Source: a virus
Virus record (IMG/VR): IMGVR_UViG_3300032213_001531
Coordinates: 32,001-96,000 of that record
Direction: 5' to 3' (one strand)
DNA: 64,000 bases
This document shows positions 1 through 64,000 of the stretch, piece after piece. A model generated the notes under the pieces. It was not told the DNA's origin. It worked only from the letters and a program-made list of their open reading frames with translations, and did no database searches. The position numbers and the translations under genes are program-made. Numbering within the stretch: the first letter of the stretch is position 1; the number at the start of each line of letters is the position of its first letter.

Positions 1-540
1 TCTATGGATTAACAATTGTTCTTTGGTAACAAATGATGGCTCGTATAGTTTAACTCTATTATTAGGCTGAATAGCAAAGTTTCCGTCATCTCTTTGAATC
101 ACATGCCCACACTTATGTTGCCCTGGATTTTCTGAATAGCCATCATCTAAGATATTTGACTCTGGGTTATGCCAATCAAGTGTAAATAGATACTTTCCAG
201 CCACTGTTTCTTTTTCTCTATTAAGGTAAGACATTCTCATATTAGTTAAATTTTGAAACTTAGTTACAGCAATGTGTGGAGAAAAAGAATTCCATAAAAC
301 AAGATTATAGATTGGCTCTTCTGGTACTCCTGGCTTTGTGCAGAAAGCATTTATTGGCATTCTCCACCACATGCCACCATCTTCCATTAAGAAGTGAAAC
401 ATTGGGCTTCTACCCTTTACGCTTGCAACTCCAAATATGACACATGGGAAATATTTATCGTGACTGTCTTCTTGATCTCTTAAAAAGTTTCCACGAACAT
501 AGCACTCTATTGGTGGAATGTTTGCATTTAACTCTGGCAT
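1..540 (-). CDS. Conserved phage hypothetical protein, truncated at left edge (not in ORF track)
   Basis: Read manually: ATG at 540 overlaps the stop of the RuvC-like gene (TAATG); open for 180 codons, MPELNANIPPIECYVRGNFL...HKCGHVIQRDDGNFAIQPNNR, running off the window. Confidence 0.85.
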   Translation of the reverse strand, partial: MPELNANIPPIECYVRGNFLRDQEDSHDKYFPCVIFGVASVKGRSPMFHFLMEDGGMWWRMPINAFCTKPGVPEEPIYNLVLWNSFSPHIAVTKFQNLTNMRMSYLNREKETVAGKYLFTLDWHNPESNILDDGYSENPGQHKCGHVIQRDDGNFAIQPNNRVKLYEPSFVTKEQLLIHR

Positions 541-1130
541 TATTGATCAGCTCCTATTGCTTTGCCCCAATTTTTTACTGCCCAATGCCCAATACCACAA
601 GCATCGGCTACGTCATTATCAGTAATAGATTTATCATAGATAGTATTAATCATTGTAATAGTTCTTTCTTTTCTAAGATTTCTTTCATATGTTTTGTACC
701 AAGAAACAGACTTTCCTGGATTAGCAGATCTAATTAAAGCCTGCTCTTCTTTTGACATTTTCTTGTTTCCTAAATAATTTTGCCAAGTGATTGGAGAAAC
801 TTTTCCAATAATACGAATCCCAGATTGTCCTGCAGCACCAAGTAAGGCACCTTGAACTAATGCCAGATCCGCAGCAGTCTTAGGGCTATTCATAAAAACA
901 GTATGCTCAATAACAATAGCATCTACATTTACAATATGATCAAACAGTCCGATTGACTTTCTGCCAGCATCAATAACTTTTTCATAGATATCTTTGCCTT
1001 GAAAATTAATTTTTCCAAACTCTCTAAGATATCCTCCATGAAAAGTAGCATAAGCAAGGCTATTAGTACTTGCGTCAATAGCACAGACACGCTCTGGTGC
1101 TTTTGAACCTATAGCTTCTGCTAATTTCAT
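540..1130 (-). CDS. RuvC-like Holliday junction resolvase (RNase H fold)
   Basis: AIDAST..AYA, VIE and DVADACGI acidic motifs typical of RuvC. Confidence 0.8.
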   Translation of the reverse strand: MKLAEAIGSKAPERVCAIDASTNSLAYATFHGGYLREFGKINFQGKDIYEKVIDAGRKSIGLFDHIVNVDAIVIEHTVFMNSPKTAADLALVQGALLGAAGQSGIRIIGKVSPITWQNYLGNKKMSKEEQALIRSANPGKSVSWYKTYERNLRKERTITMINTIYDKSITDNDVADACGIGHWAVKNWGKAIGADQ

Positions 1131-1402
1131 CTTAACTGATCCTTAATATCTTTTAATGCTTTTAATACATCCTTGGGATTTACATTACATTTAATGCACA
1201 ACTGCTCATCATTATAAATAGACAAAGGCTCTTTACAGCTTTTGCATCTTCTGTCTTTACCTATTCGTGTTTGTCGTCGCTCAAGTACATATCGTGCTGC
1301 TATTTTTTCTTTTGTAGATTCAGTTCTACATTCCACAGAACAATATATCTGGTACTTTATTTGTGTGTTAAAGGTTTTATCACACCATTGACAATGCTTC
1401 AT
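1127..1402 (-). CDS. Cys-rich zinc-binding hypothetical protein
   Basis: CxxC, YCSxxC, CxxC, CxxC; overlaps both neighbours. Confidence 0.7.
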   Translation of the reverse strand: MKHCQWCDKTFNTQIKYQIYCSVECRTESTKEKIAARYVLERRQTRIGKDRRCKSCKEPLSIYNDEQLCIKCNVNPKDVLKALKDIKDQLR

Positions 1403-2180
1403 CTATAGGCTCCAAGGACTTTAGTTTAAAGTCTCCTTTACCAGCCTCTGCACATGCCTTTTTAATTGGACATGATTTGCAGATCTTTGAATTGGATCGG
1501 TAATTCTTTTCAGGTAGGGTTCTATCGACCCAAGCCTTACGAACTGATCTCATCCATTCAAACGTCTGGTCTACCCACCGACGATAATAATCATTTACTT
1601 CTACAGGAAGAATAAGCAACTCGTGGTTATTTTTATTTTCATAAATAAGAACTGCCTTTGCCTTCTTGAGAATCTTCATATAAATAAGAAGCTGAACTAA
1701 GTGTCCAGTCTTTGGCTTCATGTGAGCTTTGCGGTACTCAAAGCCCTCGTTCATCATAGTTTTAATTTCACCAAGGAGTTCTTCTCCCTGCCAATTTATA
1801 ATAACATCGCCATAGCCAAAAATTGGCGGGTCATTATTTACAATTTTAAATTCTGAATCAACAAGAAAGTCTGGAACGTTGCCCATTGCTTCTTGGATTC
1901 TTTCGTGAGACTTAGTTCCTGCAGTCATGTTGGCTGCACTATATGGTGTTGCATCATCTTCAAACATTTGTCCGTCAAAAGCTAAGTACCAATATCTTGG
2001 GCACTCACCATGGCCATAGGCAATTGTTGATGGAGCAAAAGTCTTTTTCTGTGTTTGCTTGTCAATACGATTTACAGTATAACCAGACTGAATCTTTTCA
2101 GTAATTCCCGCAACATCGATAGGATGAGTTGGTGGCTTGTCTTGCTTAACCATAACCTGCTGTAATAAACTTTTTGTCAT
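1380..2180 (-). CDS. Cas4-like/PD-(D/E)xK exonuclease
   Basis: N-terminal CPR, G..D...EIK, QLLIY and C-terminal CxxC-x5-C (four-Cys Fe-S pattern). Confidence 0.85.
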   Translation of the reverse strand: MTKSLLQQVMVKQDKPPTHPIDVAGITEKIQSGYTVNRIDKQTQKKTFAPSTIAYGHGECPRYWYLAFDGQMFEDDATPYSAANMTAGTKSHERIQEAMGNVPDFLVDSEFKIVNNDPPIFGYGDVIINWQGEELLGEIKTMMNEGFEYRKAHMKPKTGHLVQLLIYMKILKKAKAVLIYENKNNHELLILPVEVNDYYRRWVDQTFEWMRSVRKAWVDRTLPEKNYRSNSKICKSCPIKKACAEAGKGDFKLKSLEPIDEALSMV

Positions 2181-2217
2181 TTTTTATGCTCGTTTCTATT
2201 AGTATAAGTATAGCAGA

Positions 2218-2523
2218 TTATCGTGTTATGTATTTTAAAGCGGAGACTAAATTATTAATTGCTTCTGCTGCAGTATAATATAAATTCTTTTTGCCTCGGT
2301 CTGACTTATCTACATTAGCCATCCATGTTGCTTTCAACGCCATCTTTGCTGCGATAGCTTGAAGCCTTACAATTTCTATATGAGCAACATTGATTGGAAT
2401 GTCTGGCTTTATAATTAATTTAGCAATCATTGTTAAAGCTGTTGTTAATTCTTCATCTTCCATATAGTCAGCAATTTCTACCAAACCATTTACCATGTCT
2501 ATTGTTGTTACTTGTTGTTCCAT
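2218..2523 (-). CDS. Hypothetical helical protein
   Basis: Tightly packed ORF in operon, GGAGG RBS upstream. Confidence 0.75.
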   Translation of the reverse strand: MEQQVTTIDMVNGLVEIADYMEDEELTTALTMIAKLIIKPDIPINVAHIEIVRLQAIAAKMALKATWMANVDKSDRGKKNLYYTAAEAINNLVSALKYITR

Positions 2524-2804
2524 TATTCCTCCACTAGATCTTCTAATATGCTCATCTCAATTATAGCAAGTCTGACTTTAGAGTTACCCTCGCCTATTAC
2601 GACTACAATAGCTGGGTCTTTTCCATTCTTCATGGCATCAGTTGTGGCCTTAGCCCAAACATCTTTATTCAAGGTAAAGGACTTGCCCACTTCTTTAAAA
2701 TCTACAACAAAGTTTTTCCAAGAAGCATCTCCCTTTTGTGTATTACGACCAGAGTTCTTATGCTGTTTAGCACCTATTCTCTTGGACTCACTTTTCTCCG
2801 TCAA
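2523..2804 (-). CDS. Small PD-(D/E)xK nuclease / Holliday junction resolvase
   Basis: SG...KGD...VDFK motif; probable TTG start at 2804 (MTEKSESKRIGA). Confidence 0.7.
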   Translation of the reverse strand: MTEKSESKRIGAKQHKNSGRNTQKGDASWKNFVVDFKEVGKSFTLNKDVWAKATTDAMKNGKDPAIVVVIGEGNSKVRLAIIEMSILEDLVEE

Positions 2805-2964
2805 AGTCGCTCTTCTTTCTTTTACCAAGGTTAACCTTACTCAAATGTTTTTCTTTACACATCCAAGTTATTTCTTTTGTAATTGGATATAATCTTAATG
2901 TTGCAACCTCTGCCTTGCAAGTATGACAAAGAAATTTGCCATTATAAACTGTATAGTTAGGCAT
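2788..2964 (-). CDS. 58-aa zinc-finger-like protein (not in ORF track)
   Basis: Read manually: MPNYTVYNGKFLCHTCKAEV...WMCKEKHLSKVNLGKRKKSDFDGEK; CxxC...CxxxH; fills the gap after recA. Confidence 0.75.
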   Translation of the reverse strand: MPNYTVYNGKFLCHTCKAEVATLRLYPITKEITWMCKEKHLSKVNLGKRKKSDFDGEK

Positions 2965-3967
2965 TTAACTTATCCTTGATTGATTGTTGCAAATCAAGAT
3001 CCTCTCTTACACGATTAACAAACGCTTCTTTTCCTTGTACTTTTGATCCGTCAGGAAGAATGTACCAAGCACCTGTGCGCTCTACAATTCCATTTAATTC
3101 TGCCGTACTAACCAAATCACCAATGGTATCAAGACCAATATCATTGCCTCTAAAATAAAAATCATACTCACCATTCTGAAACCCTGGAGAGGTTTTAGAG
3201 AATTGCAATTCCCATCTAATAGTTCTACCAATTTTTTCTTCAATTAGTTTATCTCCTACTTTAATCTTTCCCTTAATTGCTTGATTGTCTGACTCTGAAG
3301 AAAAGAGCTTAATAATACATGAGGAATAAAACTTAGTAGCCTGACCACCAGAAGGCTGCTGGCTAGTATACATAGCGTTGATATTGTTACGAGACTGAGA
3401 AATAAGAACAAGCAAAGTTGGCTTAACCTTATTGTTTGCGTAATTAAGCATTTTCCATGCGTTACTAAAGTCACGAGATTCAGCTCCAATCTGTTTAGTA
3501 TTTTCCAAAGCTTTCATTTCATCAGTATCTTTTTCAAAGTAAATTGCAGGAAGCATTGACGTAATAGAATCTACTACGATTAAGTCAACACCAGCATTCA
3601 TTAATGCCACACCTACATCTACCATATCACTGATAGTTCTTGCTTGTGAATAAATAAGTTTTTCTGGGTCTACACCTAATGACCTTGCCCAATCTTCTGA
3701 GTATGACATTTCTGAATCAATCCAAGCACACAGCTTTCCTTCTGCTTGTGCTAAAGCGATCATTTGAAGGCACATAGAGGACTTTGCAGAGGACTTTGAC
3801 CCCCAGATAAGAACTTGTCTACCATAAGGAAGTCCGCCACCCAGAGCACGATTTAAGCCATAACTGGGGGTTGGTTGATATTCATAGTTAACCCCAACAC
3901 CTGTTCCAAGTTTCTTTCTTAGTTTTGGATCAAGTTGTGCCATTGCTTCTTCTATTGTTACTGTCAT
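2957..3967 (-). CDS. recA: RecA/UvsX-like recombinase
   Basis: LGGGLPYGR, variant Walker A GSKSSAKS, WIDSE, IVVDS, ISQSR, SGGQATKF, GAWY. Confidence 0.92.
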   Translation of the reverse strand: MTVTIEEAMAQLDPKLRKKLGTGVGVNYEYQPTPSYGLNRALGGGLPYGRQVLIWGSKSSAKSSMCLQMIALAQAEGKLCAWIDSEMSYSEDWARSLGVDPEKLIYSQARTISDMVDVGVALMNAGVDLIVVDSITSMLPAIYFEKDTDEMKALENTKQIGAESRDFSNAWKMLNYANNKVKPTLLVLISQSRNNINAMYTSQQPSGGQATKFYSSCIIKLFSSESDNQAIKGKIKVGDKLIEEKIGRTIRWELQFSKTSPGFQNGEYDFYFRGNDIGLDTIGDLVSTAELNGIVERTGAWYILPDGSKVQGKEAFVNRVREDLDLQQSIKDKLNA

Positions 3968-4302
3968 TAGAATCTTACTCCATGTTTCTCTGGTCTAGTT
4001 TTATTAAAATCTACTTTTTCTCTTAATGCTTGATCAAGCGAAAGCTTGGTATACCCTGCGTCAACAACTCCAGCATATAGGTCAAGTGTACGAATTAAGA
4101 TATCGGCAAACTCTTTTGTAATTTCTTCTTCACCTTTATCTTTGCGAATTGCTTCCATTACTTCTGTTACCTCAGAAACAATCATCATGAGTTGCTTTGC
4201 AATAAAGATATCATCAACATCTTCTGGCTCAGGCCAAAATCCTTTTTCAACTGCAGCTTTATGCAAATTAATTGCTAGGTTGTCAAACACATTGTCATAC
4301 AT
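3967..4302 (-). CDS. MazG-like nucleotide pyrophosphohydrolase
   Basis: SEVTEVMEAIRK...EFADILIR...NKTRPEKHG (ExxE...ExxD). Confidence 0.85.
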   Translation of the reverse strand: MYDNVFDNLAINLHKAAVEKGFWPEPEDVDDIFIAKQLMMIVSEVTEVMEAIRKDKGEEEITKEFADILIRTLDLYAGVVDAGYTKLSLDQALREKVDFNKTRPEKHGVRF

Positions 4303-7300
4303 TTATATCCTCCAAGATAACTGTTCCATCCTTAGTCTTACCAAAACTAAACTTATATACATTGCCCTCTTCAAGTTTCATGTAAGCTTTTGCAAATGTT
4401 GTAGGAAAAACAGTTACAGAGTGTAAATCTCTTGAAGAGTCTGCAAGTGTAAGCGAAGCCATTTTCTTTCCCGTTTTTGTAATCCTTGGTTTAAAAGATA
4501 CCACAAACATATCATCATCTTTATATGGAAGCATCTTGTAGTTTAAAAACTTTACAAGAGCACTGTCAGAACCTTTTATTTGGTCGACAGGGATAGCAGA
4601 AAGAATCCTATTATCATTAGCCAAAATGAGATACGATATGCCAGCTTCAATAGTGGTGTTTTCATCATCAAATATTCCTACGCTTCCTGTTTTATCTAAT
4701 AGTTCTACTCTTGACCAACCCTTTGATCTCTTAATACTTTTAATCATTCCCATCAAAATAAACGAACCCTTTTCTTCATAATCTTCAGTCTGCGTAATCC
4801 AAGCATGATAATGAGATGGCACTGAAATATTAAACTCTGGTAAGTTTAAATATTCATAAAGATTTTCTTTTATCTCGTTTTCATTTCTTGGTTGATCATT
4901 AAACGTTGCAGCACCAATAACTCGTAACGCTTGCAATGCTCTAGAATTAACTCCATTTCCTTTCGTAAACGTAAATTCTTCCAGTTGAGCATACGAATTA
5001 AAAGGCCTTGCGGAGATATACTTTTCGGCGATTTTATCAGATATAAATTTAATCCCCGACAAACCAAAACGAATACCCTTTCCTTCAATTTTAAAATCAA
5101 TATCCGAATCATTAATGTGAGGCAGCTTAATGCTAATCCCCATTCTTTTTGCTTCAATAAGGTATTCAGTGCGAGCATCTTTGTCCTTTTCATTCTTTAG
5201 TAGTGAGTACATAAACTCTAATGGATAATGATATTTTAACCACGCCGTCCAATACGAGAGCGTAGAGTAAGCAACCGCATGAGACTTGTTGAACGAGTAT
5301 CCCGCATGCGCTTCAAAGTCATGCCATAGATCACGAGCCGTATTGGGACTAACATAGGCAGAAGCACCATTGACAAACTTGTCCTTGAATACGTCAAACT
5401 CTTTAGCATCTTTTTTCTTTCCAATGATCTTTCTAACTTTATCTGCTTCCGACATGGACATACCGCCAAGCGATACGCATGCTTGCATAACTTGTTCCTG
5501 GTAAAGAATACAACCATAGGTTTCCTCCGTAAATTCTTTTAGTACTTGATGAGTATACCCAATATTTTGACGACCATGTTTGCGTTCAATATAGTCTTTT
5601 CCAATTGTATTCATTGCGCCTGGACGAACTAAAGCATTTGAAGCTGCTAGTTCTGCTAGATTCTTTACACCCATCTTAACAAGAAGATTTGTATAGGGTG
5701 CTGCTTCACACTGAAATACTCCTTTTGTATACCCGTCAGAAAGCATTTGATAAACATTAGCATCATCCATAGGAATATCTAATGGAGTAATCGTTTTACC
5801 ATCACGTTCTTTAATAATTTGAATAGCATCTTGAAGCACAGACAAAGTCTTTAATCCAAGTGCATCAATCTTAATTAAACCAATTCTCTCAGCTTCTTCC
5901 ATGTCAACCGCAACAACAGGAATGCGCTCATCACTACCAGTAGAAGACCTTGTCTCCATTGGTGCGAACCTAAAAATAGGATCTTTACTAGTGACAACGC
6001 CAGCAGCGTGAATGCCAGTACCTCTAATACGACCACGAAGTTGTTCCCCATATATTTCTACCTCTGGATATTTCTCACGGAATTCCCGTGTTGTTTTTGA
6101 AGTGCAGTATTCATCCCACGTATCTACCATCTTTAAAACTTTATTAACATCTGTTAATGGAATGTTTAATACTCGTGCAACATCTCGTACTACACCCTTA
6201 TCTTTAAATGAAAGAAATGTAGCGATAGAAGCAACATGCTTATACTGTCTAACAAGATAGTCTTTTACTTCTTCACGACGGTTGTCTTGAATATCAGTAT
6301 CAATATCTGGAAAGTCATTACGGTCTGGATTAATAAAACGGAAGAATAAAAGTCCGTGCTTAATTGGATCAATATCTGTAATGCCTAGTGTATAGCAAAG
6401 CAATGAACCTGCTGCAGAACCACGACCAGGCCCCACCATAATGCCTTCCTTTTTTGCCCAAGCAATCATACTACGAACAACCAAAAAGTAAGGTCCAAAC
6501 TTTTTATCTTTAATAATTTTTAGTTCTTCATCTAAACGATCTAAATATTCTTGGTTATCTTGTAATCCACGTTCTGCTAAACCTTCTAACGCAAGTGTCT
6601 TTAGTTCTTTGTCTGGGTTTTTATATTGTACTGGAAGAAGATCCATACCTTCTTGAATTCCATAGTCCCCAACTTTTTCAGCAATAGAAAGTGTATTAGC
6701 ATAAATATCTGGTCTGTCAATACCTTGAGCTTCCATGGCAGACTTCATTTCTTCATAAGAAAGGAGATGAATATCAAACTTGTTAAAAGTAATTTGACGA
6801 TCATGTCCGTATAGATAATCAAGTCTTTCCATCATATCTGTATGCTTTTTAGATTTTTCAAATGTATGTTCTTTGTCAATCTTTACATGTGTATTAAGCA
6901 ATAGCTTAAACTCTTGAATTTCTTTTTGATCTGTAGAACTATGATGGCAGTCTGGAGTTACGACTACTTGAACACCAAACTCATCAGCTAATGCAATTAG
7001 TTGTTTGTTAATTTCAGACTCATTGTGTGGCATTACTTCAATATAGTAATCTTCTTTAAACACACGCTTAAACCATTTAATATAATCTTTTGCTATTGCA
7101 AATTCATTATTTTCAAGTGCCTTTACAAGGACACTACTTGGGCATGCAGAGGTAACAATAATTCCTTCAGAGTACTTTTCAAGAACTTCAAAGTCAAACC
7201 TTGGCTTCTTAAAATATCCTTCTGTCCATGCAATCTCATTAATTTTATTTAAATTCTCTAAACCAATTTGGTTCTTAGCGAGAAGGACTATATGGTTGTA

Positions 7301-7567
7301 GACTAGATCAAGTTCGCCGTCTCTTTCCGACTTATCTCTTGTATCAAATCTATCAGCACACATATAGCCTTCTACACCAAGTATAGGCTTAATACCCTTC
7401 GCTTTTGCAATACGATGCAGTTCCCTATGCCCAGATAAAGTACCATGATCAGTGATGGCAATTGCTGTCATCCCTAAATCAACTGCACGGTCAACATATT
7501 CTTCTGGAGTAGCGATCCCGTCAAACAACGAGTAATGGGTATGTACGTGTAAGCCTACGTAAGACAT
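4295..7567 (-). CDS. dnaE: DNA polymerase III alpha subunit (family C)
   Basis: PHP domain HVHTHYS/TDHG, GPGRGSAAGSL, PDIDTD, HAAG, YQEQ, YSFNKSH; no intein seen. Confidence 0.96.
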   Translation of the reverse strand: MSYVGLHVHTHYSLFDGIATPEEYVDRAVDLGMTAIAITDHGTLSGHRELHRIAKAKGIKPILGVEGYMCADRFDTRDKSERDGELDLVYNHIVLLAKNQIGLENLNKINEIAWTEGYFKKPRFDFEVLEKYSEGIIVTSACPSSVLVKALENNEFAIAKDYIKWFKRVFKEDYYIEVMPHNESEINKQLIALADEFGVQVVVTPDCHHSSTDQKEIQEFKLLLNTHVKIDKEHTFEKSKKHTDMMERLDYLYGHDRQITFNKFDIHLLSYEEMKSAMEAQGIDRPDIYANTLSIAEKVGDYGIQEGMDLLPVQYKNPDKELKTLALEGLAERGLQDNQEYLDRLDEELKIIKDKKFGPYFLVVRSMIAWAKKEGIMVGPGRGSAAGSLLCYTLGITDIDPIKHGLLFFRFINPDRNDFPDIDTDIQDNRREEVKDYLVRQYKHVASIATFLSFKDKGVVRDVARVLNIPLTDVNKVLKMVDTWDEYCTSKTTREFREKYPEVEIYGEQLRGRIRGTGIHAAGVVTSKDPIFRFAPMETRSSTGSDERIPVVAVDMEEAERIGLIKIDALGLKTLSVLQDAIQIIKERDGKTITPLDIPMDDANVYQMLSDGYTKGVFQCEAAPYTNLLVKMGVKNLAELAASNALVRPGAMNTIGKDYIERKHGRQNIGYTHQVLKEFTEETYGCILYQEQVMQACVSLGGMSMSEADKVRKIIGKKKDAKEFDVFKDKFVNGASAYVSPNTARDLWHDFEAHAGYSFNKSHAVAYSTLSYWTAWLKYHYPLEFMYSLLKNEKDKDARTEYLIEAKRMGISIKLPHINDSDIDFKIEGKGIRFGLSGIKFISDKIAEKYISARPFNSYAQLEEFTFTKGNGVNSRALQALRVIGAATFNDQPRNENEIKENLYEYLNLPEFNISVPSHYHAWITQTEDYEEKGSFILMGMIKSIKRSKGWSRVELLDKTGSVGIFDDENTTIEAGISYLILANDNRILSAIPVDQIKGSDSALVKFLNYKMLPYKDDDMFVVSFKPRITKTGKKMASLTLADSSRDLHSVTVFPTTFAKAYMKLEEGNVYKFSFGKTKDGTVILEDINV

Positions 7568-7570
7568 CAA

Positions 7571-8224
7571 TTACCAGTCAATATTTGTGCTGGTAACAGA
7601 TGGAGTGTCAAACCCAAAGTAGAATGCTTCTTGCTCTGGATATGGAACTTCACGAACAACCTTTTCTAGGTTGAAGAACTCATGGTTTTCCCAATTAAAT
7701 GGCTCTGAGTCTGGCTTTGATGGAAGTAGTGTGTAATTGGTTTCAGTTCCCTGACCATTACGCTTTAGCTTCCACTCAAGATTGGAAACGCTACCTGTGT
7801 CAAGTGCGTATTCACGAATGTTGTTGAATGCCGATTGCTTTGAAATACCCTGTGACCAAACAGCAACGTATGGATCTTCTGTACCATCATTAATTAGTAC
7901 ATTGCAATAAAAACGAAGTCGTGCTCTCCAGCCTGACTTTGGTTCTTTGCGAGCCATCTCACAACCAAAGCAACGACCTTCTGCTTCTTGTGTACATGCT
8001 GCCTTGCGCTTATAATCTTTTGGATTTGTATGTTCTGCAACTACTACAGATAAGCCACGTGCTTCTGCATAGTGTGCTGAGTCCTGATCCAGTTCTTCAA
8101 CAAAACGAACCTTTGCAGATTGTCCGTCAGCTAACTTGACCCAACGAACTTTTTGTCCTGTACCTTCATATTTTGGCTTTTCGAGTAGGGCGTTGATATC
8201 TTTTAATCCCTTAATTACACTCAT
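7571..8224 (-). CDS. Single-stranded DNA-binding protein (gp32-like)
   Basis: H...C-x7-CxxC, KRNGQGTETNY, acidic/aromatic C-terminus; between primase and polymerase. Confidence 0.7.
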   Translation of the reverse strand: MSVIKGLKDINALLEKPKYEGTGQKVRWVKLADGQSAKVRFVEELDQDSAHYAEARGLSVVVAEHTNPKDYKRKAACTQEAEGRCFGCEMARKEPKSGWRARLRFYCNVLINDGTEDPYVAVWSQGISKQSAFNNIREYALDTGSVSNLEWKLKRNGQGTETNYTLLPSKPDSEPFNWENHEFFNLEKVVREVPYPEQEAFYFGFDTPSVTSTNIDW

Positions 8225-8250
8225 ATGTTTCTCCTTTTATGTTGTTTATA

Positions 8251-9195
8251 TTAGTTTAGCATAGACTGTATGGTTTTGTCAAACGAAGACTCTAAAGTCT
8301 TTATTTCATCATCTGCCATATCGCCAATGTCTTTATATTGTTTATCTAGTTTAATAACGGAAACACGAGATCCAAGTTTTTCAATTATCTTATCTTTCAT
8401 GTTTCCTCCCGCCTCATCATTATCAGCAATAACAATAATGTTATTAAAGTATTTTTGAAGCAATTCTATTTGTATGTTGGATACATTAGATCCAAGTGTT
8501 GCAACTGCTGGAAATCCAACTTGATCAAGTCTTATGGCATCAAATGATGATTCAACTACATAAACTTTATCTGCTGTTTTTATTCTATGTAAATTAAATA
8601 ATGTTTTTGCTTTAGGCAATCCTGGAGTATTCTTAAAGTCTTTTCCTTCAACAGATCTTCCAACAAAACCAACTGGCATTCCATCTGGACTATGAACTGG
8701 AACTGTTACCATATCTTGTTTGTCTGAGTAACCTAAAGAAAATTTTGACCAAGACCCAAGTTCAATTTTACGATACTTAAAATAATCTTTTGCTCTATCT
8801 GACACCAATAGATTGTTGTAAAGTCTTTTTAATATTAACTCATCAAATGGAACAAACTCTGGCTTAGCATAAAGCTGTCTATTAATTTCTTGCTCTAAGT
8901 CCATCTGAGTTTCTTTATTCTTAATAAACCTAATAGACTCAAAGTATGTTCTACCAGTAGTATGCATTACTAATTCAATAAGGTCTGCAATTTTGTGACA
9001 TGAAAAACAAAAGAAGGTTCCGTTATTTTTATCTACTTCTCCTGCAGGAGTCCGATTGTTATTATGAAATGGACAGAAAAGAATATAGTCTGAGTCAACC
9101 TCTGACTCAATGTCTAGACCTGAGCCTGTGATGACTCTTTTGATTTGTTCTTTTGTATATGTATTGCCTTGGTTCCGTCTATTCCTGATATCCAT
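8251..9195 (-). CDS. DNA primase (CHC2 zinc finger + TOPRIM)
   Basis: CPFH...CFSC, VVESSFDA, ADNDEAG, KDIGD. Confidence 0.93.
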   Translation of the reverse strand: MDIRNRRNQGNTYTKEQIKRVITGSGLDIESEVDSDYILFCPFHNNNRTPAGEVDKNNGTFFCFSCHKIADLIELVMHTTGRTYFESIRFIKNKETQMDLEQEINRQLYAKPEFVPFDELILKRLYNNLLVSDRAKDYFKYRKIELGSWSKFSLGYSDKQDMVTVPVHSPDGMPVGFVGRSVEGKDFKNTPGLPKAKTLFNLHRIKTADKVYVVESSFDAIRLDQVGFPAVATLGSNVSNIQIELLQKYFNNIIVIADNDEAGGNMKDKIIEKLGSRVSVIKLDKQYKDIGDMADDEIKTLESSFDKTIQSMLN

Positions 9196-9440
9196 TCGCT
9201 TTGTCTCTTCCCTACGTATATTCCGTGTACTGTTAGTGCAAAATAAAAACTGTTCTTCTTCTCATTATAGTCTATCGTAAAATCTGGCTCAATGTCAAAC
9301 CTTGGGACATATCCACTCATTCTCATTTCTGAGACAACAAGTCTAATATATTCAATCTTAAGTCTGCCAATAGACGATTCATCGTGGATTAATCCATCCA
9401 GATAAAACTTCTTAATAGGTTTATGGTGATAGTTTGCCAT
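9114..9440 (-). CDS. Hypothetical protein
   Basis: ORF between helicase and primase; TATAAT 5 nt upstream of ATG. Confidence 0.7.
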   Translation of the reverse strand: MANYHHKPIKKFYLDGLIHDESSIGRLKIEYIRLVVSEMRMSGYVPRFDIEPDFTIDYNEKKNSFYFALTVHGIYVGKRQSEWISGIDGTKAIHIQKNKSKESSQAQV

Positions 9441-9461
9441 ATCCTATTATAACTGCCAATC

Positions 9462-10685
9462 TTAGTTTTTATCTTCAAAATCCTTATATCTGTAGTATCC
9501 CTTGTCAAAATCAACTTGAACAAGGAAGTCTCCCATAAAACCATTACGGTTTTTTCTAAAAGCACACTCGATGATATCGCTGTTAGTTGCACGACCTAAA
9601 GCAATAACCCAGTCAGCATCGTAGGCAATCTGTCTTGACCAAGCAGTCTGTCCCAATGTAGGAACTCCACTAAGATCATTAACATCATCTGGTGTTGCAG
9701 ATGAGATAGCAATAATAGGAACCTCTTCGCCAATAGCCATTAGCTTTAGTTCTCGTGATAGGTTTTTCATTCGTACCGTTTCATTATCTGACTTCTGATT
9801 AGGAGCCATTAGTTGAAGGTAGTCAACAATAACAAAGTCTGGTTTGTATTGATCAATCTTTCCACGAAGAACTGAAGGATTTATTTCTCCACCTTGATCA
9901 TTAGAAATAATATGGAACTCTGGCTTGCCTTGTAAATGTTTGGCATGCCACATCTTTAACATGTCCATTTCAACTTCACCGTTGCTAAGTTTTCTATGAG
10001 ACCAAAGACCCTCACCCATAATTGTAAATACACGGTTACGGACTTCTGTTTCAGACATCTCAAGTGATATTACAAGGGGTGTCTTACCCTGTTTCCAAGC
10101 CTGTACAGCAAAGTATAGAGCCATCCATGACTTTCCTATACCTGGGTATGCTAAGAAGACTCCTAGCTGCCCTGGCATAATTCCAGAAGGAAGGTAGTTA
10201 TCAAATCCTGGCAAGTTAGTCTTAATCCCAACGTGGCCTGCTGCTTGTTGAGCTTTCAAGTTTTCAAAGTATGCAACTGCTGACTCAAGATCAGTTACAT
10301 CAATATCACGAATTGCTGATGTGTTTTTCTTTAACTCAGATGTTTTAGTAATTAGTTGGTCAAGTGCTTCACCACCATTACCTGTTTGAATTTCTGAGGC
10401 TGCTGTGCGAATGATATCTTTTAGGCTATCAGTTAGATACTCTGACTGCAATTCTTCAAGGTGATGCTTAGTAGCACCAATGCCAGAGATAGGTTGAAAA
10501 TCTCTAAACTTTTCTACAACTAACTCTACTGGTGGAACAGAACTGTTATGCTCAAAATAATTTCTAATGAAATTCCAAACATCATTATGGGTTCTAAGCA
10601 GGTTATCAACATTTGCCTGTAAGAGAACGTGCACCTGCTTATCGCTTAAAACTGCAGAGATTAGTTTTGCTTCTGTATTATTCAC
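9462..10685 (-). CDS. DnaB-like replicative helicase (SF4)
   Basis: AYPGIGKS, SLEM, VDYLQL, DAD, KNRNG; GTG start. Confidence 0.93.
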   Translation of the reverse strand: MNNTEAKLISAVLSDKQVHVLLQANVDNLLRTHNDVWNFIRNYFEHNSSVPPVELVVEKFRDFQPISGIGATKHHLEELQSEYLTDSLKDIIRTAASEIQTGNGGEALDQLITKTSELKKNTSAIRDIDVTDLESAVAYFENLKAQQAAGHVGIKTNLPGFDNYLPSGIMPGQLGVFLAYPGIGKSWMALYFAVQAWKQGKTPLVISLEMSETEVRNRVFTIMGEGLWSHRKLSNGEVEMDMLKMWHAKHLQGKPEFHIISNDQGGEINPSVLRGKIDQYKPDFVIVDYLQLMAPNQKSDNETVRMKNLSRELKLMAIGEEVPIIAISSATPDDVNDLSGVPTLGQTAWSRQIAYDADWVIALGRATNSDIIECAFRKNRNGFMGDFLVQVDFDKGYYRYKDFEDKN

Positions 10686-10986
10686 TTAGCCACTCCCTTG
10701 CCATTCGTCTGCGCTCTGCTCTCTCTTTGTCATCTCGACCTTTATCTTTTTGTGCCTGTAAAATTTTTTCTGCGTTGTACGCAAAATAATTCCATGAAGG
10801 ATTTTCTGCAACCTTAAAATAGTACTCAAGTATATCGTAGCACCCAGAAACTCCGTATGACTCTACAAGAGCATCTGCTGCCCATTGCTCTACGTTTAAG
10901 TTTAGTGATGGCTTTTGCTCATACCTTGCAGTATGGTATTTACTGTAGCGTGAAAGCAAAGCCATTCGGTCTTTGCGCTCTGCCAC
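10678..10986 (-). CDS. Hypothetical protein (possible helicase loader)
   Basis: Overlaps helicase start; function guessed from position only. Confidence 0.65.
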   Translation of the reverse strand: MAERKDRMALLSRYSKYHTARYEQKPSLNLNVEQWAADALVESYGVSGCYDILEYYFKVAENPSWNYFAYNAEKILQAQKDKGRDDKERAERRRMAREWLSE

Positions 10987-11192
10987 TATTCGTTAATTTC
11001 AGCTTTTGCTTCGTTAATTTTTTCAGCAAGCTTGTCTTCAACAAATTTATAGACACGCTCAAAAGCTTGATCTGGCGTTTCTCCGTTACGTCTTGAATCA
11101 ATAATGCCAAGATCAAGTCTTAGTGATTGAAAATTTCCAAGGTTAAGCGTATATCCTAATGTAACAGATACTTTTGTGTCTTCGTTTTCCAT
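10986..11192 (-). CDS. Hypothetical protein
   Basis: MENEDTKVSVTLGYTLNLGNFQSLRLD; likely start 11192. Confidence 0.75.
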   Translation of the reverse strand: MENEDTKVSVTLGYTLNLGNFQSLRLDLGIIDSRRNGETPDQAFERVYKFVEDKLAEKINEAKAEINE

Positions 11193-11205
11193 TTTATACC
11201 CTTCG

Positions 11206-11748
11206 TTAAATAGACTCATTCCAAATTGGAATAAACCTTCCATCATCAGTTCTCGTATATGTAAGTATACCTTCTCCCATACGCCTTGTCAACTCTTGCT
11301 TGGTGGGAGTAATATCATTTGTTATTAAATTATCTTTTCTTGGTCTTCCAATATGGTTCATTGCAAGTATATCACGTATCTCTTTTACTTGCGATTCTGA
11401 GTAATATGATCTGACTTGCCATCCTCTTGCCCCGCCTTTTTGTGAGCCAGTTGGAAAGGGAATCAATCCTTTTTTCATTAATCTTGGCATATATTTTTTA
11501 TGACGATTAACTAAATCAGCAGTCTCCCCAACGGTGTATGCCTTCTCTCTTTTCTTTTTAAACTCACTAATTAAACAACTTTCAATCTGATCTTTTGTAA
11601 TATTATAAACAGACATAATACCATTAGACTTATTAAAGTGATGTACTCTTACTAAATCCCCATTTAAAAACCAAACTTTTTTATTGCCAGGGATTATAGG
11701 GAGGAGATTGTAGCCTTCGCTCTCTGTTGTTCCTTTTTTAGTAGCCAT
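11206..11748 (-). CDS. Helix-turn-helix DNA-binding protein (MerR/Xis-like)
   Basis: YTVGETADLVNRH...GLIP...RSYYSE. Confidence 0.65.
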   Translation of the reverse strand: MATKKGTTESEGYNLLPIIPGNKKVWFLNGDLVRVHHFNKSNGIMSVYNITKDQIESCLISEFKKKREKAYTVGETADLVNRHKKYMPRLMKKGLIPFPTGSQKGGARGWQVRSYYSESQVKEIRDILAMNHIGRPRKDNLITNDITPTKQELTRRMGEGILTYTRTDDGRFIPIWNESI

Positions 11749-11885
11749 AAACCCTCTGATGTTTTTTCTGGAGGCGTAAAGAATACTCTGTTACCACAAA
11801 GCAGGCAATAGGTTTCAAGGTGTGTTGGAGTGCTGTAAATTCTATCAACTAGCATCCTGCCTTTGCATTTTTTGCATTTTAACAT
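11694..11885 (-). CDS. Small zinc-ribbon protein
   Basis: CKKCKGRM...YCLLCG. Confidence 0.7.
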   Translation of the reverse strand: MLKCKKCKGRMLVDRIYSTPTHLETYCLLCGNRVFFTPPEKTSEGLWLLKKEQQRAKATISSL

Positions 11886-12328
11886 TAATTAGTAATGCCA
11901 ATGATAATAAGGTTTACTCCAACAATAACATTACCAGTAGAGTCAAATTTTACAATACCATCAACTTTTGAGGTAGAAGCTGGATAGAGAATAACAGAAG
12001 TATCTTTTCCAGCTACTGTATTTCCTTTATTAACCACCGTAGCAGTTACAATTGGTGGATACTTAAATTCTGCTTGTGAAAATCCATAAGTAAATGGAAT
12101 ACCTTCTCCGCCCGTTACTGTTCCAGGCTTAATCTCTACATACCCGCCAATAAAACGTGAATTTTTCCCCATTGCTGTTTGAGTGCCAGACTGAGAAGTA
12201 TCTATTGTTACATACTTAGACTGATTTGGACTAACTAAACTTTGAAGATCATTTACAGCACTTGCCATTTCAGAAATATAGGAAACATCCAGAGGTTGGC
12301 CAGCTTGAGGGATTTGTATTTTTGCCAT
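11885..12328 (-). CDS. Minor tail/tail-tip protein
   Basis: End of tail module; P..GQPLD N-terminus and F..PPIVTAT beta-rich C-terminus. Confidence 0.6.
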   Translation of the reverse strand: MAKIQIPQAGQPLDVSYISEMASAVNDLQSLVSPNQSKYVTIDTSQSGTQTAMGKNSRFIGGYVEIKPGTVTGGEGIPFTYGFSQAEFKYPPIVTATVVNKGNTVAGKDTSVILYPASTSKVDGIVKFDSTGNVIVGVNLIIIGITN

Positions 12329-12338
12329 AGTAATTCTA

Positions 12339-12761
12339 TTATACCAGAGACTGGCTTCCTGAATTATAGATTTTTAGCGCATCGTTTACAGTTCGATTGA
12401 TTCCCTCTACTTGAATTTGAACCTCAACTGAAACTGTTCCTGTTTTTAAAAATGAATAGGAGTTAACAGATGAAGTTGCTCTCCAGGTAAGTGGTTGCCC
12501 ATCAAATCCAACAAAAATATCGTAAGCTGTTGTGTTGGTTGGTGTTGCCCAAACTACGGTTACAGCATTTTCAAGTACCTGCACAGCTCCTGCTATTTGT
12601 GTAATCTCAGTTGCAGGAATAGCATAAGTTGGTGACCAATGAGATGTTCGGTTTTTATCTTCTGAAATTATCCTATACCTTAGAATATACTCATTAGAGT
12701 TTCCTACTTTTCCTAAATCTTTTTTATATATTGTTGTTTTTTTAATTCCTAAGTCAGCCAT
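12339..12761 (-). CDS. Minor tail protein
   Basis: Position; FN3-like RYRIISEDKNRTSHWS. Confidence 0.55.
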   Translation of the reverse strand: MADLGIKKTTIYKKDLGKVGNSNEYILRYRIISEDKNRTSHWSPTYAIPATEITQIAGAVQVLENAVTVVWATPTNTTAYDIFVGFDGQPLTWRATSSVNSYSFLKTGTVSVEVQIQVEGINRTVNDALKIYNSGSQSLV

Positions 12762-13972
12762 TATAAAACATCAACTCCAAACCTAAATTCAATATAATTT
12801 TTTGTATTTGATAGTTTTGTTATTGTTTCAGCGCTTTCTGTTTTAACAACTGTGTATCCAGTTAATCCATAAACAGAATTTGACGAACTTACATTTTCTA
12901 GGCGTAGTGCATCAAGTGCTACATAGTAATCTGAAGAGCCAACAAGAACTGGCGCTGAAATATTTTCAACTACTGTAACATAAACTTTTACAACGTTTAC
13001 AGAAGTCCAAGTAAAAGAAGTACTTTTTTCTAATTGTTGTAATTGTTTACTTGAAACAAAATATCTGTTTGTTGAAAAATCATAATCTGCATCAGATAAA
13101 ACTGTTGAGAATTTAGCCCAAACACCAGTATCGGAAATATCTGTTGAAGCAAATTCAAATAAAACTCTAACCTGATCTGGAGTTCCATTTCCGCTAACGT
13201 TAATTAAAGAAAATGCAAGGCGTAATTCATCTAGTGCTGAGTTTTGATCAAAATTTAAACTAACTCCAGTTAAGTGAATATGATTAGAGTCTACTGATGG
13301 ATTTAAATTTCCATCAACATCTAGCTCAAGCTTTGCAGTATCACCACGCATCATAATCATATTATTTAAAAATCTAGAATTCTCATATCTTTCAGATCTG
13401 TTTGCAGTACTAAAAATTCTGTTATCGGAATTAGTTTGAAAAACTGGGGTTTCAGTTAACACACCATCAATAGAATATTCTCCAGTAATAATGTTGTCAT
13501 TATTTGAATCTAATGGTTGTGGAATAAAAGGAATTTCTATTGCAAGTGCTGGACTTACAGTATGATATTCCCATAGCTCTGTATCTCTAAATGAATTAAT
13601 AACTTTACTATCTCTTGCTCCAGCTGCTGGATTTGATCCTGCAGAATAAATCCCAATTTCTGAAATATCATATCTTTCTTCTGTTGGAAGCTCTGCTGTT
13701 AATACAATCTTAGAAACTTGTACAATTTGACCTTCTACCAAAACATCTTCTACGGCATAGCCACGAGAAGAAATTGGAACACGAAACATTTCAAAATCTA
13801 AAGATTCTTTATTTTGCATAGCTGCTACTTCTTCAGCATTGGCTGGATCGTTAAAATCGTAGGTGCTATCTAATGGTTTTGGGCCACAGCCAACAGCAAT
13901 ATAAGAAGCATAGGCGGGAGCCTGCCCAACCAAATACTTTGCTAAAATGCCTTTGCCTTTATTAGTTATCAT
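12761..13972 (-). CDS. Minor tail/baseplate protein
   Basis: MITNKG...YIAVG...ISEIGIY pattern typical of tail-tip proteins. Confidence 0.65.
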   Translation of the reverse strand: MITNKGKGILAKYLVGQAPAYASYIAVGCGPKPLDSTYDFNDPANAEEVAAMQNKESLDFEMFRVPISSRGYAVEDVLVEGQIVQVSKIVLTAELPTEERYDISEIGIYSAGSNPAAGARDSKVINSFRDTELWEYHTVSPALAIEIPFIPQPLDSNNDNIITGEYSIDGVLTETPVFQTNSDNRIFSTANRSERYENSRFLNNMIMMRGDTAKLELDVDGNLNPSVDSNHIHLTGVSLNFDQNSALDELRLAFSLINVSGNGTPDQVRVLFEFASTDISDTGVWAKFSTVLSDADYDFSTNRYFVSSKQLQQLEKSTSFTWTSVNVVKVYVTVVENISAPVLVGSSDYYVALDALRLENVSSSNSVYGLTGYTVVKTESAETITKLSNTKNYIEFRFGVDVL

Positions 13973-13974
13973 AA

Positions 13975-14502
13975 TTACACCGCCTCATATATTGTATCAC
14001 TTAATACTATTCCAGAACTTAAAATTTGAACTTCAACCTGCTCATCTTGTTGCAAGTTTATGACATTAATAATTATATTGCCAGTTTCAGGTTCAAGATA
14101 AACAATTTTGCAGTTAGGAACCTGCTCTATGTTTGGGGCTGTTCCAATTAGTGTATAGCCAGTTCCACAATCTGGAACCTTGTTCTCAAAAGATATTGGA
14201 AAGTTTTTAAAATAGGCTAAATCCGCATCCTGCAACGCAAGGATGTTTTGAGGATTATACTGAAAGTTAATAGCAGCTAAATTTTTAATTGCTTGATATA
14301 CAACATCTTGCCCATTGACTAAGTCGTGTCTGGCAATATTAATCATCTCTTGCCCACCTATGTCTTCAAAGGTAAGGTAGAATTGTATTTCTTGTGGTGG
14401 TAGAGAATCTTCTAGAATAATTAACTCTGGGATTGCCACCTTTACCGCCACAGAAGGCTTAGAAGGGGTATTAGACGCTAGATTAGCCGTTGCTTCAGTC
14501 AT
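13975..14502 (-). CDS. Putative minor tail protein
   Basis: Coupled to neighbours in the tail operon. Confidence 0.55.
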   Translation of the reverse strand: MTEATANLASNTPSKPSVAVKVAIPELIILEDSLPPQEIQFYLTFEDIGGQEMINIARHDLVNGQDVVYQAIKNLAAINFQYNPQNILALQDADLAYFKNFPISFENKVPDCGTGYTLIGTAPNIEQVPNCKIVYLEPETGNIIINVINLQQDEQVEVQILSSGIVLSDTIYEAV

Positions 14503-17500
14503 TATGCCACCTCACTTAAAAACACTGTCATATCAGGACCATCTGGGCTTTTGCTGTATTGAATATTGTATACTACGTATCGCTTAGATATGTCTCCTAG
14601 TTTATTTATAGATTTTTCATTATAGTCTATATTAACAATATCTCCTAATTGTAATGTTGGGTTAGCAAAAAGCTTTATACCTACAGACTTTCTAGGCTTC
14701 ATAATTTTTGAAATAATCCACTTCATTAATGAATTTGCAGAATCTTGTGTTTGAATGTATTCTGCCTCAAGAGAAAAATCTTTTTTCCCATATGTCATCC
14801 TACTCATTTTGATATCTTCATAGTCTTTTGTTAGCTTTAAGGGTGATGAGACAACACTGTCTCCATTAAACTCAAGGCCAGAAAAGCTACTATTCTTAGA
14901 AAAATACTGATCAACAGTCAAGGTATTTTTTGTTTCTTGTGTGAATGTAACTCCCTGAATCTTTAGATAGTTTCCAGAAGTTTCATCTAAAAATAATATA
15001 GAGTCCGTTGTATTAAAGATTAAAAACTCTGCACCGTATGCCCCTGCTCTAAAACCAGAAACAGTATATCCCCTAAGTCTATTAAAGGTTGGAGATAATT
15101 TAGCAAAAAGTGCTGGGAACGCTTTATCATATTTAATATTAAAAGATGCAACCTCTCTCATAATTGTTCCAAACTCATCAAAGAATATATTATAGCGTAA
15201 AGGGTCTGAAGAACTGATGCCAGACAAATAGCTATTTTGAACTATTCCACTAATCGCATATTTTCTAAATGATTCACTTGCATTAATCTCTTTATTTGCA
15301 AATGCAGAGCTTACTGGGGTGTCTAAAGCAAAGCCAGAATTTTGGCTATAGTTTTGTGTTAGCGCATAAACATGCTCAAACATGACTCTTGAAGATCCAC
15401 GAACAAACATTGCCATATTATTATACTCTGGCAAAGGGTCATTATCAACTATTCTGGCTACAATATTTTCATTAATAAACAGATAGAAAACTTTCTTAGA
15501 TCCTAAATTTTCATACTCAACAGATAGATCATAGACAGTTGTTGGGGAGTCCCCAATAAGTCTACCTTGACCAGTAAACAAGCCGTCATCTACGGTAACA
15601 CCAAGGAGTCCTTGCCATAGTGTTTCTGGAATAGCTTCGCCAGTTACTGAATCCTTTTTAATTTTATAAAAGATAACATCATTAAGATTTGCATCTAAGT
15701 TTTTACTACGACTGTTTGTACCAAGTGCAATCAACTCAAAGTAGTATCCATTGTTTGTTGTTGGATTTAGCAATACTCCAAGCCCACCAGATCCACCAGA
15801 AATGTTGATTGGTTCATTAGGCGTTGTTCCATCAACAGTATAATTGATTGTACTTCCAACGGCAGTCTGAACAACATTAGTATCATTTTCAATTCTTCCA
15901 ACAATTCTCATTCTTGTTCCAAAGTGTTTAAATTTATTGTCTAATGGCCTATGAACATATGAAATAAAATCTAAAGGTTTTTCTGTTGTATTAAAAGATG
16001 GGCCATTCATCACTAATGCAGAAGACTGAACTGTTCCTCTTATCGGAGTAGTCTTCTTATTATTTTCTGATTCTGCAGTTTTAAATGAAGAAGCATAATT
16101 TTTTATTATTCCATTTCTTGTTGTTTTAACTGCTAAAGCATTGTTAACTCCTGCTGCGCCTATTCCTGTAGTTGGTAATTTTTGTAACTCTAAGTCTGCA
16201 TTAACCAAAGCCGTTTGTGGAGGTAGAGTTATTTTAAATTTAGTTTCGTCAACAATTTCTGTAACTTTATTAACTACAGATAAGTCTAAAAGCCCAGTAG
16301 ACAAAGCTGAAGTAAGGTTTACCCTTTGCCCCACCTTAACTAATGTTGTGCTACTTGCAGTAATAACATTTCCAACTGAGGTAACTCCAGTAAGGGTAAC
16401 AACATCCTGATTTCCAAATAAATATTCAGAACGCATTGTGCAGCCCTTAACATTTTTATTATCTGACCAGTATGGATTTAATCCTGCAGTATGTGCTGTT
16501 GCAAAAGTTCCAAACTGTCTTCTTCCATGTTTAGCCACTGGACCATTTTTTAGTTTTGTTACACCATTTACTTCTTCATAATTTGGTTCAGAATAGATTC
16601 TCAACCTGCCAGTTTTATACATTTTTCCATTAAATGGTAGTTGTGAAAAATATCTTTGATACTCTTCAGTGTTTTGAACCCAAACATTTCCAAGACTGTT
16701 TAGTGATACGCTAATGGTATAAAGGTCTTGTCCATTTGCTGTCACTGTTTCAAGTAGTCGTTCTGCTCCAGGTATGTTATATTCAACAGCATCGTACTTA
16801 ATGATTTCTCCGTTAGCGTATAGGTATCCATTATTTCTTGACAATAAGCTAATGCCCTCGCCTAAATCAATTATATTATTTACAACCTGATTGTTTACAA
16901 CATAGGGGATAGAGTTAGCAAGATCAGAGTTTAGTGGAATTGCCGATAACGCATAAGATGATTGAGTTCCTGCTGTCTCATTTTGAGCCTGAGTATTTTC
17001 GCTTGCTCCAACCTCCCACAAAAGTGCTGGCTTGTATCTCCAAGTTTTTGCATTATCTTCACCCTGACTAGTTTGATCTATAGAAGACAAAGTTCTTTGA
17101 ATATATCTAGAAGTATAATTAATTAAACCATCATTATAAACATTGCTGTCTTGTGAAGATATTTCAATAATGTTAGCAATCTTATCTTTATTAGTTTTAT
17201 TTTTTATTGCACCATCCTTAACCTGATCTGAAGACCCATAAAGAGTCATACTTGTTTCTCTTTGTGTTGCGGTTGGCATCATGTACTCTTTACTCATTAA
17301 AATAAAATTATTGTATTCATCAAAAAACATTGCGGTTTGTGTAGAGATAGCCAATTGCTGCAAGACTTCTGCAACACTGATGTCTGGTTGTACAAAGAAA
17401 TAAGGGATTATAGACTCTGATTCTCCAGAAATTCTTTTAAAGGTATAGTTTGAAACACCTATAGCATCCATTAAAATAGAAACTGCTGAAGAAAAAGATA

Positions 17501-19082
17501 TATCTTTAAGTAAAAGTTCTGGGGCTTTAATTGATTCTAAATAAAAATATAAATCTCTAAGCTCTAGACTAACTGTTTTGCTGGAGTTGTTGCTAACTAA
17601 AAAGCCATCAGAGTATAAAGTTTTTAGTGGTACGAAGTAGTCCCACCCATTAACCTCTTCAATAACTTCATAGAATTTAACCTGAATATACCTTGAGTTA
17701 TATTTACTAATAATGCTTGTAGAATTGTTTTCATTAAAAGCATCATCATAATCAAAGAATTCAACTGAGCCATTAGACGCCAAGAGTTGTCCAACTGGCA
17801 AACCACTAGACCCTAAATCTGAAGCAATCTTGTTTACCGAGTAGTTCAAAGTTTTTTCTGTAAGGTCCACAGATAGTCTAGGAGATAACTCAATTAGATC
17901 AAAGGTTGATTGATTTGTATTCATTGATTCAACTACAACTCTTAAACCTTTAACATACTCAAACTCTCTGTATCTTGTTAGGCTGTCTGTTGGATTTAAA
18001 AATGATAGTGGGCTTGTTACGTCAGTTACAAAATTTGTTAGTCTTGTAACAGTCTCTTCGTGAATTTGCCAAGCATATTCTGGAGTAAACGTATCATATC
18101 TTAAGTTAGGTTGATTCCAAATATAAAATGTTCCAATGTCTGTTTCATTTGCTGTAATTAAATAAGCATAACCATTAACAGACTTTGCAGGTAAAAGATT
18201 AGCAGAAGAATACTTTTCAGCAAATACAAAAATATCTTTATATTGATTTGGAACCTTAAGTCCATACTCAATTTCTAAATATCCATCTGATTTAATGATT
18301 GGAGATCCATCTGATCTTAAATCTTGTGGCTTAAAAGATATAGCATCTACCCAGCTATTGTTTTTTAAATACTGAATTTTCCATTTTTTTGGAGTGGTTT
18401 TATTTACATCTCCGTAGTATGGGTCAGCAAATGAGCTACCTCTGTTTGTAAATGGGCCAAGATTTATGTCTCCAACATTTGTTTGCATTTTTACAACAAT
18501 TCTGTTTGTCGGAACAGCATCCTTATAAACTATAAAAGGAACACTGTCTGAAATTTTATACTCGTTATTGTGTAAACTAGAAACGCCATAAGAGTAACCA
18601 TTTTCAGTTCTATAAGAAGTCCAGTATTTAAATGCATCTGTTTTATCTGGCATGTAATATCTTGGGCGTTGAGCCATAAATATATTTGGATTATGTATAA
18701 AAAATTTACCAGGGAAGAAAGATGATTTATTTATTCCAGATCTTGGTCTAAATGGTTTAAAGCAATCCTCTAATGAATATAAAAATTTATTTTTTTCTTT
18801 TGTTTGGACTAGGGTAAACGGAGTTTCTGTCTCGTCAACTCCTCCATCAATCAAGATATCTGCATCGGTTGCTCCAGTATAAAAATTTCCAGAATCTCCT
18901 GCATCAAATGTGTTTGGCAACGTTGAATAAGTTGTTCCAGTTTCTGCAGGTCTATATCTGTAATTACCAATAAGGCTAATGTTACTAGCAATATTCATAT
19001 TCCACTCACCAATAATCGATGATCTGCTTTTAATAACAGATGATGTTTCTAGGTGGTTTTTTAATTCATCACTCTTAAACAT
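14502..19082 (-). CDS. Large minor tail / baseplate hub protein
   Basis: Second gene after the tape measure; C-terminal NPTLQLGDIV motif; likely start 19082 (TAATG overlap). Confidence 0.75.
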   Translation of the reverse strand: MFKSDELKNHLETSSVIKSRSSIIGEWNMNIASNISLIGNYRYRPAETGTTYSTLPNTFDAGDSGNFYTGATDADILIDGGVDETETPFTLVQTKEKNKFLYSLEDCFKPFRPRSGINKSSFFPGKFFIHNPNIFMAQRPRYYMPDKTDAFKYWTSYRTENGYSYGVSSLHNNEYKISDSVPFIVYKDAVPTNRIVVKMQTNVGDINLGPFTNRGSSFADPYYGDVNKTTPKKWKIQYLKNNSWVDAISFKPQDLRSDGSPIIKSDGYLEIEYGLKVPNQYKDIFVFAEKYSSANLLPAKSVNGYAYLITANETDIGTFYIWNQPNLRYDTFTPEYAWQIHEETVTRLTNFVTDVTSPLSFLNPTDSLTRYREFEYVKGLRVVVESMNTNQSTFDLIELSPRLSVDLTEKTLNYSVNKIASDLGSSGLPVGQLLASNGSVEFFDYDDAFNENNSTSIISKYNSRYIQVKFYEVIEEVNGWDYFVPLKTLYSDGFLVSNNSSKTVSLELRDLYFYLESIKAPELLLKDISFSSAVSILMDAIGVSNYTFKRISGESESIIPYFFVQPDISVAEVLQQLAISTQTAMFFDEYNNFILMSKEYMMPTATQRETSMTLYGSSDQVKDGAIKNKTNKDKIANIIEISSQDSNVYNDGLINYTSRYIQRTLSSIDQTSQGEDNAKTWRYKPALLWEVGASENTQAQNETAGTQSSYALSAIPLNSDLANSIPYVVNNQVVNNIIDLGEGISLLSRNNGYLYANGEIIKYDAVEYNIPGAERLLETVTANGQDLYTISVSLNSLGNVWVQNTEEYQRYFSQLPFNGKMYKTGRLRIYSEPNYEEVNGVTKLKNGPVAKHGRRQFGTFATAHTAGLNPYWSDNKNVKGCTMRSEYLFGNQDVVTLTGVTSVGNVITASSTTLVKVGQRVNLTSALSTGLLDLSVVNKVTEIVDETKFKITLPPQTALVNADLELQKLPTTGIGAAGVNNALAVKTTRNGIIKNYASSFKTAESENNKKTTPIRGTVQSSALVMNGPSFNTTEKPLDFISYVHRPLDNKFKHFGTRMRIVGRIENDTNVVQTAVGSTINYTVDGTTPNEPINISGGSGGLGVLLNPTTNNGYYFELIALGTNSRSKNLDANLNDVIFYKIKKDSVTGEAIPETLWQGLLGVTVDDGLFTGQGRLIGDSPTTVYDLSVEYENLGSKKVFYLFINENIVARIVDNDPLPEYNNMAMFVRGSSRVMFEHVYALTQNYSQNSGFALDTPVSSAFANKEINASESFRKYAISGIVQNSYLSGISSSDPLRYNIFFDEFGTIMREVASFNIKYDKAFPALFAKLSPTFNRLRGYTVSGFRAGAYGAEFLIFNTTDSILFLDETSGNYLKIQGVTFTQETKNTLTVDQYFSKNSSFSGLEFNGDSVVSSPLKLTKDYEDIKMSRMTYGKKDFSLEAEYIQTQDSANSLMKWIISKIMKPRKSVGIKLFANPTLQLGDIVNIDYNEKSINKLGDISKRYVVYNIQYSKSPDGPDMTVFLSEVA

Positions 19083-19777
19083 TACACTTCTTCCAATGTA
19101 CAAGAAACATTCCAGAAGTCATAGTTACTTCCACCACGCTTAACGACAGTATAACTAAAATCTGAAATAAACATTTCTATTAATTCATTATATTGTCCAA
19201 GGTGTGCGTAAGCTAAATTGTCTTTACCAAAATTAGAATACTTATCATAAGCAAGGTATACCCAAAAAGAACCTTTATGGCTATCATACCAATCTACAAG
19301 ATCTACTCCCCCTGCTCCACCATCAGTGGTGTATTCTTGATTTTGTATTGTAACATTTGGAAGTTGTGAGAATGACGCATCTGTTCCTGGCTCTCTTAAA
19401 CCTTCATCAATTAAAGATGTTTTTCCAGATGAGTTAAATGATGGATTTAAACCATGAGATCTAGATGGAAGCATGTTCCAAGATGTACCAATAGTTAGTT
19501 TGTCAGCAATATGATATGAGCGCATACGACCATTAATCATTCTTTCACGCTTTTCAATTCTGTTGTTATTAAAATTAATCTCTCCTCTATTATCATCAGA
19601 TAATATTAAGAATTGATCTAGCAAAGATTGATCTGATATACCAGTAGTATCAGCTTTTACTTCATAGCCGTTGGGAACATAAAGACCATTAGTAAGGGTT
19701 CCTGAGTTATTAGCCCAAAGCATTGCTTGTGGTCTAGCATACTTTCTTCTACCATTGATATATGTTTCTGTTGCCAT
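19082..19777 (-). CDS. Distal tail (Dit-like) protein
   Basis: Directly follows the tape measure; ends WNVSCTLEEV. Confidence 0.65.
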   Translation of the reverse strand: MATETYINGRRKYARPQAMLWANNSGTLTNGLYVPNGYEVKADTTGISDQSLLDQFLILSDDNRGEINFNNNRIEKRERMINGRMRSYHIADKLTIGTSWNMLPSRSHGLNPSFNSSGKTSLIDEGLREPGTDASFSQLPNVTIQNQEYTTDGGAGGVDLVDWYDSHKGSFWVYLAYDKYSNFGKDNLAYAHLGQYNELIEMFISDFSYTVVKRGGSNYDFWNVSCTLEEV

Positions 19778-22700
19778 TAAAATCTACTCCCTCGAATTTT
19801 TTGTGAATCTATCTGTTTAATTTGAGCCATAACTGATCTAGCAATTTCATCAGGATTCGCATCTGACTTAACGTTTACGCTAATACTATAATTATACACT
19901 GCGTCGCCTACTGAATCTCCATTATTGATTGCTTTCATCTTGTCCGCACCATGAGTGTTAACAGCATACTTACTCATTACAAATTCTCCTGGAGTAAGCA
20001 TTGCTGGTACTGTATCTGTTCCCATAGCATAACCGCCTGAAGCAAAGAACTGAGGAATTAATCCACCTGAAGATTTAGCAGCAAAACCAGTACTAAAGTT
20101 AAACGGAGTAGGCTGGCCATCTTTATAATTAATTCCGTCTTTGTTACCAGTAAAAGGCTCCCAGCTATCAGTTTTTCTTCTATAGATAAGCGCTCCAACT
20201 CCTGTGTCTGTATAAACATCACCATTCTTATAATCATTTCCCCATACTGTATAGCTAGTCTGATTTGGTGATCCAATTAGTGGTTCAGAAAATGTTAACA
20301 TTGTTGCTGGATCATTTGCATTAGATGTTGTACTTGATGTTGTTGAAGAAGATGAAGATGTTGTTGAAGAAGATGAAGATGTTGTTGAAGAAGATGAAGA
20401 TGTTGTTGAAGAAGATGTTGTTGAAGAAGGGGAGGCTGTTGAAGTATTTCCAGATGTTGAATTTTTAGAGGCTATGGCTTTAGCTAATAAAGCATTTGCT
20501 TTTGCTAACCTATCAGAGTTCTTGGCTAAGAGTGCTGCATTTTGTTCTATCAAAGCATTTAAATTTTCTGCAATAGAATTTGATATTGACATGCCTGATT
20601 CAATAAGCTTTAAATTATTTTCTGCTTTAGTAATTGCATCTTGAGCAGTTTGCAATTCTGCAAGCCTTCCCTTATTCATATAATCACCAAAACGATCTGA
20701 CATGTCAGCATAAACTTGTTTTGCGTTATTGACAGCTGCAACTCCTTCATCATAACCTACAGGCTTAGTGTTTGCATTATTATTTAAAGCTGCATCTGCT
20801 GCTGCAAGAGCTGCGTCTAAAGCTGCTGTTGCCTGAGCGTCTATTGCATCTGCTGCATCTTGTGCTGCTTGTGCCATTGCTACTGCTGCTGCAGCTGCTG
20901 CGATGGCAGCGTTAGCTGCATCTTCCGCAATTTTAAGTGCTGCGTTAGCTGCTGCTGTATCTGCGTCTGCTGCTGCTTGTGCTTCTGCAAGAGCTTTTTC
21001 GGCTGCAGCTTTTTCTGCTGCAGTTACTGCCTCTGCTTTAATCTTGAGTGCTGCTGCAACAAGGGCGTCTGCCTCTGCCTTAGATTTTTCTGCTGCAGCT
21101 TTGGCATCAGCAATAATTTTGTCAGCAGCGGCTTTTGCATCCGCAGTAATTTTATCTGATGCAGCTTTAGCATCTGCTTCTGATTTAGCTACATTTGCTG
21201 TGCTTCCAGAATTAGTAACAATGGTTTGTGCAGTAGTCATTATCTTGGAGTCTTTTGCAGGTGTTGCTGCATAGGCACCAATTTTTGTCATAATTGATTC
21301 CCATTGTGCATTGATTGCTGTTGATGCTGCTAATAATGCAGCAAAGGCAGTATCTAAATCTTTTTTAGATAGATCATATGCTTTTACCTTAGCTTCAATT
21401 GCAGCCCAAGCATCTTTATTTTTTCCAAGGACAGTAGTTTCTTCAACTAATTTATCAAGTCTTGCTTGAATAGTTTCATTCTCGGTGTTTAAGGCAGCAA
21501 TCATTCTTTCTCTATCTACAACACTATCTTTAGTAATTTTAGCAATTTCATTTTCATAAGTCCGAATCTGCTTTAAGTTATTTTCTCTTAGCTGTTCTAA
21601 CTCATATATAGTTTTAGTTTTAGATTTAATACTATCTTGAATTGCTATTTTTCTAGGATCTGTTTCTAAAGCGTAAATGTCTTGAGAAATTTGATACTGC
21701 TTTTCTTTAATTTGATCTTGAGTAAGGCCCTGAGTTGCTACAAGCCTATCTAGTTCATTTTTTCTGGCTAGTTCAAAAGATTTTTGTGCTGCATTAGAGT
21801 ATAAATCTGCGCTTGCTTTTCGCATATCCTGCATTGCTTTTCCTGCTGCAGAAATATCTCCGCTAGTTAAAGCATCTGCTAAGCTAATCTGTTTTTCTTG
21901 TTGTGATAAAATTGCATCATTAATCTCTTTAACTGTTGTTAGGGATTCTGCTTGCTGATCGTAACGTTTATTAATTTCTTCTGCAGCATGATTAATAAGA
22001 TCTAAATCATGAGATAAGGCACTAGATTGATCTTGCAATGCTTGAATAGGCTCATTAAACTGAACATCAATTTGATGCTGTAGATCATTAATCTCTTTCT
22101 GATAATCATCAATCTTTTGACTAATATTAAGAGAAACTGCTGCTTGAATATCATTAATCTTATACTGAAGTTGCTCTATCTGTGCTTCATATGGGCGGAG
22201 TTGGCTTTGTAATTCTTTAATCTTTGTCTCATTAGCAGAAAGTTGTGCTACATCTTTAGTGCTTCTAGAATCTACACCAGTCTTAATTAGATCTTCCTGT
22301 ACCGCAAACATTTGGTTAACCATATCAAGACCAGAAGAAGCAACTTGAGCATAGTCTCCCTTGTTAAAGTTGATTTGAATATCAATTAGTTTCTTAGCTT
22401 CGATGTCTTTCAAGAACTCAGAAATTGCTCCTGTTGAACCTTCAATAGCTGCTATGTCAATTTTGCCATCTTTAATGTTTTGGGTGAACTGTTTTAGCAT
22501 TGCAGGGTTTCCAAGTACTGCGTCAATTTGCTCTACAGAATACCCCATAGACTTCATTGCACCTACTACTTCTGGAGTTTTTGCAAATACATCAAACTCT
22601 GCATTCTTTGTAAGGGTGTCAGTTATAACCTGCATCTTTTCCATTGCACTATTGGCTTCAGCAATATCTTTAATAAACTTCTTCATTTCATCTGAACCTG

Positions 22701-25700
22701 CAGCACCAAGGGTTCCAGCAGCAATAGCTGAAGCAAGAGATTGATCTTCAATTACTTTAAGTGCATCGGTAACAGACATTCCTGCACCTCTTAAAATCTC
22801 AAATGCTTCTCTTTGTTTTTTAATGTTGTCTATACTTTGGGCTGCACCAAATTGAGCCATACCAACAACTACTGAATTAAAGGCTTCGGACAACCCTAGT
22901 AAGTCTTCAGTTATTCCAATGACGTTTCCTTTATCGTCTAGCTTGAATGGTTTTTGTTTATCCTTTTTACTTGGGTTTACATCTGAGTTTTTAAAAGCTT
23001 CAAACTCTTCTGCTGACATTCCAGATATTGCATCCATGAGTCCTGAAGATACTCCACCCTCTAGCATTATTTGCTGTAGGCCCTTAAACTTTGCAAACAT
23101 TCTGCTAAGACCGCCTTCAGCACCTTTACTATTTTCAAAAATAGCCATGATAGATTTTAATGGGGTAAGAGCATTAAAAGCTGAATCTCTAAATAGTTTT
23201 AGCTTCATTCCTAAATCCTCTAGAAAAGAATATGCTCCCTTTAATGTATCTGCAGCTTCTTGTGCAGCTAGCTTTTTTAGATCAGCAGTCTTTGGACCAT
23301 AGATAGAATCCAGTCTTTCTTTTAGTAACTTATCCAAAGTGCTTTTAGCAATACCTGGGTTTGCTTTACTTAACTGATCTATTTGTGCTTGTATGAGAGC
23401 TGCTGAGTTTGCTAATGGAAGAGGAATATCTTTCCAAAGTCCTTTTTTCTTAAACGCATTAATTAATTCTGCATTCAACTCTTGTTGGATGTTATCTGAT
23501 ATCAACAACTGATTTAAAGTAACTGATGCTTCTAGCTGTAGTGTTGGATCATAACTACTTAATAGATCCCAATTTTTTACTGCAGCATCAAGTGCTTCAT
23601 TTGGGCTTTTCCCTTTTAACTTTAATTCAGCTTGATACGCAATTAGCGCTGGTTTAGTAAGCTTTCCTCCTGGGAAATGTTTTCTAAGGGCATCAATTTC
23701 TTTTCCAAGTTTTTTGAGTACGGGAATGTCATCTGGATCTGATTCTATATTTAAATCTATTCTAAACTCTGGAGGGAATTGAATAAAGTCTTCTAACATT
23801 GAGTAGAATTCTCTAGCTTGTTGAGGGCCTTCTTTGCCATTAAAAGTACCAGCAACATTGACTACAGTATTAATGTTTTCTTGATCTGATAAATTTTGAA
23901 GAATCCAGCCAAGAGAATCCATCTCTTTAGCTCCTTGGCCTCCTAACATTAATTTCCAAGTTGTTTCAACATTTTTTCCAGTTGCTATAAAGTTCTCAAT
24001 TAAAGCTTTTGCAGATCCAGCAGAAATGTCACCAGCTACGACTGATGCTTGAACCATAACTCCAATTTTTGTTACATCTTGAGTTGTTTTTGCTTTTAAT
24101 CCTTGAATAATCCTTACTTGATTCTGCATTTCAGCAATATATTCTGCTTGCGCTGCAGTAAATTCACCACTATTACTATCGTAGGAATCTCTTCTTGCTT
24201 GAATTTCTGCTACTCTTTTTTCTGACTCTGCTAGTTGTTTCTTTAATTCTTTTCTTTCTTCTGAAGAAATTCCAGCTTCTTTTGGAATCAGTTTTGAATC
24301 TGGATTTAGCAATGCACTAAGTTCTGTTGCTGCAAGCTTTTCTGGACCTACGGCATCTTTATATTTATCATCAAAGGCTGTCTTGTATGCTTCTGCATAT
24401 TTAACCTTTGCATCTTTGCCACTAATGTTGTCCAAGAATCCAGTAGCTCGATCTACAACGTCTACCCCTTGATTTCTTAACTCTTGTTGATCTTGAAGGT
24501 TTTGATCATTAAGATCTTTAATCTTCTTTTCAATTTCAAGTCTTTTTTCTGCAGTCTTAACGGCCTCTTTTTCTTTAGTAAGTTTTTCAATTTGAGCATC
24601 AGTTTGCATTTGTAGTAGATCCATAGATTGTTGAACTTGTGCTAGTGACTGAATTGAATTACCTGCTACTGCTCCAGCAACTGCTCCTACAGCTTTCTTC
24701 TCTCTACCTTGTTGATACTTTCTAAGAGCTAGATCTGCAGCAAGTGTTGTTGCTAATATAATTGCTCCAGGAAGTACTCCTGCGCCAGTTGCAGAAGCAC
24801 CTGTTCCTAATGCTGCTGCTCCTCTTATAACTCCTGCGCCAAATCTTGCCTTTCCTAAAGTTCCTGCTATTTGTGACTCTTTTGCAAAAGTTGCTGCAGC
24901 AGGTAGCGATCTAGCCCCAGCTATAACCCCTGTTTTATCAAGTTGACTAGCAATACGGGCGCCAAGAAGAGCGCCACCGACTGTGCTTCCTGCAAGCTCA
25001 AACCCCTCACGTTTATTGATTCCAGTCCTTAGTCCAACAGCCCCTGCTCCAGGCACATTCTGCATGAGGTTAGCAAACCATCCGCCCATTTCTTTTTCAA
25101 CAACATCACTAAAAATATTCTGCATTTGAGTAGTAAGTTGTTTTTGATTTTTTAATATCTTTAATTGAACCCCAATAGGGTTATCTTTTAGATTTTTTCC
25201 ATCGGGGCCGATGATTTCTCTTAAAATTCCTCTAGCTTCAATCTCTAAAGATTGATCTCCCATATCTCTTGCAAGATTTACAATGATTGATTCTGCCTGA
25301 TCTGCAGACAATACTCCTTGGCTTACTGCTGAAGCAAGTTTTGTTCCTAGTTGTTTAGCTGCACCTCTACCGTTTGATTTTGCGTAAGTGTTAAACTCAG
25401 CAATAAATTGTTTTCCAAATTCGCTACCTGAAAAATCTTTACCAAATGTTTGATCAATTGGAGTTATCTCAAGTCTATTTGCTTCTCTCTTCTTGTCCAT
25501 AATTTGTGTTGCAGACATTGTTCCAAGGATAGATCCAAAACCTTCCAAAGACTCAATGGTATTTCCAATAGATTGTCCTTGTTTAACTCCATCAGCAATA
25601 GATTTTCTAATTGCCATGCTCTGCATTTTAAATGAAACGCCTAATGCTACTACTGTGGCAATCAATTTCTTTAGCGGTGAATTAAGAAGTGGCAATATCA

Positions 25701-28700
25701 TTGGAAGCATAGATGCTCCCATAATTGCTGTCATGTGATTAGAAGCAAATTTTCCTGCTGTTGAATCAGGTGATCCTTGTGCAATTCCTTGAGCAAGCAT
25801 AGGAATCATCATGGCTGCCATTCCTACACCCATCATTGTTTGAGATGATTTCATTCTTTGATCTTGTCTTGCATTAATTCTTTGTTCTTTATTTAATGCA
25901 TTACCATCTTGATCGTGGGTTGCAACTTTTCCATACCCTGTCCAATAACCACCATGTGGCTTAGGACCGCTAGGTCCACCAGGACCAGCAGGGCCACCCA
26001 TAGATGACAGGCGAGCATCAATCTTTCTAACTCTATCCATTGCTTTTGCGCTTGCTGATTGAACCCTAGCATTATTTGCAACTGCCTTAGTTCCAGTTAC
26101 TACCGCCGTTCCAAACTTGCTAACTTGAGCTGTAGCTTTTCCAAGTACATCTGCTCCCTTTGAAGGTGGTGGTGTATTTGCTACTGGAGTTGCTCCCCAA
26201 CCATCACCCTTATCAACCATGGTGTATCCAGGAAGAGGTCTTGGAACTCCACCCTTACCGCCTCTACCACTACCATGTTCAGGAATTGTTCCATTAATCA
26301 TTCCTGAAACTAATGAAGAATATTTGGCTGCAGCCTTGGCTGGAATGACTGCTTCTCCAGGAGATAGCATTGCTGGTTGAATATCTCCCGCACCCTTTGG
26401 CCCTGGAACTGAAAAAATTCCTTTTGCTAATGCAAGAGTATCCGCTGGCATATAGTCTGAGTCTTTAAATTTCTGATTCTTGTAATATCCATCATGAATT
26501 CTTTTCCTTAATAAATGTTCAGTAATTATATCTGTAGTTGTCCAAGTGTCTGCTTTATTTTTTGCACCCCAACCTTTATATTGATGTCTTTTACTTTCTA
26601 ATTTACTAAGTGCTATCAATGCTTCTTTTTCAGTTGTTACGTGAATTGCGCCCATCCTTTTTGAAAGTGCATTCATTCCAGAGTTTATAACTGTCTGATC
26701 TCTCACAACATTGTCTGCTGGCCAAAACTCTAAATCTCTATTTTTACCAGTAGCTTTTATATGGCTTGCTGCGATTCCACCTTCGCCAGATCTGACTCTC
26801 TCTATTGCAGTTTGAAAGTCTGGTGCTTTTAATACAGCAAGTGCATCTGCTTCTGAAATTTTTCCAGTATTAACAAGATTCTTCTTTACAGAAGCAAGCT
26901 CTTCTGCATAATAATTTAATAGCTTTTGTGCTGGTTTATTTTTACTAGGGTCAGCAAGAACTTTTTGCCATCTACTATTTACCTCTGGTGGAGTGGCTCT
27001 AGTTCTTGATCCTGACCAAGGATTTACATTTGCAAACAAACCTTTACCAGAAGCTGTTCCTATGTCTAATGGTTTACCGCTTTCTTTATACTTTAAAATT
27101 CTTGCTTCTAAAGCTTTTACTTTTTGTGCATAAATTGTTTTATCTGGATATGCTGCTTCAAACTCTTTCCATCTTCCTTCAAACTTAGCAGCCTCTGATG
27201 CTTTTACGGTCATAGATTGACCACCTATTTGAATTTGTGACATTCCAGACCCAAGGCTACTAATCTTAAATGAGGTGCCAGGAGGTAATGGGGTGAGTGG
27301 TAATCTTGTTCTAGATTCTAGACTAGCAACTGTTGCTGCTTCTTTTGCCCCTGAAACTTTTACTGCTGAAGCTGCGCCGTACATGCCCAGTCTTCCAGCC
27401 ATGTATCCTGGAACTACTCCACCCTTAGCGAAACCATTTCCTTGTGCCCATTTAGAAAAACCTTCCATAAAGTCTTTATCAGATAAGGATGAGGCGTGTC
27501 CCTTTTGTCTTGCTCTTAATGTAATTTCATCTTCTATTTTTTTTATTGCTGCAGGAGTTAATGCTTTCTTTGGATTAGCAATTACTGATGAATGAATCCC
27601 GTGAAGTTCTCTCCAGTTCGCACCCCTAGAATCCTCTAAGCGTCTAACCATGTCTTGATAAATACCCTGCTCTTCTTTATTTAACTTAAATCCTGCTATT
27701 GTTGCTTTAAGTCTTGGAAGAGTTTCATCGATCTCTCGTATCATTCTTGTATGGTATTCTTCTGCAGTCATTCCCTTTGGAATATTAGATGTTGCTTCAG
27801 CAAAGAATCTTTTTGCATTTGATCCCTTTACGCCAAGTAAATTTATACGAACCTGATCTTCAACGGATGGCATGCCTTTTGAATATGTTCTAAAACCAGA
27901 TGCTGTATCAAAGACTCCAGCATTTCCAGCATCAACCATATTTCTACCAGACACATTTGCCATTTGGAGATCTTTGTCTCCTCTTACTCCAGAAGCTAAA
28001 AGTTGTGCAAAGTATTCATCTTCACTAAACTTGCCCGTTGGTTTTGCAAACTCAGGGTTGTAAGGGGCTTCAGATACAATAATTTTTCTTTTCTTTTGTG
28101 GATCCGTTGGATCAATCATTGTACGAATTGTGTGCTCTGGTGCTTTTAGTGGAAAGGCTTTGTTTGTAATAGTAGCCATTCTTTCCTCTGCTAAAGCAGC
28201 AGTCTCATCAACATATGGCTTAACAAATACCTTAGTTCCATCTGGCTTTTGATACAATCCGCCAATTCCTTTAACAGGAAATGAGTGCCCTGTGGTTGCT
28301 TCAAGTTGAACGCCAAAATCTGTTGGATCCATGTTAGCAAATCGACTTGCTTCAGTTCCTTTTCCAATTGACTCCATTGATAGTCTTGCTTTACGTTGTA
28401 TATTAACTGCTTTAATGCTTTTTGGCATACCCAAAAATAGTGGCATTCTTCCAAGTATATGACCTGGCAAAGTTCCGTCAATCATCTGTCCAATAAATGG
28501 TGCATACTTCTTAGCCATGTCAGCAGGAATAACGGCTTCTCCAGGGGTTAGAAGGGCTGGGGTAGTATCTTTATTACCTGTTCCAGGAACACTTGTCACA
28601 CCCTTGGCAAAACGTCTTGGAGGGGTAACTCTGCCCCTGCTTGGCATAAACATTCCAGGGTTTGTACTAGCAAAACTAGACATTGCAACTTTTGCTTCTC

Positions 28701-30618
28701 TGTAAGCATTAGTTAAGGCAACAAGGCTTGCTGACTCAAGGACATATGCGGAAGACAAAGATTTATGGGCTGTTGCAAGACTATTTGATACAGCAATATT
28801 TTCTAGCTCTTCATTGCTGAGGTACTGTGTTCCAAGGGCTGCATCTTTTGATCCATAAGCTAAACCTTGAAAACCTTTACGAATAAGATTAAACATCTTC
28901 ATTAAGTTAGCTAAACCGTTAGCAACAAGACCAACGGTCATAAGTAGAATTGGACCAATACCAGCAACTGCTGCTACAATAATTGCTACTGCTTTTTTAA
29001 TTCCTTCAGGAGCATTGTTAAATTTATCAAACAGCTTAACAAAGAAATTAATAACTGGAGTCAATACCTTTGCAAACAATTCACCAATTGGAGCAATAGA
29101 TGCTTTAAGTTTTTCAATTGCTGCTTGCATTTTATACATAGGAGATGATTCCTGTGTTTTTAATTCTCTCTCAGATAACAGCGCCAACTCTTCTGCAGAT
29201 GCAGATGCCAATTTTAAAACTCTGCTTGCTTGGTTTCCTTCTTTTGTTACGTTATTTAAAAGTGCTGAGATTCTTGAAAACTGATACTTGCCAAAAACTT
29301 TTTCAATTGTTTGTGCTCTTTGTAGGTCTGTTAGTGGTTGTAATGCTTGAGCAAAAGAAACAACAGTATTTTTTAAGTTACCCTGATTGCTTTCAATAAT
29401 TCCCTTAAGGTTAATGCCTAGCTTTGAAGTTGCTTCAGTTGCTGCTTTTGATGGATTAATTAAAGATGCAAGACCAGACTTAAGTGCGTTAGCTCCTTGC
29501 TCTGCACTAATACCACCTTCTTTCATTGCTGTAAGGAAGAATGCTAAATCTTTTACATCTCCGCCAAGCTGTTTAATAACTGGAGCAACTCTTGGAATGG
29601 CATTAGATAAATCTTCAAGGCTTAAAACAGTTTGGTTTTCAACAGAGTTAAGAAAGTCCATTGTTTTAGATAGTTCGCCACTACCAATAGCAAAAGCATT
29701 TTGTAATGCAATTGTTGTTTCTAAAGCTTTGTCTTGTGCAACTCCACCAAGGACTGCTAATTTGTTTGCTTGTCTTACTACCGTATCAAGTTGCTGCCCT
29801 GAGTTACCTGCTGCTGCTGCATCTGCAGCCATCTTGATTGTTTCAGAAACTTTAAGTCCATACTTTGTATACTCTTTAGCAATATCTTTCATGTTTTTAA
29901 GGGCTTTGTCAGTATCATCTTGTGTTGTAAAGATGTCTCCATAAACCTTTTTAAATCTAATTGCTTGAGTTTCAATTTCTTTAAATGCTTTTATTGCTGA
30001 TCCTGCGAACATAGCTAAAGGAATTGTAAAACCAACCATAAGCTGGCGACCAGCCCACTGTGTATTCTTACCAAAGTTTAGAAGTTTTGTAGCACCATCG
30101 TCAAGCAGCTTATTCATTATCTGTTGACGTTGAATAGTCATTGACATTCTTGTTAATGCGTCGTTATAATTAAGTGCTTTTGGTGTAATTCGCATTGAGC
30201 GGATTGCACCCTGTGCGTCTTTACCTAGTTGGACATACTGGCTTTGAAGAGCCTTAACTCTTTTTTCAGCAAGGTTGCTAATTGTTTGAAATTCTCTAGC
30301 GTAATTCTTTCCAAATGTTTTAGTGGAAGCCATGCCATATCGATAGTATTCACGAAGTGATAGCTTGCCAGCTTCCAGACGTTTTGAAAACTGATCTGTA
30401 GAAGTTGCCATCTTGCCCATTGAGGCATTAAACATGCCTGTGGCATTAATGTTATGTAAAAGTGATTTTGAAAAATCGGCTTGAGCTAGTGATGCAGCTT
30501 TTGTGCCGACGATCATGGAACGGTTAAGTGCAGATATCTGCTTGTCTAGCCCACGTAGTGCGGACATAGCTTGTGTTGTATCAATATTAATTAAAATATT
30601 GCTGTTTACATCTGTCAT
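19777..30618 (-). CDS. Tape measure protein, 3613 aa, with inserted globular domains
   Basis: Follows tail chaperones; TP901-type core (GISAEQGANALKS), hydrophobic segments, coiled coil, Ala-rich tract, PA(M/L)L(T/S)PGE motifs. Confidence 0.93.
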   Translation of the reverse strand: MTDVNSNILINIDTTQAMSALRGLDKQISALNRSMIVGTKAASLAQADFSKSLLHNINATGMFNASMGKMATSTDQFSKRLEAGKLSLREYYRYGMASTKTFGKNYAREFQTISNLAEKRVKALQSQYVQLGKDAQGAIRSMRITPKALNYNDALTRMSMTIQRQQIMNKLLDDGATKLLNFGKNTQWAGRQLMVGFTIPLAMFAGSAIKAFKEIETQAIRFKKVYGDIFTTQDDTDKALKNMKDIAKEYTKYGLKVSETIKMAADAAAAGNSGQQLDTVVRQANKLAVLGGVAQDKALETTIALQNAFAIGSGELSKTMDFLNSVENQTVLSLEDLSNAIPRVAPVIKQLGGDVKDLAFFLTAMKEGGISAEQGANALKSGLASLINPSKAATEATSKLGINLKGIIESNQGNLKNTVVSFAQALQPLTDLQRAQTIEKVFGKYQFSRISALLNNVTKEGNQASRVLKLASASAEELALLSERELKTQESSPMYKMQAAIEKLKASIAPIGELFAKVLTPVINFFVKLFDKFNNAPEGIKKAVAIIVAAVAGIGPILLMTVGLVANGLANLMKMFNLIRKGFQGLAYGSKDAALGTQYLSNEELENIAVSNSLATAHKSLSSAYVLESASLVALTNAYREAKVAMSSFASTNPGMFMPSRGRVTPPRRFAKGVTSVPGTGNKDTTPALLTPGEAVIPADMAKKYAPFIGQMIDGTLPGHILGRMPLFLGMPKSIKAVNIQRKARLSMESIGKGTEASRFANMDPTDFGVQLEATTGHSFPVKGIGGLYQKPDGTKVFVKPYVDETAALAEERMATITNKAFPLKAPEHTIRTMIDPTDPQKKRKIIVSEAPYNPEFAKPTGKFSEDEYFAQLLASGVRGDKDLQMANVSGRNMVDAGNAGVFDTASGFRTYSKGMPSVEDQVRINLLGVKGSNAKRFFAEATSNIPKGMTAEEYHTRMIREIDETLPRLKATIAGFKLNKEEQGIYQDMVRRLEDSRGANWRELHGIHSSVIANPKKALTPAAIKKIEDEITLRARQKGHASSLSDKDFMEGFSKWAQGNGFAKGGVVPGYMAGRLGMYGAASAVKVSGAKEAATVASLESRTRLPLTPLPPGTSFKISSLGSGMSQIQIGGQSMTVKASEAAKFEGRWKEFEAAYPDKTIYAQKVKALEARILKYKESGKPLDIGTASGKGLFANVNPWSGSRTRATPPEVNSRWQKVLADPSKNKPAQKLLNYYAEELASVKKNLVNTGKISEADALAVLKAPDFQTAIERVRSGEGGIAASHIKATGKNRDLEFWPADNVVRDQTVINSGMNALSKRMGAIHVTTEKEALIALSKLESKRHQYKGWGAKNKADTWTTTDIITEHLLRKRIHDGYYKNQKFKDSDYMPADTLALAKGIFSVPGPKGAGDIQPAMLSPGEAVIPAKAAAKYSSLVSGMINGTIPEHGSGRGGKGGVPRPLPGYTMVDKGDGWGATPVANTPPPSKGADVLGKATAQVSKFGTAVVTGTKAVANNARVQSASAKAMDRVRKIDARLSSMGGPAGPGGPSGPKPHGGYWTGYGKVATHDQDGNALNKEQRINARQDQRMKSSQTMMGVGMAAMMIPMLAQGIAQGSPDSTAGKFASNHMTAIMGASMLPMILPLLNSPLKKLIATVVALGVSFKMQSMAIRKSIADGVKQGQSIGNTIESLEGFGSILGTMSATQIMDKKREANRLEITPIDQTFGKDFSGSEFGKQFIAEFNTYAKSNGRGAAKQLGTKLASAVSQGVLSADQAESIIVNLARDMGDQSLEIEARGILREIIGPDGKNLKDNPIGVQLKILKNQKQLTTQMQNIFSDVVEKEMGGWFANLMQNVPGAGAVGLRTGINKREGFELAGSTVGGALLGARIASQLDKTGVIAGARSLPAAATFAKESQIAGTLGKARFGAGVIRGAAALGTGASATGAGVLPGAIILATTLAADLALRKYQQGREKKAVGAVAGAVAGNSIQSLAQVQQSMDLLQMQTDAQIEKLTKEKEAVKTAEKRLEIEKKIKDLNDQNLQDQQELRNQGVDVVDRATGFLDNISGKDAKVKYAEAYKTAFDDKYKDAVGPEKLAATELSALLNPDSKLIPKEAGISSEERKELKKQLAESEKRVAEIQARRDSYDSNSGEFTAAQAEYIAEMQNQVRIIQGLKAKTTQDVTKIGVMVQASVVAGDISAGSAKALIENFIATGKNVETTWKLMLGGQGAKEMDSLGWILQNLSDQENINTVVNVAGTFNGKEGPQQAREFYSMLEDFIQFPPEFRIDLNIESDPDDIPVLKKLGKEIDALRKHFPGGKLTKPALIAYQAELKLKGKSPNEALDAAVKNWDLLSSYDPTLQLEASVTLNQLLISDNIQQELNAELINAFKKKGLWKDIPLPLANSAALIQAQIDQLSKANPGIAKSTLDKLLKERLDSIYGPKTADLKKLAAQEAADTLKGAYSFLEDLGMKLKLFRDSAFNALTPLKSIMAIFENSKGAEGGLSRMFAKFKGLQQIMLEGGVSSGLMDAISGMSAEEFEAFKNSDVNPSKKDKQKPFKLDDKGNVIGITEDLLGLSEAFNSVVVGMAQFGAAQSIDNIKKQREAFEILRGAGMSVTDALKVIEDQSLASAIAAGTLGAAGSDEMKKFIKDIAEANSAMEKMQVITDTLTKNAEFDVFAKTPEVVGAMKSMGYSVEQIDAVLGNPAMLKQFTQNIKDGKIDIAAIEGSTGAISEFLKDIEAKKLIDIQINFNKGDYAQVASSGLDMVNQMFAVQEDLIKTGVDSRSTKDVAQLSANETKIKELQSQLRPYEAQIEQLQYKINDIQAAVSLNISQKIDDYQKEINDLQHQIDVQFNEPIQALQDQSSALSHDLDLINHAAEEINKRYDQQAESLTTVKEINDAILSQQEKQISLADALTSGDISAAGKAMQDMRKASADLYSNAAQKSFELARKNELDRLVATQGLTQDQIKEKQYQISQDIYALETDPRKIAIQDSIKSKTKTIYELEQLRENNLKQIRTYENEIAKITKDSVVDRERMIAALNTENETIQARLDKLVEETTVLGKNKDAWAAIEAKVKAYDLSKKDLDTAFAALLAASTAINAQWESIMTKIGAYAATPAKDSKIMTTAQTIVTNSGSTANVAKSEADAKAASDKITADAKAAADKIIADAKAAAEKSKAEADALVAAALKIKAEAVTAAEKAAAEKALAEAQAAADADTAAANAALKIAEDAANAAIAAAAAAVAMAQAAQDAADAIDAQATAALDAALAAADAALNNNANTKPVGYDEGVAAVNNAKQVYADMSDRFGDYMNKGRLAELQTAQDAITKAENNLKLIESGMSISNSIAENLNALIEQNAALLAKNSDRLAKANALLAKAIASKNSTSGNTSTASPSSTTSSSTTSSSSSTTSSSSSTTSSSSSTTSSTTSNANDPATMLTFSEPLIGSPNQTSYTVWGNDYKNGDVYTDTGVGALIYRRKTDSWEPFTGNKDGINYKDGQPTPFNFSTGFAAKSSGGLIPQFFASGGYAMGTDTVPAMLTPGEFVMSKYAVNTHGADKMKAINNGDSVGDAVYNYSISVNVKSDANPDEIARSVMAQIKQIDSQKIRGSRF
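20336..20429. repeat. 21-nt tandem repeat (3 full + 2 partial copies) encoding a Ser/Thr linker in the tape measure
   Basis: Unit gatgttgttgaagaagatgaa, encoding SSSSSTT-type repeats on the minus strand. Confidence 0.9.
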
Positions 30619-30648
30619 TTAACCGCCATGACCCCCTATTTTATTTTT

Positions 30649-30975
30649 TTATTCTTGTGAAGCAAGTGCAAGTAATGCTGAATCATTTAGATTGATACCT
30701 GATGCTGCTTCAATGATCTTGTATACTGTTGGCAGATCAACTAAATCTTCCAAATCAGCAACAGAGTAGTCTGCGTCTGCTTTATATTGTTTCATTGCAA
30801 TGTGGACACATTCAATTAGGATGTCCATTGATTTTTCGTTATCTGTTGCTACTGCTGTTAGTCCTTCAAAAGATTTCATAAACGGTCTAAGTAAAGAAAT
30901 CTTAAGTGGCTGTGCGTCAATTTTTGTTCCGTCGATAAAGACGATCTCATTCTTTTCAATTGGCTTAGTTGCCAT
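30649..30975 (-). CDS. Tail assembly chaperone, short form
   Basis: Immediately upstream of the tape measure; GGAGGT RBS before ATG 30975; paralogous to the N-half of the neighbouring gene. Confidence 0.75.
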   Translation of the reverse strand: MATKPIEKNEIVFIDGTKIDAQPLKISLLRPFMKSFEGLTAVATDNEKSMDILIECVHIAMKQYKADADYSVADLEDLVDLPTVYKIIEAASGINLNDSALLALASQE

Positions 30976-31026
30976 GTATAACCTCCTGTGGTTGTAAATC
31001 AATTATACCATAGGCAGGCTTATTTT

Positions 31027-31713
31027 TTAGTCTATTTTTTCGTAAGACAATCCCATACCAATACCAAAACCAGCCTTTTGTGCATTTACTCCTTGCAATG
31101 CTAAAACGTCTTTTGAGTTAGCTGCTGTGCCACCGCTGTAAACTCTAGCTTTTAGCTCTTCCCAGGCATTTCCAGTACTCTTATTACTTGCCTTATCTAG
31201 GTCAACACCTTGCATTGCTGCTAAAAATTTCTGTTCATCGTATCTTGATTCTCTTTTACTTTCAAGAGTTGCTATTAGTTCTGGCATTGATAAAGACTCT
31301 TCTAATTGATTGTAGTCTTTCCAGATGCCCAGCAAAAATAACTCAGACTCTAGCTTTGCTAAATCTAATGTTTCCCAAGAAGATCCACTTTCTACTGCTT
31401 GCTCTTTAACGCTTTGCTCTGAATCTTTATCTACTTTAATACCTGCTGCAATATCTATTAGTTTATATATTGTAGGAAGGTCAAAGTTATCTTCTAGATC
31501 CTCTACCGTCTTTATTTCTGGCATATATTGTTGCATGGCAATTCTGGCACACTCTACTAGATTTTCAATAGTGTCTTGATCCCCTTGAGATTTTCTAACA
31601 ATTTCAAAAGCAACCATAAATTGTCTTAAATATTTTATTTTTAATGGAGTGATATAAAGTGGCGTTCCATCAACTAAATAAAGGACTTCACTATTGTATA
31701 TTCTCGTAGCCAT
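31027..31713 (-). CDS. Tail assembly chaperone, long form
   Basis: Between major tail and tape measure; DGT..PLKI..LR.FM..FE...EDLED..DLPT.YK plus C-terminal extension. Confidence 0.75.
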   Translation of the reverse strand: MATRIYNSEVLYLVDGTPLYITPLKIKYLRQFMVAFEIVRKSQGDQDTIENLVECARIAMQQYMPEIKTVEDLEDNFDLPTIYKLIDIAAGIKVDKDSEQSVKEQAVESGSSWETLDLAKLESELFLLGIWKDYNQLEESLSMPELIATLESKRESRYDEQKFLAAMQGVDLDKASNKSTGNAWEELKARVYSGGTAANSKDVLALQGVNAQKAGFGIGMGLSYEKID

Positions 31714-31727
31714 TAATATAGTATACC

Positions 31728-31768
31728 AAAAACAAAATTGCCCCGCATCCTAAGATGAAGGGCAACTC
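31728..31768 (-). terminator. Intrinsic terminator after major tail gene
   Basis: Minus strand GTTGCCC-TTCATC-TTAG-GATG-CGGGGCAAT followed by TTTGTTTTT. Confidence 0.75.
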
Positions 31769-31785
31769 TGTATTATTAAGTTGTA

Positions 31786-32439
31786 TTATGATGCTGCTGG
31801 GATAGTGCGATCTACGATCTTGCCGTATGATGCATTATCATTTGGAAGTAGACGGAATGAAACCTCAAACATTGTTGCTTCATCACGCTTTGCTGATACT
31901 GAAACATTCTCAATTGAGAGTGCACGGTATGCAACATAGATTCTTTCCAAGCTTGAGCCAATTGCACAGTCACCTGTACCTGGACCTACTGCAACCAAAC
32001 CACGCTCGACTGGGCATTCGCCAATGTCTCCTGCTGAAAGGTTAAGTGATGCAGATCCTGCACCAATACCTGTTCCTGATAGGGCTGTTAGATCTGAATC
32101 CTTGCCTGCTACTGCAAACAAAAGATTCTCTAGTGTTGCTTCAGCAAATGTAGTATTTAGGTTAACCTGCATACCTTGCTTGAACAACTTTGCTACGTCA
32201 AGAACCTGATCTACAGCAACTTCGCCGAAATCTGGCTGGAACTGTAGTTCCAAACCGTTCATTGTGTAACCAATATTACGGAAATCGGTTGTATTTGGGG
32301 ATGTGCTTAATGTATCCTTATACGAATCTCCGCTTACATATGCTGGCAAGTCACCATCTGTTAGTGTTCCTGCTTCATATGTGAAAAGTGCTGCTGCACC
32401 AACGATAATGTTAGTACTGTCGCCTCTTGTATATGCCAT
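31786..32439 (-). CDS. Major tail (tube) protein
   Basis: NIIVGAA...IGYTMNGL...VDQVLD...FAEATLENL; GAGGTGG RBS before ATG 32439. Confidence 0.88.
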   Translation of the reverse strand: MAYTRGDSTNIIVGAAALFTYEAGTLTDGDLPAYVSGDSYKDTLSTSPNTTDFRNIGYTMNGLELQFQPDFGEVAVDQVLDVAKLFKQGMQVNLNTTFAEATLENLLFAVAGKDSDLTALSGTGIGAGSASLNLSAGDIGECPVERGLVAVGPGTGDCAIGSSLERIYVAYRALSIENVSVSAKRDEATMFEVSFRLLPNDNASYGKIVDRTIPAAS

Positions 32440-32506
32440 AATTTCCACCTCTTTTTCTTGTATTGAATTGTAGGCGTGTTTCCTCAAATAAAGTATAACA
32501 CGGGTT

Positions 32507-33079
32507 TTATATAATTATTTTAGTAGCCAAGCGGCTTTCTGGTCCTTCTGTGTTAATTAAAGCTGGCATTTGGTGGTAATCAAAATCAATAATTATTTTA
32601 TTTCCCCCATATGTACGAGCTGTTCCAAAATCAATGATGTCTCTGGTTTCTTCCAGCTGGTAGACTTTAAAATTGTGAAAATAGAACATGTTATCTATGA
32701 CCGTATTTTGATCTAACCTTATTTGTCTATTTGCACACCATGCGTTAATCTCTTCTGCGGTTTCATCAAACCTATCCATTAGCCTTAAGACTGACTCTTG
32801 AATCTGTACCATATTTTCCACACTATTTTCTGCCGTAGCGTAAAAGTAATAAAGTAGTTGCTCACATTTAATATGAGGAAATCCTTTTTTATTCATTTTA
32901 ATCAGTCTATCCCATGTAGCCATAACTCCGCCATCAGGAAAATATTGAGTTAAATCGTTTATTGTTGAAGGCGTTGATGGAAAAAATGGTGTTTCTATAT
33001 CAGTAAGTAACTGAATTTTATTTTGCAAATACTTATTAATCCATAAAACTGGTGTATTTAATAAGCTATCGTTTGCCAT
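32507..33079 (-). CDS. Putative tail terminator protein
   Basis: Synteny: immediately before major tail gene. Confidence 0.55.
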   Translation of the reverse strand: MANDSLLNTPVLWINKYLQNKIQLLTDIETPFFPSTPSTINDLTQYFPDGGVMATWDRLIKMNKKGFPHIKCEQLLYYFYATAENSVENMVQIQESVLRLMDRFDETAEEINAWCANRQIRLDQNTVIDNMFYFHNFKVYQLEETRDIIDFGTARTYGGNKIIIDFDYHQMPALINTEGPESRLATKIII

Positions 33080-33750
33080 TAAATACCAACTCCCGCACTA
33101 GCAACCCATTGAAATCCTACTTTAACTCCAGCAGATCTTCCTTGTTTCTTTCCACTTTGTAAATTTTTTCTATATACTGATGCATTCTTAAAGTGAGACT
33201 CTAGCCCACTTACTCTTAAAAAAGACTGTCTAAAGTAAACATTAAAAAATGTGCCTATAACTTCTTCAAATTTTCCCTGTGTTTCTCCACCAGGATTTAA
33301 GACAGTGACTGGCTCTTTAGTAAAAACCTCTTCGCCATCTATCTCAAACCTTAAAGCTTCTGCTTTTTTAGGAGTAATGGTTACAGCAATTCCGTTTTCC
33401 ATAATTTTTGCTTTATCGTAAAAGGGAACCTTTGAACCATTTTTGATTGAAGTTGACTGTTTTAGATTAGTTTTAAACGTAAGTCCTAGATTACTAACAG
33501 TATAATGAATGTCAAATAAACGACCTTCTGGAGTTCCAACCTGTGACCATTCATAAATATGATGAAGTGTAGATGGGCTTACTCTGGCATTACTGTCAAT
33601 ATACTCATTCATAATCTTAGAAACGCCTTCACCTAAAGTTCTGTACATAGTTGTTTTTCCACGTTGAGCACCTTCTAAAAATCCAAAAGAATATTGAACA
33701 ATGTTATTCATGTCTTTTCTAAACGCTCTAGAGTCTATGTTCATTTTCAT
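33079..33750 (-). CDS. Putative neck/tail completion protein
   Basis: Synteny in head-tail connector block. Confidence 0.55.
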   Translation of the reverse strand: MKMNIDSRAFRKDMNNIVQYSFGFLEGAQRGKTTMYRTLGEGVSKIMNEYIDSNARVSPSTLHHIYEWSQVGTPEGRLFDIHYTVSNLGLTFKTNLKQSTSIKNGSKVPFYDKAKIMENGIAVTITPKKAEALRFEIDGEEVFTKEPVTVLNPGGETQGKFEEVIGTFFNVYFRQSFLRVSGLESHFKNASVYRKNLQSGKKQGRSAGVKVGFQWVASAGVGI

Positions 33751-34193
33751 AGGTCTACCGCCTGATTCTCAGAACGACGGATAACAATTTTATAATACTC
33801 TACTCCACCAAATGGTCCAACAAATGGCTCTACTGTAGCAACCTCAAAAATTGTTGGCTTTCCAGATCTTGGGCCAGCAGTTTCATTATAGATTTCATTA
33901 CAGTTTTTATCACGTATATTTGTGACAAGTATATTTGTTACTGAATTTCTTGAGTCTCTACTTGAAATTCTAAGATCACTTTTAACTCTTCCAAGCAATA
34001 AAGATTCTTGAGTAATATTGACGTTGGGTGTCACTTCTTCTTTAAAAGCTGATCCAGCTGAAGCAAAGCTGCCTGCAATTGTTTTATCTAGTATCCACTG
34101 TTTTTTAACATTTCCATATGCGCCTTGCTCAACAATTGGATAATATATATCTGCTTGCATTGGAAATATGTAGTCCGTTGCTTCGCATATCAT
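33747..34193 (-). CDS. Putative head-to-tail stopper
   Basis: Synteny, size, Q.AYGNV motif. Confidence 0.6.
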   Translation of the reverse strand: MICEATDYIFPMQADIYYPIVEQGAYGNVKKQWILDKTIAGSFASAGSAFKEEVTPNVNITQESLLLGRVKSDLRISSRDSRNSVTNILVTNIRDKNCNEIYNETAGPRSGKPTIFEVATVEPFVGPFGGVEYYKIVIRRSENQAVDL

Positions 34194-35101
34194 TAGATTA
34201 TCCCTGGTTTAAGAATAGTATTTGCATACTTATCTAATATCTTATCTACTAGCATGTTTCCAGTTCCGTTAAGAACTGACTTATCAAACTGAATTCTAAA
34301 CTGATCTGTGTTGTAAGCAGTTACATATCTTTTATAGTAATCTAACTTTCCACACTGTATATCTTCAATTAGTGCCTTAGTAGCAACTTCAACATCTGAA
34401 GGAATTGTTTTATATCCACTATCTACAATAAAGGTATAATCATATCCCGCTGGAAAAGCAACTGATTGATATCCATAATATCCAAGATCGCCTCTTGCAA
34501 TTGGAACATTTGGAGGAGATTGCTCTGAACGATTATAAGGATCAGTAATAACTCTTTGAATTGCAGAGTTATCTAAAGTAATAATATATTCATATGTATT
34601 TGTTTCTGGGGTTTCTACGTCATATACAAGAACATTGTTTTCGTATACTTTTAAGACTTTGCTTGTGTCATACCATATTGGGAAATAGTCTGTCCCCTGT
34701 CCAACTGCTTGAATAACTTGTTTATGATTATAGAAACCATTTGGAATAATGGTATCAATTACGGCTCTGGCAAGAAGTTCTTGCATTCTATATTCTGCAA
34801 TTTCTGAAGCTGTAGTAGCCATCTTATTAGCATTTACATAGGGTCTAATAATATCTAAATTCTCTTCATAAAGTGTGTGTATGTGTTCTGTATCATAAAA
34901 CTTAATATAAAATTTTCTATCGTATTGTACTTTTTCTAACGGTAGTTCATATTCAACTACCCCATTAGCATCAGATGTTACTTCTGTTTCTACTACTGAG
35001 TGGTCCACCAGATCCTCAACATATTGAACGTACGTATAGTTTGGTATAGGTAATGTCCAAGTTGTTGTAATAGGATAAGGTGGAACTCTCATAACCTCCA
35101 T
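34193..35101 (-). CDS. Putative head-to-tail adaptor
   Basis: GY..IPSDV..AT..L and TGN..VD.IL..Y motifs. Confidence 0.7.
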   Translation of the reverse strand: MEVMRVPPYPITTTWTLPIPNYTYVQYVEDLVDHSVVETEVTSDANGVVEYELPLEKVQYDRKFYIKFYDTEHIHTLYEENLDIIRPYVNANKMATTASEIAEYRMQELLARAVIDTIIPNGFYNHKQVIQAVGQGTDYFPIWYDTSKVLKVYENNVLVYDVETPETNTYEYIITLDNSAIQRVITDPYNRSEQSPPNVPIARGDLGYYGYQSVAFPAGYDYTFIVDSGYKTIPSDVEVATKALIEDIQCGKLDYYKRYVTAYNTDQFRIQFDKSVLNGTGNMLVDKILDKYANTILKPGII

Positions 35102-35104
35102 GTC

Positions 35105-35581
35105 TTACTTACCAAATTCCTTAGCAACTTCTTCAGGTGTGGCAAGTGAGATGTGTGAACGAGTAAGCCACTTTTCAGCAGCGCTCTTTGCTACAATGTT
35201 GATACCAAAATAAACTTTGCCAACTTCTGGCCAGCTAACATTTTTTGTTGATCTAATAGCAACTGTCTCTTCTGGATTTATATCGATCTTTGATTTCTTA
35301 GATGACTTTGGTAGTACTGGTGCTGCTGTAACTCCAATTGCACCACTATCTAATTGACCAACTGCCTGCTGTTCAGAATCTGATTTCCCAAAATCTGATG
35401 TATTAATTGCTGTTGGTGCTTCTTCATGAGCTTCTGGCTCTAAAATAGATTCTTCAACAGCTGGTTGTTCAGCAACTACTGGCTCTTCAACTGCAGGGGT
35501 TTCAATAACCTCTGGTGTTTCTTCAATAATCGGAGCTTCAGTATTTTCTTCTACAACTGGGTTTTCATTTATATTTTCCAT
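35105..35581 (-). CDS. Hypothetical protein with acidic disordered N-terminus
   Basis: AGGAGG RBS; conserved-looking end ATPEEVAKEFG. Confidence 0.75.
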   Translation of the reverse strand: MENINENPVVEENTEAPIIEETPEVIETPAVEEPVVAEQPAVEESILEPEAHEEAPTAINTSDFGKSDSEQQAVGQLDSGAIGVTAAPVLPKSSKKSKIDINPEETVAIRSTKNVSWPEVGKVYFGINIVAKSAAEKWLTRSHISLATPEEVAKEFGK

Positions 35582-35621
35582 TATTTCCTCCTAAATAGTA
35601 TTATATCATTATAAGTTATAA

Positions 35622-35651
35622 GGGGAGCAGGAGAATTAACTCCTACTCCCC
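35622..35651 (-). terminator. Strong hairpin/terminator after major capsid gene
   Basis: GGGGAGTAGGAG-TTAATT-CTCCTGCTCCCC, 12-bp stem. Confidence 0.8.
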
Positions 35652-35672
35652 CTAAATTTTACTGTTTACAGA

Positions 35673-36824
35673 TTATGCATCTGCTGCAGCATCAGCGTAT
35701 GCGATAGCATCTTGCTCTTCCCATGTAATACCGAAGCGAACGAAGACTGTGTATTCTACAGTATCCTTCTTTGGCTTGTATTCACGGTTAACAGTGATAT
35801 CACGCTGGAAGCCCCATACACGGTTCTGTGGGAATGTTAAATCAACATATCCTGCAGGGTAGTAAGGAACTTCTTGTACGTCAACTCCGAGAACACGTGT
35901 TGTACGTGCTCCACCGAATGTCTGTGCTCCACCATCAAGGTATGCTTGACGATTAATTGGAGTTCCGCCAGCCCGTGAAGCAAATGCTTCAGCAACTGCG
36001 TCTGCTAGAGTACCGTTATTCTTAACGATTCCCTGGAATGCATCTGTACCAGCATAGAACTTCAAGTTAGACTTGATAGCACGATACTTACGTGGCATTG
36101 CTGTGATGATATTTTGCATTACTTCTGTTGTCCAAGCGTTATTAGCGACTGTTACAACTGATTCGTGAGCGTCATATCCTGCTCTAACTTGGTGAACGAA
36201 ACCGTCCATAATTCCAAGGAATGCTCCATCTCCACTAAGACCTGTACCATTAATAGCAAGATCTTCAATGTCATTACCAAATGCGTTTGTCATAAGACGA
36301 ACGATATGATCTTCTAGTGCTGCACCTTCGATGTTATCTTCTAGTGCTTCTGATGTTACTTCCCAGTCAAGACGAATCTTCTTTGTAGTTAATTCAACCT
36401 TTGAGAATGTTGCACCAGCATTTGTGTAATCACCAAGTGATTGTGCTGCTGCACGGATTACACGCTCTCCGACGTTTACCTTTTCGAGTTCCATTGTATT
36501 GGCTCTCATAGTAACACGACGGCCATCTTGGGCGAGAGTGGTAGCATCCCACACGTAGTCAATAAAACGACGTGCTTGCTCTGGGCGTAGGATACCTGAT
36601 CCAGCCTCACCTGAAGGATTTACTGCGTTTGGACCAGATGATGTACCTAATTGTGCTGATGGGATATTTCCCAACACGCCACCGTCAGTGTAGTTACCTG
36701 GTACGTTAACTGCTGCATCTGAACCTGATGCAAATGCTCCTTGACCCTGGTAGAGTCCTGGTGCTGTTCCGCCAATGTTACCTGAAGTACCTGGCTGGTT
36801 CTTTTCTATATTTTGTTCCGACAT
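35673..36824 (-). CDS. Major capsid protein (HK97 fold)
   Basis: GILRPEQARRFID, EALEDNIEG, DIEDLAINGT, AMPRKY; GGAGGTGA RBS. Confidence 0.92.
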   Translation of the reverse strand: MSEQNIEKNQPGTSGNIGGTAPGLYQGQGAFASGSDAAVNVPGNYTDGGVLGNIPSAQLGTSSGPNAVNPSGEAGSGILRPEQARRFIDYVWDATTLAQDGRRVTMRANTMELEKVNVGERVIRAAAQSLGDYTNAGATFSKVELTTKKIRLDWEVTSEALEDNIEGAALEDHIVRLMTNAFGNDIEDLAINGTGLSGDGAFLGIMDGFVHQVRAGYDAHESVVTVANNAWTTEVMQNIITAMPRKYRAIKSNLKFYAGTDAFQGIVKNNGTLADAVAEAFASRAGGTPINRQAYLDGGAQTFGGARTTRVLGVDVQEVPYYPAGYVDLTFPQNRVWGFQRDITVNREYKPKKDTVEYTVFVRFGITWEEQDAIAYADAAADA

Positions 36825-36847
36825 ATTGTCACCTCCTGTGATTTTTT

Positions 36848-38248
36848 CTAAATGAATAGATCGGCTGTTTTGAGGAAACTACCGCCCCATAGGGATTTTT
36901 CAACCGTTTCAGATTGATTCTGTACTATCTCGCCGAGATCGCCAGACTTTCGGAAAGCCGTGTCTGCTTCTACAGCATCTACTCGCTTACCAAATTCATT
37001 AAATACATTTGAGGCTGTTGCAATATCTTTTGCTACTGCTTCAAATGAGCTTTTTACTTCGTCAACATCAACCTTTGAAGACTTAAGAAGTTCTACTTCT
37101 GCTTGTAAAGATTTAACTGTTGATACTAGATCGCTAAAGGCTGATGTAAGAGTGTTCTTGATTTCAGCAAGAGACTCAACAATTACTTCATCTGACTTAG
37201 CTGCCATAGGCTTTTTGGCCTCGGCATCTTCGTCTACTGGAGTTTCAGCAGCAGCCATAGCAGCAGATTCTTCTTCGTCAGTCATTGGCTTTGCAGCCTT
37301 TTCTGTTGAGTCTTTTGAATCTTCTGCAGCAGATTCTTCATCAGACATAGGCTTCTTATCAGCCTTTTCTGTTGCTTCTTCTACTGGTGTTACTTCTACT
37401 GCATCTGCCTCTGGAGCGACCTCTACTGCTTCAACTGTAGCTTCTGATTTTGATACAATCTCATCTGCTACATTTTTTGTTGTTTTTGCCATAGGATTTG
37501 CCTCCTTGTTAATCTTAGAAGTATTAATGCCTTTAGCACTATCAACTAAGAACTTTATCATATTTGTTTTTTCATTATCCGTTTTTTCAACGAAACCTAT
37601 ATTAGTCATTTCATTACCATTTACTGGGCTAAGCTCAGACTCATTTTCTGAAACCATTACGAGTCCAGATTCTTTATCCCAAAATACATTCTCAAGCAAT
37701 GTCTCATCTGCTTTAATAATATCTACACCATCTACTTTTTCAACAGATACAATGTTTGCAAACTGATTAGCAGGGGAATCAACAAGACTCAACTCTACCA
37801 AATCATATTCCTTAATAACACGGATTGACTTATCTGATTTTTCATCATAAGCATCATCCCATTTATTCATTTTTCCGCCAATTGAAAAGCCAGTAAGGGT
37901 TCCGTCAAGAACTTTTTCCCAAGTATCTTGTGCACCCTTTGAAACATAAGCGGACACAAAAACACCTTTATAAAACTTCTTTGATGCTGGATCAAAATAT
38001 TTATCTTCTTTAAAATCTACCATTTTACCTACTGCTACGGGCTGATGCATTTCTCTAATGTTCCCACGGAACTTTGCAAATGCTTCCATTGATGCTTCTG
38101 CTGTAACAATATCATCTTGTTTATCAAGGTTATCTAGTGAAGCAAAACCAGAAACAATTCTTCGCTCTTTGTCTACTTTGGTAAGTGGCATTGAGAGACG
38201 AACATTTTCCCCATCGGTATCCCAATGAGCTTTTGATATACTATTCAC
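36848..38248 (-). CDS. Prohead protease fused to scaffold-like acidic coiled coil
   Basis: REMH, GFSIGG, ELSLVDSPAN (HK97-type protease) then acidic/Ala-rich C-half; GTG start. Confidence 0.9.
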   Translation of the reverse strand: MNSISKAHWDTDGENVRLSMPLTKVDKERRIVSGFASLDNLDKQDDIVTAEASMEAFAKFRGNIREMHQPVAVGKMVDFKEDKYFDPASKKFYKGVFVSAYVSKGAQDTWEKVLDGTLTGFSIGGKMNKWDDAYDEKSDKSIRVIKEYDLVELSLVDSPANQFANIVSVEKVDGVDIIKADETLLENVFWDKESGLVMVSENESELSPVNGNEMTNIGFVEKTDNEKTNMIKFLVDSAKGINTSKINKEANPMAKTTKNVADEIVSKSEATVEAVEVAPEADAVEVTPVEEATEKADKKPMSDEESAAEDSKDSTEKAAKPMTDEEESAAMAAAETPVDEDAEAKKPMAAKSDEVIVESLAEIKNTLTSAFSDLVSTVKSLQAEVELLKSSKVDVDEVKSSFEAVAKDIATASNVFNEFGKRVDAVEADTAFRKSGDLGEIVQNQSETVEKSLWGGSFLKTADLFI

Positions 38249-38293
38249 TATTATATTATAATCCCTTTTTATTCGTTTATTTAAAAACTATGC

Positions 38294-39910
38294 TTATTCA
38301 TCAAATTTGCGGCCTTCGCCTTTTGGATTTCTTCCAGCAACAGTAGATGAGCTATCAGAATTGTTATTTGTTCTTTGACTATCCCTTGCTCTATTAGCAG
38401 TAGCATCTGCTGCCTGTTCTGGCTTCATCTCTAAAGGTTCATCCCCGCCATCTCTTTGAGGCATACCTAAAATTGTACGAGCCTCATTTGGAACCATGAT
38501 TTGAGCCTTAACATATCTTTCAAGAATTTGAGATTGTGTAATTTCATCAGTCAAGGTAAGCTCGTTAAACTTAAAATCCAAGATGTCTGTCTTTTCACGA
38601 ATTACTTTACTAATCATTTTATTCAATTTATCTTGTGCTGGTCTGGCTACCTGCTCTTTAAAAGTTCTATCTTGTGCTAATGCTGCTGCAATTGCCGATG
38701 CATCACTACCGCCTAGCTTAGACAAAGGAACTTGATGTGCTACTAAAATATCATCACGGTTTTGTTTACGATACTTTTCAAAAGATCCTTCTTGAACACC
38801 ATTTTCAATTGGCTCCATCTTAAACTCAACCTTATTGGTATCAGAATCTCCTGGTAGTGGAATGTAGAGAGTTCTATGAGATTGCCCCTTAAGTCCAGTC
38901 TGAAGGAATCTAAACATTTTATCTTCTGCTTCTGAGGAAAGCTTGGCACCTTTAAGGGTTACGACATATCTTGGAACAGCTTTATTTTGGAAATAGTCAA
39001 TATTGTACTGAGAGGCAAGGCTATCACCATACAAAGAGTTGATTGCTGAAATAATATCTGGAACACCATAAAAAGTGTTTAGTGGTGAGTATTGTTTAAA
39101 ATGTATAATCTCATTTGGTCGTGCATCTGTCCCTAGTGGATTTGGATTAGTTGCTCCAAAGTTACGGAAATAAACAACCTTGTTTCCAATAACTTGAACA
39201 AAGCCGTCACGAAGTCTGCGGACTCTAACTGTAGTAGATGGGATATGTCCAACGTATCCTATTTCTCCTTTTAGCGTTCTTCCGACTTCAAGATACCCAT
39301 TACCAGTTGCTTGAAGATCTGTATAAACTTTTTCCATTGAAGCAGTAAAAGAGTCATCGCTATTTAAACTTTCTAGCCAGTCTCTAACTTCAATCTTTGC
39401 TCTTTCAATTCTTTTTCTTGCACGATCTACTGACGTAGCATCTGTAGAAGACTCTAGCTTTAGCATTGTTCTTGGAGATACCTCAAAGTCATAGCCTAGT
39501 CCAACTATATTTTCTACCTTAGCGTCAATAGCAGCATGATTAGCAAATGAGGTATCATAAAAATTAGCAAGTTCGTATAAATTCCAAGGCGGTGTAATAA
39601 CATCAAATAAACCATATCCATTGCGATAAATAAGTCCAGGGTTAATTTCTTTTGATTGTGCTCCATCAATACCAGAACTAACAGCACGAGCTGAATCAAT
39701 ATATCCTTGGGATGCGTCAACCTTGCTTACATCTGTACCTAGTGATTTAACTACACGAGAAGCACGACGTTTAAAATTATTGTCCAATCCGTTAAGATTT
39801 TTTAAATCATCCCAGGATTTATTAAATGGGTCTTGTTTGTCAAAGGTATCATCGGCTTCAATTGTTTTATCAATTCTTGCTCCAATGACATAATCGCTTT
39901 GATCTGACAT
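38294..39910 (-). CDS. Portal protein
   Basis: TGNGYLEV, EIIHF, FYGVP, YFQNKAVP, PNEAR..LG. Confidence 0.92.
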   Translation of the reverse strand: MSDQSDYVIGARIDKTIEADDTFDKQDPFNKSWDDLKNLNGLDNNFKRRASRVVKSLGTDVSKVDASQGYIDSARAVSSGIDGAQSKEINPGLIYRNGYGLFDVITPPWNLYELANFYDTSFANHAAIDAKVENIVGLGYDFEVSPRTMLKLESSTDATSVDRARKRIERAKIEVRDWLESLNSDDSFTASMEKVYTDLQATGNGYLEVGRTLKGEIGYVGHIPSTTVRVRRLRDGFVQVIGNKVVYFRNFGATNPNPLGTDARPNEIIHFKQYSPLNTFYGVPDIISAINSLYGDSLASQYNIDYFQNKAVPRYVVTLKGAKLSSEAEDKMFRFLQTGLKGQSHRTLYIPLPGDSDTNKVEFKMEPIENGVQEGSFEKYRKQNRDDILVAHQVPLSKLGGSDASAIAAALAQDRTFKEQVARPAQDKLNKMISKVIREKTDILDFKFNELTLTDEITQSQILERYVKAQIMVPNEARTILGMPQRDGGDEPLEMKPEQAADATANRARDSQRTNNNSDSSSTVAGRNPKGEGRKFDE

Positions 39911-40314
39911 TATTCATCACTTCCATACTTGGCAATTGTATCTTTAGCTGCTTGAACAGCGCCAAGATCATTAAGAGAAGGAATTAGGCCTGCTGCCATT
40001 CTTTCTTTTTGCTCTGAATATTCTTCTTCTGAAATTCTTGTAAGCCCTGGAACAAAAACACAAGTACCGTCACCTTCATCACCATAATGCTTTGCAGCAT
40101 CCTTAAGTTTTGATATCTGCATAATGTCACCCTTCATAGATTCAATGTTTAAGACAGAACCATTTCCATCTGTAAACCATTTTCCATTGGCTTTTTTGTA
40201 GACATACAAGCCCCAGTCATAATGCTTTTCAATAATCTTGGCACGGGATTCTCCCACCTGCCCTTTCATTTTAGGTAAGGCTTTACGCTTTTTGTTTGGA
40301 TTTTCCATATTCAT
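39910..40314 (-). CDS. Conserved hypothetical protein upstream of portal
   Basis: Likely leaderless start 40314, 7 nt after TGGTATACT. Confidence 0.75.
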   Translation of the reverse strand: MNMENPNKKRKALPKMKGQVGESRAKIIEKHYDWGLYVYKKANGKWFTDGNGSVLNIESMKGDIMQISKLKDAAKHYGDEGDGTCVFVPGLTRISEEEYSEQKERMAAGLIPSLNDLGAVQAAKDTIAKYGSDE

Positions 40315-40332
40315 AACCATAAGTATACCATA

Positions 40333-43300
40333 TTAGATAGCGTTTTGAGTGTTACTTGTCCACAAAACATCTTGATAGAATAGGTATTGGTAAGACCCAA
40401 ACTTTAAAACCTTATCTGGACCATCTCCTACAATAATTTTATTGGTTCCTGTGTAAATCTTATAAATAATTGATGGATCTACCCCATAATAACTGCTAGA
40501 GGCAAGAATCAAAACATTGTTCCAAGTAACACTTGGTGAATCCCAGTAATTCCAGTCAAGCTCAGTAGATATGTCTGTCTTAACTTTAAACCACGGTCTG
40601 TTTACTACCTTTTGCTTTTCTTGTAAATTTGTTGATTGATAATAAGAAATAGTATTAGTTAAAATTGGGCCAGTTATTTTAATTGATCCAACGATATTTG
40701 AAAAATTGAGAGCATTTGTAAATGAAAGACCTAAGAACCCCCAGTCCTTGGTAGTAATTATAGGCTCTTTAACAACTTTACCATTCCAGTAAAATCCAAT
40801 ATCATTTGAAAGCTGACCACTATTTGCATCAATGGCATAAAGTTTTGCTCTTCTGCCTTGTGGATCATTAGCAACCATGTAAATCTTAATTACTTTATCC
40901 CTTGACTCAATCTCAAATATTTCTGTTGCTGCAAATGGAAAAAAGTCTTGAGTATATCTAATTGCTGCCTGGATTGCAATAACCTTAAACGAGTTTACTG
41001 CATTTTGATTTATTGGAATTGATATGCCACGATTTATAAGTGAATCATGGGTTCCCTTAATCTCAATACCGCTATGCCTTGTTGTGTAAAGATATGGAGA
41101 GCTTCCCTTATATATAGTAAATGGGTTTGCACCTTTATAGTCATAATAGATGCCTGTTTTTTTGTATGGATAAATAGACGTTCCAAACCTTGTGCCAATA
41201 GGATTTGGAGATACATCATTGAAGGCTTGAGAACAAATTTGCAAACTCTTAATATTAACTTTATTTTTTAAAGAAGATTTAACAGTAAAATCAACGTGTG
41301 TAACTACAGCAATATCCAAAATATCCGAAGTTTTTGGAGGATACAAAATTGTGTTATTAACTACTTCATATTTTGTGTTTATCCAATTAATCCCTGGTTC
41401 AATAACTCCTTCTTTGGGAGCCAGCTCAGAATAGGTAAAAAATTCATCGATTGCATTTGCTCCAGAAGATAGGTACTCAAAAGATATATGAGTCTTTACC
41501 ATTGATTTAGATGTATCATATTTATAGTTTTTAATTGACTTGTTTTGCAAATCTGAGTAATCGTTATAGCCTGTATACAGCTGATTGTCTAAAGACTCAT
41601 AGGTTCTTTGTACTGGAATCGCATATTGTTCTTTAAGCTCTTGATATGTCCAAGTACCAGAAGACTGCTCTTCAACAAACTTTGAGGGTTCTGGATAGTT
41701 GATATTAAATTGCAAGAAATCTAAGTCGTAATAGAAATCGTTCTTTGCATCTTTTACATATTGAGCAAAATAAGAAAGCGGAACATAGTCTTTCCAAGAA
41801 CCGTTAATGTCAATATCTAAACTGTATTCACCAAAGTATACAACTGGGGATAGCGTATAGCTTGCTGTGTGGTTAATAAGCATATATGTTGAAAATCCTG
41901 AAGGACTACCGCCATCCAATAAAAATTGCCAATAGGATGCTTGATTTCCAAAGTAAGTTTCTCCAGCATCGTAATCTACAAGGCTTCCATATAAATTAAA
42001 AACATTTTCATAATTTACTGGAACACCAATATCGTTAAAAAAATCTTTGATTTGCTGATAGTTTTTATTATTAGAAAATCCTACATTATAGATATTTCCA
42101 TTAAAAGTATTCTCTAGTTCTTTTTTGCCACCAACATAAAATCTTAAACTACCACGATTTCCAAAAAATGAGGATACATTTCCACCAAAATTACTTACAA
42201 AAGAATCTATATGAATTCCAGAAACAAATGTCTCTCCTGTTGAATATCCATATGATTCATATATTGTTTGTAGGACTCCATTATAATTTAGATTATAGGA
42301 AATAGTACTACCATTTAAAGAAATTTCAAAATAATCATTTGAGTCTGCAGAGTCAATATAAATAAGAGTTTCATTGGTTGCTGGTGACTTGGATTTAAAT
42401 ATTCCATAAAAACACTTAATTTCTTCTTGTAAGAAGCTTAAATTATTAAATAAAAGATATCCCTCGGAATAATCCCAAGAGTCTAGACCTCCAGGATATA
42501 AAGAAAAGAATAGATCAGACTCATTTTGACTAGATGCATTATCTGAATAAAAATCTTGCTCAGTTTTATTACTTATAACAATATCAGGAAGAAAGTATTC
42601 AGGAGTTGACAAAATTCCATTATTAGTTGTAAGATTGTCTACAGATCCCTGATTCCAATTAACCATATTAGGATAAGAGTGATTGTTTGTATAATCTGCA
42701 AAAGGATAGTCAATAAAAACAGATGTTCCGCTATAGGACTGGTTTATTCCTTCTGGAAACTCAACGCCTTGGCCATACACAAATCTTCTTGTTGCAACAA
42801 TAGAAGAAACTCTATAAGGATAAACTGCAATACAGTCAACTTGAAAAGGATAAACATCCTCATAAGACCAAAAAGCAAGCCAATCATTGCTTAGTCCTTC
42901 TGAAGAAATTTCTGGAAATTCTAGATCTGTAGTTAAATATGTTAAAGAAATTACCTCTTCTCCATTAACCAACAAGGAAGAACTGTTTTCTGAAACAGTT
43001 ATATGGATTAACATAGGTCTGTCCCATTCACCAACAAAGTAAGACCCAATGCTTGATCCTATTTTAAGGATAAGAAAGGATCCATTAACCCATAAACCAT
43101 TATCCCCCCTAAGATTTCCAAATATCTTTTTAGGTTCTGTACAATCTACAGCTACCTTTAACCACATCTCAAAAGTGTAGTTTTTATATTGACCAATTTT
43201 ATTTAAAAAGCCTTTTCCTGGAACTATTAAAGAAGGACTGCCATTGGAGCTTGGAGACATGGCCGTAACATTAGAGGATCCGTAAACAATTGGAAGTCCC

Positions 43301-44046
43301 GAATTTTTAGATAAAAGTGTTTCATTCTCTGTTAAGTAATAGCCAAACTCTTCTTCTAATCCATAAGAATATGCTTTTATTCCTTTTGTTGTAGATGAAA
43401 AAATTCCAGTTGGCAAAGTTTGAGGACTTATGCCCAAAGAATATGACTGAAACTCTTCACTCCATTGCCCAACAGTAACTCCATTAATTAAAAACAAATA
43501 GTCTTCTGCAGACAAAGATCCAGACAAATAGTTTATCTTAACAACAATTCTAACCGTTGCACTTTCTGGAAGAACGCTAAAAGTTTCAGAAACAAAAAAC
43601 CATTGATCTGTTAATGAGATATCAAAACTTTTTAAATGTTGTACAGTAGAAGAGGTTGTTGTATCGTAATACTCATATCCAATTTCAACACTATTTATAT
43701 ATTGACTTAAAGAATATAGACAGGCTCCTACAGAAAATGTTGACAGATCAGAACTAAAGTCATTAAAGTTTAATATATCATCACTTATTGCAACTATCTG
43801 CTCTATAGGATTAGAAGGGACATCAGCAGAAAATAAACCAACATAGCTTTCAGGAAATGGTTGATCGTTTACTGGGTAATCAAAGTTAAATGACTCTGAA
43901 AAACCATTAGTTATTGTCCAGTTTGATAGATTTCTTTGAGATTCAGTGATTAAAGATATGTAGTCAACCTTGTCATCCAATGCCCACAAAGCCAATGGAT
44001 GTTCCGCAAAAATCTTTTCAGCATATAAGTTAGATGGGTTAGTCAT
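40333..44046 (-). CDS. Large virion protein with LamG/concanavalin-like domain
   Basis: HPLALWALDD N-terminus; YTFEMW...LLVNGEEV...DCIAVY LamG-like pattern. Confidence 0.65.
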   Translation of the reverse strand: MTNPSNLYAEKIFAEHPLALWALDDKVDYISLITESQRNLSNWTITNGFSESFNFDYPVNDQPFPESYVGLFSADVPSNPIEQIVAISDDILNFNDFSSDLSTFSVGACLYSLSQYINSVEIGYEYYDTTTSSTVQHLKSFDISLTDQWFFVSETFSVLPESATVRIVVKINYLSGSLSAEDYLFLINGVTVGQWSEEFQSYSLGISPQTLPTGIFSSTTKGIKAYSYGLEEEFGYYLTENETLLSKNSGLPIVYGSSNVTAMSPSSNGSPSLIVPGKGFLNKIGQYKNYTFEMWLKVAVDCTEPKKIFGNLRGDNGLWVNGSFLILKIGSSIGSYFVGEWDRPMLIHITVSENSSSLLVNGEEVISLTYLTTDLEFPEISSEGLSNDWLAFWSYEDVYPFQVDCIAVYPYRVSSIVATRRFVYGQGVEFPEGINQSYSGTSVFIDYPFADYTNNHSYPNMVNWNQGSVDNLTTNNGILSTPEYFLPDIVISNKTEQDFYSDNASSQNESDLFFSLYPGGLDSWDYSEGYLLFNNLSFLQEEIKCFYGIFKSKSPATNETLIYIDSADSNDYFEISLNGSTISYNLNYNGVLQTIYESYGYSTGETFVSGIHIDSFVSNFGGNVSSFFGNRGSLRFYVGGKKELENTFNGNIYNVGFSNNKNYQQIKDFFNDIGVPVNYENVFNLYGSLVDYDAGETYFGNQASYWQFLLDGGSPSGFSTYMLINHTASYTLSPVVYFGEYSLDIDINGSWKDYVPLSYFAQYVKDAKNDFYYDLDFLQFNINYPEPSKFVEEQSSGTWTYQELKEQYAIPVQRTYESLDNQLYTGYNDYSDLQNKSIKNYKYDTSKSMVKTHISFEYLSSGANAIDEFFTYSELAPKEGVIEPGINWINTKYEVVNNTILYPPKTSDILDIAVVTHVDFTVKSSLKNKVNIKSLQICSQAFNDVSPNPIGTRFGTSIYPYKKTGIYYDYKGANPFTIYKGSSPYLYTTRHSGIEIKGTHDSLINRGISIPINQNAVNSFKVIAIQAAIRYTQDFFPFAATEIFEIESRDKVIKIYMVANDPQGRRAKLYAIDANSGQLSNDIGFYWNGKVVKEPIITTKDWGFLGLSFTNALNFSNIVGSIKITGPILTNTISYYQSTNLQEKQKVVNRPWFKVKTDISTELDWNYWDSPSVTWNNVLILASSSYYGVDPSIIYKIYTGTNKIIVGDGPDKVLKFGSYQYLFYQDVLWTSNTQNAI

Positions 44047-44077
44047 AGTTCTCCTAACCTATTTTACCACAGAAGCC

Positions 44078-46108
44078 CTATTTAATTTTAATCTCACAGT
44101 AGTCTGTGGTGCAATAAGACTCTCCAAGTGCTTCAAGATTATCTACCCCGTCATAAATAGCAGAAAAATCAATATGTCCAATACGACCAATGTAATAATC
44201 ATATTCTTCTTCTGTAATCTGAGTATAAGGTTGCTGAGGATAAGTATGATTTCCCATTGGAAGGAAGGACACTGCTTTTAGCTGACCCTCATACATATGT
44301 AAGACTGTTGGAACGTGTTTAGACTCTGTTTCTTTATCAAAAGATAAAGTTACAGAAACTCCATTGTCAGACCAATACTTTTGGGCAGTGGCTGCAAGAG
44401 CAATCTTTTCAAATAAAGTTACATCCTTTTCAGATCTTGCATGACCTGATTTAACTGGGAAGTAAACTACTGACGTATTTGCTGATACTAAGTCATCTTC
44501 AATTTTATACCCTGCTGCTTTAAATAAATGAAGCATTGGATCGGTATTTCCAAAGCGAATAGCACGAAGGAAGAACTCTCCTCCTGGCCCCCAATGAACT
44601 CCTGGTGTTGCTCCAGAAAGAATTGAAACAGATCCAGATGGCTTTACTGTTGTGACACGAATTGATTCACGAACGCAGAGCCACTCTGAATATTGACGAT
44701 CATACTTACGAATTGTATTATAACCTTCATCCATCCATTCACGAACTGCTGGCAATCCCTTTTGATCTGCAAATGAAGCAATGCCTGTAAGAGATGTACC
44801 AATACGACGATTGCGCTGCATAATGCCATTTGTTTGTTGCCAGTATGTCGGAAGAAGTGTTACAGTCTTACCGTAAAGATAAGCAAACTTTAATGTCTTG
44901 AGGAAGTCCTCCTTGGAATCATGACGATTTAAGTGCACCTCTACAAGTGTACAAAGTTCGTATGATTCTAATGGCTGCTCCGCACAAGGATTAAAGCCCA
45001 TAACACGATAGTCTTTTCCATCCGCAGGATCTGCAAGACGACCATAGTTACGAGCAACATCAAGCCAAATAAAACCTGGCTCTCCATTGTTTACAATTAA
45101 ATCTGTATATTTTTCATAGTCCATTCCAACTGTTGCTGAAATGGAATTATTAGACATCCAAGCCCAACCTGGATTATCTGAGTCATACGAGTTGCGCTCT
45201 GGAAATATTTCTGGATTTTTGAGATTAATAAAGTCTTCATCCCCTGGAGCACCAAGAGCAAGTGTTGCAGAACGACGTACATTTCCTGAAACAACACATG
45301 TTCCAATCAAGTTAATGATATCCGTAATAGCACGAGAATCTAGGATTTCCCCTGCTCTGGAGCCAATGACATGATTGATCTTATCATGTAATGCAATAAG
45401 AGGTGCTGGACCGCTGGCAACCCCTCCAAAGCCTTTAATGGGTGCTCCTAGAGGTCTAATAAGGTCGTAATTAAACTTTTGAATAGGTTGATTTGATCTT
45501 AAGTAAGAGTTTAATAGTATACGTACTGATTCTACCCAACCTTCACGAGTATCTGGAATTTCAAATGTAACTGCTGGTTCTGTTGGAGCATAGATAGAGA
45601 AATTCTTTTCTTGTCCTACTGTATCAAATCCTACACCAATACCAAGCATAAGAGCATCCATAACCCAAGCAAACAAAGCTCCTGGGTCATTCTTATCAAG
45701 ATCTTTAGTAGATACCATTGCACAGTTTTGAAGGGCTGCTGAGTTTTTCTTTTCCATTGTCATTGCTGTACCAAATGTCCACATACCACGACCTGGAGGA
45801 GTCCACTTTAGCTCAAACATTCTTTGGAATGCTTCTTGTGCTGACTTCTGTGCCTTATTGTCATTCCATGAAAGACGATTATCTTTAGCATGATTCTTTT
45901 GAACTGAGTACATTCCTTCAATTACACGGCGACAAACTTCATGCCAACGTTCTTTTGTTCCATCTTCTTTAACACGAGAATAGGTACGAATAAAAGTAAT
46001 TTCTCCTAAAGAGTTTTCCCCCGCATCTGAAAATCCAAATGGAGCTGGGATATTACTGTATTTATTTATAAAGTCCTCTGTTAAGCGAAAAGAAAAAATA
46101 TCTGACAT
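44078..46108 (-). CDS. nrdJ: Class II (B12-dependent) ribonucleotide reductase, monomeric type
   Basis: PPGRG, QNC, NPCAEQPL...CTL, VKPSG, C-terminal CTTDYC; no small subunit adjacent. Confidence 0.92.
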   Translation of the reverse strand: MSDIFSFRLTEDFINKYSNIPAPFGFSDAGENSLGEITFIRTYSRVKEDGTKERWHEVCRRVIEGMYSVQKNHAKDNRLSWNDNKAQKSAQEAFQRMFELKWTPPGRGMWTFGTAMTMEKKNSAALQNCAMVSTKDLDKNDPGALFAWVMDALMLGIGVGFDTVGQEKNFSIYAPTEPAVTFEIPDTREGWVESVRILLNSYLRSNQPIQKFNYDLIRPLGAPIKGFGGVASGPAPLIALHDKINHVIGSRAGEILDSRAITDIINLIGTCVVSGNVRRSATLALGAPGDEDFINLKNPEIFPERNSYDSDNPGWAWMSNNSISATVGMDYEKYTDLIVNNGEPGFIWLDVARNYGRLADPADGKDYRVMGFNPCAEQPLESYELCTLVEVHLNRHDSKEDFLKTLKFAYLYGKTVTLLPTYWQQTNGIMQRNRRIGTSLTGIASFADQKGLPAVREWMDEGYNTIRKYDRQYSEWLCVRESIRVTTVKPSGSVSILSGATPGVHWGPGGEFFLRAIRFGNTDPMLHLFKAAGYKIEDDLVSANTSVVYFPVKSGHARSEKDVTLFEKIALAATAQKYWSDNGVSVTLSFDKETESKHVPTVLHMYEGQLKAVSFLPMGNHTYPQQPYTQITEEEYDYYIGRIGHIDFSAIYDGVDNLEALGESYCTTDYCEIKIK

Positions 46109-46270
46109 TTGTTTGTGTTACCTTTCTAAAATTGATTAGTACTTTGCAAAATTCAAAGCAGTCCTAAGTATAGCATGAAATTTAAAAAGATTCTACGCTT
46201 AATTTTAATCTCTAAATCTATTGTTTATGGTTAGCACTTTTATATAACAAAAGTGTTATAAACAAAATAA

Positions 46271-46939
46271 TTAGCCATACTTGCTACTATGAATATGACA
46301 CATTTCAATTTCATTTATATTTACGTGACTTGGTAATGAGCCTACCCAATAAATTGCTTCTGCTAAATCCTCAGCAGTTAATGCTTGATCCCTTTTTTCT
46401 TCTTGGGTATCAATAGTTGCTGGACAAATTTCTGTAATCTTAATTCCAAACTGAGGAAACTCAAGTCTCATTGTGTCAATTAGGCCACGTTCACCTCTCT
46501 TGGCATTTGTATAATTTCCTCCACCACGGTAAGGGACTTTACCACCAAAAGATGTAATAAAAATAATTGTTGGCGATTCTGATCTTTCCATACAAGGAGC
46601 AAATAGTTGAGATAGGTACATTGGACCAGTGACATTTATGTCATAGGCTTTTCTAAAGTTTTCTGGTGTTTCATTAATAATAAAGGTTGGTCCAGATCCT
46701 CCGCCAGCATTATTTACTAAAAGGTCTAAAGTAATATCTTGATACTTATCAAAGAATTTTTCTATGGCTTGAGAATCTGTAACATCTAATTGATAGACTT
46801 CAACATTATCAGAGACTAGTTTTGAAACTTTAGATAGGTTTCTTGAAACAGCAATAACCTTATAGCCGTTTTCAGACAGACGTTTAACTGTTGCTAAACC
46901 TACACCTTTGCTTGCTCCAGTTACAATTGCTGTTTTCAA
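46271..46939 (-). CDS. Short-chain dehydrogenase/reductase (YdfG-like)
   Basis: TGASKGVG, NNAG, YTNAK (YxxxK), P.HVNINE; TTG start. Confidence 0.92.
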   Translation of the reverse strand: MKTAIVTGASKGVGLATVKRLSENGYKVIAVSRNLSKVSKLVSDNVEVYQLDVTDSQAIEKFFDKYQDITLDLLVNNAGGGSGPTFIINETPENFRKAYDINVTGPMYLSQLFAPCMERSESPTIIFITSFGGKVPYRGGGNYTNAKRGERGLIDTMRLEFPQFGIKITEICPATIDTQEEKRDQALTAEDLAEAIYWVGSLPSHVNINEIEMCHIHSSKYG

Positions 46940-47671
46940 TTACATACTCTGGCTTTGATTAAGCTCCATATTATTATGGATCCAATGTCCAGGAATCATA
47001 TACTTTACACCAGACTTAACTGTGTGTGCCGTGTGAAAATATGGAGCGTATGCTGGAAATATTACAACACTATTTTCTTTAGGCTTTACACCAAAACTAA
47101 TAGCTTTATTTGCAACTGCAAGATCATAGTCTAACTCTACTGCTGGTGCGCCACTTACCCAACCTTCTGAGCTAGTCCATCCACCATCATAGTCCTTTAA
47201 CTGAAAAGATATTTCTCCGCCTTCGCAGTCATCATTTAGATACATAACCAAAGAATATCTCAATGTTTTGTCGCCATCTAACTGATCAAAGTGTGCTCCC
47301 ATAGCCATTCCAGTATTGTACTTTTTTATGTTAAATGTTGGGAAAAGCCTTGGTTCATCAAAGTCTCCCATAGAGGATGCATAGTCTTTACAAACATTAT
47401 ACATCGTAGTCATAACGGCATCATAGATATATTTGCTTTTTTCTGCTACGTCTCCACTAAGATTGTTTATTGCATTAGCATCAAAAGTTTTTGTTTCTCC
47501 GTAGATAAAAGTTTTATCATTAGAAGATGTCCAAGGGTTCCAAACATTTACCCCTAACTCATCATACTGCTCAAGAGTGTCTAGCTCTTTCCAAACTTGT
47601 TTGAATTTATCAAAATTTTCAATTGCGTCAGTATAGTAATATACTTTTGGATCTAGTAGTTCTTTATTCAT
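46940..47671 (-). CDS. 2OG-Fe(II) oxygenase, prolyl-hydroxylase-like (no. 7)
   Basis: HFD...YLNDDCEGGEI...HTA...K. Confidence 0.9.
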   Translation of the reverse strand: MNKELLDPKVYYYTDAIENFDKFKQVWKELDTLEQYDELGVNVWNPWTSSNDKTFIYGETKTFDANAINNLSGDVAEKSKYIYDAVMTTMYNVCKDYASSMGDFDEPRLFPTFNIKKYNTGMAMGAHFDQLDGDKTLRYSLVMYLNDDCEGGEISFQLKDYDGGWTSSEGWVSGAPAVELDYDLAVANKAISFGVKPKENSVVIFPAYAPYFHTAHTVKSGVKYMIPGHWIHNNMELNQSQSM

Positions 47672-47683
47672 TTGTTTCTCCCT

Positions 47684-48343
47684 TTAGTATCTATTCTTTT
47701 CATAAAATCCTTTTTCTTTAATAAATCCAACCAAAACATATCTAATTGGTCCTGGACCTACATGTTTTACTCCATGATTATATTCTGCTGTGCCTGGAAA
47801 AATAAGCATTGATCCAGGATCAGGTTTAAACTCTAAACCATTGTTTGGAAAAAACAACTCTCCATCAACATAATCATTATTTAAATACAGAATAGCAGCG
47901 TACCTAATTGATGGGTCTGTATCTTGATCTGTGTGAGCTTTTAACTCGACACCCTCTTGCATCCTTTGAATAGTTGCAAAACCACTTAACTCTATGGTAT
48001 CGTCAACATTTTGAACTAAATCATTTAGTCTATTAAAAAAATCTTTTTGAAATGAATGATTGCTAATGTTTAAATTTTTATCTTGCCAATTTTGAGTTAT
48101 TTCAAATTTACCTTCAGCAACTAAATTATCAACATCATCTCTGCCAAATTTTTGCATACAAAAGTTTTTTAGGTTACCATGATACTCTACAAACCACTCT
48201 TCATTGGGCGTTGTATTAATAATATCAAAAACTTTATCTAAATCTTCTTTAGAGAAAAAATCTTTTACCAACAAGACATCGTCAGTAATTTCTTCAATTT
48301 GAAAACTATTTTCCTCTAAAATGTTTTTTAAGAAGTTAGACAT
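47684..48343 (-). CDS. 2OG-Fe(II) oxygenase, prolyl-hydroxylase-like (no. 6)
   Basis: HTD...YLNNDYVDGEL...HGV...R. Confidence 0.9.
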   Translation of the reverse strand: MSNFLKNILEENSFQIEEITDDVLLVKDFFSKEDLDKVFDIINTTPNEEWFVEYHGNLKNFCMQKFGRDDVDNLVAEGKFEITQNWQDKNLNISNHSFQKDFFNRLNDLVQNVDDTIELSGFATIQRMQEGVELKAHTDQDTDPSIRYAAILYLNNDYVDGELFFPNNGLEFKPDPGSMLIFPGTAEYNHGVKHVGPGPIRYVLVGFIKEKGFYEKNRY

Positions 48344-49094
48344 TATTTCCTAAATCCTCAACTTTGTACTTGTTTCCATCAGCATCTAGCTTCCAACCTT
48401 CTTTTAAAAGATCTTGCCATTCAGCTCTTTCAATTTCTTGTTTAGCTCTAGTCTCTTTCATCTCTGCAGCCCAGGCATCTCTTAGCTCTTGTGGATAAGC
48501 ATCTTCTTCTCTATCATCCCAGAAAGATCCTATAGTGTATCTTACTCCACTTTCTATTAATGATACTTCGTGCATATTGCTAAATCCCCCGTCAAAAACA
48601 GCAAGCATTCCAACTTCTGGTTTAATCTCTATGTTATGACTTGGAAACTTAAGCAGTCCCCCCTCAAAGTCATCGTTTAGATATAGGAACCCTGCATAAC
48701 GACTTCTTGTAAAGGCTCCAGAATTTCCTTCAGCATCTGTGTTATCTGAATGAATTCTTGCGTATGCTCCTGGCTCCCATTTTTGAGTATGGTATCCAAT
48801 TTTAGAAATTGTTTTTGGATCAAGGTCATGTACTGAAGCAATTGCCTCTGGCATTGTTTTTTCAATGTCTGAAAAAATAGTTGGAGATAGTCCAGCGTCA
48901 AGCAATTCTTTATCGTTGTCTTGTGGCAGTACTGAAGAATATGACTCATAAAAAGAAATAGGCATCCAAGAAAGTGCACCATTATCTGCCTGAGCATCTA
49001 ATGCTTGAATCATTTTTTTGCAATCTTCTTTACTTATAAAGTTCTTATAAATAACTATATCTTTTGTTAGTCTAACTTTATCGTTTAGGTTCAT
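48336..49094 (-). CDS. 2OG-Fe(II) oxygenase, prolyl-hydroxylase-like (no. 5)
   Basis: HSD...YLNDDFEGG...HEV...R. Confidence 0.9.
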   Translation of the reverse strand: MNLNDKVRLTKDIVIYKNFISKEDCKKMIQALDAQADNGALSWMPISFYESYSSVLPQDNDKELLDAGLSPTIFSDIEKTMPEAIASVHDLDPKTISKIGYHTQKWEPGAYARIHSDNTDAEGNSGAFTRSRYAGFLYLNDDFEGGLLKFPSHNIEIKPEVGMLAVFDGGFSNMHEVSLIESGVRYTIGSFWDDREEDAYPQELRDAWAAEMKETRAKQEIERAEWQDLLKEGWKLDADGNKYKVEDLGNNV

Positions 49095-49978
49095 TGTATT
49101 CTTACTCCATTTTCTATTACAGCTCTTTGCGGATGCTTTAGTCTAAACTGCTCGTCTAAATCTTTTTGCATTTCCGCCCAAACATCTTTTCCAAACTCTT
49201 TTTCTTTTTCATACCAATCATCAGTTCCTTTTTGATATTTTTGCCAATACATTCTTGACAAGAACTTATTATTTTTATATGATGGCATAACTCCATGTAA
49301 ATATGGTTTTCCTTCTTCTGTCAGATAGTCTGGGTGTCCTGATGGAAAAACTAAAACATCTCCTGCTTCTGGTTTATACTTTACAAGCTTATCTCCCATT
49401 GCAAAATCAATCTCGCCACCCTCGTAGTTATCATTAAAATATATTGTAGATGTTATTACAAACTTATATCCTGGAGTATGACCTTGCTCTCTTATATAGT
49501 CTGAATGATAGTTCATTCCAACCGTACTATATTCATTGCTTACATGGTATTTGCCTATTGTTCCGCCAGCCCATCTCCAAGTTGGAATAGGATTGCCATC
49601 ATCGTCTATAGACATTGCATCTAAATCTACGTCTAAATTATGACTCTTGATATAGTCTTCTGTAGCTAAATAAAAATTGTCCATCATTTCAATTACAAAG
49701 TTTTTATGATTTTCTTGCGTTTCTGTTGATGTTTCTACATCTTTCATATTTCCATATCTATCATTCATAGAGAATTGAGGAGTTATTGGATTTAAGTATT
49801 CTCCAAAAACAGACCAAGTGGTCCAAGGATTAAACAAACCGTCTTCTGTTTCCGATAAAGAATCTGTTAAAATTTTATAAGATTTTTCAATATCTTTAAA
49901 AAGATTTTTGTACACAACAATATTTGGATATATTTCTATTGACTCAAGTTTATTATTGTTTGGCCAAGGATATGTCAT
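49091..49978 (-). CDS. 2OG-Fe(II) oxygenase, prolyl-hydroxylase-like (no. 4)
   Basis: HSD...YFNDNYEGGEI...HGV...K. Confidence 0.9.
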   Translation of the reverse strand: MTYPWPNNNKLESIEIYPNIVVYKNLFKDIEKSYKILTDSLSETEDGLFNPWTTWSVFGEYLNPITPQFSMNDRYGNMKDVETSTETQENHKNFVIEMMDNFYLATEDYIKSHNLDVDLDAMSIDDDGNPIPTWRWAGGTIGKYHVSNEYSTVGMNYHSDYIREQGHTPGYKFVITSTIYFNDNYEGGEIDFAMGDKLVKYKPEAGDVLVFPSGHPDYLTEEGKPYLHGVMPSYKNNKFLSRMYWQKYQKGTDDWYEKEKEFGKDVWAEMQKDLDEQFRLKHPQRAVIENGVRIQ

Positions 49979-50658
49979 TATGGTTGCCTATCTCCTGTAT
50001 GCTTTGTAATTTCCCAGAAAAATGGGCATGTAAATCTTAGGCCACTTTTGATTTCAGTAACTCCATGAATATAGTTTTTATCTCCTGGGAAGAAGTATGC
50101 AGCTCCTTTTTTAGGCTTAAACTGCACACCTTGTAAAGGGAAGTATAGCTCTCCACCCTCATAGTCATCATTTAAATAAAACAAACTTGAAAGATCATAG
50201 TTTGGAAAATCATTAGGGGTTCCAGCATCAGGTCCCTCGTGCAATTCTTTATCAGCATGAGGCTTTTGAAATTGTCCAGGAAGCCATTTAACAATAGTTG
50301 TTCCAGTTGGATGAACCTCTACTTTGTAAAAATCTTCAACTATTGGCTTTAGTCTTTGAAACAAACCAGCAATAACTGGTGCAATTGTAGGGTCATTTTT
50401 ATCTAAACTTGGAGTTGTTGCAACTCTATCTTTCCAATAGTCAGAATCGTAAGTAACAGTTCCATTTTCATTCATGTGGCTTTCGGTTACATCCCAAATT
50501 GTCAAAGATTTGGCAGCTTTTTCTAAAAACTCAATTTCTTCTTGAGTCATAAAATTTTCTAGCTCAACAATCATGTCTTTGCTATCTCCAAACCAACCAG
50601 ATGGAGTTATAGATGGTGTTCTTTTAACTACTGTGTACGACTCGTTATTTTGTTCCAT
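49978..50658 (-). CDS. 2OG-Fe(II) oxygenase, prolyl-hydroxylase-like (no. 3)
   Basis: HAD...YLNDDYEGGEL...HGV...R. Confidence 0.9.
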   Translation of the reverse strand: MEQNNESYTVVKRTPSITPSGWFGDSKDMIVELENFMTQEEIEFLEKAAKSLTIWDVTESHMNENGTVTYDSDYWKDRVATTPSLDKNDPTIAPVIAGLFQRLKPIVEDFYKVEVHPTGTTIVKWLPGQFQKPHADKELHEGPDAGTPNDFPNYDLSSLFYLNDDYEGGELYFPLQGVQFKPKKGAAYFFPGDKNYIHGVTEIKSGLRFTCPFFWEITKHTGDRQP

Positions 50659-50676
50659 GTTTTATTATACCATTTC

Positions 50677-51402
50677 CTATTCGTAGAATCTCTTAGTCCA
50701 GACTTCTTTTTGATAAACTCCGCCATCTGGGACACGATATTTTTTACTATTTTCTATATTATGATTCATCATTTCAGAAGCAGTTGGAACAGTTATTTCG
50801 GATTTCCAATCTTCCCTCAAAAATGGAAGCAACTGAGCATAAGGAGTTCCTGCTGGAAGAACTCCAGTCCAACCTTTTTGTACAAAAAATGGAAAAGATC
50901 CAGGCAAATTAACTTTGTCATTATCAATAATTCCAGAAACTGTCATAATTGGAAGATCGTATCTATTAAATGGGGCAACATATAAAACGCTATAGCCATC
51001 TGGAACCTTTACTGCCCAATCTGGCATCCAAGCAAAATGATAATTATAGTATCCTTCTGGATGACGAAATTGTGGCATAGGAGTTCTTCTTGTAGCAAAA
51101 TCTTTATACATTGGATCTTCAATTTTAACATCAATTTGCCCTGCGCCGTCAAGGAAAAATTCTATGTCACAGGGGGTTACAAGGCTATACCCCGTTGTCA
51201 AAATATCAAGAATTGCAGGACAGGCTTTCCATGTAGGGATCTTTCCCTTGTCTGGCCCTATCCAATATTCTCCATCTGGTTTTTTAGCAAATCTATCAGC
51301 TTCTTTATACCACTGTGGCATTGATCTTGAAATTGGTATTGGCTTTGATTTACTATCTTTACTTAGCCAAGGCCTATTAGTTATAAACTCAATAATTTTC
51401 AT
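50677..51402 (-). CDS. DUF6065-like hypothetical protein
   Basis: PQWYK, TWKACPAILD..GY, GIIDND, AGTPYAQLLP. Confidence 0.6.
   Translation of the reverse strand: MKIIEFITNRPWLSKDSKSKPIPISRSMPQWYKEADRFAKKPDGEYWIGPDKGKIPTWKACPAILDILTTGYSLVTPCDIEFFLDGAGQIDVKIEDPMYKDFATRRTPMPQFRHPEGYYNYHFAWMPDWAVKVPDGYSVLYVAPFNRYDLPIMTVSGIIDNDKVNLPGSFPFFVQKGWTGVLPAGTPYAQLLPFLREDWKSEITVPTASEMMNHNIENSKKYRVPDGGVYQKEVWTKRFYE

Positions 51403-64000: not shown

Follow-up and report, generated by a model that had tools for sequence, protein, structure and literature searches.

The tape measure protein (TMP) of an uncultured phage of ~105 kb was found to contain, at about aa 743–1030, a segment that is predicted to adopt an atypical fold of the protein-kinase-like (PKL) superfamily with all the catalytic residues kept. 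Sequence comparisons indicated that this domain is a previously uncatalogued sequence family within the known PKL fold, and that it is an optional, mobile accessory cassette of the TMP. As a whole, these results are best explained, and we lean with some reserve to this explanation, by an accessory PKL phosphotransferase that would be delivered by the virion and act on the host before phage gene expression. The window analysed here is a stretch of 64,000 nucleotides, bases 32001–96000 of a viral record of 104,993 bp, which is estimated to be 97% complete. The genes are nearly all on the minus strand and the G+C content is ~36%.

The identity of the 3,613-aa protein as TMP was ascertained from Pfam PF10145 (PhageMin_Tail; aa 248–443, E = 1.5e-27) and from eleven tape-measure PHROGs matching roughly aa 8–794, the best of which was phrog_10030 (E = 2.5e-91). 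The 5′ side of its gene is occupied by two phrog_10504 (chaperone-like) genes and a major-tail/Ig-domain gene and the 3′ side by minor tail genes, so that the core domain of a TMP is encoded at a place between tail-chaperone-like and minor/distal tail genes. The core domain, the PHROGs and the gene neighbourhood thus agree with the preliminary description of this DNA, which had placed the kinase-like motifs in a TMP. The two genes directly 5′ of the TMP gene (30649–31002 and 31027–31713, both on the minus strand) match phrog_10504, and the longer one additionally has a part matching phrog_10474; they look like a duplicated G/GT-type chaperone pair and not like a frameshift pair. The best matches of the phage proteins were in Streptomyces phages of cluster BE (Stanwilliamsviridae, e.g. 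Tomas), with 46–50% identity for the portal, 44% for the major capsid protein and 27–31% for the TMP N-terminus, and the gene order was the same as in Streptomyces phage Tomas (synteny with Tomas genes 60–65). From these protein matches and the gene order, we infer that the virus is a siphovirus of an actinobacterial host. The N-terminal TMP core is common to ~107 of 150 kinase-bearing homologues. The features of the TMP are collected in the table.

Table. Features of the TMP gene and of the predicted kinase domain. Positions are those of the window; percentages of conservation refer to 130 full-length copies of the domain.
Feature	Residues (aa)	Position (nt)	Strand	Remarks
TMP gene		19777..30618	-	Single uninterrupted ORF of 10,842 nt, 3,613 aa
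Conserved N-terminal TMP core	1-667	28618..30618	-	Matches Tomas TMP aa 19-670, 27.8% identity, E 3e-64
PGE module, copy 1	668-722	28453..28617	-	Just upstream of kinase; regex at aa 690; D7 repeat 28523-28570
Protein-kinase-like domain (predicted)	743-1030 (~290 residues)	27529..28392	-	Extent by homology and model, approximate
Gly-rich loop GIGGLY	G784-Y789	28252..28269	-	G787 100%, Y789 97%; first beta hairpin of model (strands 48-51, 57-62)
Predicted beta-3 ATP-binding lysine, in VFVKP	K800	28219..28221	-	130/130; model residue 61, end of strand 57-62
Predicted helix-C glutamate, in ALAE	E811	28186..28188	-	130/130; model residue 72 in helix 66-82
Catalytic loop D-K-D-L-Q-M-A-N (GDKDLQMAN), predicted	D881, D883, N888	27955..27978	-	D883 99%, N888 100%, D881 95%; directly after model helix 127-140
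D-A-G (MVDAG), predicted metal-binding DFG equivalent	D896-G898	27925..27933	-	D896 100%, G898 97%; model residues 157-159, after two short strands
Second variable insert	1040-1395	26434..27501	-	Starts with half-module FAKGGVVPGY; runs to second full PGE module
PGE module, copy 2	1396-1450	26269..26433	-	Regex at aa 1418; D7 repeat 26339-26386, 75% identical to copy 1
Ser/Thr-rich tract	3381-3444	20287-20478	-	At least 70% S/T; tandem DNA repeats D2, 20315-20452
PGE module, copy 3	3516-3575	19894..20073	-	Near TMP C-terminus; regex at aa 3541; D7 repeat 19970-20017

The motifs on which the kinase reading was originally based, namely a Gly-rich loop, a Lys, a Glu, DxDxxxxN and D-x-G, are all present at aa 784–898 of the ORF. 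The interval proposed at that time for the domain (27590–28330, corresponding to aa 764–1009) lies inside it, and its ends had to be moved outwards as homology and the structural model give the wider extent. When the conservation of these residues was checked in 130 aligned full-length copies of the domain, which are 29–88% identical to the query, the Lys, Glu, Asp, Asn and Asp of the motifs were found to be invariant or nearly so. G777, G787, P827 and Q872 were also 100% conserved in these homologues, and D881 was replaced by Asn in the remaining ~5% of them. Because of this near-invariance across 130 homologues, the motif set goes far beyond chance. The D-x4-N spacing is as in protein kinases. 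The spacing from the catalytic Asn to the metal-binding Asp is 13 in PKA, whereas N888 and D896 are only eight residues apart in this domain.

The fold was predicted with AlphaFold2 for aa 740–1035 using a 35-sequence alignment, and the model had a mean pLDDT of 92.3 and a pTM of 0.87. It showed the two lobes of PKL enzymes, with an N-lobe made of a β-sheet and helix C and a helical C-lobe, and the Gly-loop, the β3 Lys, the helix-C Glu, D-x4-N and DxG were located on the expected elements of the predicted model. When 48,161 PDB representatives were scanned with this model by VIA-align, the top 50 were all protein-kinase-like enzymes. The highest Z was obtained for CotH (5jda; 11.8 with 218 aligned residues at 3.9 Å), followed by PI4KIIα (10.2), MavQ (9.8), Golgi casein kinase/Fam20 (9.4), CtkA (9.2), HipA (9.1) and actin-fragmin kinase (8.2). 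PI3K/PIKK, Rio, Bud32, WaaP and others came next in the list, with PI4KIIIβ and Vps34 at about 8–9 and WaaP at 6.5. Rescoring of the Foldseek candidates gave 10.2 for both PI4KIIα and CtkA, in agreement with the full scan. Every Foldseek match in the PDB was a kinase, yet these matches were weak (best E = 2.5e-3, TM about 0.3), and the best match in BFVD was an uncultured-phage protein annotated as 'PI3-/4-kinase catalytic domain' (E = 5.4e-5). The nearest named clusters in the ESM Atlas were LepB_N, PI3_PI4_kinase and HipA_2, which are weak leads at 0.85–0.86. The kinase-like structure expected from the motifs was thus borne out by the AlphaFold2 model and its comparison with PDB structures. 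In BFVD, four further proteins (A0A6J5PWC9; A0A6B9L6W7 of Mycobacterium phage Onyinye; A0A6J5S481; R4T6E8) aligned to the kinase model with E values of 2e-4 to 3e-3. These are large phage proteins that are annotated as ADP-ribosyltransferase or portal (fusions) or are uncharacterised, and kinase-fold modules may ride on other virion- or head-associated giant phage proteins too.

The same structural comparison bears on the type of reaction. The domain might be active and not be a protein kinase, i.e. it might be a lipid/glycan kinase or another nucleotide-transferring PKL enzyme such as an AMPylase, which would modify a part of the membrane or cell wall where the TMP inserts and thereby help the DNA channel or mark the infected cell. 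The lipid kinases, whose Z is at most about 2 below that of the best match, the score of the sugar/LPS kinase WaaP and the LepB_N and PI3_PI4_kinase leads of the Atlas go along with this, and so does the location of the domain between the hydrophobic TMP segments at aa 544–575 (score 2.55) and about aa 1595–1670. However, CotH, Fam20, CtkA and HipA score as well or better, and no lipid-binding element was identified in the domain. Since protein kinases score equal to or above lipid kinases, the fold alone cannot assign the substrate. We consider this alternative as a whole to be quite unlikely.

At the sequence level, searches with aa 730–1100 as single sequence and as profile gave no meaningful match in Pfam, NCBIfam, PHROGs or PDB, and no kinase family was detected when 29 family members were scanned singly against Pfam. 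The profiles of the HipA family (HipA_C/HipA_2) and of PI3_PI4_kinase (PF00454) did not match the domain, and CotH (PF08757) had no match in the genome even at E ≤ 10. The comparison to HipA, CtkA and PI3-/4-kinases made in the preliminary description, therefore, holds for the fold and not for the HipA and PI3_PI4_kinase sequence profiles. An hhalign comparison of the family profile with E. coli HipA had a probability of 1.3%; as a single-sequence target is insensitive, this result is no argument against the fold. The only PDB profile match was 3jqh (E = 1.8e-4), a repetitive coiled-coil neck, and it was rejected as compositional. Because no sequence model of Pfam, NCBIfam, PHROGs or PDB detects the domain, it is a new sequence family inside a known fold.

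The family is large. A HMMER search with aa 730–1100 against 1.84 billion representatives returned 165 proteins (clusters at 50% identity), 139 of them at E ≤ 1e-30, and all were giant proteins of 2,000–4,500 aa or pieces of such proteins. It was also found in at least 283 IMG/VR contigs, and is absent from the domain databases searched. All ten representative clusters whose origin was checked came from metagenomes, and the sole informative name among them was 'TP901 family phage tail tape measure protein'. No domain match was obtained by tblastn in 50,697 records of cultured phages or on scanning 185,579 species genomes of cellular organisms.

The distribution of the domain was monitored among TMP relatives defined by the N-terminal 600 aa, for which at least 596 IMG/VR contigs were found; the best 80 were taken, and 72 of these were readable over at least 1,100 aa. 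The kinase cassette was present in 20 and absent from 52 of these 72 readable relatives, and those without it included 24 complete ORFs of 1,817–2,573 aa. Relatives with equally similar N-termini (67–70% identity) yet differed in the presence of the kinase. The Tomas TMP (2,094 aa) has no kinase and aligns only to aa 55–694. The place of the cassette along the chain also varied among homologues, from about aa 720 to 2,850. Such natural presence and absence among close relatives offers ready-made comparisons for experiments.

The boundaries of cassettes are marked across the family by a module of ~50 aa, FAKG..VPG..PAxLxPGEaV, termed here the PGE module. Its three copies in this TMP are recognisable at the DNA level as the repeat D7 with 65–75% identity. 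A PGE module was located 40–60 aa upstream of the kinase in ~50 homologues, and in most homologues the modules flank the kinase at about aa 665–690 and 1010–1045. The C-terminal module was kept in 68–87 of 150 homologues and was found in kinase-less TMPs too. In the latter, there are usually two copies, located near aa 685 and near the C-terminus, and the cassette-bearing TMPs have an additional copy behind each cassette. The TMP may be processed by cleavage at these modules, which might alternatively serve for docking or as sites of recombination. A free-standing form of the domain was also considered, but the short matches (e.g. P0024, 482 aa) start within a PGE module and seem to be fragments or to result from internal start calls.

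Other cassettes were found at the same site. In relatives, alternative cassettes of 280–370 aa belonging to at least three families (A–C) use it, families B and C being represented by L107 and L110 (aa ~705–1075) and by L115, L118 and L131 (aa ~700–1025), respectively. None of these alternative cassettes matched Pfam or the kinase HMM (best E = 0.07). In this TMP, the kinase is followed by a second variable insert, which is common in full only to three or four close relatives. It can be assigned weakly to one of these families, being related (28–32% identity over 200–250 aa) to the cassettes located after module 1 in the kinase-less TMPs L092, L095, L096 and L104. The second insert gave no lead in Pfam or the Atlas (Atlas scores of 0.78 or less), and its AlphaFold2 model, made with four sequences, had a pLDDT of 41.6. 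These TMPs can be regarded as having a hot spot for interchangeable cassettes behind their first PGE module.

The history of the cassette was examined by comparison with the nearest relative, contig 3300034168_000206 (L090:6001–13800), using Nei-Gojobori estimates. The TMP identity to this contig was 94–100% over aa 1–700 and mostly 90–100% over aa 1200–2450, and it was 62–86% over the kinase. For the kinase (aa 740–1030), dS was 0.75 and dN/dS was 0.23, as compared with 0.23 and 0.048 for the upstream flank (aa 1–700) and 0.12 and 0.206 for the downstream flank (aa 1201–2400). The synonymous divergence of the kinase is therefore 3–6 times that of its flanks. As dS exceeds that of the flanks, the history of the kinase segment is older and separate, and this points to recombination having replaced one allele of the kinase cassette by another. 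Judged by its dN/dS, the segment is under purifying selection, as for a working protein and not a spacer. The TMP was found to be mosaic relative to this contig, with divergence at aa 700–1200 and a second sharp fall of identity from ~aa 2450 onwards.

These findings also bear on whether the domain is an enzyme at all. It might lack catalysis and be a pseudokinase, or serve the ruler purely as a structural element or spacer, given that it is unrecognised by any sequence model of an active-kinase family, that TMPs tolerate many non-enzymatic inserts, and that no enzyme signature can be recognised in the cassettes A–C which occupy this site in relatives. In pseudokinases, however, one or more of the catalytic residues are typically lost, whereas here the Gly-loop and all five catalytic positions are invariant or nearly so in 130 sequences that go down to ~30% identity, and the overall dN/dS is low at the value given above. 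With the catalytic residues invariant, a pseudokinase is therefore very unlikely. The model and the conserved residues together suggest that the domain is a complete phosphotransferase and is probably catalytically active.

In the explanation that we favour, the domain would become part of the tail and would leave the virion together with the TMP at infection, both steps following from its being a covalent part of the TMP. The lumen of a tail tube is about 4 nm, which should be too narrow for three copies of a 33-kDa domain in the folded state, so the domain would have to travel unfolded and refold. The storage and passage of a 33-kDa globular domain in a tail tube is a physical question raised by this arrangement. 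A further difficulty is that ATP occurs only in the cytoplasm, and the domain, which is located between hydrophobic segments, may reach either side of the membrane. On the cytoplasmic side, it would refold or remain folded, and would transfer phosphate from host ATP to a target of the host, which could be a protein or an envelope lipid/glycan. This action would precede the expression of any phage gene and would serve as an accessory function in host takeover or counter-defence. We infer the delivery into the host and the early action, as the preliminary description had also done.

An alternative is that the kinase is already at work in the cell that produces the phage, where the TMP is still cytoplasmic, ATP is present and the domain is folded, and that its presence in the virion is incidental. 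Its targets would then be phage tail or virion proteins, the TMP itself or host envelope precursors. The TMP contains a Ser/Thr-rich tract, which may be a linker or a tract for glycosylation or phosphorylation. This tract was found in one of 118 long homologues, i.e. in this TMP only, and it cannot be a conserved substrate. For the same reason, the tract acting as a cis-substrate of the kinase, in analogy to CotH and CotB (PMC7821199), was rejected as a general explanation. Furthermore, the absence of the cassette from 52 of 72 readable close relatives implies that it is dispensable for tail assembly, and an accessory role in host interaction fits better with this. Action in the producing cell is thus held to be unlikely, although worth keeping in mind.

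A more far-reaching version of the favoured explanation can be put forward only tentatively, and we place it below an even chance. In long-tailed phages that form a widespread, uncultured and probably actinobacterial clade, the TMP would be a modular carrier for an uncatalogued active PKL kinase, which is threaded through the tail, refolds at the membrane and phosphorylates a host target, for example a component of defence or of the envelope, before phage gene expression, its alleles being swapped as cassettes in an arms race. If true, an injected kinase would become known from a phage for the first time.

CotH, which is an atypical Ser/Thr kinase from the spore coat of Bacillus (5jda, PF08757), is the top structural match, yet has only 7% identity over the aligned residues; it does not belong to the same family by sequence, and its context differs. 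PI4KIIα, MavQ, PI3K/PI4K, HipA and CtkA are similar in fold, without a PF00454 or HipA sequence match in this domain. The catalytic loop is DRHxxN in PI3/4-kinases and DxHxKN in HipA, and GDKDLxxxN of this domain is unlike both. TMPs with embedded motifs of cell-wall hydrolases are known, such as the Rpf-like motif of mycobacteriophage TM4 and the peptidase of T5 Pb2. These are likewise enzyme modules inside a TMP that are used at entry and are dispensable for tail assembly, but they are extracytoplasmic and act on peptidoglycan without ATP, unlike the predicted ATP-dependent fold found here.

The phage kinases listed previously are of the T7 type, Stk of 933W, CotH-lectin fusions and a HipA-like gene of 'Gratiaviridae', none of them in a TMP, and those that have been characterised to date are produced once infection has taken place (Benler et al, 2021; PMC8008677). 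T7 gp0.7, 933W Stk and the HipA-like kinase of 'Gratiaviridae' resemble the predicted kinase in being phage encoded and acting on host functions, and differ in being free-standing genes of other sequence families that are expressed in the host. Our literature search returned no description of a kinase domain embedded in a TMP. The enzymes so far known from TMPs comprise cell-wall hydrolases and, in a single phage, an RNA polymerase (PMC10770324), and a kinase would be a new class of pre-made effector. That RNA polymerase is the closest precedent for delivery, by analogy. It forms the N-terminal part of gp96, the 5,002-aa TMP of Thermus phage P23-45, and according to the authors TMPs are metastable in the tube and are injected into the envelope (Chaban et al, 2024; PMC10770324). 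Both are giant siphovirus TMPs with a fused enzyme that depends on substrates of the cytoplasm, and action at the TMP pore at the onset of infection is proposed for both. The enzyme of gp96 is a two-barrel RNA polymerase located N-terminally, with demonstrated activity, whereas the present domain is a predicted kinase fold located in the middle of the chain and optional among its relatives.
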